Source: an uncultured bacterium (GTDB taxonomy: Bacteria > UBP14 > UBA6098). From it: DNA of 64,000 nucleotides. Below the pieces are notes generated by a model. That model did not search any database. It was not told the DNA's origin and worked only from the letters and a program-made list of their open reading frames with translations. Positions 1 through 64,000 of the stretch are shown piece by piece. The stretch's first letter is position 1. Every line of letters begins with the position of its first letter. Position numbers and translations under genes: made by a program. The stretch lies in the NCBI GenBank assembly GCA_964459995.1, contig CAYWOR010000001.1, positions 273,328 through 337,327 of the forward strand. The letters run 5' to 3'.

Positions 1-755
1 GGGTAAATGGGCTTGTCGGCTCGAAATTGAACATCGATTATCTCGAGGGTCTTCTTGCGGATTCTCTTTCGAGCGGATGGATTACAAAGGCTTTGGCAAA
101 TTTAGCGAAGATGCTTGGCTCTTTCCTTGGAAGTTTCCTTCTATTTGCGTTTTATTTCATCATATTATTGGCCGGCTTCAATAATTACGAGAAATACATA
201 CGTTATGTAGGCGGCGAGGAGCAGGGTGAATCTTTTCTGAACACTTTTGAAACGGTGATGAACTCGATTTCGACCTATATGGGAGTAAAATTCCTTGTAA
301 GTCTTTTAACTGGAATACTTTATTGGGCGATTTGCTGGGCATTCGGTATTGAATTCGCCATGTTCTGGGGATTTTTAGCCTTCGCGTTGAATTTTATTCC
401 GAGCATCGGGTCGATTATTGCGACAATTCCGCCAATATTAATGGGCTTAATTTATCTTGACAGCGGTGTGCAAATTCTTCTTTTCTCGCTACTTTTGGTT
501 TCTGTTCAAATGCTTGTGGGCAATGTTCTCGACCCTTATTTATTGGGGAACAGGCTTAAACTGAACATTCTGACTGTAATACTCGGGTTATTATTCTGGG
601 GCTATATTTGGGGGCCTGTTGGGATGTTGCTTTCGGTGCCGCTTCTGGTGCTGATGAAAATCATTCTCGAACAGAATTCCGAGACAAGCATGGTCGCACG
701 GGCTATGGAATCGGCGAAGTCCTCCAAAATGGAGCCCGCGTCGCAAGAGTCTTGA
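1..755 (+). CDS. AI-2E family transporter (UPF0118/PerM-like), C-terminal ~250 aa; 5' end lies outside the window (frame is open to position 1)
   Basis: Multi-TM C-terminal region with the characteristic AI-2E stretch '...VQMLVGNVLDPYLLGNRLKLNILTVILGLLFWGYIWGPVGMLLSVPLLVLMKIIL'. No stop upstream in frame to the window edge. Confidence 0.6.
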   Translation, partial: VNGLVGSKLNIDYLEGLLADSLSSGWITKALANLAKMLGSFLGSFLLFAFYFIILLAGFNNYEKYIRYVGGEEQGESFLNTFETVMNSISTYMGVKFLVSLLTGILYWAICWAFGIEFAMFWGFLAFALNFIPSIGSIIATIPPILMGLIYLDSGVQILLFSLLLVSVQMLVGNVLDPYLLGNRLKLNILTVILGLLFWGYIWGPVGMLLSVPLLVLMKIILEQNSETSMVARAMESAKSSKMEPASQES

Positions 756-782
756 TTCAATTCCATGATAAAGGGGTGATAA

Positions 783-3700
783 ATGAAAAAGTTGAGCTTG
801 ATTTTATTATTCACGCTTTTCGTATCAATAGTTATTGCTGAAATTCCTTCTGCATGGCCGCTTGAAACGCTTATGGGAGTCGAGTTACTCGAATCCTCCA
901 ATGGCGAGTTCCCCCCCTGCGCAGATATTTTATCCTGCTATTTTAATGCGCAGTCGAACCGTATTCGGCTTCGGTTGCCGATGATGACAAATTTCATAAC
1001 CGGCGAGAACGAGTTTTCCTCGTATAATTGCGGAGTCCAAATCGAAATCGCCTATTCGGGCGCGCTGTCCGACGGCGTTCTCGGATTCTCGCATAACAAT
1101 ACGATATTTCTCGCCGTCGGACACGACGGACGAACCTCTGCATGGGCTTATAACGGTGCCCCTGTCGAGATTGACGAGGTCTATTTCGCGCCGGAATTTG
1201 GAATAATCGAAGCGGAGGTTCGTCCGCCGGCTGAAGCCGAAGGCTTCGGCGCGCGCCCTGTAGTGCGGGTCGAGACATTTGTGGACGGCAGAGCGGCTGA
1301 TATCGCACATTTCGACCCCGAACTCTTTCCGACATACACGACAAACTGCGCATTTATGCATCACGGCAATCAATCGCTGTCCTACACCGATGTTTTCCGC
1401 GGAAGATGGGACGACGGCCATGGCGGCCTTGCGAGCGGTTTTGACGAGGTTCTCGAAGTGCACCAGTTATATTCGATACCGGGGAATTTTCATATCAGCG
1501 GGACACTTATCTCTGCGGCGGCTTGGTATGACGCCGATTTCAATACATGGGTGGCAAACGGTGTTTCCGGAGGTTGGATAGAAGTTAACACAAGCGCATA
1601 CGCACAGCATATAATGCCCTTCGTGGCGGACGAGATGAACGACTGGGCTGTTAGCATCGAAAATGCCCTGGTTGACCATTTTTACGGGTTCACACCGCGA
1701 GTTGCATGGGTTCCGGAAAGGGTTTTTCTCGACGGCCCGGGCGGGGCATACCCCAACGCGGGTGTCAGCGATTATATCGCGGACAATTTTGCTGATAACG
1801 GGGTTTGGGCGATTATTCTCGACGATGACATTCATCTGGCGGGACATGACAATCACCAAATCCATTATTTAAACGGAAGCACGCTTAGATTAATACCACG
1901 CGACAACGATTTTACGGGCAAACTTCACGCTGGAGACGGCGGTGGCGCGCTCAATAATCTCGTCGGAATGGCGAACAATTCGTCGGGGCCTTATCGAATA
2001 GCTGTTTACGCCGATGATTGGGAAATGGCCGCCGAGATGGGCGAATGGGCATCGAGCATGCCGAACGCACTCGACGCTTATGAATGGATTATCCAGCAGT
2101 GTCACCTCGAATCGTCGTGGCTTTCGACATGGAAGCTCACCGACGCCGTTGTAAGCCCGAATTTCAACGGTGTAGGGGTTACACCCGCTTACGGCACACA
2201 CTCTTCGATTGGCGGGACCAACGGTTACGGCGGCGGGAATAACGCGTGGTACACACACTGGGCCAGCTATTCAAGCCCATCCGACCAGCACTCGCCGCAA
2301 TGGAATTTTGGATATATCTGGTTCGACGCAAAAAATAACCTTATGACCTGCCCAGATAACAACACCGCGCAGGCCGGATGGTATGTGCTTATGTCGAAAC
2401 TTTACGAGACCGGTTGGCATGACGGCATGGGCGGCTCGATTTCCGGCTGGCAGATGAAGCATTCGGCTCATATCAAGAACGCGAACGTTTATGCCGAAGC
2501 CGCGAGATGGGCTAACGGCGATCTCGGAACCGGGGTAAGCGCGACCTATGCCGATTGGGATCACAACGGCGATAACGAGCTAATCCTTCGCAACGGCAGA
2601 GTGCTTGCGGTTTTTAAACATATTGGCGGACGCGCGCATTGGATTTTCGGGCGCGGTGGCACGACAGGATGGGAAGGCTCGATTGCTGGCAACTGCAATG
2701 TCTATTGGGAAGGCACCGAGGGCGATTATAACGATGCTAATCATATCGCGCCTCTCTCCGATGTCAGCGTTGGCGGACACGATTATCAACATAGTCTCTA
2801 CAGCTCTGAAATCCTCTATAGCACAGCTGATTCTGCGGAAATAAGATTTACAAATTATTATGTCGATAAGCGAATAAAAGTGAAATCCGGTGAGCCATTT
2901 TTCCGTGTTTATTACGACACCGGCCCCGATCACATATATGTCAAATCCGGGTTCACGCCCGATTTGGTCGATATCATCTGGAACGCTGATATGAACAGGC
3001 TTTGGAGTGCGGGAAGTTACTGCGGTTTTCATAATCCGAACACACGCGCTTCTGCGGCGATAATTATGGGCACCGGTGGGGCGTCCCATTCCACCGATTT
3101 CCAGAGCACAATTCTTCGCGGCGACGAAATTTCCGGCTCGGGCGGTTTCGGGTTCCGTATTTTTGCGGGCGAATTGGCAGATGTCGCGGGGATGTCCTCG
3201 CCGACATTGGCGACACTTTCCGCCGGAGTTACCGATATTTATCCGCCGAAGGCCTACTATGCCAGCTATCACCCCGGTACCGGCGTAATGGAGATAGCTT
3301 TTGGGGACACTGTCAAGTATAACATGGTAACGATGGCAAATATCGGCATCGACCGCAACGGCAATGGAGCCTCCGATGTTACTCTCGACGGCACATGCAC
3401 GGTTATCAACACCTCGCACGCCAAGATTATACGGATTACTCTGTCGCCGGCAAAAAAGACCGCGGTTAACGCATTGGTTATGACAAATCCGCATCTATGG
3501 CTCTCCGCGGGCGCGTTTAGGGATTTGCGCGATAATCTGAACACAACACAGACCGCAACGGTCGGTTCGGGAGTTCAGTTGAATGTCCTGCCGGCGACGA
3601 GCATCACAATCGACGGCTATATAGACACATCGGAATGGCTTCCGGCGATGCATGTCATCGACGACCCGGACGATGATTCGCACTGGGGCGCTTCGAATGA

Positions 3701-4529
3701 GCTTTACGATCTTTATATGTTCTGGGATGATACCTATCTCTACCTCGGTCTTCACGGTGTAAAAGAGGCCGCGAGAAGCATGGTTGTGAATTCGTGGCTA
3801 ATTTACCTCGATACAGATTGGGGCGGCCCGAACGGCCAGTCCGATCTTCGCGAAATAAGTTCTTGGGACAGGAACGCGCAGTTCTCCGGCGGATTCCGCG
3901 CCGATATTCAATATGGCAGTTGGGGCGCGATGGATGGCGATGTCTGGCGTATCACAGGCCCGACTACCGCGGTGCAGATAACCGACGGCGTAATCGTGAA
4001 TACCGACCTAAGCGCGGCGCGTCCGGGAAGCGAAATCGCGATTAGTTGGAATTCTATCTACGGCATAGGCGAGGGTTTTGTAAATCCCCTGTCAACTATC
4101 GCTATTTGCGCGAGTTTGGCTGGAACGAACGATGACGACAATCTCGGCGGCGACTGCATTCCGAACCAGGCCTCGGCCTCATTTCCGGTTCTCGACAGTT
4201 TCTATGTGCAGGTCATCGATGCCGATGGCGACGGTCTTCCTGACGATTTCTTCGATGTCGTGGGAATTAGTGAACATGCTCCTTCTCGCGCCGAAAGTTT
4301 CGGAATACGAGCCTGCCCGAATCCCTTCAATTCTGCGGTTGAGATAATTACTTCGACTCGTAATAACTTGACAGTTGAGATTTTCGACATCAAAGGCCGG
4401 TTTGTCGATAGGGTCGAAATCGAGGCGGGAAGAGGAATTTGGCGTCCAAAAGAGGAAATGCCGACTGGAATATATTTTGCAAAAACAGGAAAAGGCTCCG
4501 ATTCGATAAAAATAACTTATCTAAAATAG
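783..4529 (+). CDS. Very large secreted protein (1248 aa) with T9SS type-A C-terminal sorting domain. N-terminal region carries GH57-like motifs (WVPERV, HHGNQ, LDDD). A CBM9-like module lies near residue ~950.
   Basis: Signal peptide MKKLSLILLFTLFVSIVIAE. C-terminus 'CPNPFNSAVEIITS..LTVEIFDIKGRFVD...GIYFAKT...KITYLK' matches Por_Secre_tail (TIGR04183-like). 'AWVPERVF' resembles GH57 conserved region III (WLTERV). 'GYIDTSEWLPAM...DLYMFWDDTYLYLGLH' is CBM9/DOMON-like. The catalytic assignment is weak. Confidence 0.55.
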   Translation: MKKLSLILLFTLFVSIVIAEIPSAWPLETLMGVELLESSNGEFPPCADILSCYFNAQSNRIRLRLPMMTNFITGENEFSSYNCGVQIEIAYSGALSDGVLGFSHNNTIFLAVGHDGRTSAWAYNGAPVEIDEVYFAPEFGIIEAEVRPPAEAEGFGARPVVRVETFVDGRAADIAHFDPELFPTYTTNCAFMHHGNQSLSYTDVFRGRWDDGHGGLASGFDEVLEVHQLYSIPGNFHISGTLISAAAWYDADFNTWVANGVSGGWIEVNTSAYAQHIMPFVADEMNDWAVSIENALVDHFYGFTPRVAWVPERVFLDGPGGAYPNAGVSDYIADNFADNGVWAIILDDDIHLAGHDNHQIHYLNGSTLRLIPRDNDFTGKLHAGDGGGALNNLVGMANNSSGPYRIAVYADDWEMAAEMGEWASSMPNALDAYEWIIQQCHLESSWLSTWKLTDAVVSPNFNGVGVTPAYGTHSSIGGTNGYGGGNNAWYTHWASYSSPSDQHSPQWNFGYIWFDAKNNLMTCPDNNTAQAGWYVLMSKLYETGWHDGMGGSISGWQMKHSAHIKNANVYAEAARWANGDLGTGVSATYADWDHNGDNELILRNGRVLAVFKHIGGRAHWIFGRGGTTGWEGSIAGNCNVYWEGTEGDYNDANHIAPLSDVSVGGHDYQHSLYSSEILYSTADSAEIRFTNYYVDKRIKVKSGEPFFRVYYDTGPDHIYVKSGFTPDLVDIIWNADMNRLWSAGSYCGFHNPNTRASAAIIMGTGGASHSTDFQSTILRGDEISGSGGFGFRIFAGELADVAGMSSPTLATLSAGVTDIYPPKAYYASYHPGTGVMEIAFGDTVKYNMVTMANIGIDRNGNGASDVTLDGTCTVINTSHAKIIRITLSPAKKTAVNALVMTNPHLWLSAGAFRDLRDNLNTTQTATVGSGVQLNVLPATSITIDGYIDTSEWLPAMHVIDDPDDDSHWGASNELYDLYMFWDDTYLYLGLHGVKEAARSMVVNSWLIYLDTDWGGPNGQSDLREISSWDRNAQFSGGFRADIQYGSWGAMDGDVWRITGPTTAVQITDGVIVNTDLSAARPGSEIAISWNSIYGIGEGFVNPLSTIAICASLAGTNDDDNLGGDCIPNQASASFPVLDSFYVQVIDADGDGLPDDFFDVVGISEHAPSRAESFGIRACPNPFNSAVEIITSTRNNLTVEIFDIKGRFVDRVEIEAGRGIWRPKEEMPTGIYFAKTGKGSDSIKITYLK

Positions 4530-4811
4530 CGCTAAATTGTCAATAAAATAATAATTAATAGTTGGTATCTCTTTGTAGTGTAATGAGATATATTCAGAGT
4601 ATTGTGAAAAACCGAAGCGAAAAATGTCCTTGCGAAGATGAAAAAAGAGCTTATTTTCTAATTAAGCGGAAATCAGTCGAAATGGACTGAAAAGCACAAA
4701 CGCACTCGTAATCGAAAGATTTATTCTATTCCCGCCCTCACAAATACGCGGAGTTATCGATTGATCGGCTCTCTGCGGGAGTATCATCATTATTCCGAAA
4801 GGGGAAATACG

Positions 4812-6182
4812 ATGAAACAGTTTACAATTATCGCCCTAATTGCCGTATTATGCGCACCTTTGTTTGCCGAGGTTGGCTGGTGCGGCGAGATATGGCCGAA
4901 TTCCGGAAGCGAAAGGCCCACCGGAGACCCTATAACAGTATATTTCCAAATTTGGAAAGGCGGAACGACAGACTCCCCCGGAAGAGGCGAAGGAATCGCC
5001 GCAACGCTCTACTGGAGAGAATCCGGTGCGGCGGTTTGGGAAACGGTCGAGTTGGATTATAACACGGATGTCGGAAATAACGACGAATATTTTGGCGATA
5101 TTCCCGCGCCAGTAGCAGAAGGTGTCATCGAATATTATTGCGAAGCCCTCGATTCAACCGATATGGTCGCCTCGACCGGCACAGACCAAAATGGTGTCGC
5201 GCTTAACTTGCTCGATCCCGGAATTCTGAATATAGTCGATGCGATTGAAATCGATGTTACGGTAACATTCCAGGTCGATATGAGCCTTGAAATAGTCTCC
5301 GATGTTGTTACGCTTTCCGGCTCTTTCAACGGCTGGAATACATATGCCGACACGATGACCGACCTCGATTCGGACGGAATATTCACAATTGACATAGTTT
5401 TTCCGGCGGGAAGTTCTCCGAGTCACGAGTATAAATACGTCAAAGACGGTGTTTACGAATACACATCGAACAGAATTCTCACCGTAGATGATTCTTCACC
5501 TACCCAAATTCTACCGGTTGTATTCTTCGAGGATCGCGACCCTGCGGACTATACTGATATTGACATCGATGTCCATTTCCGTGTTAATATGTCCGCGGAA
5601 ATTGTAACCACGCCCTATGTTGCGGGAAATGTTTTTCCGCTTGTCTGGGGCTGGGATGCTGGATGGAACGATGCCCTTATTCTTTACGATGACGGCGCGC
5701 ATGACGACGTCGCCGCGGGCGATGGAATTTACGGCGCGATATTGACTTTTCCGGCGGGAAGCTGGCGGTATATCGAATACAAGTTCACAACCGACGGCAC
5801 GGATAACGAGCCTTTGCCGCCCTTCGAGAATCACACTTTCGAGCTTGGCGATGTCTCTCCGCAGGTTCTTCCTATCGATGTTTTCGGAAGTCTCGAAAAT
5901 GTTTCCGAGGTGGTCTTGCCTAAGGGTTTTTCGGTGAAAGTATCGCCGAATCCTTTCAATTCTGCGGTCGAAATCGCTGTGCAGGCACTTAGAACAGGGA
6001 ATTTGGAACTTTCGGTTTTCGGAATCGACGGGCGACTTGTCAAAATTATTTATTCGGGAAATATCACGGAAGGCAATAATATATTCCGCTGGGATGCTGT
6101 TAATGAAAACTCCGGGTTATATTTTATCAAAATTGAGAATAATGGAATTTCGCACACGGAAAAAATCCTTCTTGTGAAATAG
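4812..6182 (+). CDS. Secreted protein with two starch/glycogen-binding-like (CBM20/25/48-type E-set) modules and T9SS type-A CTD. Start refined to the internal ATG with an upstream SD.
   Basis: SD AAAGGGG upstream of ATG 4812. Signal peptide MKQFTIIALIAVLCAPLFAE. Two modules of pattern 'V..V.L.GSFNGW......M.D.D.DG.F.......EYKY..DG'. C-terminus 'VSPNPFNSAVEIAV...LSVFGIDGRLV...GLYFIKIE....KILLVK'. Confidence 0.55.
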   Translation: MKQFTIIALIAVLCAPLFAEVGWCGEIWPNSGSERPTGDPITVYFQIWKGGTTDSPGRGEGIAATLYWRESGAAVWETVELDYNTDVGNNDEYFGDIPAPVAEGVIEYYCEALDSTDMVASTGTDQNGVALNLLDPGILNIVDAIEIDVTVTFQVDMSLEIVSDVVTLSGSFNGWNTYADTMTDLDSDGIFTIDIVFPAGSSPSHEYKYVKDGVYEYTSNRILTVDDSSPTQILPVVFFEDRDPADYTDIDIDVHFRVNMSAEIVTTPYVAGNVFPLVWGWDAGWNDALILYDDGAHDDVAAGDGIYGAILTFPAGSWRYIEYKFTTDGTDNEPLPPFENHTFELGDVSPQVLPIDVFGSLENVSEVVLPKGFSVKVSPNPFNSAVEIAVQALRTGNLELSVFGIDGRLVKIIYSGNITEGNNIFRWDAVNENSGLYFIKIENNGISHTEKILLVK

Positions 6183-6188
6183 GACGAT

Positions 6189-9100
6189 TTGAAATCATCT
6201 GTTGCCATAATTACTTTGATTGCGGCTTTTGCCCTCCTCGCGATTGCACCCTATAACAGCCCAATTATCGATGGTGCAATTGAGGCGGACTGGAAACCGG
6301 ACGAGAACATCCTCTCGGATCCGCCAAATGACAGCCCTTGGAGCGGAAACGAGCTTTGCGAATTATGGTTGACATGGTCTGCGGATCATCTATATATCGG
6401 TATCGAGTTTTCCGTGTCAGGAAATGGCGTTACTGTCTATATCGACGCCGATGAGGGCGGCACTTCAAGTTTCCGCGCAGAAGACGACTGGGAGGGCGCT
6501 TGGCGGCGCGATGTTACCTCGGAAAGGCCTATAGATATATTTATGGGCGGCTGGAATGGCTCCGCGATGAGTGTTTATCGAGCGGGCACGACAAATTCAA
6601 TCGATATAAGCGGTTTCTGCGAATCTTCCACAGGAGCGGGTTTCGAGGCCGAGGTGAAAATTCCGTGGGCGCAGATTTACCCCTCCGGAATGCCGGTGGG
6701 CGCAGAAATAGCTGTGGCGGTGCTTCTTGTCGGAGGGGACGACTATTTCGCCGCGGACGCTATGCCGGATCAGCCAACAGTTGGCGACGGTGCCGGACCG
6801 GATATCCTCGAGAATTTCCAGATTGTTGCCGTGGATTCTGACAGCGATGGCGTGCCGGATTTCGCGGGGACTTATATTGCAGGATTTGTGCGATTTTCCG
6901 ACATCGATACGCCGCCCTATCCGGTGGCGACAATCAATTGTGCAGGGCGTTTCGGCGAATCATCGACTTCTGACGGAAGTTGGCAGTTGCATGGCTTCGC
7001 GGTTGGAGATACTCTCGCATCGCTCAAAGCGAAAACTCCGGGGTATCGCGATGGAATCCTTCATGAAATTCTTGTAACCGAGCCGCCCAACGACACGTTG
7101 AATATTACTTTGGAGCCTTACACTGGAGCGGTTCGCGGGATGATTATTCCCGCCGTTCAGTGTTCAATCGTAGCGAGATTCTCCGATCAGAGCGACTCCG
7201 CGCGCTATTCGATATCAGTTCTAAGCGGCACTGGAGGCGAATTTGCTGTCGGTTACCTTGCGCCGGGATATTGGGATATTACCGCTTATCCTTATTCAGC
7301 GGATTTCTCCGCCACGAACGTCGAATCGGTGCGAGTCGCGGAGCCGGAGACGACGGTCATCGAAATTTTCCTCGAAGCCGCCTCGATTCTGCGTGAGTGG
7401 ACAGATGGTGTCGGCGACGATTATGGCCCGGGGTCATATACTTACCCGACCGAGCCGGTTTTCGTCGATGGTGCTTTCGACATAACCGGCGTCAGGATAA
7501 AGGATTACGCGGACGCCGGCGAAATCGAGTTCGAAATCGCAATGCGGAATATTCCCCATTACGGAATAGTTAACTGGGCACCCTTTTATCCGCCCCTAAA
7601 TCTACAGAAGATAGACATTTATATTGACGCCCACGGCGGAGGCTCCAGCCAAGGTCTTCCAAACCGCAATGTAAATTTCGTTCAGACCGATTATTGGGAC
7701 TGGGCGATTTCCGCTGACGGTTGGTGGGTCGGGATGTTTGCCTCCAACGGCCAGAGCATTTTCGATGGCTACACTCAGAATGTCATAGATGTTTCGATGA
7801 CTGCGGACACCTCGGCGAATACGATTTCTATTCGTGTTGCGAAATCGGCTTTCAGAGACCATTTGGGCGTTGCGAATTGGGACGAGTTCGACAGCTGGGA
7901 TTTCATCGTCCTTGCGATGGGGCACGACGGCGACGGTCTTGGCGGTGTGCGGTGGGTCAACCCCGGAAGCGCGAGCCAGTGGCAGTTTGGCGGCGGCGCG
8001 GAGGGGGATATCGATCCGAATATTATCGATATGTCTGTCAGTGCGGGAATCGACCCCGGAACAGGCTCAGTAAAAGAACCGGCGGATCCGCAGGAAACTC
8101 AACTCGACTGGACGATTAGCACTCCGGTGAGGCTTGCGGCGCATCGTGCCTTGGATGTTACACCTCCGACTATAGAGTTCGATAGGGAAGCCGAATTGGC
8201 GCATCTTTTCGGCACAAAGCACCTTTTAATTCGAACCGAAATCAAAGACGATATTGCGGTCGAAAGCGCTTGGTTACATTATCGGACGGCTGGCGCTTGG
8301 GACAGCGTGGCGATGGGAATCACAGAAAACCGCACGACTTGGTTCGGCGACATTGCGGTCGAAGGAAGGCTGGAAGACACAGATATCCCCGATTCGCTGA
8401 AATTTTTCTTTACGGCGACAGATGCCGCTGGCAACCGTGCGATTCTTCCCGACGACGGCGATTCGACCGTGCCGAATTATCCTTTTGCGGTGCATAGTGC
8501 GAATCCCGGGCGGGTCGTTTCCGCGCCGATAACCGTGGACAGCCTTAGAATATGCCTTCCGCAGAGTATGGACACTCTCGATTTCGATTTTGTATCCGGC
8601 GATATGATTCGAATCGCGCGGGCAGATTTGACTTCCTCCGGCACGATTTGCGTTGCAATTTCCTATCCGGCGGTCGTAGCGCGTGAGGGTGGTTTGGCGC
8701 GGCTTTCCGAAGTTAGACGGCGCATCGAAATCGGCGGTGCGGACATTTTCACACCTATGAATTTGCGGCTTCACTGGCTTGGGGGGAGAATTTCCGGGTT
8801 CGAGCCTTCGCAGTTGGTCTTATGCGAATACAGCGCGGATATCGCTCCGAGGCCCTACGGCGGAGTATTATATGAAAGAGCGAATACAATACTCGGCGAG
8901 GCTTTTCCCGGCACCGGTTTTTGGGCTGTCGGCGAGGATTTGCGAGATTTTCGCGGCAAGGGCGCATTGCGGAATATCGCCTTTTCGCCCAATCCATTCT
9001 CCCCAAACGGAGACGGCGTCTATGACCGGGTCGCAATCAGCTGGGAATCTGATTTTGACGGCAGTATGGATGTGGATATTTACGATATTAACGGTAATTT

Positions 9101-9293
9101 TGTGCGCGAATTGCATCGCAACACAAGTTTCCGATCCGGTAAAAGCCCCACGACATGGTGGGATGGTATAACACACAATGGAACAGTCGCGAAAGCCGGT
9201 ATTTACGCTGTCCGATTCGAATATACATATATCGGTGAAGAGGGAGTTCAGCTAAGAACAAGGATTAACAAACCAATAGTGATTATAAAATAA
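6189..9293 (+). CDS. Large secreted protein (1034 aa): CBM9-like N-terminal module, glucodextranase-C-like domain, FlgD-Ig/T9SS-like C-terminal domain. TTG start as given by the ORF track.
   Basis: Hydrophobic N-terminus. '[14 protein letters not shown]...[16 protein letters not shown]' is CBM9-like. '[35 protein letters not shown]...[14 protein letters not shown]' resembles Glucodextran_C (PF09985). C-terminus '[21 protein letters not shown]...[13 protein letters not shown]...GIYAVRFEY...IVIIK'. Confidence 0.5.
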
Positions 9294-9314
9294 TAACATT
9301 TCAATGGAGGTAAG

Positions 9315-10244
9315 ATGTCAAGAGCGGAAATCAAAGTCGGAGATCTCGAGTTAGTAATCGAGATCGAGAAGGGTAGCATTGCGGAGAAGCTCGAACAGCT
9401 TTTCAGCGCGATGAGACTCGAAGGCGCCGCGGCAAAAGTTGAGATCGCCGAGGCGGATACAAAGGCAAAACCCAAGCCGGAGCCGAAACCGCAACCGGCT
9501 GTCGAAGCCGAACCGAAGACCGAAGAAAAGCCGGTCGAAATCAAAGAAAAGGTCGATGAAAAGCCCAAGCCAAGGCTCAAAATCCGTGAAGGCACAATGA
9601 ACAAGAACATTGTGGAGGACAAAGCGAAGATGCTTGTGGAATCGAAAAAGTTCAAAGGCTTCAGGGAAGAGCTAAAGTCCAAAGAAGAGCTTGCATACAA
9701 ACCCGAGCCTAAAATCGAACCGAAACCCGAGCCAAAAGTCGAGGTTAAACCTGAACCGGTAAAAGAGGAACCGAAACCGGAAATAAAACCGGAACCCAAA
9801 GTCGAGGTCAAGGTCGAACCTAAACCGGAGATTAAGCCGGAACCGAAACCCGAGCCGAAGCCGGAACCGAAGCCGGAACCTAAGCCGGAACCTGTTGCTG
9901 AAATCAAACCCGAACCTATGCCGGAACCGGAGCCTATGCCTGCAGTTACTCAGGCTAAGGGCGATATCGATGTGACCGCTTTCGCGAAATTCATCTCGAC
10001 ATTCCCGGAAAAGCTCAACGAGCCATACACTATTCTGGCTTTCGCTTCTTTCGTCGATAGGACTTTCGACGCGAGGGAATATTTCGATGTTATGGAGGCA
10101 ATCGGTGTGCTGAACCCTAAAACGCGTAAAAGATTCCTGATTTACACGAATCTGCTCGCGAAACTCGGCAAAATCGATCAGCCCGGGAAAACGACTTTCC
10201 GCATTACGGAAAGAGGCAGAAGCGATCTTCAGAAAAAGCTCTAA
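9315..10244 (+). CDS. Hypothetical protein with a ~200-aa (K/E)P-rich low-complexity tract (KPEPKPEP...) and a ~95-aa structured C-terminal domain. No signal peptide.
   Basis: GGAGG SD 7 nt upstream of ATG. Composition is TonB-linker-like ((EP)n(KP)n) but lacks an N-terminal TM helix. The C-terminal '[16 protein letters not shown]' is winged-helix-like. The minus-strand ORF 9248-9907 (GSGFGS repeats) is its shadow. Confidence 0.5.
9700..9960. repeat. In-frame imperfect tandem repeat, ~12-bp period (ccg gaa ccg aag / ccc gag cca aaa), encoding the KPEP tract. Potential VNTR.
   Basis: Visible periodicity 'ccggaaccgaagccggaaccgaagccggaacctaagccggaacct' at 9840-9900, more degenerate copies upstream. 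Confidence 0.6.
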
Positions 10245-10256
10245 TAAGGATTAATC

Positions 10257-10658
10257 ATGAAAATGGCAATAGCTGTCGTTATCTCGCTTGTTATCGGCTT
10301 TCTCGTCGGTTTCGTGCCTTTGTCGATGAAACGCGCCGAACTTAATGCCGAGGTTACCGCCCTCAAGACCATGCTTGACGAAGCAAAGTCTCTCGCCGAG
10401 AGAACCGAACTCGAAAGGGTTACCCTGAATGCTTTTATCGGAGCATATGAGGGCGCGATGAATAAAAACTACGGCATCGCACAAAACCGCGCTATTTCGG
10501 GGTTTGACAAGGCGGAGATTCTCGCACAGAGGGGAATATCGCCCTATAGCAATATTGTCTCCCTTCGCGACGAGACGGTGTCGATCCTTGCTAAAGCCAC
10601 TGACGACGCGCAACCGAAGGTCAGGTTGTTGCTTTTTAGTCTCTACAAGGAACAATAG
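10257..10658 (+). CDS. Small membrane-anchored coiled-coil protein (N-terminal TM helix), hypothetical
   Basis: AAGGA SD before ATG. 'MKMAIAVVISLVIGFLVGFVPL' TM followed by a heptad-rich segment. The antisense ORF 10251-10655 has random-looking composition. Confidence 0.4.
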   Translation: MKMAIAVVISLVIGFLVGFVPLSMKRAELNAEVTALKTMLDEAKSLAERTELERVTLNAFIGAYEGAMNKNYGIAQNRAISGFDKAEILAQRGISPYSNIVSLRDETVSILAKATDDAQPKVRLLLFSLYKEQ

Positions 10659-10663
10659 CCGAT

Positions 10664-11512
10664 TTGCGGAATGTAGTCTTCATATTTGCGATTCTCGTTT
10701 TCAGCGCTTTTGCGTTGCACGAGGAACAGACCGCTCCCGCGCGGATGCTTGGGATGGGGGGGACAGTCGTAGCGGCCGGAAATGGCGTGTCGGATGTCCC
10801 CTTCAACCCTGCTATTTCAGCTGGAATTGGCAGAATGTCGCTTGCCGGGACATATTCAGCACGCTGGGAGCTGGAGGGGTTTCGTGAATATTCCGCCGCA
10901 TTTGCGATGCCCGTGCGCTATGCAAATTTCGCGGTATATTGGCATGAGCGCAGTGTTGGCGATGTTTACGGTGAACACACCGCCGCGCTTAATGTGTCGA
11001 AAACCTTCCACGACGATATCCATGTTGGCATAACCGCAAAATTGTTGGCTACTTCCGCTCCCGGTGCGGAGCTTTGGGACGATCCGGCTTATAAAGGCGC
11101 CGTATATACGCCATGTGCAGATTTCGGGGTTCTTTATACACCAGGTGAAAAATGGCGCTTTGGCCTTTCCACGCGCAGTCTTGGTGCTCCTGAGGTGAAG
11201 CTTCTCGATTCGAGCATCGAAGGGGAGAAACTCGGAGGGCAGATTGCGCTCGGAAGCTCATGGGAGGCGGCACCGGACCTGATTCTCGCGATGGATATTC
11301 TCTCTCACGAGGGGAATCTGCATAGGTGGACACCGCGAATCGGAATGGAGATAACCTTTTTCGAGACTGTGGCTCTTCGTGCGGGCGCTAATGGCGAAAG
11401 ACTCTCTATGGGGGCTGGTTTGAAAGCCGATAGATGGGCTTTCGATTTCGGATTGCTTAATCATAGATGGCTGGGCAATATCTACAGAATAACATTGAGT
11501 TTAAACTACTAA
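10664..11512 (+). CDS. Putative outer-membrane beta-barrel protein (PorP/SprF-like or FadL-like 'NPA' motif family)
   Basis: Signal peptide MRNVVFIFAILVFSAFA. 'GMGGTVVAAGNGVSDVPFNPAISAG' resembles the N-terminal motif of OM transport barrels. Alternating hydrophobic pattern, aromatic C-terminus '...ITLSLNY'. Confidence 0.4.
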   Translation: MRNVVFIFAILVFSAFALHEEQTAPARMLGMGGTVVAAGNGVSDVPFNPAISAGIGRMSLAGTYSARWELEGFREYSAAFAMPVRYANFAVYWHERSVGDVYGEHTAALNVSKTFHDDIHVGITAKLLATSAPGAELWDDPAYKGAVYTPCADFGVLYTPGEKWRFGLSTRSLGAPEVKLLDSSIEGEKLGGQIALGSSWEAAPDLILAMDILSHEGNLHRWTPRIGMEITFFETVALRAGANGERLSMGAGLKADRWAFDFGLLNHRWLGNIYRITLSLNY

Positions 11513-11521
11513 ATACGGAGT

Positions 11522-12154
11522 ATGGCGATGAAAAAAACTTTCTTATCAATGCTAATTCTTTTCGCAATGATTATGGTTGGATGTGCACCGAAAGTTATGA
11601 TCCCCCCAAAAATCGATCTCTCCAAATATGAGAAAATCGGTTTGTTGGAACTTAACTCCAATTCGGAGGGGAATTTGACGCCCTATCTTACCGAGCGTTT
11701 GCTTCAGTCGATTCTCGAGGATCAGCCGGGGATAATGGTTGTGGAGCTTGGCAGAGAGGAAGATTTGCTGTATCAACTCGGTTTTCAAACGATGACACCG
11801 GATGCGATTCGTGCTATCGGAGATAACTATAATATCAAGACTATTCTCAGCGGAATCATCGATTTTACCTCTCCTGCAACATCTGTGGATTTCAGCGGCG
11901 GGCTAAAGAGCATGAGCGTAACCTCGTCCGTTTCGGCGATGCTGACTCTTAAAATGCGCGATTCCGCCTCCGGAGTTACGGTCTGGAGCGGTTCTTCACG
12001 CGCTGAACGCGAGATTTCCGATGCAGGATTTTTCGGGGGGACATTCCATTTCGATGCCGAAAACCCCGAAAAGGCTTACGGCAAACTCGCCGACAAACTC
12101 GTCCGCGACGTTACGAAAGATTTTCGTGTAACCTACGAAAGGCGAAGGGATTAG
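11522..12154 (+). CDS. Lipoprotein, hypothetical
   Basis: Lipobox 'LFAMIMVGC' (signal peptidase II type). No recognisable catalytic motif. Confidence 0.45.
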   Translation: MAMKKTFLSMLILFAMIMVGCAPKVMIPPKIDLSKYEKIGLLELNSNSEGNLTPYLTERLLQSILEDQPGIMVVELGREEDLLYQLGFQTMTPDAIRAIGDNYNIKTILSGIIDFTSPATSVDFSGGLKSMSVTSSVSAMLTLKMRDSASGVTVWSGSSRAEREISDAGFFGGTFHFDAENPEKAYGKLADKLVRDVTKDFRVTYERRRD

Positions 12155-12165
12155 CGAGTTTATCG

Positions 12166-12939
12166 ATGGAGACAAAATACGAAATAGCAAAGAACTGGTT
12201 TGCGCGCTATGTTGGCGTTAGCATCGACGAAATGGGCGATAGAATACTCTTGACTAACTTTCGGCATTATCTCGAAAGCTTCGCGAATAGGTTCGATGTT
12301 CCAATTCATGGTATCGGCGGACCGATGCAATCCGCGACGAACTCCGAGGGGTTATCGTTGATAAATTTCGGCATGGGCTCGCCCAACGCCGCAACCATAA
12401 TGGATCTGCTTTGCGCCCGAAAACCGCAGGCGGTGCTCTTTCTCGGTAAATGCGGCGGTATCAAACATGCGGCGGAAATCGGTCATTTCATACTTCCGAT
12501 AGCCGCAATCCGCGGTGAAGGGACTTCGAACGATTATTTTCCCCCCGAAGTGCCTGCTTTGCCGTCGTTTAAACTTCATAAATTCGTGTCGGAGAAGATA
12601 CTAGAACACGGCCACGAATATCGCACCGGCGTTGTTTACACAACGAACCGACGGCTTTGGGAGTGGGACTCGGATTTCAAGGAGTATCTGCGGAAGATTT
12701 CGGTAATCGGAATCGATATGGAGACCGCGACGATTTTTATTGTCGGACACGCGAACCATATTTCGCATGGCGCGCTGTTGCTTGTCTCGGATACCCCTAT
12801 GACTCCGGAGGGTGTAAAAACAGAGGTTTCCGACCGCACGGTAACCGAGAAATACGCCGAGCTTCATCTTCAAATTGGAATCGAGGCAATGAGCGAAATA
12901 ACTGACATGGGAGAATTAATAAAGCACTTCACTTTTTAA
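12166..12939 (+). CDS. amn: AMP nucleosidase-like protein, short form (PNP_UDP_1 catalytic domain only, no N-terminal regulatory domain)
   Basis: Strong motif-level identity to the E. coli Amn catalytic domain: 'NFGMGSPNAATIMDLLCARKPQAVLFLGKCGGI' (cf. 'NIGVGPSNAKTITDHLAVLRPHAWLMIGHCGGL'), 'IGIDMETATIF' (cf. 'AIDMESATIA'), 'LLLVSDTP' (cf. 'LLCVSDKP'), 'LHLQIGIEAM' (cf. 'EHLQIGIRAI'). Confidence 0.6.
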   Translation: METKYEIAKNWFARYVGVSIDEMGDRILLTNFRHYLESFANRFDVPIHGIGGPMQSATNSEGLSLINFGMGSPNAATIMDLLCARKPQAVLFLGKCGGIKHAAEIGHFILPIAAIRGEGTSNDYFPPEVPALPSFKLHKFVSEKILEHGHEYRTGVVYTTNRRLWEWDSDFKEYLRKISVIGIDMETATIFIVGHANHISHGALLLVSDTPMTPEGVKTEVSDRTVTEKYAELHLQIGIEAMSEITDMGELIKHFTF

Positions 12940-12980
12940 GTAAAGTCAATTATTAATAGGGAGAAATCGCGACTTATTCG

Positions 12981-14423
12981 ATGAAAAAATTCATTGCGAC
13001 ATTATTTCTCTTCGCCGCAGGAGTTTTTGCAGTGGGGCTTGGGGGATATTACGAAATCCAGACCCGCCTCGCAGAGGACGGCACATGGCAATTGTTCGAG
13101 CCGAATCATCGATTCGAATTGCGCCTTCACGCCTCACCTTGGCAGGACACCGAGGCTTTTGCGAAATTCTATGCCGAGCTTTCGCGAATGCAGGATAACG
13201 ATCCCGAAAGGCGTCTTCGGGAATACACTCTTCTCGAAGGGCACCTCAAATACCGATGGCCACAGCATTTCGAGGTTTTAGCCTTCACGAAGGAGAACCG
13301 GTTTTGGTTTTCGCAGGGGCTTTTCGAGGTAGTTACCGCGGATCGGCTTGCGGGGGATTCGCAAGCGCTTCGTATGGATTTCTGGGGTTTCGGACCGGTG
13401 AGCGGGCTGGCTTATTACAATGATTGGTCGGGCTCCTCGGGAAGAGAGGATGCTCTCGTAGGGCGGATAAATGCACCCTTTTGGAAGGACAGAGTTCGTT
13501 TTGGGGCAACTGCCGCGCGAAAAGATTGGGGTGCTTCAACCTCCGATTATAATGCGGTCGTCGGCGGTGATGTTGGAGTTTCTGTCGGGCGGACAATCCC
13601 TCAATTGAGGCATTTCGGGAATATCGACATCACAGCGCAGGCCGCTACGAGCAGGACGCCTTTTGAGCCTCAGAGTGCCGACGACTTGATTTGGGCGGTG
13701 GAGATGCGTCAGCTCAAGCTCAAGGATTTCGAGCTTCAGGCGCGTTATCACGATTATGGCGCTGATTTTCGTAGCTATCTCTCGAACCAATTCGATTACG
13801 AGCAAAAGTTCAATGAGAGCGGCTATTATCTTCGCGGGGTCTATTTCTTTCCGATGAAGGCTGTCAATCTTTCTGCGAGTTATTCGCACACGAGCGCTCC
13901 TCAAAATAGGCTTCAGATAGTGTCCGAGTCGAACCCAAACCGGGATTATCGTGAAATATATGGTGAAATATATATTGAATGGGTCAACAATATTAAATCG
14001 AGAGTTTACTTCAAACAATACAATGGATGGGATCCGACCTATAACTCGAATCGCGATTATCCGACGTTTTTTGGCGAGATGAGCCTTGAAAACAGCCTTG
14101 CGAAAGTGCGTGCGCAGGTTCGCGCCAAAGATATTGGCACACCCTATCAGGTCATTGCGACAGGTGCGGAGATAAATGTCAACCTATCGAAAGATTTGAA
14201 ACTTTATGCGCGCGCTGTCAATGCCGCCGAAGACTACGAATCACGCCAAACAGCTTTTGTGCAACTTCGCTATGAGAGATTCCAGCCAGCGGAGATTTTT
14301 CTCGAATTTGGTAATCCGGGAGATTCTGATAATGACCTCACAAATGACGATGATTTTGTCAATGAGGCCGCCAGTCATGGGGTTAACAAGCAAATAAAAC
14401 TTTTCGTAAAGGTGTATTTCTGA
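12981..14423 (+). CDS. Putative outer-membrane beta-barrel protein (480 aa), hypothetical
   Basis: Signal peptide MKKFIATLFLFAAGVFA. Amphipathic beta-strand-like alternation throughout. C-terminal '...IKLFVKVYF' with terminal Phe, typical of the BAM substrate signature. Confidence 0.45.
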   Translation: MKKFIATLFLFAAGVFAVGLGGYYEIQTRLAEDGTWQLFEPNHRFELRLHASPWQDTEAFAKFYAELSRMQDNDPERRLREYTLLEGHLKYRWPQHFEVLAFTKENRFWFSQGLFEVVTADRLAGDSQALRMDFWGFGPVSGLAYYNDWSGSSGREDALVGRINAPFWKDRVRFGATAARKDWGASTSDYNAVVGGDVGVSVGRTIPQLRHFGNIDITAQAATSRTPFEPQSADDLIWAVEMRQLKLKDFELQARYHDYGADFRSYLSNQFDYEQKFNESGYYLRGVYFFPMKAVNLSASYSHTSAPQNRLQIVSESNPNRDYREIYGEIYIEWVNNIKSRVYFKQYNGWDPTYNSNRDYPTFFGEMSLENSLAKVRAQVRAKDIGTPYQVIATGAEINVNLSKDLKLYARAVNAAEDYESRQTAFVQLRYERFQPAEIFLEFGNPGDSDNDLTNDDDFVNEAASHGVNKQIKLFVKVYF

Positions 14424-14956
14424 TGAAAGAAAAAATACAGCTTCCGTTGGATTTCAAAATGTGGACAATGGTTCCCGTATATCTTGTGCTCATTGGAATT
14501 GTCTTTTATTTTGGGAGTGTGCTAGGTGCACGCTGGGCTTGGATGATTGGCTCACTCCTTATTGGAATATTGACAGGAATACCCGCCGCGAAATGGGAAC
14601 TTGCCGCAATCGGGGAATCATGGGAGGAGATACTCCACGGGCCGCTTGTGGGGTTCCGGCTTGCATATTTCAAGAAAGAAGGCGCGCGCAGAAGATCCTT
14701 CTATTTTCTGATTATGTCATTACTGGTTCCAGTGATTTATTTTCTGCTATCATATAATTTTTATTGGTATAGATATTTATCCGAGTCCGACATTCGGGAT
14801 TCCCTTTATCTAATGGTTCGTTGGAATGGATGGTATTGGTTCCCTTATGTTTTCGGGATGTCATTTTCCAGCACATGTCTTCCGCGCCTTATAGCGGCGG
14901 AGAGCTACAAACACGATAAAATCCCCTATCCGCGCGGGGTGAAAGATGCGAAATAA
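14423..14956 (+). CDS. Integral membrane protein (about 4 TM), hypothetical
   Basis: Four hydrophobic helices. Start overlaps the upstream stop (ATGA-type coupling). Confidence 0.4.
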   Translation: MKEKIQLPLDFKMWTMVPVYLVLIGIVFYFGSVLGARWAWMIGSLLIGILTGIPAAKWELAAIGESWEEILHGPLVGFRLAYFKKEGARRRSFYFLIMSLLVPVIYFLLSYNFYWYRYLSESDIRDSLYLMVRWNGWYWFPYVFGMSFSSTCLPRLIAAESYKHDKIPYPRGVKDAK

Positions 14957-17702
14957 ACTTGACAGACATGTTTTGGCGATTTTATCCGCCGGAGTTGTGG
15001 TAATTATGTCGCTGACAGCTTTAGCGGCGGTCGAGATGTCGGAGATGGGTGCGGTTTTCACTTTGGATGCACCGGAAGCACAATCCGTGCATCTTACAGG
15101 TGATTTCAACGGCTGGTCGGAATCCGCTACGCCGATGAAATTGGCTGGCGGTCTTTGGCGTGTCGAACTCGAACTCGCCCCGAAACGTTATGAATACAAG
15201 TTTTTGGTCGATGGGAGATATATCGAAGACCCTGATAATCCAAACACAAATCCCGATCCCTATGGCGGAGTGAATTCCGTTGTAACGGTCCACCCGAGCG
15301 GAGAAGTGCCTCTTCCCGACGACCCGCGAGGCGATCGAATTGATCCAAAAAAACTTTCCGATTCGAGCGCGATTCTTTTCGAGTATCAAAACCCAAATGC
15401 GCGCAAAGTATTCATTGCAGGCGATTTCAACGACTGGTCAACCGAAAAAAATCCATTGATGAACGATGGAAATGGGTTATGGAAAACAACGATTGACATA
15501 TCGCCGGGTAAATACGAGTATAAATATTACGTCGATTATGAATATATTATCGATCCTAACAACCCTAATCGCGTTCCTGACCCCTATGGCGGCGAGAATT
15601 CGATTATATATGTTCCGATATCGGATTACGATTTGATTGACGACGGCTTCAGAGGTAATGAATTTGTGGAGGTGATAGATTCACACGAACCGCAAACACG
15701 AATGCAGACTCAACCCGATGCGAATCGTTCTGCAGAAGGGACGGAATATGCTTTCGAGTATTACAACCCCGGAGCGAGGCAGGTTTTTATCGCCGGTGAT
15801 TTTAATTCGTGGTCTCCAAACGCCGCGGAAATGGTCTCTACCGGCGAAGGCAATTGGTCGAAAAAAATTGTCTTAAAGCCGGGAAAATATGGTTATAAAT
15901 ATATTGTCGATGGCAACTGGCAACCAGACCCTGAAAATCCCAATACACAGCCTGATGGCTACGGCGGAGTGAATTCGGTAGTGGAGATTTCGAAATCCGG
16001 CGAAATTGTGAGGTCAGAGAAGGCCAAAATTGCCGACCGTGTGTCGAACACTTTCGCAAATAGCAGGGTCTATATCGGCGGGAAATACACCGGTATCGCC
16101 GAAAGTAGGTGGAATCGCGACGGCGACGGACGTTTTCGCCTCAATGTGCCGAGGCATCGAATGGAAGCCTTCTTGCGGGTTAAAATAAGCGATAATGTGC
16201 GCGCGGTGGGGGCTTTGAGTTTTGATACAAAAGAGGCTGAAAGGATTTACGAGACATCTCTTGCAATGGATAGTGCCGCAGTAGAGCTTGTCAACGATAA
16301 TTTCCGTGCACAAATATACTATAACCGGCCTGTGGGCGGGCTTGGCGACCCGTTGGATATGGTTGGGAACTCGGCGATGGCGGGGAGCCCCGATGTCGAG
16401 ATTCCTTTTGGAATGGGCACTGGCGGAATTAAAGCCGAAGGCGAGCTTTTCGGTGCGAAGTTGACCGGTATCTACGCCGATAGGTATCACAGCAGAGCGG
16501 CCCAATTGCCCGACGGCGCGCTTCTCGACGGTCTCGGAAGGCCGACTTTCGGGCTTTTCGCAGAAGATGTAATCTCGCCATCTCCAAACCCGAACGCTTA
16601 CACAGGATATTCGACAGATATTCTCGCGGCGCGGATTTCACGCGGGATAGGACCTACGGAGATCGGCGCATCGTTACGAATGGATTCGGGGAATTGGTGG
16701 TATTCTTACGCATCCATGAGTTTGCCGGAACTTTCCGAGTGGGTTGATTCCACCGGCTCTACAAGCGATTGGTTCGCACTTGGCAAAACAGAATGGCTTT
16801 ATGGCGCGGATTTGCGGCTTAAAATAGGCCCCACGAGCCTTTGGACAGAGTATCTGCTATATGACTATGTCGGTGGAGTTGTCGCAGGAAATCGTGAAAA
16901 CGATGCTCGCGACAACAACGGTCCTATCGACCTCGAACTCGGCGCTAGAAAGGGAAATCTCGGCGATGTTGGATTTGGAATCGATCTTTTCGATTTGGCC
17001 ATAATCGGCGGCAAATACTCGTCCTTGGTCTATTCCGCTCCGAAGGACAGCGGCGTTTACTTAGAGCCGGCACCATCGATTTCCGGAAGCGGAAGGGTCG
17101 ATATGACATATTTCGAGCTTGTCCCGGAGGTCTCGACAACATGGTGGGAGAGCTACGACCTCGAAATCGGCCTTCAGCGATATTTTCCGGTTACATTACG
17201 CGGAGGAATCGAGAAATCTGCGGATTCGTTTACTGATACTCGTCGGGATGTTCGAAAACTCGGCTTCTCGGCAAAGGGTTCTATCCTTTGGGATTTCGTT
17301 CTTTACGATATTTGCGGCGATTGGGCAAACGCGGAATATGCTGACGGAGCTACTCAATTCGAGTTCTTATCGAAGTATGCATTGTCAATAAATCTTACCG
17401 AGAATTGGTATGTCGGTGTGGATGCAGTATTTCACGCCATCGAAGCTATTTCCGCCGAAGATTCGATATTGTGGGACGGCGTGTCCAAACCTTTGTTCGC
17501 ATATATTCAATATAGCCCTGTGCAAAATGTCCGAATGCAGGTTTACTGGGGCTTCCATCCCTCGATGGCAAACGGCTGGGTCGCGGGACGCCGCGAATTT
17601 GTCGATACATATATGCGCGAAAACGGCGCGACCTTCGCCGAGGCGTGGGAAGAGCTTGATAAAGTCCGTCAGATTGGGTTCCGCGGCGAAATCGATTTCT
17701 AA
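14946..17702 (+). CDS. 918-aa envelope protein: N-terminal signal/anchor, four tandem CBM48/AMPK-beta-type glycogen-binding modules, ~560-aa C-terminal domain ending in Phe (putative OM beta-barrel)
   Basis: Four repeats of 'V.L.GDFN.WS......M.....G.W........PG.YEYKF.VDG.....DP.NPN..PD.YGG.NS' at about residues 40-120, 145-225, 265-345 and 360-430, matching AMPK1_CBM/CBM48. C-terminus '...IGFRGEIDF'. Confidence 0.6.
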   Translation: MRNKLDRHVLAILSAGVVVIMSLTALAAVEMSEMGAVFTLDAPEAQSVHLTGDFNGWSESATPMKLAGGLWRVELELAPKRYEYKFLVDGRYIEDPDNPNTNPDPYGGVNSVVTVHPSGEVPLPDDPRGDRIDPKKLSDSSAILFEYQNPNARKVFIAGDFNDWSTEKNPLMNDGNGLWKTTIDISPGKYEYKYYVDYEYIIDPNNPNRVPDPYGGENSIIYVPISDYDLIDDGFRGNEFVEVIDSHEPQTRMQTQPDANRSAEGTEYAFEYYNPGARQVFIAGDFNSWSPNAAEMVSTGEGNWSKKIVLKPGKYGYKYIVDGNWQPDPENPNTQPDGYGGVNSVVEISKSGEIVRSEKAKIADRVSNTFANSRVYIGGKYTGIAESRWNRDGDGRFRLNVPRHRMEAFLRVKISDNVRAVGALSFDTKEAERIYETSLAMDSAAVELVNDNFRAQIYYNRPVGGLGDPLDMVGNSAMAGSPDVEIPFGMGTGGIKAEGELFGAKLTGIYADRYHSRAAQLPDGALLDGLGRPTFGLFAEDVISPSPNPNAYTGYSTDILAARISRGIGPTEIGASLRMDSGNWWYSYASMSLPELSEWVDSTGSTSDWFALGKTEWLYGADLRLKIGPTSLWTEYLLYDYVGGVVAGNRENDARDNNGPIDLELGARKGNLGDVGFGIDLFDLAIIGGKYSSLVYSAPKDSGVYLEPAPSISGSGRVDMTYFELVPEVSTTWWESYDLEIGLQRYFPVTLRGGIEKSADSFTDTRRDVRKLGFSAKGSILWDFVLYDICGDWANAEYADGATQFEFLSKYALSINLTENWYVGVDAVFHAIEAISAEDSILWDGVSKPLFAYIQYSPVQNVRMQVYWGFHPSMANGWVAGRREFVDTYMRENGATFAEAWEELDKVRQIGFRGEIDF

Positions 17703-17711
17703 GGGGCGTTT

Positions 17712-18107
17712 ATGAAAAGGGCTATCGAGACATTCGCAGTTATCGCAATTCTTTTTTTCTGCGCCTGTGCGGTTGGAGATGCAATCAAAAACAGGCTTCC
17801 GGCACCTCATAGAGTTGACGGAGGTGTGCTTTTCATGTATGAATACCCCGCCGCCAAACATGTGCAGGTTTGCGGAAATTTCAACAATTGGTGCGGAACC
17901 AAAGACACCGGCGGAATTCTCGATCCATCGATCGGGGTGATGTCCGACGAAAACGGCGACGGAATTTGGGAGTTTAAGATCGATCTTCCACCGGGAAGAT
18001 ACCAATATAAATATGTCGTGGACAGAATTAGCTGGGTGATGGACCCCTCGAACCCGAACATCGATTCGGAAGATGGCATCGAAAACAGTCTTCTGATTCT
18101 CCGTTAG
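17712..18107 (+). CDS. Small lipoprotein with a single CBM48/AMPK-beta-type glycogen-binding module
   Basis: Lipobox 'ILFFCAC'. 'VHVQVCGNFNNWCG........GIWEFKIDLPPGRYQYKYVVDRISWVMDPSNPN' matches the CBM48 pattern. Confidence 0.55.
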   Translation: MKRAIETFAVIAILFFCACAVGDAIKNRLPAPHRVDGGVLFMYEYPAAKHVQVCGNFNNWCGTKDTGGILDPSIGVMSDENGDGIWEFKIDLPPGRYQYKYVVDRISWVMDPSNPNIDSEDGIENSLLILR

Positions 18108-18215
18108 AGCGGGTTTGAACGTTAGGCGATTATAGAATATTTTGAAAACCGCTTCTGTATCCTTGACTCGACTCGAAAAAACGATATTTTAATTGTGATG
18201 AAAATACGGTGAGAT

Positions 18216-21200
18216 ATGCTTCGTAAAATAATCGCGATAACTTTCATAATTTTCGCAATAACCGCTCTTGCCGAGCCTGTTGTTGTCGCACGGGATGTTC
18301 ATGGTTCGGCTTCCGGCCTTAACAATCAACGCACGATTGTCCGAAATTCGGGGGGGATTCTTTATTGCGCATATTCCGGTTTCGACGGCGGAAGCTACCA
18401 GATTTACATCGCGATGAGCAACGACAACGGCACTTCGTGGGTTCCAGATTGGCGTCAAATAACATTCGACACGACGAATCACTACCAGCCATCGCTCGTA
18501 ATCGATTCGCAGGACACTCTTCATTTAGTTTGGCGCGGGAACAGTGTTACAGGTTCCGATGCCAATCTGCTTTATGCCAAATGGCCGGCTTTCACAATCA
18601 CCACACTTTGCGCTTCATCCGGTTATCCGGGGGCATATTGCCCGAGTATGGCGGTCGGTCCGGATGACGATTTGCATGTTGTATGGACAGGTTGCCCTTC
18701 CGGATGGCAGGTTCGATATATGCGGTTCGATGTCGCCACCGGCAGTTGGGGACCGACGGAGAATGTCGGTGTGATGACCCCCTCGCGCTGGCCCTCTGTT
18801 GAAGCGGACACTGACGGCAACCCGCATGTGGTTTACCGAAACACTTTCGGAAGCCCAAGTCATTACCGTTGCTCGCATCGAATGAAGATAGGCGGGACAT
18901 GGCGCGGTTTCAACGGCGAAAACCGAGATACCCTCGATGTCTTCCTCGTTTCTGGAAGATCCTCGCTGGAATTCACGAGTATCTATATCGATCCGGACGA
19001 TAATCTTTACGCCACATGGCAATGGAACGATTATTTCGGAAGCCACCCCGACACGGTGCGTTTTCGGAAATTCAATCATTCTGCCTACACTTGGGGAGCG
19101 GAGACAGCGATATGGGGCAACGATAGCTCGGACAGCTACACGGCCTACAACGGCGATGTCGTAGTCGATTCTTCTGGTGTGATATATGTTTTCTACCATG
19201 ACAACGATTCTTGTTATGTTGCGATTTCCTACGACGGCGGTTTGAGCTTCGTCGGTGACAGTGTTGTCAGCCATGGTAATTACACTGCGCGTTATCCAAC
19301 CGCGCGCGGCTCGCTATGGCCGCCGTTCAACCGCACAGGCTCATGTATCGACTATGTTTATACTTGGAGCCACCCTGATAGCACGATAAAATATCTAATT
19401 TACGACAATACCTGCGGCCAAAAAGAAACAACCTTTGTGGTCGCGGAGACAGTTTTTCCGCCCTCCGGTGTGATTTTATCCTGCTCCGATCAATCTATAA
19501 TCACCTATATTGCTTGCCCGGAGCCTTGTTCGGTTTCGCTGTTCAGCTCTCCCGCGACTGTCGAGTATTACGATTCCGCCAGCGCGACGTGGCGGCCGGT
19601 TTCCGCGCGTGATCCCTCGGTGTGGGAGCCATACGAGGTTCCCGGTGCGGACTGGGTTTGGGGAAGTATGATGTCCGCGGGGCGTGGATATTGGTTTCGC
19701 GCCTTTATCGAGCATGACTGCACCGAGTTCTCGCGTGCTACGATAAAAATCCGTTGCGACAATCAGGCGTGGGTCTATTGCAACGACGAATTTGTCGATA
19801 CGACCAACGGCTATTCCGGCACCGGCCCATGGGGATGGCGGACGATGTTCGAGTTCGACCTGACCGAATTTCTCCATGGCGGGACAGACACTTTCACAAT
19901 CTTGGCGACAAATGTCAGCGGCTGGGCGGGTCTGGCCTTTCATATCTCGATAGAAAATCCCGGCGGATGTTGTGGTGAAATAGATCCGTGGTCGATAGAT
20001 TACGTCGTGAACGGCAGACACTATTCTTATGGCGATCCGGAGCTTGATTGGGACGGCGATTCGACGCTGATTTTCACCCCCATGCCGCCGGATACTTTCC
20101 AAAACGGCGACACAGTTTTCGCGAAGCTCCTTTTTGCCGCGGACACATGCGTAGGCGAGCTTGACACGGTTGTAACCAACGCGTCGGTATTGTTCTTCAT
20201 CGACCTTGCGCCGCCGGTGATTCAGCTTATCTCGCCGTCATTTGGCGATTTGACCTCACTGCCGGACAACTTTTTCTTCGGCCTTTGGGACAGCATATCC
20301 GGGTTGGACATAGCTTCGATTCGTGCCGATGTCGCCGGGTTGATTTTCGGCGATGGCGAATTCGGTGCGATTTACGCCGATTCGGTTTTCTCCTTCGCCG
20401 CTACCGATGTCGGAATTGTCTGGTCGCCGGGAGATTCAATAATCATTAGTATAAGCGCGTGGGATTCACCCGATTTGTGCGATCCGAATGCAGATACACT
20501 TCGTTGGGCTTGGTTCATGCGCGACCCGGAAGCTCCTATACCCTCGATTATCGAGCCGGAACCATGGATTTACAGCGCCTGCGCGCCGGAATCCATCATG
20601 GTAGAAATACTCGACCCCCACGGCATCGCCCCCGCGACCATCGAACTCGAGATAAACGGCGAGATTTTCACTGTCGATTCCCCCGAGATAAGCTGGGAAG
20701 AGCCGGTTCTGACCTATTTTGCAGTCGATGGCTGGCCGAATACCGACACGATACGAGTGTCCTTGAATCACGCCGAGGATATTTTCGGCAACGACATCTC
20801 CGCACCGCTACAGTGGGCTTTCATTGTCGATTACGAGCCACCCACCGCGGAGATGACCGCCCCCGCGGTAGAAATGACCCGCGATGTCCGTCAAGATATT
20901 GTTATTTGGATCTGCGACCGGCTGTCCGGCGTCGATCCCTCGACCGCATTACTGAACATCGACGGCGCGGAATTTCCTCTTGAAAACATGCAATGGACAC
21001 CCGATGCCCCCTGCGGCGAGCTTTATTTCCGCCCTGAGGATGTCGGCCTGATTTTCGTAAACGGCGAAACCGTGCATGTCTGCCTGACAATCGGCGACTC
21101 CCCAAATAGATGCGCGCCGAATGTCGCCGAATTCTGCTGGAGCTTCCTAATCGAGCCGGAGGTCGGTTGTGAGGTCGTGCCGAATCCTTTTACGCCCAAC

Positions 21201-21461
21201 GCCGATAATATCAACGATGTCGCGATGTTTTTCTATCCCAACATGTTCAGCGAGCCGGCGGAGCTGGTTGTATTCGACACGCGCAACAGAGAGGTCTGGA
21301 GATCGAGCATCCCGACACAGGAAGACATTGTGTCCGCCCCCGGAAGACTTTGGGATGGCCGGCGCAAAGACGGCACTCAGGCTGATTCCGGAATCTACCT
21401 TTATGTTCTGACCTCCGGCGGCAGGGTGATCTGCAATGGAACACTGTTGCTATTGAGGTGA
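18216..21461 (+). CDS. Secreted 1081-aa protein: N-terminal BNR/sialidase-like beta-propeller-type repeats, central jelly-roll (PA14-like?) region, C-terminal T9SS type B sorting domain
   Basis: Signal peptide. 'SNDNGTSW' Asp-box-like and repeated 'LH.VW' blades. C-terminus 'VVPNPFTPNADNINDVAMFF....LVVFDTRNREVWRS....WDGRRKDG.....GIYLYVL.....ICNGTLLLLR' matches the type B (TIGR04131/CHU_C-like) pattern. Confidence 0.55.
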   Translation: MLRKIIAITFIIFAITALAEPVVVARDVHGSASGLNNQRTIVRNSGGILYCAYSGFDGGSYQIYIAMSNDNGTSWVPDWRQITFDTTNHYQPSLVIDSQDTLHLVWRGNSVTGSDANLLYAKWPAFTITTLCASSGYPGAYCPSMAVGPDDDLHVVWTGCPSGWQVRYMRFDVATGSWGPTENVGVMTPSRWPSVEADTDGNPHVVYRNTFGSPSHYRCSHRMKIGGTWRGFNGENRDTLDVFLVSGRSSLEFTSIYIDPDDNLYATWQWNDYFGSHPDTVRFRKFNHSAYTWGAETAIWGNDSSDSYTAYNGDVVVDSSGVIYVFYHDNDSCYVAISYDGGLSFVGDSVVSHGNYTARYPTARGSLWPPFNRTGSCIDYVYTWSHPDSTIKYLIYDNTCGQKETTFVVAETVFPPSGVILSCSDQSIITYIACPEPCSVSLFSSPATVEYYDSASATWRPVSARDPSVWEPYEVPGADWVWGSMMSAGRGYWFRAFIEHDCTEFSRATIKIRCDNQAWVYCNDEFVDTTNGYSGTGPWGWRTMFEFDLTEFLHGGTDTFTILATNVSGWAGLAFHISIENPGGCCGEIDPWSIDYVVNGRHYSYGDPELDWDGDSTLIFTPMPPDTFQNGDTVFAKLLFAADTCVGELDTVVTNASVLFFIDLAPPVIQLISPSFGDLTSLPDNFFFGLWDSISGLDIASIRADVAGLIFGDGEFGAIYADSVFSFAATDVGIVWSPGDSIIISISAWDSPDLCDPNADTLRWAWFMRDPEAPIPSIIEPEPWIYSACAPESIMVEILDPHGIAPATIELEINGEIFTVDSPEISWEEPVLTYFAVDGWPNTDTIRVSLNHAEDIFGNDISAPLQWAFIVDYEPPTAEMTAPAVEMTRDVRQDIVIWICDRLSGVDPSTALLNIDGAEFPLENMQWTPDAPCGELYFRPEDVGLIFVNGETVHVCLTIGDSPNRCAPNVAEFCWSFLIEPEVGCEVVPNPFTPNADNINDVAMFFYPNMFSEPAELVVFDTRNREVWRSSIPTQEDIVSAPGRLWDGRRKDGTQADSGIYLYVLTSGGRVICNGTLLLLR

Positions 21462-21462
21462 T

Positions 21463-24090
21463 ATGAAAAAGTTAGCGATAACACTTCTTCTGATTTCTAC
21501 AACCTGCCTTCTCTCTGCGCCGGTTCGCATTGCGCGCGATGTCGCAGGCACAGCCTCCGGTCTCAACAATCAACGCATGATTGTGCGCGATTCGGCGGGC
21601 AACCTTTATGTCGCCTATGAAGCAATTATCGGCACAGATAGCGAAATATATATTGCCCGAAGCACCGACAACGGCGCGACCTGGAATTCTGCATGGGCTA
21701 ATTTGACCTCGAGTTTGAGCAATCATCACCGAATGCCCACTATGGCCATCGATGCCTTCGATACCCTCCATATCATTTGGCGTGGCAATACAACCGGCTC
21801 CGACGCCAATCTGCTTTATACACGCTATCCCAACCCATCGATTACAACCATTTGCACATATTCTGCTTATCCGGGTGCCTTTTGCCCATCGCTGGCGGTC
21901 GGGCCGAATAACAACCTCCACGCCGCATGGAGTGGATGCCCCTCGAGCTGGCTTGTGCGATATTCGATGTTCAACAGAGCGACAGCTTCCTGGGGGCCGC
22001 ACGAGGATGTCGGCCCAAGAACCCCTTCGAGATGGCCCTCCATCGACATCGATCAGTCGGGTCGCCCTCATGTTGTCTATCGCAACAACTATTCGAGCAA
22101 CTATCATATCGCCCATCGAATGAAGGACGGCGCCGCGTGGATAGGTTTCAACGGTCAAAACCACGATTCGCTGGATTTCGACGACATTGCCGCCGCCGTC
22201 GAATACACATCTCTTTTCATCGATTCGCTGGAGAATCTTCACGCGATTTGGCAATGGATGGCCGGTTTTATGACCAACGCCGACAGCATCCGATATCGAA
22301 CCTATTGGAATTCCACCTCGTCATGGAGCGGTCTTCGGACGATTTTCGGGAACACCGCGGCAGATCCGCGAGTTTCATATTCCGGCGATGTCGTCGTGGA
22401 CGACCATGGCTATGTGTATATCTTCTATCACGATGACGATTCGATTTTTTGCAGAATTTTCTCGAACTTAGGCGCGACTTTTTATCTCGACACTCTTTTG
22501 GTCAATAACGCAAAAGCACGTTTCCCGAACGCCCGCGGAAGCAAATGGCCTGCCTTCAACCGCCCGCAATATCCCTGTATCGACTATGTTTACACATGGG
22601 CGCATCCCGACAGCCCCGTGGTCTCCCTAATGTTCGACCGGCTTTGCCTCGAACCTGAGGATGTCGATACGACCAAAATCTGTGCGGAAGCGCTTTTCCC
22701 GGCGGAGGGGAGTTTCACATCCTGTCCGGATCAGCGTATCGATTTCTTCATCGGCTGTTGCGAGTTCGGCGATACGATCAAGATAACCTCTACCGATACG
22801 ACCGTCGAGTATTACGACTCGACTTCGGGCACATGGGTGCCGGCCATCGCCCTCGACCCAACCCCATGGGGCACTTATTGGGTGCATCTCGACACGGACA
22901 GCTGTAACTGGGTCTGGAGCGAATATCCTGCATTGGGGAGTCATGGCAACTGGTTCCGTGTTTTGGTCGAAAGCGGTTGTTCATCGATCGACACGGCCTT
23001 CATTCGCATTCAGGTCGATAATCAGGGCACAATTTACGCCAACGGCACCTATATCGACACGACCCACGGCAACCCCGGAAGCGGCTCCACCGGCTGGCGT
23101 ATGCTTCACGAATTTGACCTAACCGAGTATTTCCACGGCGGAGTGGATACATTGACCATCATGGGATACAACTCCGGCGGCTATGCGGGTATGTTGTTCG
23201 AGCTTTATGTCATCTGTGCCGGTGCGTGTTGCGGCCAAATCGCTCCGATGACAATCGATTTTTCGGTCGATGGCGATCATTTTACAATTCTCGACCCGGA
23301 ACTCTCCTGGGACGGCGATTCGATTCTAACCTTCATCCCCATCGCTCCGGACACCTTCGAGCATGGCGACACCGTTCACGCCTGCCTCGAAAATGTCGCG
23401 GACACCTGCACCGGCTGGCTTGAAGACCCGGTTTGCATCACATTCTATGTCGATCTTCAGCCGCCGGCGATATGGGGCATCGACCCCGCGCCGGATTCAA
23501 TGGCGCCTTTCGTGCCGGAGTTTTTCGACTTCTATCTCGCCGATTCCATGGCCGGTCTCGACACCGCCTCGATTGTTTTCACCGTGGATGGTGTCGAGCA
23601 AACCATCTCCCTGACACCATCCGGCGGCAGTTGGTTCGTCCAATGGGCGCCGGACACCTCGCTCTATAATCGCGGAGATACACTCGAACTATGCGTTACC
23701 GCCGCCGATTCGGCCAATTACTGCCCGCCCAATGTCCTCGATTCGTGCTGGTTCTACTATGTTACACCCTGCAGGCCGATGGATATAAGCGTGATTTGCC
23801 CGTTACCATGTTTCAGTTTCGTCGCGTGTTCGAGCGCGTCGGTTGTTTTCGCGGTTTCCGACACTTCCGGTTTCGGAATCGACACCACGCGCGCCTATTT
23901 CACGGTCATCGAGCACCATCCCTCCACAATAGCTGACACGAGCCGTTTTGCGACACCATCGCCCTTTATTCTTTTCGATTTTTCCTCGGACACCATGGTC
24001 GCGCTATGGCGGAATTGGTCGGACGGCGACAGCGTGATAGTTATTCTCGACAGCCTCTTCTCCCTCGACGGCTGTCCCACGACGCCATAG
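21463..24090 (+). CDS. Tandem paralog of the preceding gene (875 aa). Same N-terminal architecture but no T9SS C-terminal domain. Possibly 3'-truncated.
   Basis: Near-identical N-terminal blocks ('ARDVAGTASGLNNQRMIVRDSAGNLYVAY' versus 'ARDVHGSASGLNNQRTIVRNSGGILYCAY'). Ends '...LDGCPTTP*' immediately before the AT-rich island. Confidence 0.5.
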   Translation: MKKLAITLLLISTTCLLSAPVRIARDVAGTASGLNNQRMIVRDSAGNLYVAYEAIIGTDSEIYIARSTDNGATWNSAWANLTSSLSNHHRMPTMAIDAFDTLHIIWRGNTTGSDANLLYTRYPNPSITTICTYSAYPGAFCPSLAVGPNNNLHAAWSGCPSSWLVRYSMFNRATASWGPHEDVGPRTPSRWPSIDIDQSGRPHVVYRNNYSSNYHIAHRMKDGAAWIGFNGQNHDSLDFDDIAAAVEYTSLFIDSLENLHAIWQWMAGFMTNADSIRYRTYWNSTSSWSGLRTIFGNTAADPRVSYSGDVVVDDHGYVYIFYHDDDSIFCRIFSNLGATFYLDTLLVNNAKARFPNARGSKWPAFNRPQYPCIDYVYTWAHPDSPVVSLMFDRLCLEPEDVDTTKICAEALFPAEGSFTSCPDQRIDFFIGCCEFGDTIKITSTDTTVEYYDSTSGTWVPAIALDPTPWGTYWVHLDTDSCNWVWSEYPALGSHGNWFRVLVESGCSSIDTAFIRIQVDNQGTIYANGTYIDTTHGNPGSGSTGWRMLHEFDLTEYFHGGVDTLTIMGYNSGGYAGMLFELYVICAGACCGQIAPMTIDFSVDGDHFTILDPELSWDGDSILTFIPIAPDTFEHGDTVHACLENVADTCTGWLEDPVCITFYVDLQPPAIWGIDPAPDSMAPFVPEFFDFYLADSMAGLDTASIVFTVDGVEQTISLTPSGGSWFVQWAPDTSLYNRGDTLELCVTAADSANYCPPNVLDSCWFYYVTPCRPMDISVICPLPCFSFVACSSASVVFAVSDTSGFGIDTTRAYFTVIEHHPSTIADTSRFATPSPFILFDFSSDTMVALWRNWSDGDSVIVILDSLFSLDGCPTTP

Positions 24091-24229
24091 GGCTAAATTC
24101 CCCCCCTTTGTTCTGAACCCCCCTTTCGACTCGGATATGACGTTGTTTGCCCGATCGTGATGCTGAAAGTTTGTCCTTTGGAATGCGAAATCGCCTGAAA
24201 GGTCATCATCGGCGGCATCATATCGATTT

Positions 24230-24700
24230 TTTATTGTATTATATTAAATATAGATTTATTAATATTTGAAATGAAATGAATCAAATCAGATTATAATTGA
24301 TTCATATAAATATTATATCTAACAATAATAGATTTGAATTTATTAATAAACAAATATTATTGCTTAATTATAATAATTTAGTAAATGATAATAAATATGA
24401 ATTAAATGATTAGGAAATTTTATTAAATGATATTAAAATTAAAACAAATAAAAAAGTAATATGAATAGATAGAAAATCAAAAAGATTAAAAAAATAAAAA
24501 TTATTAAAAGATAGAAATATAAAAATAATGAAAATAGAATTAATATGAAACAATTGAAAGAAATAATAAACAAAAAGAAAAATAAAATTAACAAATAAAA
24601 AATTGAGATGAAAGAGAAAAGAATCGTAATCACTGCAAAGAAAAACGAAATAAATGAATAGAAAAACGTAATAAACGAAAATTTAGCGAACTGTGGCTAA
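24230..24700. repeat. Extremely AT-rich (>85% A+T by eye), purine-skewed low-complexity island inside a ~50-55% GC contig. No credible ORF.
   Basis: C is nearly absent for ~400 bp. The + strand 24440-24700 is almost pure A/G/T ('aaaagattaaaaaaataaaaattattaaaagatagaaatat...'). Small palindrome tgaatcaa...ttgattca at ~24279-24306. Confidence 0.8.
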
Positions 24701-25060
24701 ACCATCGAGCGAATTTTGCGTTAAAATCCCTTTTGACGGAAAAGACAGATGATGCACGACCCAAATATCGCAAAATATTCTCCATATGTCTCGATTTCGG
24801 TCTCAGGGTTCTCAAATCGAGCAAAATGGATTGCTAATTTGTCCAACACGATTACAAAAGTAGGCAAAGAATTGAAGTCATTGCTAATCAATGAGTTCGA
24901 GGAGTCGCTCCACCGAAAAAAGAAATCGCATTGTTTAATAAAAATATTGCCGCGGCATTTGACGCAAACGAAAATTCGATATTGATACCCCACGCACCCT
25001 TATCTCTTGACAAAACCACCAGCGAACATTAGCTTTCCTCAAACAAACAATGGAGGTAAA

Positions 25061-25579
25061 ATGAAAAATCTCATCCTAATTCTGTGCATTTTCGCGCTGG
25101 TCGCCGCTCCGGCGATGGCCAAGAAAAAGGGGCATATCTCGGTCAACGCTAAAATGGAGCTTTACAACCCCCCCGGCGACGATCTTATCGCCCCAATGTT
25201 CACAGTGCAGGCGCGTTACCGTATGAGCGCTTTCTTCGCCGCAGTCGGCAACGCCTCCTGGACAAAATACAAAATTGCCGGTAACGATGTTACCTTCGTC
25301 CCGCTTTCTGTCGATGGCGAGCTTCATCCGATGGGCAAAAGCACCTTCGACCCATATCTCGGAGCCGGTATCGGCGCAAATTACCGTCAGGTCGAAACAC
25401 AAGACCCCGAAATCAATATCGGCGCTGATCTTCTCGGCGGCCTTATATGGAAGCCCGAAGGATATTTCGGCGTAGATGTCAGCCTTAGATATCGTATCGA
25501 AGACATCGCCAACCCAAGCAAATCCGGCTCGTGGACAGTCGGCGGCGGCGTTACCGGAAGCTGGGAAAAGGATCTATAA
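25061..25579 (+). CDS. Small secreted protein (~172 aa), likely small OM beta-barrel (OmpW/OMP_b-brl-like). Start refined to the ATG with a GGAGG SD.
   Basis: SD GGAGG at 25053-25057. Signal peptide MKNLILILCIFALVAAPAMA. Alternating hydrophobic beta pattern, Gly-rich C-terminus. Confidence 0.4.
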   Translation: MKNLILILCIFALVAAPAMAKKKGHISVNAKMELYNPPGDDLIAPMFTVQARYRMSAFFAAVGNASWTKYKIAGNDVTFVPLSVDGELHPMGKSTFDPYLGAGIGANYRQVETQDPEINIGADLLGGLIWKPEGYFGVDVSLRYRIEDIANPSKSGSWTVGGGVTGSWEKDL

Positions 25580-25602
25580 AAAATAGTAATTTCCTACATA
25601 AT

Positions 25603-25682
25603 AGGCCGTTGGCGCGACGCGAGCGTTCCAAATGATGTGAAGATAATCAAAATGGAACGTAGCTCGCGGCGTGCCAACGGCA
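25603..25682. other. Long imperfect stem-loop (~80 nt) in the intergenic region, without a downstream T-tract
   Basis: gccgttggcgcgacgcgagcgttcca...tggaacgtagctcgcggcgtgccaacggc: the outer ~20-bp arms are reverse complements with 2 mismatches, plus an inner cgttcca/tggaacg stem. Confidence 0.4.
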
Positions 25683-25738
25683 ATGTGCCGATAGCGAAAC
25701 GCCGCCGCTTGGCACGGAAATAGCTAATAAGCAGGGAT

Positions 25739-26629
25739 ATGAAAAGAGTTGTGATAATATTTGTCTTGCTTCTCGCCGGTCTTTCTTTCGGGCAGACCAT
25801 CTACGGCAATTCCGCGCTTCCTCCGGGGGCTTTTCTTTGGCTGTCAGGCGATGCCCGAACCGAAGCCATGGCTACCACAGCCACCGCCGATGGCGGAATC
25901 GCATCGGGATGGGCAAATCCTGCCGCGCTTTTCGAGAATCGCGATGTTTCAGCAGGAGCGACATATAGCTATGTTCGTAGCAAAACAAATAACTCAGGCC
26001 TTTTCGCCACGAAACGATTCGGCTCATGGGCAGGCGCGATGAGGTTCTTCCTCGTCAATTCCAACGAAATTGAAGCCCGCACCGGCCCGACATCACAGCC
26101 GGATTACCTCTTCGATACCCATCAGCTTTACACCCAGTTCACAATAGCGAAATCATTCACCGATTTCGTCTCATTCGGCGGTTCAGCCAAATGGATTCAC
26201 GAAAGAATCGACCAGTTCGACCGCGAAGGTTGGGTTTTCGACATCGGCCTCGCCGGGGAATACGAGTTTATCAAAGGCGGTGTCGCGGTGAATAATTTCG
26301 GCGGCAAACAGGTCTATTTCGATCAATACCGCGAAAATTACCCGACAACCTACCGCATGGGTCTCGCCGGCAAAATCCTCGATTACGGCCTCGTCGCGGT
26401 CGATTATGTTAAACCCGATCTTCTCTCAGGCTACACAGCGATTGGCATCGAGGGATATTTGCACGATATGATCACCCTCCGCGCGGGATACACCCCCGGC
26501 CACGACACACGCAACATCTCAGCCGGAATCGGCGTCAAATACGCCGGTCTCAACCTCGATTACGCCCTGACAAACTTCTCGCAAAACCTCGGAATAAGCC
26601 ATCAGGTAACCCTCAGCTTCAGAAATTGA
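25739..26629 (+). CDS. Putative outer-membrane beta-barrel protein, PorP/SprF-like candidate (296 aa)
   Basis: Signal peptide. 'WANPAALFEN' (NPA motif) near the N-terminus. Size fits the PorP/SprF class. Located ~4.3 kb downstream of a type B CTD gene (18216-21461), with the 21463-24090 paralog, the AT-rich island and the 25061-25579 gene in between. C-terminus '...VTLSFRN'. Confidence 0.4.
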   Translation: MKRVVIIFVLLLAGLSFGQTIYGNSALPPGAFLWLSGDARTEAMATTATADGGIASGWANPAALFENRDVSAGATYSYVRSKTNNSGLFATKRFGSWAGAMRFFLVNSNEIEARTGPTSQPDYLFDTHQLYTQFTIAKSFTDFVSFGGSAKWIHERIDQFDREGWVFDIGLAGEYEFIKGGVAVNNFGGKQVYFDQYRENYPTTYRMGLAGKILDYGLVAVDYVKPDLLSGYTAIGIEGYLHDMITLRAGYTPGHDTRNISAGIGVKYAGLNLDYALTNFSQNLGISHQVTLSFRN

Positions 26630-28527
26630 GGACTTTCGCGCGCATTTTTTTGACCCTTCTCCTTTTTGCATCCGCGATTATCGCGCAGGATTCACTAATT
26701 TGGCCGTTAGCTTGCAAACCCCAGCTCACAAGCACTTTCGGCGAGTTTCGCGTCGGGCATTTCCATGCCGGAGTGGATTTCCGAACACCACAAGGCGAGG
26801 GAATGCCAATATCCGCGCCCCGCAACGGCTCCATTGTCCGCGTTCGAGAAACTCCATGGGGCTACGGCAAAGTGATTTATTATCAAATGGACAATGGCAT
26901 AACCGCTGTATTTGCGCATCTTTCGGCATTTGGCGATACTGTGGCAAGTCTGATGAAAACCGAGAAATACCGCAACAAATCCAACACTGCGGAACTTTGG
27001 TTCAAGCAGGGCGAGGTGAAATACCGTAAAGGCGATATAATAGCCTATTCCGGAAGCACCGGCGCAGGTTCGGCGCATTTGCATTTCGAGCTTCGTGCAG
27101 GAATGGACAAACCGGTCAACCCAATGGATTTCGGCTATATCACGAAAGACACCCTCGCTCCGGAGATACGCGAGATATGGCTTATCCCGCGAAGCGACAA
27201 CTCCCAGATCGAGGGCAAGCCTACACCATACAAACTCGAATCCTCCGCCTTCCGCTCGAAAAGGCCGGAAATCCACGCGCACGGCAAAATCGCAATCGCG
27301 ATAGACATCCGCGATAGAGAATGCGATGCCAACGCCAATACCTTCGGTGCATATAAAATCCGCGCAATCGCGAACGCAGACACAATATTCAGTTTTCTCG
27401 CCGACACGATTAATTATTCGACCACACGGCAAATCGGCCTCCTATACGAACTTGGGCATCAAGAAGAATTCGGCTATCGCAAACCCACTCTCCGCCTCGA
27501 AAAGCCGGAAGCCGCTCAAATCACCATGTTGAAAGGCAGATCATCGGGTATTCTCGAAGTCATCGACGACACGTTCGAGGTTACCATCGAAGTCGCCGAT
27601 TATACAGGCAATAAATCGGTAGCTCGCCTCGTTATTAAGCCTCAAACTCCCAAAACAGAAAGTTTAGACGCCGTTGATTCGATTGTCGATCACGCGATAA
27701 TATTTTCCCATAGAATATTCGGAGCAGAAAATTTAATTCTTTATACTGATTTCGAAAAACCGCCCGCAAAGCCCCCCATTATAATCCGCAATGACCAGAC
27801 AATACTCCCAAATTCGATAAGTAAAACAGCCTTCAGCTTCCGACTTTTTGATGTCGAGCCTTCGGAAGAGCTGAAAATCGCGGTCGATGGCCGCGAATAC
27901 ACGCACACGCCGAGGATTTGGCGTTTTGAGTCCGGCATGAAATACGACCTCGTCGGCGGATGGCGGATCGATATCCCCGAAGGCGGCGTCTATAGCCCCT
28001 TTGTGGCCACAGATACACTTCTGACGGACTCCAAGGGAGAGTTTCTTCGGCTCGATCCCGCAGGGGTGGTTCTGCGCCGTCCAGCGATTATCAGCGCGGA
28101 TACATCGAAAATTAGCGCTCCGAAAGGCAAAGCCTGTATCGTGCGAATTTGGAAATCGGACACCTTTTTTGTCAGCAATGAGGTCGATAAAAATGGACGT
28201 TTGAGTGCAGGCGTAAATGCACTCGGAATTTTTGCTCTTGCGAAAGACACTCTTGCGCCTAAATTGAAATTCGGAATCGCTGACAGCGCGATTGTTGTTG
28301 AGTTGCTCGAAGCGAATATCACCGACAATCTTTCCGGGTTCTCGAACGATGTGCTTCCGAGAAGTTTCATCGGCGGAGAATGGATTCCGACCGAATATGA
28401 TCCGGAAAAAGCGTCGCTTACTGTCGATGTGCGGAATTTATCGCCGGGGCTTTATTTTTGGCGGGTCGAGGCGGTCGATGTTTGCGGAAATGCCGTCGCC
28501 GATAGCATCAGATTTGTGAAAAAATAG
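26626..28527 (+). CDS. M23 family metallopeptidase (LytM-like) with ~450-aa C-terminal Ig-like/beta-rich extension
   Basis: Signal peptide. 'HFHAGVDFRTPQGEGMPISAPRNGSIV' (HxxxD) and 'GSTGAGSAHLHFELR' (HxH) M23 zinc-site motifs. Confidence 0.65.
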   Translation: MRTFARIFLTLLLFASAIIAQDSLIWPLACKPQLTSTFGEFRVGHFHAGVDFRTPQGEGMPISAPRNGSIVRVRETPWGYGKVIYYQMDNGITAVFAHLSAFGDTVASLMKTEKYRNKSNTAELWFKQGEVKYRKGDIIAYSGSTGAGSAHLHFELRAGMDKPVNPMDFGYITKDTLAPEIREIWLIPRSDNSQIEGKPTPYKLESSAFRSKRPEIHAHGKIAIAIDIRDRECDANANTFGAYKIRAIANADTIFSFLADTINYSTTRQIGLLYELGHQEEFGYRKPTLRLEKPEAAQITMLKGRSSGILEVIDDTFEVTIEVADYTGNKSVARLVIKPQTPKTESLDAVDSIVDHAIIFSHRIFGAENLILYTDFEKPPAKPPIIIRNDQTILPNSISKTAFSFRLFDVEPSEELKIAVDGREYTHTPRIWRFESGMKYDLVGGWRIDIPEGGVYSPFVATDTLLTDSKGEFLRLDPAGVVLRRPAIISADTSKISAPKGKACIVRIWKSDTFFVSNEVDKNGRLSAGVNALGIFALAKDTLAPKLKFGIADSAIVVELLEANITDNLSGFSNDVLPRSFIGGEWIPTEYDPEKASLTVDVRNLSPGLYFWRVEAVDVCGNAVADSIRFVKK

Positions 28528-28534
28528 GAGAAAA

Positions 28535-29011
28535 ATGAAAAGATACCTTCTGTTGGCGGTTTTACCGGTCATATTGTTATTCGGATGCGCGCAGGAAAAC
28601 GATCCTGTGCAGGTTGTTCGCGATTATTACCGTGCGATGGAGACGGAGGATGTCAAGCTTTATATGTCCACAGTAAGTGGCCCTCGTGCTGATGCGGCCG
28701 GTGATTATCTTGAAAAATACTTCACTAATTATGATGTTCAATATACAATAGACACCATTGGTCTATTGAGCAAAATCGGGAACGAGGCACAGGTGCTATC
28801 CATTGTTACAGCGCGCGATGCCGGCGGTCCGAAAAAATTCACCAACAATCGCGTTACTGTCCTAAATTTCCTTCGGAAACATAACAACTCATGGACGATT
28901 TACGATTCCGAGGTCTCAAACCTCATTAAGCTGGACGCCGACGGCAACCCAATCGTTCCGGAAGCCCCCAAAGACAGCCTTTTGTGGAAATCGACTCTAC
29001 CCACCGGCTAA
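28535..29011 (+). CDS. Lipoprotein, hypothetical (NTF2-like/DUF4878-like)
   Basis: Lipobox 'ILLFGCAQ'. Confidence 0.45.
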   Translation: MKRYLLLAVLPVILLFGCAQENDPVQVVRDYYRAMETEDVKLYMSTVSGPRADAAGDYLEKYFTNYDVQYTIDTIGLLSKIGNEAQVLSIVTARDAGGPKKFTNNRVTVLNFLRKHNNSWTIYDSEVSNLIKLDADGNPIVPEAPKDSLLWKSTLPTG

Positions 29012-29791
29012 GAAAATCACGAGATACCATCGGATAATCGAGTCTCCAAAATAGAAGGAGATAAGCCCCGCGGCCATCAGGAAGGGGCCGAAGGGGATAA
29101 GCCTTTCTTTTCGCATCTTTTTCGATCGTGCGATTGCGATTATTCCGCCAATCGTGCCGATTAACGAGGCCAGAAATATAGTCAGCAAAACATTTTGCCA
29201 GCCAGTGAAAGCGCCGATCATCGCGATAAGTTTAACATCGCCGAGACCCATTGCCTCTTTTTTGAGAATGGCGCTACCTATCAATCGAACCAAGAGAAGC
29301 AAAACCGCGCCAAAAGCCGCCGCGAGGGCCGCATAGAGAAGCCCCCGCCAATCTCCGGCTCGAAGTGGCGCGAGAATTAGTGCAACTACGAGTCCGCCAA
29401 TGGACAGCTCGTCGGGGATGATTTTGTGGTCGATGTCGATGCCGGTAATCGCGACGCCGAGTCCTGTCATGATTATGGCCGCCGCGAAATCCCAGCCGAG
29501 GAAACCTCCGGCGAGAGGCCATGCCGCCGCGAAAAGGCATGCCGTTACAAATTCGACGATTGGATAGCGCGCCGAGATTCTTGCGCCGCAATCACGGCAT
29601 TCTCCACGCAGGATTAAATAGCTGACTACCGGTATGTTGTCGTAGGGGCGGATTTTCGCATTGCACACCGGACAGTGTGAGGGCGGAAAGGCGATATTCT
29701 CCTCACGCGGGAGCCGCCAAATCACGACATTGAGAAAACTTCCGATTGGAAGCCCGAAAATAAAGGCTATCAGCATCGGTAACCAGTCCAC
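28997..29791 (-). CDS. pilD: Type IV prepilin peptidase (A24 family)
   Basis: N-terminal 'FLNVVIWRLPRE' and tetracysteine 'CPVCNAKI...CRDCGARIS' zinc motif, followed by a multi-TM A24 domain. Confidence 0.8.
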   Translation of the reverse strand: MDWLPMLIAFIFGLPIGSFLNVVIWRLPREENIAFPPSHCPVCNAKIRPYDNIPVVSYLILRGECRDCGARISARYPIVEFVTACLFAAAWPLAGGFLGWDFAAAIIMTGLGVAITGIDIDHKIIPDELSIGGLVVALILAPLRAGDWRGLLYAALAAAFGAVLLLLVRLIGSAILKKEAMGLGDVKLIAMIGAFTGWQNVLLTIFLASLIGTIGGIIAIARSKKMRKERLIPFGPFLMAAGLISFYFGDSIIRWYLVIFLAGG

Positions 29792-31573
29792 TTAGTCCTC
29801 CTGTTTTCTTTTTGGGATAACTCCCGGCGCGTCTTCGTCACCCACGAATTCCGCTGTTTTGATTCCCGGAAGCTCGAGATAGCGTCGCCAGGCCATTCTC
29901 GCAGAGGTGTTATCCCCGAGAGCCTCATAGGCTTCGGAGAGAAGATAATATATTTTAGCGTCGAAGGGATCCTTTTTTTCAGCAACTTTCAACCTATCGA
30001 CAGCGAAAATGTAATTTCCCTCGTCGAAAAGGATTCTCGCCAGCGCAAAGTTCGAGGGAGGATATTTCTCCGCGGCCTCTGCGAAAAGCCCTTTTGCAAT
30101 GTCTTTACGTCCCTCGCGAAGATGAACGATCGCGGCGGTGTGTTTCCATTCTGGCGGCTCTTCCTCGGCGAGTTCGCGGTATTTCTGTAAAACCCACATT
30201 GCCGCTTTATTTTGGCCGATGTTAGAATATGCCGCGGCGAGGGTTGTCCAGTGCGATGAATTGGCTGAGTCGATTGCGACAGCGCGGTTTGCGAATATAA
30301 TCGCGCTGTGGTTTTCGTCGATTTCGAGCATGGATTTCGCCATGGAAGCATTAACCGGCGCGGATTCGCCATGGTTTTGTATATGCGTTTCGGCGAGAAG
30401 GATTTCGTTTGTCCACTCGAAACCGCGCAGATGAGCGGTTTTCGCCATGAGCAGAATTAACAATGCGGAAAGAATAATTTCCGGCGATAGTTTTGGAAAC
30501 TTTCGACGAATTGGCCTGCAAAGGTCGTATATGGCCTCTGCGAAAAAGACGCCGCCGAACATCGCAGGGAAATACAATGCGCCAAATTCCAAAGTGCCAT
30601 GTCTCGGGACGAAAATCGAGGGCACGAGGAGAATGGAAATTAGAGTCAGAGACAGGGCGGGAATTCTTTCTTTCGGTGCTTGTCTTTTAATGAGAGAGAA
30701 TATTACTATTCCGCTAAAAATCGCGCCGGTTATCATGGGAAAAGGTTTTGCGGCGAATATCGAGGCCGGCGAAACAAAAGGGGAGAGCCGGAAGGGATAG
30801 AAAACCGCGCTGAAATTGTGCATAAACAGAAAAGGCGCACTCGTGTTTTCCAGCGGGACAGCTGACAAAATGCCCACATTATCGTGAATTATGAATACCG
30901 AATCCACCGCGATAATTGCGGCGGGAATCAGAAGACCCATAAATGCGAGCAAAAAGCGCACCTTTCGGCCGGAATAGAGCATCGAATCGAGCGCGAGAAA
31001 AGCGAAGGGCAAGACCAAAGCCGTTAGGCTCGACATAAGGGCTAATATCGCCATCGTTCCTATGAGGATAACCTTCCAAATCCCGCCCGATTTTCGATAT
31101 TCTGAGAGAAGAATCATCGAGCCTATTCCGAAAACCGCGGCTAAAATTAGGGGTCTGCCGGAGGTGTGTGAGATTACATGGACGGCTATTGGATTGAGTG
31201 CGAAAAAGGCACAGGCGATGAGAGAGTGAGCTAACTTCTTATCAAATAAACAGTTATGAACGAAGAAAAAAAGAAGCAAGATCGAAAGAAGATGCATAGC
31301 AAGGTTTGTCATGCGGAATGCTCTCGGGTTGAGTCCCGCCAGGCCAATGTTCATCCGATAAGTCAGGATTGAAATAGGTGTCGGTTTTGCGACAGGAAAT
31401 AAATGTCTTTCGACTCCCATTGCCAGGATTTTCAACGGGTTCGATTCCGCCATTGCGGGGTTATGTCGTATCGCGACTGAATCTCCGAGGATGAATTCAC
31501 CCGATAGACCGCTTGAAAAAACCGCCGCAGTAAGCACTATCAGTGCGATTATGCCGAGAAGATTTTTGAGCAT
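29792..31573 (-). CDS. Multi-pass membrane protein with C-terminal TPR repeats (Wzy_C/O-antigen-ligase-like or PMT/TMTC-like GT-C candidate)
   Basis: About 10-12 TM helices over ~400 aa, then TPR-like helical repeats ('AAAYSNIGQNKAAMWVLQKYRELAEE', 'FALARILFDEGNYIFAVDRLKVAEKK', 'YYLLSEAYEALGDNTSARMAWRRYLEL'). Sits between pilA and pilD. Confidence 0.5.
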   Translation of the reverse strand: MLKNLLGIIALIVLTAAVFSSGLSGEFILGDSVAIRHNPAMAESNPLKILAMGVERHLFPVAKPTPISILTYRMNIGLAGLNPRAFRMTNLAMHLLSILLLFFFVHNCLFDKKLAHSLIACAFFALNPIAVHVISHTSGRPLILAAVFGIGSMILLSEYRKSGGIWKVILIGTMAILALMSSLTALVLPFAFLALDSMLYSGRKVRFLLAFMGLLIPAAIIAVDSVFIIHDNVGILSAVPLENTSAPFLFMHNFSAVFYPFRLSPFVSPASIFAAKPFPMITGAIFSGIVIFSLIKRQAPKERIPALSLTLISILLVPSIFVPRHGTLEFGALYFPAMFGGVFFAEAIYDLCRPIRRKFPKLSPEIILSALLILLMAKTAHLRGFEWTNEILLAETHIQNHGESAPVNASMAKSMLEIDENHSAIIFANRAVAIDSANSSHWTTLAAAYSNIGQNKAAMWVLQKYRELAEEEPPEWKHTAAIVHLREGRKDIAKGLFAEAAEKYPPSNFALARILFDEGNYIFAVDRLKVAEKKDPFDAKIYYLLSEAYEALGDNTSARMAWRRYLELPGIKTAEFVGDEDAPGVIPKRKQED

Positions 31574-31596
31574 ATTTGAATATCGTTAGTCATTTT

Positions 31597-31630
31597 TCAA
31601 AAGGCAAACAAAAAAGACGGAGCAATCGCC
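31597..31630 (-). terminator. Rho-independent terminator downstream of the pilin gene (minus strand)
   Basis: Minus-strand reading 'aagacggggcgattgctccgtcttttttgtttgcc': GC stem followed by a T-run. Confidence 0.45.
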
Positions 31631-31661
31631 CCGTCTTTTCGTGCTCGCATTGATCGAGTCC

Positions 31662-32075
31662 TTAGAAATCGCCTCCGGAAACAACGCCGGCCGTGTTAAT
31701 CACGATATTGGTTACATCGCCGAGAGAGGCGTCAACAGCAGTGTTGGCTCTTCCCTGAGCTCCGCCGCCAGCTGTAATGTCATAGTAGAAGCGGGGTGCT
31801 CCACTCGGTGCGTCAACAATCATACCGGCAGGTATAGTACCTGCGGCTTCGCCTGCCGCGGCAAATACGTTAGTAGAAGCGGCGGGATAAGAGCCTCTTT
31901 CCTCATAGTAGGCCTGGCTTGCAGTCCAGATCTGCTTGACGACCATTTTGGCCTCGGAGATTTTGCTCTTCTTCGAAGCGGCCATGAATCTCGGGATCGC
32001 GAGGGCGGCAAGGATGCCGATGATAACGACGACGATCATGAGCTCGATCAGTGTAAAACCTTTGTTCCTTTTCAT
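31662..32075 (-). CDS. pilA: Type IV pilin / pseudopilin (137 aa)
   Basis: Class III signal peptide 'MKRNKGFTLIELMIVVVIIGILAALAIP' (prepilin cleavage/methylation motif G|FTLIE). GGAGGA SD. Own terminator. Confidence 0.8.
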   Translation of the reverse strand: MKRNKGFTLIELMIVVVIIGILAALAIPRFMAASKKSKISEAKMVVKQIWTASQAYYEERGSYPAASTNVFAAAGEAAGTIPAGMIVDAPSGAPRFYYDITAGGGAQGRANTAVDASLGDVTNIVINTAGVVSGGDF

Positions 32076-32118
32076 TTTTCCTCCTCAGGAAATAGTTTTT
32101 GTTGTCTGCTGTGGGTTG

Positions 32119-32134
32119 TGCACGGTTCGTGCCA
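32119..32134 (-). promoter_or_regulatory. sigma-54 (RpoN)-type -24/-12 promoter element upstream of pilA
   Basis: Minus-strand sequence TGGCACGAACCGTGCA (consensus TGGCAC-N5-TTGCA), ~44 nt upstream of the pilA ATG. TTGCAA hexamers at 32225-32237 could be an enhancer site. Confidence 0.45.
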
Positions 32135-32263
32135 AAACTCGTAAGAATACGCAAGATATTATGATACAACGGGTTATGGCGAAGCGGTGTGTTTTTTTGG
32201 CATGGATAAGACACGAAAAACGAATTGCAATTTGCAAAGTGCAAAACTCAAGCCCCCGAATAC

Positions 32264-33067
32264 CTAATCCTCGCCGGAATTTTCGAAGGGGTTTTTGCCA
32301 AAAGTGTAATTTCCGAGTAGGTAATCGGGTTTAACATGGAAAAGCGACCGGAAAAGATTGGATTTTGTGCCTTTATGGTCCTTTTCGAGCTTGTTCAGAA
32401 GGTCGGAGACATAATCGCGCTTGGTTTTGCCCTCCATGGGGCATTGCGCCGAAAGCTCGATAATTTCGTGGCTAAGGGCATAATTGCGCACTTTGCTCTC
32501 GTTGATCATGAACATAGGCCGGATAATACGGAATCTTCCGCCGAAGAGCGGTTGAATCGGCATCATAGTGGAAATTTCTCTACCCCAGAATATGTTGATA
32601 AGGAAAGTCTGGAGGACATCTTCGCGGTGATGTCCGAAGGCGATTTTGTTCGCGTCGATTTTTTCTGCGGTTTCGAGTATTGCTTTGCGTCGTAAACGGC
32701 TACACACGAAACATGGATTTTGCGGTCTTTCGCCGCTCATAGCTATCGTGGCGATTTCGGGATGATGGACAACAATCAATTCCATGCCCCGTTCGCGCGA
32801 AAATTCGGCAAGGTTTTCGAGCTTTTCCTCTTGCTGGGGGAATCCGGCAACTATGTGGACAGGGGTAAATCTAACCTCTCGCGCCCACCATGGGGATTTA
32901 TCCGCGAGAAGATCGAGCATTGTGAGCGAGTCGATTCCGCCGCTGACGGCTATAATTACGTGATCCCCCGATTCGAGCAGGCCGAATTTCGCGATTGTGC
33001 GTTTCATCTCGCGAAGCATGACAGTTCTGCGTTTCGAGGCGGAAAGTGTTGTAAAAAGGTCGCTCAT
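32264..33067 (-). CDS. ttcA: tRNA 2-thiocytidine biosynthesis protein TtcA-like PP-loop ATPase
   Basis: PP-loop 'IAVSGGIDSL'. Cys motifs 'CFVCSRLRR' and 'CPMEGK' typical of TtcA. Confidence 0.65.
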   Translation of the reverse strand: MSDLFTTLSASKRRTVMLREMKRTIAKFGLLESGDHVIIAVSGGIDSLTMLDLLADKSPWWAREVRFTPVHIVAGFPQQEEKLENLAEFSRERGMELIVVHHPEIATIAMSGERPQNPCFVCSRLRRKAILETAEKIDANKIAFGHHREDVLQTFLINIFWGREISTMMPIQPLFGGRFRIIRPMFMINESKVRNYALSHEIIELSAQCPMEGKTKRDYVSDLLNKLEKDHKGTKSNLFRSLFHVKPDYLLGNYTFGKNPFENSGED

Positions 33068-33789
33068 GGGCGAATAATTCCGTTGTGGAAGCGCGGTGCG
33101 ATGTCGAAAAGGTCGATTGCTGTGCAGAAAGCAACATCTTCGGCGAGGCCGAGTTCTCGGGCGAGATAGACAGCGTGTTCGGTTCTTTCGAGTGTTTCTT
33201 CAGGATTGGCGAGGAATCTTTCGAAAAGCCAATAGGCGTTCCATGCCGTGTCCGAAAGCAATTCGACCCTGACCCCTTTGGAAATTAGCTTATCGATAAT
33301 CATTCCTGCGCAAACTGCGTCTTCGATGCTGAATCTGCCGAGTTTGCCCGAGCAAACAAGAATCGCCGAATCGGCATGCGCAACCTCCTCGGCGACAGCT
33401 GTGAGATTTACGAAGCCCCCGACGACAATCTCGTCGGCTCTGGAGCATGCGAGAAGGGTTTTGCTACCGTTGGTCGAGGCGAAAATGAGATGTTTGCCAT
33501 GAATACTTTTGTTATTGTATTCGAGGGGAGAATTGCCCAAGTCGAAGCCGGGTATAATGATGCCGTTGCGTTCGCCGCAGAGAAGGACATCTTCGCCGAG
33601 TTTTTCTTTCAGAGCGAATGCTTCTTCGGCGGAACCCGCGATAAATATCGTCTCGGCGCCCTCCGCGATCGCTTTGGTTATTGTAGTCGATGCGCGAAGG
33701 ACGTCGATAACGACACAAATCGCGCCCTCGATTGCGCTATCGGAAGCGGTTTCGAGGGAAAAGCGCGTATTGAAGACATCGAGTCGCAA
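33064..33789 (-). CDS. 2-phosphosulfolactate phosphatase (ComB) family protein
   Basis: 'VVIDVLRASTTITKAIAEGAETIF' resembles the ComB family signature region (DVLRA(S/T)T). Size ~240 aa. Confidence 0.5.
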   Translation of the reverse strand: MRLDVFNTRFSLETASDSAIEGAICVVIDVLRASTTITKAIAEGAETIFIAGSAEEAFALKEKLGEDVLLCGERNGIIIPGFDLGNSPLEYNNKSIHGKHLIFASTNGSKTLLACSRADEIVVGGFVNLTAVAEEVAHADSAILVCSGKLGRFSIEDAVCAGMIIDKLISKGVRVELLSDTAWNAYWLFERFLANPEETLERTEHAVYLARELGLAEDVAFCTAIDLFDIAPRFHNGIIRP

Positions 33790-33807
33790 GTTCAGTCGGC
33801 TCAGCGA

Positions 33808-34911
33808 CTACTTGTGGCTTCCGTTTTTGTAAAGCGGAGGTTTTTCGACGGCCGCCGCGACCGGATGATTCCGAATTAGAATCTGAATCCGATTGCCGGG
33901 TTTATGTTCGCCGAATTCGACATAACCTAGTCCGACACCGCAGTCTATCGAGGGCGAGAATGTCCCGCTGGTAACGATTCCTATTTCTCTGCCGTCTTTT
34001 ACGATTGGATATCCGTGCCTCGGAAAACCGCGTTCGAGCAGTTTGAAGCACACGAGTCTTTTCGAGATGCCCTCGGCTTTGGCGTCGATAAGGCGGTCTC
34101 TTCCGACGAAATCGCCCTTTTCCAGCTTGACAATCCATCCGAGGCCGGCATCCCATGGGTTGACCGTGTCGTCGATGTCGTTGCCGTAAAGCGCGTATTT
34201 CATTTCGAGGCGGAGGGTGTCTCTCGCGCCTAATCCTATCGGCTCTATATCGAATTCTTTGCCGGCTTCCACGGCTTTGTCCCAAATATCGAGGCAAATT
34301 TCTGGGGCGATATAAATCTCGAAACCGTCTTCGCCGGTGTATCCCGTGCGCGAGAAAAGAATATTTTCATGCCCGCCGATATTAGCGAAAGCGTTTTGAT
34401 AGAATCCCAAAGAATCGAGGTTATAATCGGTGATTTTCTGCATAACTGCTTGCGCTTTGGGGCCTTGAATAGCAATTAGCCCGATGTTGTCGGAGATATT
34501 TTTCAGCTCGACACCTTCCGCGGGGAGATGTGATTTGACCCACTCCCAGTCTTTTTCCATATTCGAGGCATTTACCACGAGGAAGAAATCGTCCTCGCCG
34601 ATTTTATACACCAGAAGATCGTCCACAAAGGTGGCGTTGTCATAAAGCAAAGCGCTGTATTGGCAATCGCCGATTTTCAGTTCTGAAGGATCGTTTGTGG
34701 TGATCGATGAGATGAATGCGAGCGCGCCAGGACCTTTCACACTGAATTCGCCCATGTGCGAAAGGTCGAATATCCCCACCAGTTCCCTTACTTTAAGGTG
34801 TTCCGGGACTATTCCCCGATAAGACATCGGCATCTTGAAGCCACAGAAATCGACGATTTTGGCGTCTGCTTCGAGATGTCTTTCATAAAAAGGAGTTCTT
34901 TTGACTGACAT
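33808..34911 (-). CDS. gcvT: Glycine cleavage system T protein (aminomethyltransferase). Start refined to the internal ATG with a GGAGGA SD.
   Basis: 'KRTPFYERHLEADAKIVDFCGFKMPMSYRGIVPEHLKVRELVGIFDLSHMGEF' is the canonical GcvT N-terminus. The 368-aa length fits. The track's longer ORF (start 35043) extends into the intergenic inverted-repeat region. Confidence 0.8.
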   Translation of the reverse strand: MSVKRTPFYERHLEADAKIVDFCGFKMPMSYRGIVPEHLKVRELVGIFDLSHMGEFSVKGPGALAFISSITTNDPSELKIGDCQYSALLYDNATFVDDLLVYKIGEDDFFLVVNASNMEKDWEWVKSHLPAEGVELKNISDNIGLIAIQGPKAQAVMQKITDYNLDSLGFYQNAFANIGGHENILFSRTGYTGEDGFEIYIAPEICLDIWDKAVEAGKEFDIEPIGLGARDTLRLEMKYALYGNDIDDTVNPWDAGLGWIVKLEKGDFVGRDRLIDAKAEGISKRLVCFKLLERGFPRHGYPIVKDGREIGIVTSGTFSPSIDCGVGLGYVEFGEHKPGNRIQILIRNHPVAAAVEKPPLYKNGSHK

Positions 34912-35000
34912 GATTCCTCCGATTAGATTTTGACTAAACAGATTAAAATAATCGGATATCCTCACTTTCGCAAGGAAAATCGCGCGAAAATTCCACGCGA

Positions 35001-35215
35001 GGGGGGGGCGTCGGGTGCGTGCGCTTCCGGCCAAAAATCGCATATATGGAATAAAAATCGAATTTCCGGAAGCGCACGCACCGAGGGCAGACCTTCATCG
35101 GGGGGATGTGGATTAGGGAGGAAATTTTCGGGAAGGTCTGCCCTCGCTTCGCCAATGGATAAGAGATTTTCGAATAACATGGGGATTTTTGCCCATTGGC
35201 GAAGCCGACGCCCCC
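35001..35215. repeat. Nested inverted-repeat array: outer IR (gggggggcgtcgg / ccgacgcccccc) enclosing three consecutive perfect hairpins (17-, 14- and 13-bp stems), each with a 34-35-nt loop
   Basis: IR-B 35013-35029 ggtgcgtgcgcttccgg / 35065-35081 ccggaagcgcacgcacc. IR-C 35082-35095 gagggcagaccttc / 35131-35144 gaaggtctgccctc. IR-D 35145-35157 gcttcgccaatgg / 35192-35204 ccattggcgaagc. All perfect reverse complements read directly from the sequence. Confidence 0.8.
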
Positions 35216-35305
35216 CTTTTGCAGTGGGAGTTGCATTTTGCAAAATGCGATGGAAATATGAAGACACCGATGTTCCTATACCCTATAATAATAGGCTTTA
35301 ACGCA

Positions 35306-35321
35306 TGGTATAAAATTTGCA
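35306..35321 (+). promoter_or_regulatory. Possible sigma-54-type element TGGTATAAAATTTGCA upstream of the second pilin gene, plus the 16-bp perfect palindrome gcattttgcaaaatgc at 35232-35247
   Basis: GG and GC dinucleotides at canonical spacing. But only ~15 nt to the ATG (near-leaderless), so the call is weak. The palindrome is a perfect reverse complement. Confidence 0.3.
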
Positions 35322-35335
35322 TATTAAAAACCGCT

Positions 35336-35821
35336 ATGAGCAAAAAGAATAAAAATATGGGTTTTACTCTTATCGAACTGATGATAGTGATAGTTATCAT
35401 CGGGTTGCTCAGTGCTATGGCTCTTCCGAGGTTTAGGAAAGCTTCTCAGGAGGCGAAAAAATCCGAAGCGCGGCTCATGCTGAAAAACATTTACCAAGCC
35501 GCAAGAGTATATCAGCTTGAGAATGGCGGGTATCCGCCGTGCAACCCCGACGGAAGCGCGAAATGGGGCGGATGGTGGATGTTCAATAACTCATCGACAC
35601 CAAATAGAAACTGGAATAAGCTTCCCGGTCTCGATGTCGATGCTCCGAGCGGCTATCCGAGATTCACCTATGTTATTTCGAGAAGCGGACCTTTTTTCCG
35701 GGCAGAGGCTTGGGCATGGTCTCCGGATTCCTATGACGGCGCTATTGTCTATGGTGTTCGGGACTTGATAATCGACCACAACGGGATTTTTTATCAGGGT
35801 TCTGCAAAGCCGAGCTGGTAG
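35336..35821 (+). CDS. Type IV pilin-like protein (162 aa). Start refined to 'MSKKNKNMG|FTLIE'.
   Basis: Class III signal peptide 'GFTLIELMIVIVIIGLLSAMALPRF'. The track's longer ORF (35189) has an implausible leader. Confidence 0.75.
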   Translation: MSKKNKNMGFTLIELMIVIVIIGLLSAMALPRFRKASQEAKKSEARLMLKNIYQAARVYQLENGGYPPCNPDGSAKWGGWWMFNNSSTPNRNWNKLPGLDVDAPSGYPRFTYVISRSGPFFRAEAWAWSPDSYDGAIVYGVRDLIIDHNGIFYQGSAKPSW

Positions 35822-35829
35822 GATTTCGG

Positions 35830-36588
35830 CTACATCTCTTTTGTTCGGATTGGGCGATTCGGGTTTAAAACCCCGAATTTTTCTTTGCTGGGATATTCGA
35901 AAATTCTAGTTACCGAAAGTTCTTTGACTCTCTCCTGAGCGACTTTGTATTCGCCGACGATATGCGCGCCATCGCCAAGGAAGGCCAGCATATTCTTGCC
36001 CTCCTTTTCGAAATAAAACACGCCGAAAATCTCCATCACATCGTCCGTATCGAAAGAAATCTGAAGAACAGGAATGCCGTCCTGACCAACTACCTCGACA
36101 GTGCTCTTAGAATAATTCCTATCGAAATAATCGCCGGGATTATCGACGAATTCGTTGTCGATAATCTCGCCCGAAACCCTGCCGTTAAGGCTTCTAATGA
36201 AACAAGACACGAGCAATTGTCCAGAATCGTCGATTTGTATGATGATTGGGTAGTTGATCGCCTCGTCAAGATTCTTAAAAGGTTGTAAAAGACGTGGTGA
36301 AGAGAAATCGACATTATTGTAAACCAATGGGCGCATTCCGACCCAAATCGAAAGGCTCTTATAAAACTGAGGAATACCCACCGTGTCCGCGAATTCCTGT
36401 TGTGGGACTATCGGCTCGATTTTCTCCGCAGTTAAGGCCCTAATTATCGGAATACCGACGAAGAAAAAGACAAGCAGACCACTGACAACCCCAACAAAAA
36501 CCTTCTGCTTCTTCGGAGGGTCCATTCGAAGTGTTATAAGAAACCAAATAATGCTAAAAAATACGACGAGAATTCTTATGATGATCAT
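35830..36588 (-). CDS. Membrane-anchored hypothetical protein (2 N-terminal TM helices)
   Basis: Hydrophobic N-terminus 'IIIRILVVFFSIIWFLITL' and 'VFVGVVSGLLVFFFVGIPII'. No motif recognised. Confidence 0.35.
   Translation of the reverse strand: MIIIRILVVFFSIIWFLITLRMDPPKKQKVFVGVVSGLLVFFFVGIPIIRALTAEKIEPIVPQQEFADTVGIPQFYKSLSIWVGMRPLVYNNVDFSSPRLLQPFKNLDEAINYPIIIQIDDSGQLLVSCFIRSLNGRVSGEIIDNEFVDNPGDYFDRNYSKSTVEVVGQDGIPVLQISFDTDDVMEIFGVFYFEKEGKNMLAFLGDGAHIVGEYKVAQERVKELSVTRIFEYPSKEKFGVLNPNRPIRTKEM
35857..35890 (+). terminator. Rho-independent terminator after the second pilin gene
   Basis: 'attcgggtttaaaaccccgaatttttctttg': stem ttcggg/cccgaa plus a T-run. Overlaps the last codons of the convergent minus-strand gene. 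Confidence 0.4.
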
Positions 36589-36716
36589 CGTAGGAACCCG
36601 TAGAGAACTTTATTGCGGCAATAATAATAGCCGATGAGTAAGAAAGCAACATAAATCTGCGCTGTGAAACTTGAATGAAAGGAGCGCTTAAAAGCGCTCC
36701 ATATCAATCATTTAGA

Positions 36717-39686
36717 TTATTTGATTAGCACAAGCCGTGTAGTTATTTCTTTGTCGGCACATGTCAGCCTTGCGAAATACACACCGGATCCCATCGGATT
36801 ACCGCCAATGTCCTCACCATTCCAGAGGAGTTTTCCATTTGCGACATTATCGAAGCTCTTCACCCTTCGACCGTTGATATCGAAGATTTCAAGCCGTGTA
36901 TCAGGTGCGGTGACGGAGACCTCGATAGCGACGGTTGCATTAAATGGGTTCGGGAATGCCGATATTGCGAAATCTTTTGGAAGCTCGGTTTCGGCAACAT
37001 TGTGCAGATCCGGCTGATAGAACAGCACGGCACTTCCGCTCGTCGGAATTGGTGCACCCTCTGGCACGCCGCGATACATATATGCGAGGCCGTCATAACC
37101 CGATTCATGCTCTATGCAGATTGCCGCTTCACCGCGCGCAAATCCCTCTACAGAGCGATATACGAATTCAATGCGCGATCCGAAGAGATGCGAATCATAG
37201 TAAATCTTCGCCTGGAAACGCAGAAGATCGGTCGGCGAGGTTGCTGTTTCGAACATGTCCCACTGAATTATGAAACAACTCGCGCCGATGGCATCGACAA
37301 GATAATCGTGATAATAGACTCCACCGCCGGTATGCCCTGCATAATCGGACTCCAGATTTGTCCAAAGGGGCGCGATTACTGCGTTCGGAACAGCCGGATT
37401 CGGGAAATCGGTCGGCGGAATCGGAACGAGTGCGCCGGCGAGGCTTGTGTCCATTATCGCCCAACCTTTATTGCTTATGATAACGCCACCGCTGAGGATT
37501 CCATAGAAAGGCACGAATTCCGAGAACCCAATTTTGCCTGATAATCCGCTGAAACCGAAGGTTATCGCTGTGCCCGCCCCGCCGGAATCCGGATTTAGTT
37601 CTATCCAGTTGGCTTCGGGAGCGAAAGAATCCCATTCCGCCCATGAATCGACGAAATGATAACCTATAATATCCGGGCCGCCCTGATGTGGATTATTAAC
37701 GAAGATTTTGAAATTGCTCGAAACCGAGGAATTGCCGAGAGTATCGGAGGCTGTGAAATGATAACCGACCGTATCTCCGGGCTGAAGACCGCAGATAGTG
37801 AATTTGAAGATATCCCCGATTGTAGTGTCCGGCGGCCTTGTCTCCGAGACAGGATAGTGGACGACCATGAAGGCCTCTTCGACCATGTTGTAATCCCTAA
37901 TCTGCGCCTCGAACTGGAAACAGAAACCGGGGACATCCGCGTAAATGCTGTCGATGGGGGTGTGGTTTATAACCGGCCCCAATGTGTCCTCGCCAGTCCA
38001 CGGCGGCACGAAACGTATCGCGAAATGATCGAAAAGAGGATTGCCCATCGGCCTGCCGTTGTATTGATAAAGCAATCCGTCGGTGCCGTCGAGATTTTCG
38101 ATTCCCACAGTGGCAGAAGCGCCGTAGGTGTGATCCGGGTCTTCGGAACCGGCCTCGAGGTAGTGATACTCGATCGTGCCGTCCATGAAAAGCCGTGCGG
38201 CATAGGTTATCGGCGATGTTGTTACGCTATATGGAAGCTGAATCCTGTTCCAGATTATCCAGAATGAAGATGTCGAGACATCGTAGAATTGCATAATTCC
38301 CGCAGACGGTTCGGCGGAAATGTCACAGTCAGAGTCGTCCCAATAGACAGCCAGCAGTGCATTTGGAAGCGACGACGATGGAATAGTGTCGTTTAACAAA
38401 TAGGAGCCGGTCAGCGAAGCATCGAAACTTATCCAGCCGTTAGTGGATACGACAATCTCGTCGAAATCCTCCTCATAATATGTGAATGTAAATGGCAGAT
38501 CGACAATTCCCCATGCATCGTCGCCTGTAATATCGTCGATTCTGTCGGCGGAGGCCACCGGCGGGGCAACATAGGCTGGTCCCTGAGGGTCGTAGGAATC
38601 GAACCATAGATAACCCATACCATCCGGTCCGCCGCGCGAGATATGCGGCCATGCGGTTACTGTCGATGTCGCCCTGTCATTGAAAGTAACTGTGTCGCCG
38701 GTAACTTCGACATGGCAGAAGATATTGTAAACTCCGCCTTCGGTTGGAATCCATCCGGTGAAGACGACCGTATCCAAAGCACCGGAGTCGATCGCCGTCG
38801 TCTCGGAGGCGTTGAACACAGTATCGCCGGACTCGTGAACGATGTTCAAAAACACGGGAACTATCGGCTCGTCAGCAGTGCCGAAATTTCTAATGACTGC
38901 GACGACCTCTGTGAAAGCCCCCGCAAGAATATCGCCGGTGGGACGCAGAATCGAAAGGACACCGCAATCGTGCATCGAGGATTCCCCGCGCCAAAAGCGA
39001 ATCACCCTTCCGGAATCGAGCGAGGCGGTGTTGAAAGAATACTGAAGACCGTCGGTGCCGTATCTGTCCTCGATGCCTATCGTTGCGCTGGCACCGTTAG
39101 AATACAATATAGAACTAAGTGTCGGATCGAGATAATGGAACTCGATTACATTGGATGCAGGTGCAGAGGCTTCGTGAATCTGCAATTGAAAGAATAATGG
39201 GTCTTCCGGGTCTGATGAATAGGTTCTGCGGAACCAATTGAACCACGTAATCACAAAAGTCCTATTCGGGGTGGTTCCGACTGTGTGATAATAAACGCGC
39301 GAGCCGTCGTAGGCCATTAGGTCGTCCCAATAAAGATACATCGCCGCATTGGGTGCTTCGTAGAATGGTATTGCGACGTTAATATATGCTTCGATTAGGG
39401 TCGCGTCGAATCCGGCGACGCCGTTTGTCGTAACCAAAATGCTGTCGGAATATGTTGTGTCGTAATATGTTATGGGGAAAGGGATTAGAATGGCGACGGA
39501 TTCGTCGTCATCGCCCGGGAAGATTGCTCTTGCGGCGGTGGCTGTATCAGGCGCGAGCCAATTGAATGACACAATATCCTCGTCCTCATCGGCCCACATA
39601 TAGCCGAAACCGTCCGGGCCGCCCATCGCGGCGAACAAGACTGTCATCGAAAGGAATATGAGCAGGAAAGATATGAACTTACACAT
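36717..39686 (-). CDS. Large secreted protein (989 aa) with a triplicated ~300-aa module and T9SS type-A C-terminal sorting domain
   Basis: Signal peptide. Repeated module openers 'GGPDGFGYMWAD', 'GGPDGMGYLWFD', 'GGPDIIGYHFVD'. C-terminus 'FPNPFNATVAIEV.....LEIFDINGRRV......GVYFARL......RLVLIK'. Confidence 0.55.
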   Translation of the reverse strand: MCKFISFLLIFLSMTVLFAAMGGPDGFGYMWADEDEDIVSFNWLAPDTATAARAIFPGDDDESVAILIPFPITYYDTTYSDSILVTTNGVAGFDATLIEAYINVAIPFYEAPNAAMYLYWDDLMAYDGSRVYYHTVGTTPNRTFVITWFNWFRRTYSSDPEDPLFFQLQIHEASAPASNVIEFHYLDPTLSSILYSNGASATIGIEDRYGTDGLQYSFNTASLDSGRVIRFWRGESSMHDCGVLSILRPTGDILAGAFTEVVAVIRNFGTADEPIVPVFLNIVHESGDTVFNASETTAIDSGALDTVVFTGWIPTEGGVYNIFCHVEVTGDTVTFNDRATSTVTAWPHISRGGPDGMGYLWFDSYDPQGPAYVAPPVASADRIDDITGDDAWGIVDLPFTFTYYEEDFDEIVVSTNGWISFDASLTGSYLLNDTIPSSSLPNALLAVYWDDSDCDISAEPSAGIMQFYDVSTSSFWIIWNRIQLPYSVTTSPITYAARLFMDGTIEYHYLEAGSEDPDHTYGASATVGIENLDGTDGLLYQYNGRPMGNPLFDHFAIRFVPPWTGEDTLGPVINHTPIDSIYADVPGFCFQFEAQIRDYNMVEEAFMVVHYPVSETRPPDTTIGDIFKFTICGLQPGDTVGYHFTASDTLGNSSVSSNFKIFVNNPHQGGPDIIGYHFVDSWAEWDSFAPEANWIELNPDSGGAGTAITFGFSGLSGKIGFSEFVPFYGILSGGVIISNKGWAIMDTSLAGALVPIPPTDFPNPAVPNAVIAPLWTNLESDYAGHTGGGVYYHDYLVDAIGASCFIIQWDMFETATSPTDLLRFQAKIYYDSHLFGSRIEFVYRSVEGFARGEAAICIEHESGYDGLAYMYRGVPEGAPIPTSGSAVLFYQPDLHNVAETELPKDFAISAFPNPFNATVAIEVSVTAPDTRLEIFDINGRRVKSFDNVANGKLLWNGEDIGGNPMGSGVYFARLTCADKEITTRLVLIK

Positions 39687-39728
39687 TTTTTACCTCCGAG
39701 TGAAATAAGCTATTGATCTAAATATAGA

Positions 39729-39763
39729 TAAAAAAAGACTGTTGTCAAACAACAGCCTGTCTT
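39729..39763 (-). terminator. Rho-independent terminator after the flavodoxin gene (minus strand)
   Basis: Plus strand 'aaaaaaagactgttgtcaaacaacagcctgtctt': hairpin (ctgttg/caacag, aagac/gtctt) followed on the minus strand by T7. Confidence 0.45.
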
Positions 39764-39782
39764 CTGAAATGAGATGCGCGAG

Positions 39783-40262
39783 TTAGGCCTGTATTTTCTC
39801 GACGAAAGCGTGGATTTTGTCTTCAATTCCACTCGCGCGGTCTTTCTTGTCGGTCTCGATGACCGCGACAGGAGGTTTGCCAAGGAGGGTTTCCATTGCT
39901 GTGAATGTGCGTTCGTGGCCGCTTCCGTCCATCGAACAGAAGAATGCCGCCTCTTTGATCGAGTTGGAATTTGTCTCCAGATAAGTTCTTATAGCAGGTG
40001 TGAGGGTGAATGCCCATACCGGTGTTCCGATAATTACGAGATCGAAGTCGGCGGGATTGTGCTTTGTTTTCGCAATAGCAGTTGTCTTCTTCCGCGAGGC
40101 GTCCATACCACCTTTCAAATAGCCTAAAATTCCGTCGCGGTTGGTCTCGTCGTTTAGCTCCTCGATTTCAGAATCGAGTTTTACAGAGATCATCTCGGCC
40201 ATTGCGCGGGTATTGCCGGTTCGAGAATAATACACGACGAGTATTCGATTATATTTCTTCAT
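39783..40262 (-). CDS. Flavodoxin-like protein
   Basis: 'ILVVYYSRTGNTRAMAEMI' FMN-binding loop signature. 159 aa. Confidence 0.6.
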   Translation of the reverse strand: MKKYNRILVVYYSRTGNTRAMAEMISVKLDSEIEELNDETNRDGILGYLKGGMDASRKKTTAIAKTKHNPADFDLVIIGTPVWAFTLTPAIRTYLETNSNSIKEAAFFCSMDGSGHERTFTAMETLLGKPPVAVIETDKKDRASGIEDKIHAFVEKIQA

Positions 40263-40270
40263 AATAACCT

Positions 40271-41053
40271 CTATTCGGGAAGGATAAGTTGCGATCTATT
40301 ATTAAAATACAATCCTCGGATAAGCATGGTTGACATCAGAGAAGACAGGGCATTCGAAGTGATCAACATATACATGATGAATATCTGATACCTCACAGCC
40401 TCGCCCGGAACAACCCCGCCTACGATTTGGCCGGTCATCATCCCCGGCAAATGGACGAGGCCGACGACCATGGTGTTTGTAATAACATTGAGCATTCCGG
40501 CGCGCACGGAGGCTTTTATCGCGGGCAATGAGGCGATATGCACCGAAGCGCCGAGGGAAAGAGCCGCTTCGATACGGTCTTTGCCGCTTTTCATCTCCGA
40601 GTCGAGCCGGTTGATAGCCAGCGCCGCGGCGGACATAGCGTTGCCGATTATCATGCCGCCGATAGGGATTAAATACTGAGGACTCCAGAATGGATTCGGA
40701 CGAATGATGAGGCCGATTCCGAGAATTATCGAGATTAGGCTCGCGGAGGTTATCGCCAACGTGAGACGCGGCAGAAGACCCTTAAATCGCTTTGTTTGAC
40801 GGCGCATCGCGTTGTAGGAAGCGATACCTATCATCATTAGAAGCCATGCGGAAACCAAATACCATTTATTGAATGCGAAAATTCGGTCGAGGATGTAACC
40901 GACCGCCATCAGCTGGACAAAGGCGCGCACAGTTGCTATAAGCATCTCTTTTTCGAGTTTGAGGCGAAGGAGATAGCTTATCAGCGCGGCAATTGCGACT
41001 ATACCCGCCGCCGCGGCCAATTCGAGAAGGGATATGTTGATTACTTCGGACAT
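40271..41053 (-). CDS. fetB: ABC exporter permease, FetB/YbbM (UPF0014) family
   Basis: Size ~260 aa, 7-TM pattern, immediately downstream of a FetA-like ATPase. Confidence 0.55.
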   Translation of the reverse strand: MSEVINISLLELAAAAGIVAIAALISYLLRLKLEKEMLIATVRAFVQLMAVGYILDRIFAFNKWYLVSAWLLMMIGIASYNAMRRQTKRFKGLLPRLTLAITSASLISIILGIGLIIRPNPFWSPQYLIPIGGMIIGNAMSAAALAINRLDSEMKSGKDRIEAALSLGASVHIASLPAIKASVRAGMLNVITNTMVVGLVHLPGMMTGQIVGGVVPGEAVRYQIFIMYMLITSNALSSLMSTMLIRGLYFNNRSQLILPE

Positions 41054-41054
41054 C

Positions 41055-41807
41055 TCACTCGTCTATAAGTTCGCCGTTGACAAAACGCCGCGCAAGTTCT
41101 GTTGGAGGGTTTGCGAAAAAGTCCGCAGTGGGTGCGAAAGAATCGATTTTTCCGCAATGAAGCAGTGCGATTCTGTCGGTGCCCTTTTTTGCAAGTTCCA
41201 AATTGTGCAGGACCAATATTGCGGTGATATTCATCTCGCGTGCAAGATTTTCCACCAGCTGGACAATCGCATTTGCGGAATGCGGGTCGAGGGCGGATGT
41301 TGGCTCGTCCATAAGCAAAACTTGCGGTTCGGTGGCGAGAGTCCTTGCGATGGATACCCTTTGCGCCTGCCCTACAGAAAGTGTGTCCGATTTGGCACAA
41401 AGGAGTTTTGAGTCGAGGCCGACCTTCGCGAGGAGTTTTTCTGCCTTTTCACGTTCAAATCCGGCGCCGGAGACCTCCATAGCAAAACGCAGATTGTCCT
41501 CGATCGTTCCGTCGAACATAGCCGAAGTCTGACGGACAAAGCCGACCGTCTTTCGATAGTTGCGCGGCTCTAATTCTTCAATATGCTTGCCCTCGAAAAG
41601 GATTTCGCCTTCGGAAAAGGGTTCGAGGCTGGCCAAAAGGCGCAGAAGGGTTGTTTTTCCCGACCCTGAATTGCCCACCAAAGCGAGTCTTTCGCCGGAA
41701 TGGACTATCAGATCGAGGTTGCGGAGAATCCATGAGTATTCTTCATCCTTCGACCGGCGTTTTTTTAGCCCGATTCCTCGGATATCGAATGTCACGGAGT
41801 TTTGCAT
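41055..41807 (-). CDS. fetA: ABC transporter ATP-binding protein (FetA/YbbL-like)
   Basis: Walker A 'GNSGSGKTT', signature-like 'LSVGQAQRVSIAR', Walker B 'LLMDEPTSALD'. Confidence 0.65.
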   Translation of the reverse strand: MQNSVTFDIRGIGLKKRRSKDEEYSWILRNLDLIVHSGERLALVGNSGSGKTTLLRLLASLEPFSEGEILFEGKHIEELEPRNYRKTVGFVRQTSAMFDGTIEDNLRFAMEVSGAGFEREKAEKLLAKVGLDSKLLCAKSDTLSVGQAQRVSIARTLATEPQVLLMDEPTSALDPHSANAIVQLVENLAREMNITAILVLHNLELAKKGTDRIALLHCGKIDSFAPTADFFANPPTELARRFVNGELIDE

Positions 41808-41812
41808 CGAAA

Positions 41813-42868
41813 TCAGAAGAGCAGTCTGAAAAATCTATCGAATCGTATATCCGCCGGGCGGAAAAAGCTTTTGAATAGCACAAGAACATTATCTACCATC
41901 GATGGCGGATTGTTCGGATCCGGCGGCGGATTGATAAGCGAGTAATACAGCATAATTGGGCGCCCTTTGACTTTATTGGTCGAAACCGGCCCCCAATAGC
42001 GGGAATCGAAGCTCTCGCACCTGTTATCGCCGATGCACATAATCATGTCTTCCGGCACGGTTATTTTTGGGAAATTGTCGGCTATGGCGTAGTTTATGAT
42101 GGCATATTTGTTCGGGACGGAATCCACTCCGCGCGAGACAACGCCGGAATATTCCGCAGGGTTATAATCTTTGCCAAGAAGTTCTTCGAGCGTGGCGGAG
42201 ATTGCTATCGTGCCCGCGGCTTTCCAAGTTCTGCCCTTTATAGGCTGTTTTGCGAGGGTTTTCATAAAGCCTTCGGTGTCGATTTCGAAACCCTCTTTTT
42301 CGGCTTGAATGAGGAAATAGTATCCGAAATATGGGAGCATTTCTTGGGGGTTCTTCATTATTCGCGAATCGAGATATTGAACGAGTGCGCCTGTGCCCTC
42401 GCCTCTTGCTTCCCATCTTTTCTGCCATTCGGAGGACGAGATGTCGAACAGGAACGGCACAGGGTCTTCGTCGTTGGAGAAATGCGCGTGCGGATCAGGG
42501 ACGGCTGTGCCGTCTATGTATAGCACCCTATCGCGGAATTCGACAGTTTGGCCTTCGATTGCGATACAGCGTTTGACATAGTCGGTTCTGCCGTCCACGG
42601 GATATTTGAAAACGACGACATCGCCGGGTTGTGGGTCGTAGAATCGATATGAGATTTTTTCCGCGAGAAGATATTCATGCGGGATAATCGTGGGTATCAT
42701 GCTTCCGGTGGGGACAGCGTGCGCCTCGACAGCGAGCCATCGTAAGATAAGCACAACAATGACCGCTTCGAGAATAGAGCGCAATCCCCGAGGAAATTTC
42801 GCCATTATGCTTTTTGTTCCTGATTCCGTCACGCCTCTACTTCTTCCATATTTTTTGATAAATACCAT
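41813..42868 (-). CDS. lepB: Signal peptidase I (S26 family). True start may be the internal Met (~42805).
   Basis: 'VPTGSMIPTI' (catalytic Ser box) and 'GDNRCESFDSRYWGPV' (box E) motifs. Confidence 0.75.
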   Translation of the reverse strand: MVFIKKYGRSRGVTESGTKSIMAKFPRGLRSILEAVIVVLILRWLAVEAHAVPTGSMIPTIIPHEYLLAEKISYRFYDPQPGDVVVFKYPVDGRTDYVKRCIAIEGQTVEFRDRVLYIDGTAVPDPHAHFSNDEDPVPFLFDISSSEWQKRWEARGEGTGALVQYLDSRIMKNPQEMLPYFGYYFLIQAEKEGFEIDTEGFMKTLAKQPIKGRTWKAAGTIAISATLEELLGKDYNPAEYSGVVSRGVDSVPNKYAIINYAIADNFPKITVPEDMIMCIGDNRCESFDSRYWGPVSTNKVKGRPIMLYYSLINPPPDPNNPPSMVDNVLVLFKSFFRPADIRFDRFFRLLF

Positions 42869-43086
42869 AATGCCACCAAATAAAGCAATCGAGGGAACTT
42901 TCGCAACACATTTCTATCGCAAAAGAGGATTTCTTAATCAAGAGTATGAAGCAGTGTATATGCCACGATGGAATAAAAAAGCTCTATGTAAAAAAAATCT
43001 TTCGAGCCATAAATTATGATTTGCATAAATCGTAATTACCTGTTATTAATATAGGGTAAAAATGTTACCCTGCTAAGAGTATCGAA

Positions 43087-45747
43087 ATGAAACCGGCAAC
43101 CCCTTTCGAAAAAGACATCGATATATCTAAGATCGCAGAGCGCGTTCTCAACGCGATGAACGAGGATATTATTATCGTTTACGATTGGGACGGCAGGATT
43201 GTTTTTGCTTGGGGCGGCAATCTTCTTCAGGAACGCTATGGAATCCGTATCGAGGATTTTTACGGCAAAACACTTCACGACATAAACCCAAAAGAAATTG
43301 CGGACGAAAGACTCGAAAAAGTGCGCGAGGTTTTCCGCTCTGGCATAAATTTCCGCGAGGAGTATCAGGTCGCCCTTCCGAAGGGTGTTTTCTGGCACGA
43401 TATAATACTATCGCCCCTCGAGGTCGATAGCGAGATTATCGGTGTAATTGGCTATCTTCGGGACATCACAGAACAGAAGAGCACTGAAGAATCGCTGAAT
43501 ATGGCCGAGGCGAGATACGAAAGCCTCGTCGAGAATGTCCCCATCGGGATTTACCGGACTACCCCAGACGGCAAGATAATTTTTTCCAATCGCAAACTTC
43601 TCGAACTTGTCGGATATGATAGCTTTGAAGAGCTTTCCAAGCTGAATCTCGAGCAAGAACAGTGTTATAATGGCGATATGGACCGCGGTAAATTCAAGGC
43701 TATGCTCGACAAAGACGGCCTAATTCAGGGACTCGAGACGCAGTGGAAAAAGCGCGACGGCTCTTCTATGCATGTTCGGGAGAACGCCACTGCGGTTCGT
43801 GATAATTCCGGCAACGTGCTTTTTTATGAAGGCACAATCGAAGACATCTCGGACAGGAAAGATATCGAGCAAAATCTTCGTGAGAGCCGGGAACTTTTCC
43901 GAAGCCTCGTGGAAAGAGCCTATGACGGCATCTGTATCGTTGTGGGCGGTTTGATGACCTATGCAAACCCTCGTCTTGCCGAGATTGTCGGATACTCTGT
44001 CGAGGAGATGATAGGAAGCAGTTTCGAAAAATATCTTGCACCGGAAGTGGTAGTCGAAATCAGAGAGAATTACATGCGTCGAATGCGTGGCGAGTATGTC
44101 CCGCCGGTATATGACACAAAGCTTCTCAAAAAATCCGGAGAGATAGTCGATGCAGAACTCAACGCCGGTCTAATCCATATTCAGGGCGAGCCGGCGGATT
44201 TCGTTTTTGTGAAGGACATTTCCGAACGCAAACGCTACGAAAAAGAGCTGATCGAGTCGGAGCGCAAATATCGTATGCTTTTCAATAGCTCCTCCGAGGC
44301 GATTTTGCTTTTGTCTGGAGACACCTCGATTTTGGATGCCGACCAAAAGGCCTGCGAGCTTTTCGGGATTTCTAAGGGTGAACTTCTAAGCAAAAAACTT
44401 GAAGATATATTCCCCAAGGACAAATACAAAGATATCGCCGCTCGGATGGAAGAGATTTTCGCGCAGAATTACCCCACAGAATCGTTGATATTGAATTCCT
44501 CACGGGAAAAGGTGCCTGTGGAATTCTCGATGAGCAAAGTGAAACTTGGTGGCGAGGAGCGAATTTTAGCGACATTTCACGATATCACGAGGCGATATAA
44601 TCTGCAGAAACAGCTTCGCCGTGCCCAAAGGCTCGAGGCTGTCGGGCAACTCGCCGGCGGTATCGCGCACGATTTCAATAATATACTGACCGCGCTTTTC
44701 GGATATACCGATATTTTGAAATACTCCATCGACGAAAACAACGAGCTTCAGACCTATATCGACGAGATAGAAAAGGTCGCCACGAAGGCGTCCGCGCTTA
44801 CGCAACAGCTTTTGACTTTCAGCAGGAAACAGGTTCTCGAGCCGATTGCCCTCGATTTGAACCATGTGGTAACCGAGATGTCCGATATGCTCAAACGAAT
44901 CATCGGCGAAAAAATCGAGTTCACGCTCGATCTCGACGAGAATTTAGATTTGGTGCTTGCGGATAGAAGCGGTATCGAGCAGATAATCGTGAATTTGGTC
45001 GTAAATGCCCGTGACGCTATGCCAGATGGCGGTCAGCTGAAGATCAGAACCCACCAAACTCGAATCGAAGACATCGCACTGGCCTCTCAGAACGGGGTTT
45101 CTATCGGCGAATATATTATTCTGAGCGTTTCGGATACCGGCCATGGGATTCCCCGCGATATTCGGGATCGGATTTTCGATCCATTCTTCACAACGAAATC
45201 GGAGAGTGGCGGAACCGGCCTTGGATTGCCGACCGTTTTTAGCATTGTGAAACAGAGCACTGGTTTTCTGGATGTTATCACCGAAGAAGGGCGCGGAACT
45301 CGAATCGACATATATCTGCCATCTGTCGAGGGTGAAATCGAGTTGGAAGCGCAAACCGACAAATCCGGAATTACCGCCGGAAACGAGACAATACTCGTTG
45401 TCGAGGATGATCCTGCTGTGCGCAAGACGATAATGACAATTCTCAAAGGTGCCGGATATTTTGCTGTCGAGGCAAAGGACGGCGCAGAGGCTATAAAAAA
45501 GGTCGCGCTCTCAAATGACCGTTTCGATATTGTGATTACCGACATAGTGATGCCGCACATCGACGGCAGAGAGCTTGCAGATAAGCTTTTGGAAGCGATG
45601 CCGGACTTGAGGATTCTCTATATTTCCGGTTATGACAATAGCTCTTCCCTGCCGCTGATTGCGAAAAATACCCGTTCCGATTTCCTTCAGAAACCTTTCA
45701 CTGCGGCGCTTTTGACTCGTAAGGTCAGGGAGCTTCTCGATCTGTAA
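43087..45747 (+). CDS. PAS-domain hybrid sensor histidine kinase with C-terminal receiver domain
   Basis: Multiple PAS segments. H-box 'HDFNNILTALFGYTDIL'. G-boxes 'DTGHGI' and 'GGTGLGLP'. Receiver 'ILVVEDDPAVRK...DIVITDIVMP...K'. Confidence 0.8.
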   Translation: MKPATPFEKDIDISKIAERVLNAMNEDIIIVYDWDGRIVFAWGGNLLQERYGIRIEDFYGKTLHDINPKEIADERLEKVREVFRSGINFREEYQVALPKGVFWHDIILSPLEVDSEIIGVIGYLRDITEQKSTEESLNMAEARYESLVENVPIGIYRTTPDGKIIFSNRKLLELVGYDSFEELSKLNLEQEQCYNGDMDRGKFKAMLDKDGLIQGLETQWKKRDGSSMHVRENATAVRDNSGNVLFYEGTIEDISDRKDIEQNLRESRELFRSLVERAYDGICIVVGGLMTYANPRLAEIVGYSVEEMIGSSFEKYLAPEVVVEIRENYMRRMRGEYVPPVYDTKLLKKSGEIVDAELNAGLIHIQGEPADFVFVKDISERKRYEKELIESERKYRMLFNSSSEAILLLSGDTSILDADQKACELFGISKGELLSKKLEDIFPKDKYKDIAARMEEIFAQNYPTESLILNSSREKVPVEFSMSKVKLGGEERILATFHDITRRYNLQKQLRRAQRLEAVGQLAGGIAHDFNNILTALFGYTDILKYSIDENNELQTYIDEIEKVATKASALTQQLLTFSRKQVLEPIALDLNHVVTEMSDMLKRIIGEKIEFTLDLDENLDLVLADRSGIEQIIVNLVVNARDAMPDGGQLKIRTHQTRIEDIALASQNGVSIGEYIILSVSDTGHGIPRDIRDRIFDPFFTTKSESGGTGLGLPTVFSIVKQSTGFLDVITEEGRGTRIDIYLPSVEGEIELEAQTDKSGITAGNETILVVEDDPAVRKTIMTILKGAGYFAVEAKDGAEAIKKVALSNDRFDIVITDIVMPHIDGRELADKLLEAMPDLRILYISGYDNSSSLPLIAKNTRSDFLQKPFTAALLTRKVRELLDL

Positions 45748-45765
45748 TTCCCAATTTATATGCTA

Positions 45766-46956
45766 TTATGGGCCTTCGACCCCGTGGGCGTAGATATTCT
45801 GCAATAATCCGATTATGAACATCGAAGAGATAAGGCTTGTTCCGCCGAGCGATAGGAATGGCAACGGCAGACCTGTTACCGGCATGACTCCGCTTACCAT
45901 TCCGATATTCACCACCGCGCCGAAAAATAGAATCGATCCGCAACCGATGGCAATCATGCGTGTGTAAAGGTTTCGAGCCTCGTCGGCGATTCTTAGAATC
46001 CGATAGAATAGCACCGCAAAAAGCGCGAGGACGATTGTGCATCCGATAAGGCCGAATTGCTCGCCGAGAACGGCAAAGATGAAGTCTGTATGTCTTGCCG
46101 GCAGGAAGGCGAGGTTGACCTGTGTGCCAGCCATAAAACCCTTGCCCCAGAATTGGCCGCTTCCGAGTGCGATTTTGCTTTGGATTATCTGATAGCCAGC
46201 GCCGAAGGGGTCGCGCCCGGGGTCGAGGAAAACGAGGATGCGCTCTTTTTGGTAATCGTGGATACTTCGCCAAATTGCCGGAGTCAGCACCCCTAGCGCT
46301 AAATTCACAATAATGACCGGCAAAAACAGCGCAAGTCTTGTGCGTGTGAACCACAAAATTAAAATTAACAGGACAAAATATATCGCCCAAGGGATCCAAT
46401 GGACGGCAGAAACCATCGACAGAAAGGGGCTTGCGAGGATTAAGAGCGTTATCTCCTGCAGGCCCGCGGTGTAAAGCATGGTTACGAGGATGGCGGTGAA
46501 AACCATGGATGTGCCGAGGTCGGGCTGTCCCATCACAATTGCGAAGGGGACTGCGGTCAGCAGAATCGCGCCGATGATTACTTTGGGCGTTTCGATTTCC
46601 CTTTTATGGTCATACAGAAATCTTCCTATCGCGAAGACCATCAATACCTTAGCGAATTCGGAAGGCTGGAAGGAAACGAATCCGAGGTTTAGCCACCTTT
46701 TTACCTCGCCGGATTGGACTAAAACCGCACCCAAAAGGACTATCAAGATGGCGTAGTAAATCCAGCCGATGGAATAATGGACGCGCATCGGGATTCGCCA
46801 TGCGATGAACATCGCAACGAGGCCAACTCCGAGATAGATAGCCTGTTTTGTCCAAAAGCGGCTTGTCGGCGAGACCGTATAGATAAGCAAAATGCCGATA
46901 ACCGCGAGAAGAAGCGCAACAATAAGCAATGTCCAGTCGATTGCAGTGCGCATCAT
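45766..46956 (-). CDS. rodA: SEDS family peptidoglycan polymerase RodA
   Basis: About 10-TM FtsW/RodA pattern. Immediately downstream of and overlapping mrdA. Confidence 0.75.
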   Translation of the reverse strand: MMRTAIDWTLLIVALLLAVIGILLIYTVSPTSRFWTKQAIYLGVGLVAMFIAWRIPMRVHYSIGWIYYAILIVLLGAVLVQSGEVKRWLNLGFVSFQPSEFAKVLMVFAIGRFLYDHKREIETPKVIIGAILLTAVPFAIVMGQPDLGTSMVFTAILVTMLYTAGLQEITLLILASPFLSMVSAVHWIPWAIYFVLLILILWFTRTRLALFLPVIIVNLALGVLTPAIWRSIHDYQKERILVFLDPGRDPFGAGYQIIQSKIALGSGQFWGKGFMAGTQVNLAFLPARHTDFIFAVLGEQFGLIGCTIVLALFAVLFYRILRIADEARNLYTRMIAIGCGSILFFGAVVNIGMVSGVMPVTGLPLPFLSLGGTSLISSMFIIGLLQNIYAHGVEGP

Positions 46957-48734
46957 GCCCTCGGCTCGTAAATGTTAAAATAATACCATAGGAAATCCCT
47001 TGCGATGTAGGCCCATGCGCCGCCGGAATAGCCCTGCTCGACGAGGATTAGCACGACCACACGCGGACTTTCAGCGGGGGCATATCCGACAAACCATGCA
47101 TGGTCATGGCCGTGGGGATTCTGTGCCGTGCCGGTTTTGCCGGCGACGACGACATCGGGAAGCTGTGCCCATGCACCTGTTGCAAGATGTCCGTTAACAG
47201 CCTCTATCAAGCCCTTATTGGCGATTCTCAATGCCTCGCGCGATGCCGGAAGCCGTCCGGTAATCTTGGGTTCGACGATGAGCGGCCTATCCATCGGCGG
47301 ACGGATTTCCTTGACAACTTTCGGGCTGTATATAGTGCCGCCGTTAGCGATTGCGCAATAGTATTGAGCAAGCTGAATAGGCGTTACAAGCAGTTCTCCC
47401 TGGCCAATTGTTAGGTTAAGCTGGACTCCGCCTCCCCAACCCGATCTTCCGCCGAAACGCCGGTTGAAGAACTCCCTATCCGGAACGAAACCTGTAGCTT
47501 CTGGTGGAATGTCGATTTCGGTCTTCCTTCCAAAACCGCTCTCTTTTGAAAGCTCACTCCATCGGTCGATTCCGAGATAAAGGGCAAGCTGATAGAAATA
47601 TACATCGCAACTTTGGGCGATTGCCTCTATGAGGTTGACATTTCCATGGCCGCCGCGACTCCAGCATCTGAACCAGCGGTCGCCGTAGAATATGCTTCCA
47701 TGGCAGGCTTCGAGCCTTGTATTTGCATTTGCGATTCCTTCGTCAACTGCGCCCATCGCGGTTACGAGCTTATATGTGGATGCCGGCGGATAGGTTCCCT
47801 GTGTGCATCGGTTGAGAAGCGGGTGGATTTCCGTGTCGTTGAGCAATCGCCAAATGCTATCGGTGATTGTCCGCGTGAACAGCTCGAGATCGAAACTAGG
47901 GCGGGAGACCATGGCGTAAATTTCGCCGTTGGTGGGGTCCATTGCAATGAAAACCCCGCGGTCGATGCCTGCCATCAGCGTTTCAGCATAGGCCTGAAGT
48001 CCCAAATCGATCGATGTAACAATATCCGCGCCGGGGATAGTTAGGATGTTCGCCCTTCCCTCGACCGGACCGACAACCTCGCCGGTAACGCGCACTTCGA
48101 GATATTCCGCGCCGTCTCTGCCGCGAAGAAACCAATCGTAGGCCTTTTCGATACCGAGCTTGCCGACGAAATCGCCGGCCTTATAGCCTTTCGTGTATAA
48201 TGCTCGAAGTTCGGGCACATTTATTTCGCCGACATAACCGATGGCATGCGCGGCGTGGCTTTTCCAAGGGTAAACGCGCACCGGGTCGATTTGATAAATC
48301 ACTCCGGGGTAATCGAGAAGGTGTTCCTGCATAATACTGACCGTCTCGAAATCGACCTGCCGTGCGACGGGCACCGGAGAATAGCGCGTGATTCCGCCCT
48401 TTTCCATCGCTTTATCGATTTGCTCTTCGGTTATTCCGAGGAGTTTTTCAAGGCGTGCGAGGATTTCTTTGGATTTCCGGAATTCGAAGGGGATAAGGCT
48501 AATCGTGTATGTTGGCCGGTTATCGACGAGAACTTTACCGCGTCGGTCAATGATTCTTCCGCGCGGTGCTTTTTTCGGGACTATGCGAATTCGGTTGCTT
48601 TCGCTGAGGCGATAATAGTAATCGCCTTTTACAGCTTGCAGATAGGCGATATTGCCGAAAAGCAATAGAAAAACAACGCTAAGCGTATAGAAAATATAGC
48701 GGTTTGATTTTATGCCGAATCTACTCGATTTCAT
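46953..48734 (-). CDS. mrdA: Penicillin-binding protein 2 (elongasome transpeptidase)
   Basis: N-terminal TM anchor, PBP dimerisation region, transpeptidase 'ASTYK' (S-T-Y-K) active-site motif. Synteny mreCD-mrdA-rodA. Confidence 0.8.
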   Translation of the reverse strand: MKSSRFGIKSNRYIFYTLSVVFLLLFGNIAYLQAVKGDYYYRLSESNRIRIVPKKAPRGRIIDRRGKVLVDNRPTYTISLIPFEFRKSKEILARLEKLLGITEEQIDKAMEKGGITRYSPVPVARQVDFETVSIMQEHLLDYPGVIYQIDPVRVYPWKSHAAHAIGYVGEINVPELRALYTKGYKAGDFVGKLGIEKAYDWFLRGRDGAEYLEVRVTGEVVGPVEGRANILTIPGADIVTSIDLGLQAYAETLMAGIDRGVFIAMDPTNGEIYAMVSRPSFDLELFTRTITDSIWRLLNDTEIHPLLNRCTQGTYPPASTYKLVTAMGAVDEGIANANTRLEACHGSIFYGDRWFRCWSRGGHGNVNLIEAIAQSCDVYFYQLALYLGIDRWSELSKESGFGRKTEIDIPPEATGFVPDREFFNRRFGGRSGWGGGVQLNLTIGQGELLVTPIQLAQYYCAIANGGTIYSPKVVKEIRPPMDRPLIVEPKITGRLPASREALRIANKGLIEAVNGHLATGAWAQLPDVVVAGKTGTAQNPHGHDHAWFVGYAPAESPRVVVLILVEQGYSGGAWAYIARDFLWYYFNIYEPRA

Positions 48735-48752
48735 TATAATAAATCAAAACGG

Positions 48753-49262
48753 TCAGGCATTATAATCGTCTTGCGGCCGCGGACGGAAGATGCCAAGGCG
48801 AATAGCGATCATAAGTATCACCCATCCGACGAGCGCGGTCAACAGCGCCGAGGGGAGGTCGAACCGCAGGAAATTCCAGATAAAAGTCGCGCCATAGGGG
48901 CTGAAGAGCCTGAAAATAAGCCTGTCCGCGATGGCGAGGACGAAAACAGTCGCCGCTAAAAGTGCGGGTTGTTCGAGGTTCATCGAGTCGTGGACAAGGC
49001 CCAGAATCAATATTGCGGTGCTTTTCGCGACAATATGGCCGCCCATCGCCGGAATGTCGAAACAATCGAGAGCAAGCCCTGCCAGCGCCGCCCAGAGAAT
49101 CGCCTCGCCGCGGCCGGTTCGCGAGGAGAGAATCACTAATCCGAGGAGGACGAGGTCGATATCCCACGAAAGCCCCGGAATCGGCGAGGCAAGCGAAATT
49201 TGCAGTCCGATAACTATATATAATATAAGGAGATAAACGAGCCGCTTAGTCATTATCGCCAC
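48753..49262 (-). CDS. mreD: Rod shape-determining protein MreD
   Basis: 169-aa polytopic membrane protein between mreC and mrdA. Assigned by position and hydrophobicity only. Confidence 0.5.
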   Translation of the reverse strand: MAIMTKRLVYLLILYIVIGLQISLASPIPGLSWDIDLVLLGLVILSSRTGRGEAILWAALAGLALDCFDIPAMGGHIVAKSTAILILGLVHDSMNLEQPALLAATVFVLAIADRLIFRLFSPYGATFIWNFLRFDLPSALLTALVGWVILMIAIRLGIFRPRPQDDYNA

Positions 49263-50076
49263 CCTCGTTTTGCCCTATTTCCGAGCCGACGATTCTCGAG
49301 AACACCACGAAAACCTCCTCGGGAGTGGAAATTTTCGCGGACGGCTCGATCTCGACGCCGATGAAAAGCCCACTTTGAGGTTTCACGACACGCGAAACTG
49401 TGCCAACCATAAGTCCCTTCGGGAAAACCCCTCCGAGGCCGGAGGATATTATCAAATCCCCCTGTCGGACATCGGCGTTTATCGGCACATTCTCCATTTT
49501 GAGCATTCCGCCGCCAGCGGAGGAGACGATACCCTGCACGCGGCTTCGAGCGTCCATGGCGCTAACCTTGAGGTTCGGGTCGGTTATCAACTGAATCACA
49601 GCTGACCGTTCGTTGACGCTGAGAACCTTGCCGATGACGCCGTCTCTGTCTATAACCGGCAGATCGACGATGATGCCCTTATCCGAGCCGGCGGAAATCG
49701 TAATCGACGATGGCATACGCGGAGTGCCTCTTCCGACAACCTCCGCGAGGACAGTGTAGATTTCGACCTGCTGGGAGAACTGAAGCGCTTTGCGAAGCCT
49801 CTGATTCTCGCGCTCGGCCTCTTTGAGGGCTTCGACTTTGAGGCGGGCGTTGATGAGTTCCTCTTTTAGACGAAGATTTTCTTTGCGGTGGTTTTTCATC
49901 AGGTGCCACGATGTGCTGAGCGCCGAGAACGGGCGATAGATAGTATCCATGAATGCAGAGCTAACTCCGGCGCGGAATTCGAGGGGGGTTTGGGAGAGGA
50001 GGATGCCCGTTACCAACACGAGGATGAACGCCGCGCTTCTCGAATGACGTCTTATGAAATCGATAAATGATATCAT
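49246..50076 (-). CDS. mreC: Rod shape-determining protein MreC
   Basis: N-terminal TM, coiled-coil 'LKEELINARLKVEALKEAERENQRLRKAL', then beta-rich domains with 'GDLIISSGLGGVFPKGLMVG'. Confidence 0.7.
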   Translation of the reverse strand: MISFIDFIRRHSRSAAFILVLVTGILLSQTPLEFRAGVSSAFMDTIYRPFSALSTSWHLMKNHRKENLRLKEELINARLKVEALKEAERENQRLRKALQFSQQVEIYTVLAEVVGRGTPRMPSSITISAGSDKGIIVDLPVIDRDGVIGKVLSVNERSAVIQLITDPNLKVSAMDARSRVQGIVSSAGGGMLKMENVPINADVRQGDLIISSGLGGVFPKGLMVGTVSRVVKPQSGLFIGVEIEPSAKISTPEEVFVVFSRIVGSEIGQNEGGDND

Positions 50077-50098
50077 CTTGAGCGATAGATGCTATAAT

Positions 50099-50132
50099 AC
50101 AAAGCCCCGCACAGGCGGTCTCCTGTAGAAGC
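50099..50132 (-). terminator. Possible terminator hairpin downstream of ptsN (minus strand). Weak T-tract.
   Basis: gccccgc...acagg..cctgt...gcggggc nested inverted repeat. Confidence 0.3.
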
Positions 50133-50155
50133 GGGGCGGCAAAGTCGGCAAAGGA

Positions 50156-50608
50156 TCAATGTTGATCCATGAAGTCCAGAACCTCTTGGGGGAAAGTGGC
50201 GTCCATGAGGAACTGGCGGTTTTCTTTGTCTTTCAGCAGAAGGGAGAGCTTTCCGAGAGCGGTTAGATGAGTGTTAATCGCTGTTTCGGGAACGACGATG
50301 GCGAAGAAAAGGTGCACCGGTCTTCTGTCGAGCGAGTGGAATTCAACTCCCTCTTCGCTACGCCCGAAAGCTATCACCAAGCCCTTTACACCCTTGGCGC
50401 GTGCGTGTGGAAGCGCTACCCCGAAACCTATTCCGGTCGAGGCGAGTTCCTCTCTTCGCTTGAAAGCCTCTAATACTGCCTCCGAGTTTGAGATTTTATC
50501 AGAACCCGATAGGAGTTCGACTAATTCTTCGAGAATCTCGTCTCTCGATGTCGATTTGAGGTCGAGTTCTATCAGGTTTGTGCCGCAAAAAATCGAAAGA
50601 TCCATCAT
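50156..50608 (-). CDS. ptsN: PTS EIIA (fructose/nitrogen-regulatory, PtsN-like)
   Basis: PTS_EIIA_2 fold motifs 'GIGFGVALPHARAKGV' (phospho-His region). 150 aa. Confidence 0.6.
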   Translation of the reverse strand: MMDLSIFCGTNLIELDLKSTSRDEILEELVELLSGSDKISNSEAVLEAFKRREELASTGIGFGVALPHARAKGVKGLVIAFGRSEEGVEFHSLDRRPVHLFFAIVVPETAINTHLTALGKLSLLLKDKENRQFLMDATFPQEVLDFMDQH

Positions 50609-50616
50609 ATGCCTCT

Positions 50617-50787
50617 TTAATAACTCTCTGCTTCGTCGAGTAGCATTATAGGAATGCCGTCGAGGATTTCAAACTTTATTCTGCATGATTCACAAATTAT
50701 TTTTTCCTTCTCGGTATCGTAATTTACTGTCCCTCTGCATTTTGGGCAAACGATTATTTCGAGAAGCCTGCAATCCGGTTCGGTCAT
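50617..50787 (-). CDS. Trm112/YcaR (UPF0434) family zinc-ribbon protein, 56 aa. Not in the supplied ORF track (below the length cutoff).
   Basis: Translation MTEPDCRLLEIIVCPKCRGTVNYDTEKEKIICESCRIKFEILDGIPIMLLDEAESY with 'CPxC...CxxC...DGIPxLL..EA' hallmark. GGAGG SD. ATGA overlap with the accA stop. Confidence 0.55.
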   Translation of the reverse strand: MTEPDCRLLEIIVCPKCRGTVNYDTEKEKIICESCRIKFEILDGIPIMLLDEAESY

Positions 50788-51755
50788 CGTTTTTCCTCCG
50801 TGAATTCGCCCATGTTTCTATATTTTGCAAGCCGCATTTTCAGAAGTTCTTCGGGCGGGATTTTTGTGAGTCTGTCGAGTTGTGCGCGAATTTCCCTTCC
50901 GAGTTCCTCTGCGGCGGCTATGGGATCTTTGTGTGCTCCGCCGGGCGGTTCGGGGATGATTTTATCGATCATCTTCAGTTTGAGGAGGTCGTGCGCGCTG
51001 ATTTTGAGAGCTTCTGCGGCTTTGTTTGCATGGGCGCGGTCTCTCCAAAGAATCGCCGCACAGCCCTCCGGCGAAATGACCGAATACCATGCATTCTCGA
51101 GCATAAGGATAACATCGCCGACGCCGATTCCAAGCGCGCCGCCGGACGCTCCCTCGCCGATTATCGAGATAATTATCGGCACACGCAGTCTTCCCATCTC
51201 GAAAATATTCCTCGCGATGGCTTCGGCCTGACCGCGTTCTTCCGCGCCGATGCCGGGATAAGCACCGGGGGTATCGATGAAGATTAATATCGGTCTGTGG
51301 AATTTCTCGGCGAGTCGGAAAAGGCGAAGGGCTTTGCGATAGCCCTCGGGATGCATCATTCCGAAATTCCGGCGGAGATTTTCCTTAACATCCTTGCCTT
51401 TCTGTTGGCCGACTATCATCACGATATGGTTGCCCATTTTCGCGAAACCGCCGACCACCGCAGGGTCATCGCGGAAGCCGCGGTCGCCGTGAAGTTCGAC
51501 AAAGCCTTCTGTCAAACGGTTGACATAATCCAAAGTGTAGGGGCGTCGCGGATGCCGTGCTACTTTCACCCTGTCCCAGCGCGAAAGACTGCCGTATATT
51601 TCCTCGCGTTTCCGAGAGAGTTCTTTTTTTAGCGCTTTAATCGCGCCGGCGAGATCGGCCTCGCCCTTATCGGCACGCCGTTCAAGCTCGATTATTTCGC
51701 GTTCAAGCTCGACGAGCGGTTTTTCGAAATCCAAATGAAATTCCGGAGGACTCAA
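50784..51755 (-). CDS. accA: Acetyl-CoA carboxylase carboxyltransferase alpha subunit
   Basis: N-terminal 'LDFEKPLVELEREIIELER' and crotonase-fold carboxyltransferase motifs ('GGARMQEG'-type region 'SIIGEGASGGALGIGVGD'). Confidence 0.8.
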   Translation of the reverse strand: MSPPEFHLDFEKPLVELEREIIELERRADKGEADLAGAIKALKKELSRKREEIYGSLSRWDRVKVARHPRRPYTLDYVNRLTEGFVELHGDRGFRDDPAVVGGFAKMGNHIVMIVGQQKGKDVKENLRRNFGMMHPEGYRKALRLFRLAEKFHRPILIFIDTPGAYPGIGAEERGQAEAIARNIFEMGRLRVPIIISIIGEGASGGALGIGVGDVILMLENAWYSVISPEGCAAILWRDRAHANKAAEALKISAHDLLKLKMIDKIIPEPPGGAHKDPIAAAEELGREIRAQLDRLTKIPPEELLKMRLAKYRNMGEFTEEKR

Positions 51756-52891
51756 TTTCCCTCCTTTTTAATTATATGAGTATGCAATTTAAAAGAAAAA
51801 ACGATGAATGCAAGCAGAAGTATGAATACAAATGACATTAAAAGCAGTCCTTGGCCGGAGACAATTCCGACTGCAATTGTCGCGAAGAGAAAGCTCAGAC
51901 AATAGAATATCCAGTTGATAACCTGCGGCGGCAGTCCCAGCGCGAGAAGCACGTGGTGGAGGTGCTCCGTGTCGCGGTGATAGATTTTTTTTCTTCGTGC
52001 TAATCTTCGGAAGACGGTTATTAGCATCTCCAACACCGGCAATCCCAACGCAAGTAGTGGCACGAATAGGACTACAAAAGCGGAAGCCTTGAGCGGCTGG
52101 ACGATGGTGGCTGTAGCAACGATGAAGCCGAGAGCATAAGCTCCGGAGTTGCCGAGGATTATTTTCGCCGGTGGGTAATTGTAATGAAGAAATGCCAAAG
52201 TTGCGCCGAATATGGCAATCATAATAATTGCAAGGAAGGGGAAGCCTATGAAAACGCTTATTACGAAAATCGCAATCGATGCGATTGCGAGAACCCCCGG
52301 TGCGAGGCCGTCCATACCGTCTGTCATGTTTACAGCGTTTGTGATACCGACAATCCATAATAAAGTTACTGGAATCGAAAGGTAACCGAGTTCGAAGGGA
52401 AGCCCGGCGGGGTTTGTCAACTTCGTAATTTTCACGCCAAAGGCTGTAACCACAAGCGATGCGATAATCTGCACCGCGAATTTGATTCCGGCCGAAAGTT
52501 CGCGTCGGTCATCGATAAAACCGAGAACCGCGATGATAAAGGTGCCCGCAGTAAGGCCTATCAGCGCGGGAATATATCCGCTGAAAACCGATGGATAAAG
52601 GATTAGAGCGGTTATAATCGCGACAAAGATTGAAACCAGGATTACGACGCCGCCGGTGTTGGGAACCGGAGGGCGGCTTATTTCGGGGTCTTCTGATGCC
52701 GAAAGGAAGCCCATTCGCCTGCCTAAACGGATGGAAAGGGGCGTTAGAAGTAGGGTCAGCGCGAAGGTAATTATCGAGACGACGATATATGATAAATATA
52801 TGTCCACTGGTTTATTTAGAGCCGTTTTTCGAAAGGCCGAGCTTGCGGAAAAGCCACCAGAAGGTGAAATGGCCGACGAGCCCCAACCCAA
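51752..52891 (-). CDS. Polyprenyl-phosphate HexNAc-1-phosphate transferase (WecA/MraY, GT4 family). Real start probably downstream (~52807 GTG), because the track ORF overlaps the preceding gene by 80 nt.
   Basis: 'NAVNMTDGMDGLA' is the hallmark MraY/WecA motif. About 10 TM. Confidence 0.7.
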   Translation of the reverse strand: MGWGSSAISPSGGFSASSAFRKTALNKPVDIYLSYIVVSIITFALTLLLTPLSIRLGRRMGFLSASEDPEISRPPVPNTGGVVILVSIFVAIITALILYPSVFSGYIPALIGLTAGTFIIAVLGFIDDRRELSAGIKFAVQIIASLVVTAFGVKITKLTNPAGLPFELGYLSIPVTLLWIVGITNAVNMTDGMDGLAPGVLAIASIAIFVISVFIGFPFLAIIMIAIFGATLAFLHYNYPPAKIILGNSGAYALGFIVATATIVQPLKASAFVVLFVPLLALGLPVLEMLITVFRRLARRKKIYHRDTEHLHHVLLALGLPPQVINWIFYCLSFLFATIAVGIVSGQGLLLMSFVFILLLAFIVFSFKLHTHIIKKEGN

Positions 52892-53738
52892 GAAGCCAGT
52901 TCAGCAGGAAGAAGCCCTTGTTGTGTTTTGCAAAATATCTATAAAGGCTTTTGTGGTGCCACCAGTAGCATTTCGCCGGTTTGAGCGCGGTGGATTTTCC
53001 ACCGATATGCAAAACTTTTGCCTGCGGGACGAACACTACTCGCCAGCCCGCCTCGGACATGCGTTTGGAGATGTCCAAATCCTCGACATAGAAGAAAAAG
53101 CGCTCGTCCAAAAGACCGATTTGTTTGAGCGCTTCGCGCCGAAGGAACATAAAACCGCCTGCGAGAGCGTCAACATCGGTAACGGCGTTGGGGATACTGC
53201 GATATTTATTGTAGCCGCGCCGAAATGTCTTTATCGATGTTAAAAGAGATTGTTTCGTAAAAAATAGATTCGAGTAAGTGGGAAAATGCTGGCAGGAATT
53301 CTGGGGCTTGCCGTCTTCGCCGATAAGTTTTCCACCTGCGATTCCAACGTCGGAGTTTCTCGTGATAAAATCGAGCATGATATCGAGCGATTGATCGATT
53401 AGCTCGGTATCCGAGTTGAGTAAAAGAACAACCTCGCCGTTTGTGGAGCGTATCCCCTGATTACATGCCGCGGCAAAGCCTCTATTACGGGCGTTCCGTA
53501 TCAGTTTGACATCGGGGAAGGCTTTTGCGATTACCTCGGGACTGCCATCGGCGCTGGCGTTGTCGATAACGATGACTTCAAGCTTGGCGGTTGTGGGGGA
53601 GTGCTGAATAAGCGATCGGATGCATTTGACAGTCGTGTTCTTTGTATTATATGATAAAATTACGACGGAGAGTTTCGAGATGGTAACACCGGATTCTCTG
53701 TCGGTATGGGTTTCAGCAATAGCTCTGGATTTCATCAA
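52812..53738 (-). CDS. Glycosyltransferase family 2
   Basis: 'LSVVILSYNTKNTTVKCIRSL' GT-A N-terminal motif. 'DNASADGS', D.D-like acidic motifs. Confidence 0.6.
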   Translation of the reverse strand: MMKSRAIAETHTDRESGVTISKLSVVILSYNTKNTTVKCIRSLIQHSPTTAKLEVIVIDNASADGSPEVIAKAFPDVKLIRNARNRGFAAACNQGIRSTNGEVVLLLNSDTELIDQSLDIMLDFITRNSDVGIAGGKLIGEDGKPQNSCQHFPTYSNLFFTKQSLLTSIKTFRRGYNKYRSIPNAVTDVDALAGGFMFLRREALKQIGLLDERFFFYVEDLDISKRMSEAGWRVVFVPQAKVLHIGGKSTALKPAKCYWWHHKSLYRYFAKHNKGFFLLNWLLGLGLVGHFTFWWLFRKLGLSKNGSK

Positions 53739-54499
53739 TCACCCTTTCTGTCGATACTGCCCATTTTGCCGAACCGCAATTTCCATACCATTACAAAGGC
53801 TTCGGTGATGATTTTTTTGGTGAGCTTAGTATCGCCTATCTCCCTGTCGGGGAAGATGATAGGGTATTCGACAATTTTGTATCCGAGTTTTTGCACCTGA
53901 TATTTAGTTTCGATTTGAAATGCGTATCCGCCTGCGGAGAGTTTGGATGGGTCGATATGTTCGAGCACCTCACGGTTATAAACGACGAATCCCGCTGTGG
54001 CGTCTTTAACGCGAAGGCCGGTGATGAGCCTCGTATAAAAACTTCCGCCCCATGAGAGCAGTCTGCGGTAAAGCCCCCAATTCTCGACTCCGCCGCCCTC
54101 GACGCGCCGGCTTCCGACGACCATATCGATGTCGTTTTGTGCGGCAAGTTCGGCCATTGGGCGGAGATATTTCGGCTGATGCGAAAAATCGGCATCCATT
54201 TCGAAAATTAGCTGATAATCGTGTTCGAGCGCCCAATTGAAACCGCGCACATATGCGGGGCCGAGTCCCTGTCTTTTGCCATGGATAACGAAAACCCTTC
54301 CTTCGTAGCGTTGCGAAAGTTCCTTTGCAAGCTCGGCGGTGCGGTCGATGGATTCGTCTTCGCAGATAAGGATGCTGAATTCCGGGCCGCACTCCAGCAC
54401 AGCGGGGACTATACGCTCGATATTGCCCTCTTCGTTGACCATGGGCATAACCACGAGGATTTTCGGCAGGGATTTTTCGATTTTATCTGACATAAACAC
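53735..54499 (-). CDS. GT2 polyprenyl-phosphate sugar synthase (dolichol-phosphate mannose synthase-like)
   Basis: 'ILVVMPMVNEEGNI', 'ILICEDESIDRT', 'EMDADFSHQPKYL' match the DPM1/GT2 short-form pattern. Confidence 0.65.
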   Translation of the reverse strand: MFMSDKIEKSLPKILVVMPMVNEEGNIERIVPAVLECGPEFSILICEDESIDRTAELAKELSQRYEGRVFVIHGKRQGLGPAYVRGFNWALEHDYQLIFEMDADFSHQPKYLRPMAELAAQNDIDMVVGSRRVEGGGVENWGLYRRLLSWGGSFYTRLITGLRVKDATAGFVVYNREVLEHIDPSKLSAGGYAFQIETKYQVQKLGYKIVEYPIIFPDREIGDTKLTKKIITEAFVMVWKLRFGKMGSIDRKGD

Positions 54500-54523
54500 T
54501 CCTATAGACTCAAGCCAAATCTC

Positions 54524-55408
54524 CTAAGTCGAATAATAAACGACGAATACGGTTATACACCAAAGGATCATATTAATGATCGAAGGTAAATCGGTCAAGA
54601 ATATTCTCGTAGGCGACTCGCCGGCTTTTTTTAGATTTACCAGCCAAAGATAGCGAAACAAGCCGTAGAAAACGAAGGGGATTGTCGCGCCCATGCCATA
54701 ACCAAACCTCGCACGGGTTTCGGCGGCGAAGACATATAGCATGTATCCCACTATCGTTGCGGCGATTTCTATCATCGCGAGTTGGTCGAGAAATTCGATC
54801 GAGTATTTTTCGAGGAGTGGCCGGCTTCTCACATCGGCGATGTCGTTGCCTTCGATTCTGGCAAGTTCCTGTCTTCGCTTTTCGGTAACGAGAAACAGCG
54901 CGATTAGGCTTGTGCAGACCAACAGCCACGAGGAAATGGGCACCTCGACGACGATTCCCCCCGCCGCGGCACGGATTACGAAACCCGCGGCTACTGCGAG
55001 GATATCGAGTATCGGGAGACGCTTGAGAAACAGTGTGTATGCGAATTGTAGGGCGACATAGCTTGTGCCGGCAATTCCGAATGGGATTCCAAGAGAGAAG
55101 GAAAGGGCGAGACCTCCCGCTATCAAGAGGATTCCAATCACGAGTGCGAGACTTCTCGGCACAATTCCAGCGGCGATTGGGCGGTTGCGCTTAGTCGGAT
55201 GGTTTCTATCGGCCTCGATGTCGCGAAGATCATTCAGGTAATAAATCCCGCTCGCGAGGGCACAGAATGCGGCAAAGCCTGCGGTGGCGAGGATTAGGGC
55301 TTCGAGATCGAAAAACTTACCGCCGAAAACGATTCCGGCGTAGAGAAAACCGTTTTTAATCCACTGGTGCGGCCTAAGGCTTATAATTATGCCCTTTAGA
55401 AGCTTCAA
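54524..55408 (-). CDS. UbiA family prenyltransferase (decaprenyl-phosphate phosphoribosyltransferase-like)
   Basis: 'YYLNDLRDIEADRNHPTKRNRP' (NDxxDxxxD aspartate-rich motif). About 8 TM. Confidence 0.6.
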   Translation of the reverse strand: MKLLKGIIISLRPHQWIKNGFLYAGIVFGGKFFDLEALILATAGFAAFCALASGIYYLNDLRDIEADRNHPTKRNRPIAAGIVPRSLALVIGILLIAGGLALSFSLGIPFGIAGTSYVALQFAYTLFLKRLPILDILAVAAGFVIRAAAGGIVVEVPISSWLLVCTSLIALFLVTEKRRQELARIEGNDIADVRSRPLLEKYSIEFLDQLAMIEIAATIVGYMLYVFAAETRARFGYGMGATIPFVFYGLFRYLWLVNLKKAGESPTRIFLTDLPSIINMILWCITVFVVYYST

Positions 55409-56532
55409 GCTTTGCCCTTTCGAAAGATTTCCGCCGCCTCGGCGTAGTATTCGAGAACCTGCTCGGCGAGTCTATCGACCGACCAGTTTTCGACGACCTT
55501 CTTTCTGGCCTTTGCACCCATCTCGTTTCGTTCGGCCTCATCGAGTTCGAGGATAGCGGAAATTGCCTCAGCGAGAGCTTCCGGTTGCCTCGGCGGGACG
55601 AGACGGCCTGTTTCCGCGGAGATAATTTCCGGCAGGCCGCCGACATTGCTCGCAACGATTGGCAGTTCGCAGGCCATCGCCTCCAAACCGGCCACACTCG
55701 TGGCTTCCATCAACGAAGGTATAACAATGACGTCAGCCGAATTCAGGAATCCGGGCATTTTATCATTAGGTTTAGCGCCTTCAAAATGCACATAGGGGAT
55801 GATTTGCAGTTCTTCTGCAATTCTTTCGAGCTTTGCACGTTCGGGGCCGTCGCCGATGAGATAGAGATGCGCATTATGACGCCTTCGAACAAATGGAAGC
55901 GCGCGAACAGCGTATTCGACGCCGTTTTTCTCGAAAAGCCGTCTCGGCACGACAAGCATTTTCGCGCTTTCGGAAGGTTGGGGAATGCTCGGCTCTGTGC
56001 GCTTGAATCTGTCGGTATCCGCGGCGTTGACCATGGCATAACAACGCGCTTTTGGGACGAGGCTTAGACAGACATCGCGGATTTCTTCCGATGGCGTCAG
56101 GAGAATGTCCGGTTTTGAAATTAAACTACGAAGATAATTGCGCCAGAATCCTCCCTTAGCGGCGAGACGAAGAAAATGGCTTGTGTGAATCGTTGCGACC
56201 AAGGGCACCCCGCGCTTATGTGCAACCTCGCCCGGGATAATCGAGGGGAAGGTATGCACGTGGCAGATATCCGCCCATGGGGCATTTCGGCGCATGACCG
56301 GTTTTGCGGCGTAGGATGTTATTGCCCATCCTGTAATTTTTTTGTTCGGGCAGAAAACTCGCTCGACCTCGATGCCCTCCATGTTTTCACGTTTTTGGAA
56401 ATCGCCCGAACGGCTTGTTACGACGCGAACCTCATGCCCCATTTTGACCTGCGAGCGGGCGAGGGTGTATGCGTGGGTTTCAAGCCCGCCTACCTCGGGG
56501 GGGAAATAGATGCTGTGGACGAGGATATTCAC
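55405..56532 (-). CDS. Glycosyltransferase family 4 (GT-B, 'group 1')
   Basis: 'EATSVAGLEAMACELPIVASNVGGLPEII' is the canonical GT4 C-terminal nucleotide-sugar motif. Confidence 0.65.
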   Translation of the reverse strand: MNILVHSIYFPPEVGGLETHAYTLARSQVKMGHEVRVVTSRSGDFQKRENMEGIEVERVFCPNKKITGWAITSYAAKPVMRRNAPWADICHVHTFPSIIPGEVAHKRGVPLVATIHTSHFLRLAAKGGFWRNYLRSLISKPDILLTPSEEIRDVCLSLVPKARCYAMVNAADTDRFKRTEPSIPQPSESAKMLVVPRRLFEKNGVEYAVRALPFVRRRHNAHLYLIGDGPERAKLERIAEELQIIPYVHFEGAKPNDKMPGFLNSADVIVIPSLMEATSVAGLEAMACELPIVASNVGGLPEIISAETGRLVPPRQPEALAEAISAILELDEAERNEMGAKARKKVVENWSVDRLAEQVLEYYAEAAEIFRKGKA

Positions 56533-57698
56533 AGGATTTCCTCAATTTTCGGGGTGAACTCCTGAGGATACTCTTCTGTGAGGCCTAAATGCCTGCGAAC
56601 GGCTGTAATAATGCGTTCTGAGGCGTGTCCGTCGCCGTAGAGAAGGGCGCGTTTGGCCATTTTTGAATACTCGACGGCGTCGGTCAGAAGGTTGCCTACT
56701 GTTCTCACGATTAGGTCTTCGTCGGTTCCAACCAAGACTGAAACGCCCGCCTCGACGCCTTCCGGGCGCTCCGTGACCTCGCGCATGACCACGACAGGCT
56801 TACCGAGAACCGGGGCTTCTTCCTGAATTCCGCCCGAGTCCGTAAGAACTAACTCGCTGGCTTGCATTAGTTTAGCAAAATCGAAATAATCTAAAGGCTT
56901 GACAAGATGGACTCCGGGTGTGTTTGACAGAGCATTGCGCACCGGGCCATCGACATTGGGGTTGAGATGCACAGGATAAACGAGGTCGGTCTCGGGGTGC
57001 TCGCGAGAAATTCTTGACAAGGCTTGAATAAGCCTTTGGAAAGGCTCGCCGAAGCTTTCGCGTCTGTGCGCGGTTACGACGATGAGTTTGCGGCTCTTAT
57101 TTTGCGCGATTTCCTGAAGCTTCGGGTCGGAAATCGGTCTATCGATGCCGGTTACCCATAGCAGGGAATCGATGGCTGTATTGCCGGTTACGAACATTGC
57201 ATTTTCCGGCAGATTCTCGGCGAGAAGCTGTTTTTTAGCGGTTTGCGTTGGAGGGAATAGCAATGTGGAGATGGCGTCGAGCTGGCGGCGATTAGCCTCT
57301 TCCGGGAAAGGACGCATTAGATCATAAGTTCGCAGGCCGGCCTCGACATGCGCTACGGGAATTTGATGATAAAATGAAATGAGTCCGCCGATAAATGATG
57401 TCGAGGTGTCGCCCTGAACGATTGTGATGTCGATTTTGTGCTCCGAGAGTATCTTTTCGAGGCCTTCCAAAGCGCGGATTGTAACGTCGGTAAGTGTCTG
57501 TCCGGGGCGCATAATGTTGAGGTCGATATCGACTTTCAGATTGAAGGCTTCGAGCACCTGATCGAGCATTTCTCTGTGTTGGCTTGTGGCGACGACGAGG
57601 GGTTTCAGATCCTTGTGCCGAGAGACTTCACGGATGAGAGGCGCCATTTTGATGGCGTCGGCGCGTGTTCCGACGAGAAGCATTACCGAGGCGGACAT
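56529..57698 (-). CDS. wecB: UDP-N-acetylglucosamine 2-epimerase (non-hydrolysing)
   Basis: 'MLLVGTRADAIKMAPL', 'HVEAGLRT', 'TDSGGIQEEAP' are characteristic WecB/MnaA motifs. Confidence 0.8.
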   Translation of the reverse strand: MSASVMLLVGTRADAIKMAPLIREVSRHKDLKPLVVATSQHREMLDQVLEAFNLKVDIDLNIMRPGQTLTDVTIRALEGLEKILSEHKIDITIVQGDTSTSFIGGLISFYHQIPVAHVEAGLRTYDLMRPFPEEANRRQLDAISTLLFPPTQTAKKQLLAENLPENAMFVTGNTAIDSLLWVTGIDRPISDPKLQEIAQNKSRKLIVVTAHRRESFGEPFQRLIQALSRISREHPETDLVYPVHLNPNVDGPVRNALSNTPGVHLVKPLDYFDFAKLMQASELVLTDSGGIQEEAPVLGKPVVVMREVTERPEGVEAGVSVLVGTDEDLIVRTVGNLLTDAVEYSKMAKRALLYGDGHASERIITAVRRHLGLTEEYPQEFTPKIEEIL

Positions 57699-57699
57699 A

Positions 57700-59319
57700 T
57701 TATTGACTATTCCTTTCTATTATAGCATCATCAATTAAGCGTGGAGGTTGAACCGGCGGAAGAACTTTAAGAACGAAGGTTTTCGGTTCGGAGGTTTGAT
57801 AAACAGTCTCGAATCGGTGCGGATAGGCCTGAATAGTGGGTATCAAATATGCCTGCGTCGTTCCGGAAATTCTATCGATGATGACATAATTCGCACCGAT
57901 AGAATCGATTTCGGCCATAATAACAGCGGTATTCTGGGTGAATTCGTAAACCTTGCCGGGCCTTTCTGACAAGATAAAGCTTATGCGGGGTTTCCGGCTA
58001 ATCAAACCCGCATCGGGGGGGGTATTTTGCCTTATCCATTCGCAAGCTTCGATGAATCTCACCCATGCGACATGCGGCAGACCTGCGTATTTGTTGCCTG
58101 CGGAATAGGATTTCAGGACTTTCGAGTTAGCACGGGCTGTTGGAACATAGGCAATCATCGACATTAGGATCATCGCTGAGGCAATGCCGTGAATAGCCCA
58201 ATTTCTGTATATGGAAAGATTTAGGGGCTTTTCAATTCCGAAAGCTATCCAAATCGAGATAAGCATAATCGGTATTATCGGCATTAGATACCTGAACGTC
58301 GCAAAACGCGGATTATAGACCATCAGCATGCCGAAATATAGGACGATGTAATATGGCATAAAAGACTTTTTATGCTTAAATAAAATGACTAGTCCGACAA
58401 TAATAATAATTGTTGCAACAAGGCCGAGGATAGTGAACATTGTGCCGGTTTTTCCGCCAATCGAGGTGAAAACTGTTGGCAAATCTCTGAAGAGATAGGA
58501 TTTGAGATTCGAAAGAACACGATCGACAAGGCCGGGAGATTCGGTGTCACCACCGGTGTTACTTCCGAAGAAATTCACCAAATAGAAGCTTTCCTCGCCG
58601 CCTTGTCTTGTTAGGACATTTCTGAGAAACCATGGGCCATAGAGGATTGCGCCGGTTAGAGCGAATATCCCAGCGCGTTTGAACATCTTGCGAACAAGTA
58701 GAAAAATAATTGCCGAAAAAACTAACGGAACTGCCACGGGACGGATAAACATCGACAGGAAAATCACAGCTGAAGCGGTTATGAATCGAGGCATTTTGTC
58801 GGAATCGTAGAATTTATCGAACAAAAAAACGCCGAAAATGCTAAGGGCAAAATAGGGGGCTTCGGTGAGCGTCCAATGAGAAAACTCGTTAAACAGTGGG
58901 TTTGCGAGCAGTGCAAGCCCGAAAAGCATTCCTGCGATTTTTGGGATTTTGAATCTATCAAACAGAAGCAGAGTTACCCAAATTCCCGCGAGCATTGCGA
59001 AAAAGGAGAGAAGTTTCGTCGGTATGAAAGAATTCGGGAAAAGCGCTACTAATGGGGCTATCAGTATAGGATACCCGGGCGGGATTTCGATTTCGATCGG
59101 TTGACCTATGAAGGCGAGATTGCGGTATTCGCCCTGCAGGAGGGATTTTGCGAGCGTTATGTATTGGGCGTTGTCACCGCCGGTGAACATTGAAGGATTG
59201 AACACGAGCGCGAGGATAACCGCGCCGAGAACCATAACGATTATAGTGCGCAGGGTCGAGTTAAGCCACTGCTGTTTCGGTCTCGACTGTGCGCTTTTTA
59301 TTTTGTTGCTCTTTGCCAT
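57700..59319 (-). CDS. GT-C fold membrane glycosyltransferase (ArnT/PMT-like, GT83/GT39-like). Start probably internal (~59238), because the track ORF overlaps the upstream gene by 59 nt.
   Basis: About 11-13 TM helices. First periplasmic loop 'FTGGDNAQYITLAKSLLQGEY' resembles the D/E-rich catalytic loop of ArnT/PMT_2. Confidence 0.5.
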   Translation of the reverse strand: MAKSNKIKSAQSRPKQQWLNSTLRTIIVMVLGAVILALVFNPSMFTGGDNAQYITLAKSLLQGEYRNLAFIGQPIEIEIPPGYPILIAPLVALFPNSFIPTKLLSFFAMLAGIWVTLLLFDRFKIPKIAGMLFGLALLANPLFNEFSHWTLTEAPYFALSIFGVFLFDKFYDSDKMPRFITASAVIFLSMFIRPVAVPLVFSAIIFLLVRKMFKRAGIFALTGAILYGPWFLRNVLTRQGGEESFYLVNFFGSNTGGDTESPGLVDRVLSNLKSYLFRDLPTVFTSIGGKTGTMFTILGLVATIIIIVGLVILFKHKKSFMPYYIVLYFGMLMVYNPRFATFRYLMPIIPIMLISIWIAFGIEKPLNLSIYRNWAIHGIASAMILMSMIAYVPTARANSKVLKSYSAGNKYAGLPHVAWVRFIEACEWIRQNTPPDAGLISRKPRISFILSERPGKVYEFTQNTAVIMAEIDSIGANYVIIDRISGTTQAYLIPTIQAYPHRFETVYQTSEPKTFVLKVLPPVQPPRLIDDAIIERNSQ

Positions 59320-60190
59320 TATTTATTTCAGGTAATAGGTCGATGATTCGACTGAATTGCATTTGTGATGCCATTTCGTCGAGTTTTGCGAAACCTCTTT
59401 TCGTGCCCACTTGATGTATCCAGTTCGATATTTTGCCGATTGGGAGGGGGGGGTTATGTGGGTCGATGTCTTTTGGGTGCAAATACAAGACGACCGGTTT
59501 ATTATGCGATAATAATTTATTAACAGATTTGACAATAAAAGACAGGGGAAGAATTCTCCAATAGAAACCACCCGACCATGCGAAACGCAATCCGCGCGGG
59601 CCGAGACATGAAACAGGAACCTCCCACAGATGGTCGCCATTTGGAAGCTTCATAGGAAAGGGGATTTTTGGAATTCCAGGCTCGCCACCATAGTAGGTTT
59701 TTGCAGGGAATCGGCTCGAATCGTAGGTTAGACCTAAATCGGCGAGTTCGTCGAAGAGCCATGGTGTTCTTTTCGGGCTTGCCGAAAAATTCGGAGCGCG
59801 GAAGCCATAAATTTTATTGCCGACCAAATCTTCAAGGAAATAAACAGAATTACGAATACTGTGAATAGATTTATCGCGACCTTGCTCGAAAATCAGAGTA
59901 TGGTTGTCGGCATGCGATGCTATCTCATGGCCTTTTCCGGCGATTTTTCGAATCAACTCGGGGAATTTCTTCGCGACCTCGCCCAAAACAAAAAAAGTTA
60001 CTTTATGCCCGTGCCGGTCGAATATATCGAGCATCATTTCGGTGGGTTCGACAAGGCGAGATGGAGAATTTGCCATCGTTCGATAATTATACCCGGGGTA
60101 GTTGGCGTGGTAGAAATCTTCCAAGTCGATAGATAATGCGATACGCGCCAATGGGTTAATTTCTGAACCGCTTGTCTCGCGAAAGGTCAT
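59261..60190 (-). CDS. Polysaccharide deacetylase (CE4/NodB-homology, DUF3473-type; ArnD-like candidate)
   Basis: '[11 protein letters not shown]', '[34 protein letters not shown]' CE4 motifs. Confidence 0.6.
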
Positions 60191-60870
60191 CGATCACCGA
60201 ATCTGAATTTAAAGAGGTAATAAATGGCTTTGAAGCCGTCTTTCCAGCTTATTTTCTTGCCTTCCTCGACTGTTCGAGGGTGATATGTTATCGGAACTTC
60301 GACAATCTTAAATCCGCCACGTAGAACTTTCGCAGTAACTTCCGGCTCGAATTCGAAGCCCATGCTTTTAAGTTTCAAGCCTTTGACGACATCGATACGG
60401 AAAACTTTGTAGGCGGTTTCCATATCTGTCAGTTTCGCGCCGTAGAGGACATTGGTGAGGAAAACCAGAAATTTGTTGGCGAGAAGGTTAATTAATTTCA
60501 CCTTCTTTTTAAGATTCAGGAATCGGCTTCCATAAACGACATCCGCTTCGCCGCGAGCGATTGGTTCGAGAAGTTGCGGATATTCGTTCGGGTCGAGTTC
60601 GAGATCGGCATCTTGAATAATTACAGCATCGCCGCGGGCATATTCGAAGCCGATTCGCACCGCCGCGCCTTTGCCGAAATTCACCATCGACTTGTGCACT
60701 TTGACAATGGGGTCGCCGATATGGACATCGAGTTTTGCGCCGGTGCCGTCGGTGGAGCCGTCATCGACAACGATAATTTCCTTTTCGATTGGAACTTGAC
60801 GGACTTTTTCGATAACTTCCGAAATAGTCGATTGTTCGTTGTAAACCGGAATGACGACAGAAAGTTTCAT
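60187..60870 (-). CDS. GT2 polyprenyl-phosphate glycosyltransferase (ArnC/DPM-like short form)
   Basis: '[14 protein letters not shown]', '[12 protein letters not shown]', '[11 protein letters not shown]'. Confidence 0.65.
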
Positions 60871-61854
60871 CTATGCCCTGCCTGTTTCGGCGATCCATCC
60901 AGCGACCGCGCGGATTATATCGTCGAGCTTGGTTTTCGGCTCGAAACCGATTGTTTTGCGTATTTTTTCGATATTAGGCACGCGCCGGAGCATGTCCTCG
61001 AATCCTTCGCCATAGGCCTCTTCGTAAGGGGTTGTTGTGATATCAGAGTTCGACCCCGTGATACGCTTGACACGTTCGGCAAGTTCCATTATCGTAACTT
61101 CCTCTTCGGAGCCGATATTAAATATCTGTCCCATTGTTCCGGGGCTGTCCATGAGCTTGATAACTGCTTCGACGACATCGTGAACATAGCTGAAGGTTCG
61201 CGACTGAGCGCCATCGCCGTAAACTGTAATAGTTTCGCCCATAAGCGCTTGCTTGACGAAGCGTGGGAGAACCATGCCATATTGGCCTGTCTGGCGCGGA
61301 CCGACAGTGTTGAATAGCCTTCCGATAACTACAGGAAGCTTGTGCTTATGATTATATGCCAGTGCGATATACTCGTCAACGGCCTTAGCGGAGCTATAGC
61401 TCCAGCGGTTGCGCGTTGTCGAGCCGAGAACGCGGTCGTCTTCCTCGGAATAGGGGCAATTCGGTGATTTGCCGTAAACCTCCGATGTGCTCGCGAGGAA
61501 AATCCGCTTTTCGCCGTGCTTGTGCGCTAATTCGAATACAGTATCGGTGCCGACGATTATCGTGTGAAGTGTGCGGATAGGGTCGTCAACGATGTTTTGC
61601 ACACCCACGACAGCGGCCAGATGGTATATTTCATCGGCTTCACGGACGAGATGGTCCATCAAGCCTTTGTTCATGATCGAGTTTTCGAAGAAAAGAAAAT
61701 CCGGCCTTCCGATGAGCGGGGCGATGTTCTCTTTTCTTCCTGTCGAAAGGTCGTCGATAACGGTAACGCGGTCGCCCTTGGCCAGAAGCGCTTCGCAAAG
61801 ATGGCTTCCGATAAACCCGGCGCCGCCGGTTACCAATGTGTTTTTAGGTCTCAT
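60871..61854 (-). CDS. NAD-dependent epimerase/dehydratase, UDP-glucuronate decarboxylase (UXS/ArnA-C-terminal-like). Start refined to 'MRPKNTLVTGGAGF'.
   Basis: 'LVTGGAGFIGSHLCEALLAKGDRVTVIDDLSTGRKENI' Rossmann motif and extended SDR pattern typical of UXS. Confidence 0.65.
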   Translation of the reverse strand: MRPKNTLVTGGAGFIGSHLCEALLAKGDRVTVIDDLSTGRKENIAPLIGRPDFLFFENSIMNKGLMDHLVREADEIYHLAAVVGVQNIVDDPIRTLHTIIVGTDTVFELAHKHGEKRIFLASTSEVYGKSPNCPYSEEDDRVLGSTTRNRWSYSSAKAVDEYIALAYNHKHKLPVVIGRLFNTVGPRQTGQYGMVLPRFVKQALMGETITVYGDGAQSRTFSYVHDVVEAVIKLMDSPGTMGQIFNIGSEEEVTIMELAERVKRITGSNSDITTTPYEEAYGEGFEDMLRRVPNIEKIRKTIGFEPKTKLDDIIRAVAGWIAETGRA

Positions 61855-63688
61855 CCGTATTCTCCGATTCTTCTTTGAAACCGATATATGCATCTCCGCC
61901 GAGTCTTTGGGCGATCTCCTTCGCCCGTTTGATAGCCTCTTTATCCGCGACTTTGCCGACCGTCGATCTTCCTTTTCGTTCGCGCTTGCCCCATGAGGGT
62001 TCGGCGTTTGGGGGGATAATCTCGAGTTTCGATATCCGCTCGGAAGGCTCCGTTACGGCCTTTTTTTCGGGCGGAGTCGGCTCAGGTTCTTTTACGGCGA
62101 CTTTTTGAGGTTGTGATTCTTCCTTTTTACGCCGGGGCTTTCTTTCGGGCTTTTCGGCTGGTTTATCAACCTTTTCGCGGGTTTTCTGAGGTTCTATTTT
62201 GTCCGATTTTTTCGCCTCGGATTTTATTTTGTTTTCGCGATCGGGTTTTGCAGAGGATTTTTCCTCAGATGCAATCGCCAAAGGCTTCGCAGTTTGTTCC
62301 GGTGTCGGTTTTTGAGGCGGCTTTTCCGTCTGGCGCTGTTCCTGAGGGGGTCTCTGAGGTTGTCTTTCCGTCTGGCGTTGTTCCTGAGGGGGTCTCTGGG
62401 GTTGTCTTTCCGGCTGACGTTGTTCCTGAGGAGGTCTCTGGGGTTGTCTTTCCGGCTGGCGCTGTTCCTGAGGGGGTCTCTGGGGTTGTCTTTCCGTCTG
62501 ACGCTGTTCCTGAGGAGGTCTCTGGGATTGTCTTTCCGTCTGACGTTGTTCCTGAGGAGGTTTCTGGGATTGTCTTTCCGGCTGACGTTGTTCCGATGAG
62601 CTTTCAGGGCGATTTTCGCGCTCTGGCTCCCTTCGAGGTCTGTCGCGCTTGTCTCTGTCCTCGCTCCATGGCTTGTTCTGAATACCATCTTTGCGTTTGT
62701 GAATCTGTGTTGTCCTCGCAGTTTCGACTTTTGGGCGATCCTCTTCGATGACTTTCGACATCAGATACTCAAGTCTATCACGAAGGTTCGCAATCGCCTC
62801 GGCCAAGAATCCCAAAGTGAGCGAAAATCCGCCTACCGAGATAAGTAGGACGAGAAGCGTCTGCAAAGGAGGATAACCCCAATGCCAAATAAATCGCAGA
62901 AGCAGAAGAGCAACACCGAGTAATAATGCGGTTGCGAGTGTTACAAAGCCGATGCTTCCGAAAATCAGCATAGGTTTACGGAAAACACGCTCGGCAAGCC
63001 ACACGGCGATGAGGTCGGTGAAACCGATGAACACTCGTCCGAAACCGCCGTATTTCGGCTCGCCATGCAGACGCGGACGTAGCGTTACCGGAATCTCCGC
63101 GACCCTGAAACCCTGTTCGGCGGCGAGAACAACCATAAACCGATGCCAGTCCTTGCGAAGGAACAGCGACGCCATAACATCGCGGCGAAGGACTTTCAGC
63201 GAGTTCATGTCCTGAACCTCGACACCGAAAAGTTTGCTTGTGAGCTTATTGTAAATCTTGCTGATGAAGGGCTTCTGGTATTTGCCCTTTTTGATACCCG
63301 ACACGATGCCGTAGCCCCTGTCGAGCTTGTCCATCATACGTTTGATGTCCTGCACATCGTATTGCAGGTCGGCATCGAAGATGCAAATTCGTTTGCCGCG
63401 CGAGACAGCAAATCCGCTTTCGATAGCGGCGGTTTTACCCATATTTTGCTTATGCCGCACGAGTTTGAGGAACTCGTATTTTTCCGAAAGTTCGAGAACT
63501 TTTTCGGCGGTGGAGTCCGTGGAGCCGTCATCGACGATGATGACCTCTGCGCGGAATCTCTGGTCGGCGAGGAAGCCTTTGAACTCGTGCGCAAGCGGCT
63601 CGATATTGTCTTCTTCGTTGAAAGCCGGCACAATCACCGACAGTGAATAATGGCTGGGAAGTTTTCTGAATTCGTTTCTTTCTTCCAT
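61844..63688 (-). CDS. GT2 (ArnC-like) glycosyltransferase with 2 TM helices and a ~280-aa low-complexity tail containing ~8 tandem 12-aa repeats (QRQTERQPQRPPQE), then a K/E-rich segment
   Basis: N-terminal 'LSVIVPAFNEEDNIEPL...VIIVDDGSTDST...IFDADLQYD' GT2. TM pair 'LIFGSIGFVTLATALLLGVALLLL' and 'LLVLLISVGGFSLTLGFL'. Repeat tail read directly. Confidence 0.6.
   Translation of the reverse strand: MEERNEFRKLPSHYSLSVIVPAFNEEDNIEPLAHEFKGFLADQRFRAEVIIVDDGSTDSTAEKVLELSEKYEFLKLVRHKQNMGKTAAIESGFAVSRGKRICIFDADLQYDVQDIKRMMDKLDRGYGIVSGIKKGKYQKPFISKIYNKLTSKLFGVEVQDMNSLKVLRRDVMASLFLRKDWHRFMVVLAAEQGFRVAEIPVTLRPRLHGEPKYGGFGRVFIGFTDLIAVWLAERVFRKPMLIFGSIGFVTLATALLLGVALLLLRFIWHWGYPPLQTLLVLLISVGGFSLTLGFLAEAIANLRDRLEYLMSKVIEEDRPKVETARTTQIHKRKDGIQNKPWSEDRDKRDRPRREPERENRPESSSEQRQPERQSQKPPQEQRQTERQSQRPPQEQRQTERQPQRPPQEQRQPERQPQRPPQEQRQPERQPQRPPQEQRQTERQPQRPPQEQRQTEKPPQKPTPEQTAKPLAIASEEKSSAKPDRENKIKSEAKKSDKIEPQKTREKVDKPAEKPERKPRRKKEESQPQKVAVKEPEPTPPEKKAVTEPSERISKLEIIPPNAEPSWGKRERKGRSTVGKVADKEAIKRAKEIAQRLGGDAYIGFKEESENTDET
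62290..62600. repeat. About 36-bp tandem DNA repeat (8-9 copies) within the GT2 gene tail. Potential VNTR.
   Basis: 'ctgttcctgagggggtctctg(a/g)ggttgtctttccg(t/g)ctgg(c/a)g' recurring head-to-tail. Confidence 0.7.
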
Positions 63689-63691
63689 TGG

Positions 63692-63964
63692 TTACTTTTT
63701 CATCGCTCCAATCAGTGTTTCAATTTCCGCTCCGCTTCCGCTTGTCAGGATTATGTTGTAAAAATCTCCCGATTTTGAGGCATCGCGCCCTAGTCGAAGG
63801 GGGATCCCAGCAATTGCGGGCAATCCTGACAATTTCAGTTCGAATATCGGCGAAAGGTCGATAGAGGCCGTAAATCCGCGTGTTTTTTCGATTGCAGAGC
63901 TTTTCGGATAGCCGAAAAACAGGGTCTCCTTCGCGTCGATTCTTCGATATTCGATGTTTTTCAA
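63692..63964 (-). CDS. 3' portion of a gene continuing beyond the window end. Hypothetical.
   Basis: Open frame to the window edge. No motif recognised. Confidence 0.3.
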   Translation of the reverse strand: MKNIEYRRIDAKETLFFGYPKSSAIEKTRGFTASIDLSPIFELKLSGLPAIAGIPLRLGRDASKSGDFYNIILTSGSGAEIETLIGAMKK

Positions 63965-64000
63965 GGGGCAGTTATCCGCATATCCAATAACAACGGCAAT

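Follow-up and report, generated by a model that had tools for sequence, protein, structure and literature searches.

A lineage-restricted block of nested perfect inverted repeats, under selection for its fold, lies between divergent gcvT and pilin-like genes

The 64-kb stretch of bacterial DNA analyzed here (the window) contains, between the divergent gene gcvT and a type IV pilin-like gene, a block of 214 bases at 35003–35216 in which an outer inverted repeat of 11–12 bp surrounds three adjoining perfect hairpins, as established by reading the sequence directly and with a repeat finder. Comparison with relatives shows that the block is a lineage-restricted element, present in two species at a single locus, and that it is under selection for its fold. 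We take it to be a functional structure that is more likely to act as DNA than as RNA. The explanation that we favor, while regarding it as tentative, is that the block is a selectively maintained cloverleaf- or cruciform-forming DNA element between divergent promoters.

The outer stem pairs a 5′ arm at 35003–35013 (GGGGGGCGTCG; 11 bp, or 12 bp with the base shared at the junction) with a 3′ arm at 35206–35216 (CGACGCCCCCC, followed by TTTT), and can be written as GGGGGGCGTCG(G)/(C)CGACGCCCCCC. In the window it places a run of eight Gs opposite six Cs, and two extra Gs at 35001–35002 precede the 5′ arm. Hairpin H1 (35014–35082) has a perfect 17-bp stem (arms 35014–35030 and 35066–35082) and a 35-nt loop (35031–35065, 26% GC); G35014 can pair either outward, in the outer stem, or within H1. 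Hairpin H2 (35083–35145) has a 14-bp stem (arms 35083–35096 and 35132–35145), or one of 15 bp if 35082/35146 is counted as a pair, and a 35-nt loop (35097–35131) that, at 51% GC, is not AT-rich. Hairpin H3 (35146–35205) has a perfect 13-bp stem (arms 35146–35158 and 35193–35205) and a 34-nt loop (35159–35192, 32% GC). None of these features is assigned to a strand. The arms, 73% GC overall, abut with zero unpaired nucleotides between them, so that the fold is a closed four-way junction, and its ~57 pairs are all Watson-Crick, with no G-U pair, mismatch, or bulge. Either strand can close into this junction, with three GC-rich arms carrying loops of ~35 nt.

Viewed along the sequence, the block consists of four conserved segments of 25–31 nt, spaced every ~65 bp (~six helical turns) and cyclically complementary to each other (A+B, B′+C, C′+D, and D′+A′), the four arm pairs being unrelated to one another in sequence. 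Loops 1 and 3 are partly complementary according to the repeat finder, and each loop contains two GATTTT-like direct repeats ~20 nt apart. A preliminary description of this region had placed four inverted repeats at essentially these coordinates between divergent gcvT and pilin genes, and had argued that they are neither a simple terminator, nor a CRISPR array, nor a glycine riboswitch. Our analysis agrees on each of these points: there are no direct repeats of the CRISPR type, and the block has no glycine riboswitch match in Rfam.

The block is predicted to fold very stably. Its RNA fold has a free energy of −135.9 kcal/mol on the plus strand and −116.8 kcal/mol on the minus strand, with z scores of −10.9 and −10.7, respectively, and none of 200 shuffled sequences folds as well. 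With DNA parameters, the minimum-energy fold is the same junction for both strands (−70.6 kcal/mol, z = −8.1). Perfect stems of at least 11 bp with loops of 30–40 nt are limited, in the entire window, to the three of the block and one other; no GC-rich example was found in ~594 kb of control loci, where long stems carry terminator loops of 3–14 nt. The inverted-repeat structure of the block is thus far beyond chance, and its ~57 perfect pairs give it the hallmark of a cruciform-forming sequence, namely an inverted repeat able to pair within each strand.

The flanking gcvT gene (33808–34911, minus strand) encodes a GCV_T domain, and the pilin-like gene (35336–35821, plus strand) encodes an N_methyl domain preceded by the leader MSKKNKNMG/FTLIELM. 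Homologues of GcvT and SHMT carry the name candidate division Zixibacteria, which indicates that the source organism belongs to this division. The nearest GcvT among species-representative genomes is only 53% identical (Bacteroidota), which made GcvT-based synteny in that collection useless. Comparison of the spacer with two syntenic relatives from the Zixibacteria, L090 (GcvT 80% identical) and L091 (77%), identified three conserved modules. The first is a promoter-like site for gcvT on the minus strand at 34945–34973 (TTGCGA-17 nt-TATTTT) that is conserved in three species, with the consensus TTGCRM-N17-TATTTT read from the window, L090, and L091; this conservation suggests that 34973–34945 is the gcvT promoter. 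The second is a palindrome at the right boundary, at 35231–35243 (TTGCATTTTGCAA, TTGCAWTTTGCAA; no strand assigned), conserved in the window, the sister species, L090, and L091. It lies at a constant ~60 nt upstream of the third module, the pilin box at 35306–35314 upstream of the pilin gene (TGGTATAAA; TGGTATAAW), and is probably a regulator site of the pilin promoter.

The gcvT site and the palindrome are separated by 30 nt in L091, by 85 nt in L090, and by ~255 nt here, and it is this variable gap, between the gcvT promoter-like site and the pilin promoter/operator, that the block occupies. It is therefore located upstream of both promoters and outside any leader. The TTTT that follows the outer stem on its 3′ side is also present in L090, which does not have the block, and this T-run is thus an ancestral flank rather than an evolved terminator tail. 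On the other side, a small terminator-like hairpin on the minus (gcvT) strand, at 34980–35000 and followed by TTTTCC, directly adjoins the block. No counterpart of it was found in L090 or L091, and the position falls outside the coverage of the sister contig; this hairpin may or may not be part of the element. No transposase, integrase, reverse transcriptase, or Cas domains occur among the Pfam-annotated neighbor genes.

Nine independent assemblies contain the block in identical or nearly identical form, which excludes an assembly artefact. All strains examined carry it, and the only two reliable within-species SNPs in the block are both in loops (35060 in loop 1 and 35173 in loop 3). One assembly, L003, has a G-rich variant of the H1 5′ arm with C/T-to-G changes at four sites within 7 nt; we rejected it as proof of a dispensable stem, because it is probably a poly-G sequencing artefact. 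The block is also present in a sister species, on contig L228, which was found through a pilin variant in a 90% cluster and derives from the same sample as L224 of that species. The sister and the source species share 95.7% identity in SHMT and 90% nucleotide identity over rpiB+glyA, and the tree of the species compared is ((source, sister), L225), L227. Contig L228 reaches 304 nt upstream of the pilin gene and breaks off within loop 1; it thus lacks the left flank and the 5′ arms of the outer stem and of H1, and the comparison covers segments B′, C, C′, D, D′, and A′. Taken together with the absence of the block from L090 and L091, this distribution shows that the block entered the gcvT/pilin gap in the common ancestor of the source species and its sister. 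The preliminary description had counted a lack of conservation in related genomes, together with a lack of transcription, against its proposals. The block is indeed absent at 80% and 77% GcvT identity, but in the sister it is conserved with a clear signature of selection.

This signature is seen in the distribution of the differences. Between the source species and the sister, none of the 82 visible stem positions differs, as against 25 of 100 loop positions (Fisher p = 7.6 × 10−8). The H1 3′ arm is identical at 17/17 positions while loop 1 is 68% identical; both arms of H2 are identical while loop 2 is 69% identical; and both arms of H3 are identical while loop 3 is 88% identical. The outer 3′ arm is identical as well, with the C-run there reading C8 in the sister, and the H2 stem is even lengthened to 16 bp in the sister by a change at the end of the loop. 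By comparison, an adjacent unconstrained stretch at 35256–35296 is only 37% identical. These differences indicate that the pairing of the block is under strong purifying selection and that the loops largely are not. The loops appear to be free of sequence constraint and hence not to be binding motifs. Frozen stems combined with drifting loops exclude three readings: an insertion in decay, a by-product of neutral mutation, and operators located in the loops. The absence of stem substitutions also means that there is no positive covariation, and frozen stems would equally result if the arms were recognized by their sequence.

The same comparison bears on whether the pairing matters in RNA or in DNA. 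In an RNA helix, C-to-U changes opposite G and A-to-G changes opposite U keep the base pair as a wobble, and we therefore calculated how many such transitions the stems should have accumulated at rates taken from the loops or from the neutral stretch. For an RNA from the plus strand, 6.7–8.0 are expected and none is seen (P = 7 × 10−4 to 2 × 10−4), and for one from the minus strand 3.0–10.0 are expected and none is seen (P = 0.04 to 7 × 10−6), in a test that spans two species, with the left third of the block out of view in the sister, and that assumes G-U pairs to be near-neutral in RNA. The lack of wobble-compatible transitions points to selection for strict Watson-Crick pairing on both strands, and such a strand-symmetric constraint, which is what a cruciform would impose, favors a DNA-level structure over an ordinary RNA. 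The absence of G-U pairs and bulges, the zero-nucleotide junctions, and the location outside the inferred transcription units likewise favor a structure that acts as DNA or on both strands. Structured non-coding RNAs typically keep their pairs through compensatory or G-U changes, and none was found here, as there is no stem change at all. RNAalifold did detect inner helices within loops 2 and 3, though solely on the plus strand; one change in them is compensatory and two are one-sided, but random substitutions do as well (permutation p = 0.2–0.8, not significant), and we therefore rejected this covariation as proof of a plus-strand RNA.

How might such a DNA element work? We infer that the fold would form once the duplex is opened. 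Divergently transcribing promoters generate extra negative supercoiling between them, as described by the twin-domain model, and in our proposal the negative supercoiling from the two promoters, when they fire divergently, would open the duplex, with nucleation at the AT-rich loops 1 and 3. Alternatively, opening could take place in the transiently single-stranded DNA at replication, and a single-strand binding protein on the loops could help extrusion. Extrusion would absorb ~20 helical turns and would shorten the distance between the promoter modules from ~255 bp to ~40 bp, which is roughly the ancestral spacing. The block might thereby serve as a supercoil-responsive spacer or insulator between gcvT and the pilin gene, although this physiological output is a guess, and our commitment extends only to the DNA-level nature of the element.

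Rough energetic estimates with DNA parameters are compatible with such a role. At superhelical densities of −0.06 to −0.08, extrusion of H1 would cost 48 kcal/mol against 48–65 kcal/mol of superhelical relief, and extrusion of the whole block 177 kcal/mol against 130–182 kcal/mol. With cost and relief this similar, the block would sit near the tipping point expected of a supercoil-sensitive switch, which would suit one driven by the supercoiling of divergent promoters. Several observations nevertheless weigh against a DNA element. With loops of 35 nt, extrusion would be costly as well as slow, and loop 2 has a GC content of 51%. The carriers are two species only, the sister being seen without the left part of the block. 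Functional DNA cruciforms are rare compared to structured RNAs, so the prior favors RNA. The terminator-like hairpin that abuts the block on the minus strand would fit an RNA, and so would the 88% conservation of loop 3, where a G-U-rich inner helix is possible only in plus-strand RNA.

These last points lead to the strongest competing explanation, a free-standing gene for a structured small RNA, on either strand, whose transcript folds into the four-way junction; we consider it a serious if less probable alternative. Such an RNA would be terminated by the outer helix or, on the minus strand, by the small hairpin and its U-run, and could serve as a scaffold or protein sponge or work by contacts between its loops. 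In bacteria, conserved intergenic structures are mostly RNAs, and the block does fold very stably as RNA on both strands. On the plus strand, loops 2 and 3 would add their G-U-rich inner helices, in which one compatible change affects both sides of a pair and two affect one side. Loop 3 is 88% conserved, loops 1 and 3 are partly complementary, and the minus strand offers a terminator-like hairpin with TTTTCC directly after the block. Several findings stand against such an RNA. The inner-helix signal does not exceed that of random substitutions, the T-run after the outer stem is ancestral, and a consensus scan found no convincing promoter adjoining the block upstream on either strand. In RNAs of this kind the function usually lies in the loops, which here are conserved least of all. 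There is not a single G-U among ~57 pairs, and none of the 3–10 expected wobble transitions is seen. Nor does any Rfam family match, even at E ≤ 10. The preliminary description had also considered a structured non-coding RNA; that option is plausible but disfavored by the complete lack of wobble-compatible changes and by the site upstream of both promoters.

A non-autonomous mobile or foldback element of the MITE/REP type, with the outer repeat as its terminal repeat, inserted once and devoid of any host function, is improbable. Several features fit it: the insertion is discrete and ends exactly at the outer inverted repeat, whose 11–12 bp would constitute terminal inverted repeats, it is missing from two syntenic relatives, and it sits in the one portion of the spacer that is dispensable. 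The relative L225 has a palindromic repeat of another sequence in dispersed copies, which shows that such elements occur in the clade. Other findings oppose it. A dead insertion should decay evenly, which is not what the 0/82 stem and 25/100 loop differences show, and the block is retained in all strains. There is also no target-site duplication, the flanks ...CACGCGA(GG) and TTTTGCAG sharing no direct repeat, and no match in IMG/VR, phages, or plasmids; neither the arms nor the loops recur in the window, in 12.6 kb of further flank from this genome, or in the 2.05 Mb compared. Within the sequence covered (~77 kb of this genome and ~2 Mb compared), the MITE/REP suggestion of the preliminary description thus finds no support in copy number, and the target site and the purifying selection acting on the stems do not support it either.

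We likewise give little credence to a by-product of DNA synthesis, in which template switching or snap-back synthesis made or perfected inverted repeats in this lineage that have no function of their own. In favor of such a process, all arms are exact complements with zero-nucleotide junctions and a 12-bp perfect repeat with a 34-nt loop occurs inside an ancestral coding sequence. Upstream of rpiB, moreover, two back-to-back −35 boxes have gone from 5/12 complementary positions in L225 to 8/12 in L224 and 12/12 in the source species, their spacer having shrunk from 48–49 to 37 nt. At most, this would explain the origin of the block and not its maintenance, given that 82 stem positions have remained unchanged since the two species split while neutral DNA was scrambled. 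Arm-to-arm correction should in addition leave paired changes, and none is seen. The window contains no source template for the block; a templated origin from nearby DNA was rejected, the longest shared word, of 13 nt, being at chance level.

Least probable of all is a multi-operator module in which proteins bind the duplex loops or half-sites in the arms and regulate gcvT and/or the pilin gene. The location between two divergent promoters, the two GATTTT-like direct repeats per loop ~20 nt apart, and conserved segments that recur every ~65 bp, or ~six helical turns, would all suit such a module. But the loop motifs are not kept in the sister (68% identity in loop 1 and 69% in loop 2), the relatives regulate the same genes without the block, and protein binding alone does not explain why four segments should all differ and yet be cyclically complementary. 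An enrichment of the 10-mer GAGATTTTCG in the window proved to be a coding artefact that stems from T9SS ‘EIFD’ codons. Operators in the loops, as put forward in the preliminary description, are incompatible with loops that evolve fast (25/100) between frozen stems (0/82).

Searches against known families gave no indication of a wider affiliation. A covariance-model search against Rfam returned no match at the gathering score anywhere in the window; at E ≤ 10, the interval 34600–35600 gave only microRNA noise (E = 0.6–1.5), and the glycine riboswitch model RF00504 had no match in the window. ARAGORN found no tRNA or tmRNA gene in 34800–35400. Comparison with 72,556 plasmids and 50,697 phages revealed no similarity, and IMG/VR contained no exact pieces of the block. 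A loose loop motif had 120 chance matches in IMG/VR, without flanking stems, and a specific one had three chance matches in the JGI metagenomes, a collection without the source species. The conserved segments all differ from one another, and no direct-repeat family of the CRISPR type exceeded 22 nt at 73% identity. No reverse transcriptase was found within 6 kb, the neighbors having GCV_T and N_methyl domains, and no RAYT transposase among the Pfam-annotated neighbors; nor are the arms copies of one REP consensus, as the arm pairs are unrelated and occur nowhere else in the sequence compared. A search of the literature found no described element with the architecture of the block.

The search for further copies within the genome covered the window with 9.2 kb of flank on the left and 3.4 kb on the right (~77 kb, ~2% of the genome), and a low-copy family in the rest of the genome is compatible with its outcome. 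A loop profile had no other match in the window, and 12-mers of the four conserved segments did not occur outside the orthologous locus in the 2.05 Mb compared. The loops do share a GATTTT...GATTTTTG pattern, inverted in loop 1, which raised the idea of a repeat family with a conserved loop and a variable stem; this was rejected, as the sister shows stems frozen and loops drifting. Two hairpins resemble loop 3: LX, at 1066–1123 of the window inside a 1248-aa ORF, and HY, at 1395–1455 of contig L222, ~2 kb beyond the right end of the window. Similarity over the whole unit is significant only for H3 and HY (p = 0.006 over 10 comparisons). Neither qualifies as a family member: the peptide encoded by LX aligns with distant homologues and is thus ancestral coding sequence, and the left arm and half of the loop of HY correspond to an rpiB promoter conserved in four species. 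HY itself is best understood as a pair of back-to-back −35 boxes. The idea that a large rearrangement took place at HY was rejected as well: the matches of genes X and Y lie at identical C-terminal positions and the promoters can still be aligned, so that HY represents an in-situ change. As an observation in its own right, HY is a parallel to the block in the same genome, since it too is a perfect repeat located between divergent promoters, with a spacer of ~37 nt; it is not evidence for a family.

Bacterial chromosomes offer few clear cases in which selection acts on the secondary structure of the DNA and not on an RNA or on a motif bound by proteins. In the present case, the comparison gives an unusually clean signal, with arms frozen, loops drifting, neighboring DNA scrambled, and no wobble-type change, although the distribution is narrow (two species, one locus). 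If the block does act as DNA, nature would have placed a multi-arm junction that responds to supercoiling between two promoters, and it would follow that riboswitch-like ‘structured intergenic regions’ that emerge from folding scans need not be RNAs in the first place. If it acts as RNA, it would represent a new RNA family from a candidate phylum without cultured members. Conceivably, though we would not count on it, the block represents an undescribed class of chromosomal ‘DNA cloverleaf’, a closed four-way junction kept by purifying selection for strict Watson-Crick symmetry that would act as a supercoil- or single-strand-dependent switch between promoters, or else a new structured RNA that tolerates no wobble pairs. 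At 214 bp, the block is small enough for a direct test by arm mutations that separate RNA pairing from DNA pairing.

Of the known systems with which the block can be compared, several share parts of its layout. Our results do not support a glycine riboswitch, a CRISPR array, a tRNA-like gene, a retron, a loop-operator module, or a neutral MITE. The glycine riboswitch is the usual structured element upstream of gcvT and, like the block, forms a multi-helix junction there; the block, however, is found on the far side of the conserved gcvT promoter, upstream of it and not in a leader, has no conserved unpaired core, and is absent from close relatives with the same gcvT. The retron msr-msd RNA also has an outer inverted repeat (a1/a2) around several hairpins and a total length of ~200 nt, but no reverse transcriptase gene adjoins the block, and its perfect stems are free of the usual irregularities. 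REP, BIME, and REPIN sequences and bacterial MITEs are, like the block, short, intergenic, non-coding, palindromic, hairpin-forming, and variably present between related species. They are multicopy, however, share a common sequence, and decay neutrally, whereas the block is single-copy in the sequence compared, has four unrelated arms and no target duplication, and is under purifying selection.

The complementary-strand origins of G4-type phages and the ssi signals of plasmids also consist of three adjacent hairpins, and function in single-stranded, SSB-coated DNA. In its 35-nt mode, a single SSB tetramer occupies a site of that length, and by analogy the ~35-nt loops are perhaps each sized for one tetramer, which we regard as a lead only. 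Unlike the block, these signals reside on phages and plasmids, to which the block has no detectable similarity, and have small loops and no enclosing stem.

In the inverted terminal repeats of parvoviruses such as AAV (A-B-B′-C-C′-A′), an outer palindrome encloses abutting inner palindromes, as in the block, and one strand closes into a multi-arm junction; the AAV repeat forms a T- or Y-shaped hairpin whose function depends on exact complementarity in DNA. The viral repeats have two short arms with 3-nt loops, Rep-binding and nicking sites, and a position at the ends of a linear single-stranded DNA genome, whereas the block has three arms with 34–35-nt loops, a chromosomal intergenic site, and no Rep-like gene nearby in the Pfam lists. 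Cruciforms of promoter regions share with the block perfect inverted repeats, GC-rich arms, partly AT-rich centers, a site of divergent transcription, and near-tipping-point energetics. Those described are single repeats with short spacers, and for the block extrusion is a prediction from rough energetics. To our knowledge, no described type of cruciform consists of a nested set that closes into a four-way junction with 35-nt loops. In its logic, the block thus resembles viral inverted terminal repeats and cruciform-forming repeats, while being a member of neither these nor any other of the systems compared.

Several public assemblies annotate gcvT (33808–35043, minus strand) at 411 aa in place of 367 aa, an artefact of gene calling for which the palindrome itself is responsible: the reading frame stays open across the compound palindromic block that separates gcvT from the divergent pilin-like gene, and the start codon chosen is an ATG at 35043, within loop 1, the loop of the first hairpin (H1). 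A promoter-like site for gcvT (TTGCGA-17-TATTTT; 34945–34973, minus strand) is conserved in three species. The resulting leader of ~27 nt contains no glycine riboswitch, and gcvT of this clade therefore seems to do without its usual riboswitch. The gcvT promoter is separated from the block by a terminator-like hairpin (34980–35000, minus strand) with nine pairs, including two G-T pairs, and a 3-nt loop, followed by TTTTCC. This hairpin, of which no counterpart was found in the block-less syntenic relatives L090 and L091, could insulate gcvT against transcription through the block. On the pilin side, the palindrome TTGCATTTTGCAA (35231–35243) is kept in four species (the source species, L090, L091, and the sister species represented by L228) and lies upstream of the pilin TGGTATAAA box at a constant distance of ~60 nt; it is probably a binding site for a pilin regulator.

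One JGI assembly (L003) carries seven clustered differences at ~5637–5690, corresponding to 34973–35024 of the window, four of which, in a 7-nt stretch of the H1 5′ arm, replace C or T with G (GGTGCGTGCGC to GGTGGGGGGGG). These G changes have the look of poly-G errors made in sequencing through a strong hairpin, not of a true allele. The sister-species contig L228 ends, at its position 1, inside loop 1, and two source-species assemblies (L222 and L223) break at differing points within the gene adjoining HY, a hairpin outside the block. Such breaks at the block and near HY may reflect either the hairpins or strain variation.

Between rpiB-glyA and a secreted-protein gene, ~2 kb past the right window end, HY (L222 1395–1455) forms a perfect inverted repeat of 12 bp (CCCGAATGTCAA/TTGACATTCGGG) whose arms are two −35 boxes placed back-to-back. 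Comparison with relatives (L224 1–209, L225 9300–9531, and L227 9260–9530) gave an arm complementarity of 12/12 in the source species versus 5/12 and 8/12 in the relatives, with the spacer down from 48–49 nt to 37 nt in the source species. Beside HY there is also an inverted copy of 9 bp (GGAATTTGC/GCAAATTCC).

The second outside hairpin, LX (1066–1123), has a 12-bp perfect stem and a 34-nt loop, which is 68% identical, in register, to loop 3 of the block. LX lies within a 1248-aa ORF (783–4529) and is ancestral coding sequence, because its encoded peptide aligns with distant homologues. Directly abutting it is a repeat of 18 nt (89%) with a 70-nt spacer (1124–1229).

GAGATTTTCG occurs six times in the window (including 4377, 8944, 36024, 38091, and 44452), and GAKATWTTCG has eight matches versus two expected. 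At 4377, at least, GAGATTTTCG consists of codons for 'EIFD' in a T9SS C-terminal sorting domain. The enrichment is a pitfall when searching for motifs in this genome. A different palindromic repeat (GTCATTGCGAGG...CGAAGCAATCT...), to which no sequence in the window is similar, is dispersed in the relative L225 (SHMT 89%), where its two sites (958–1030 and 7703–7804) lie 7 kb apart in the manner of a REP/MITE-like element.
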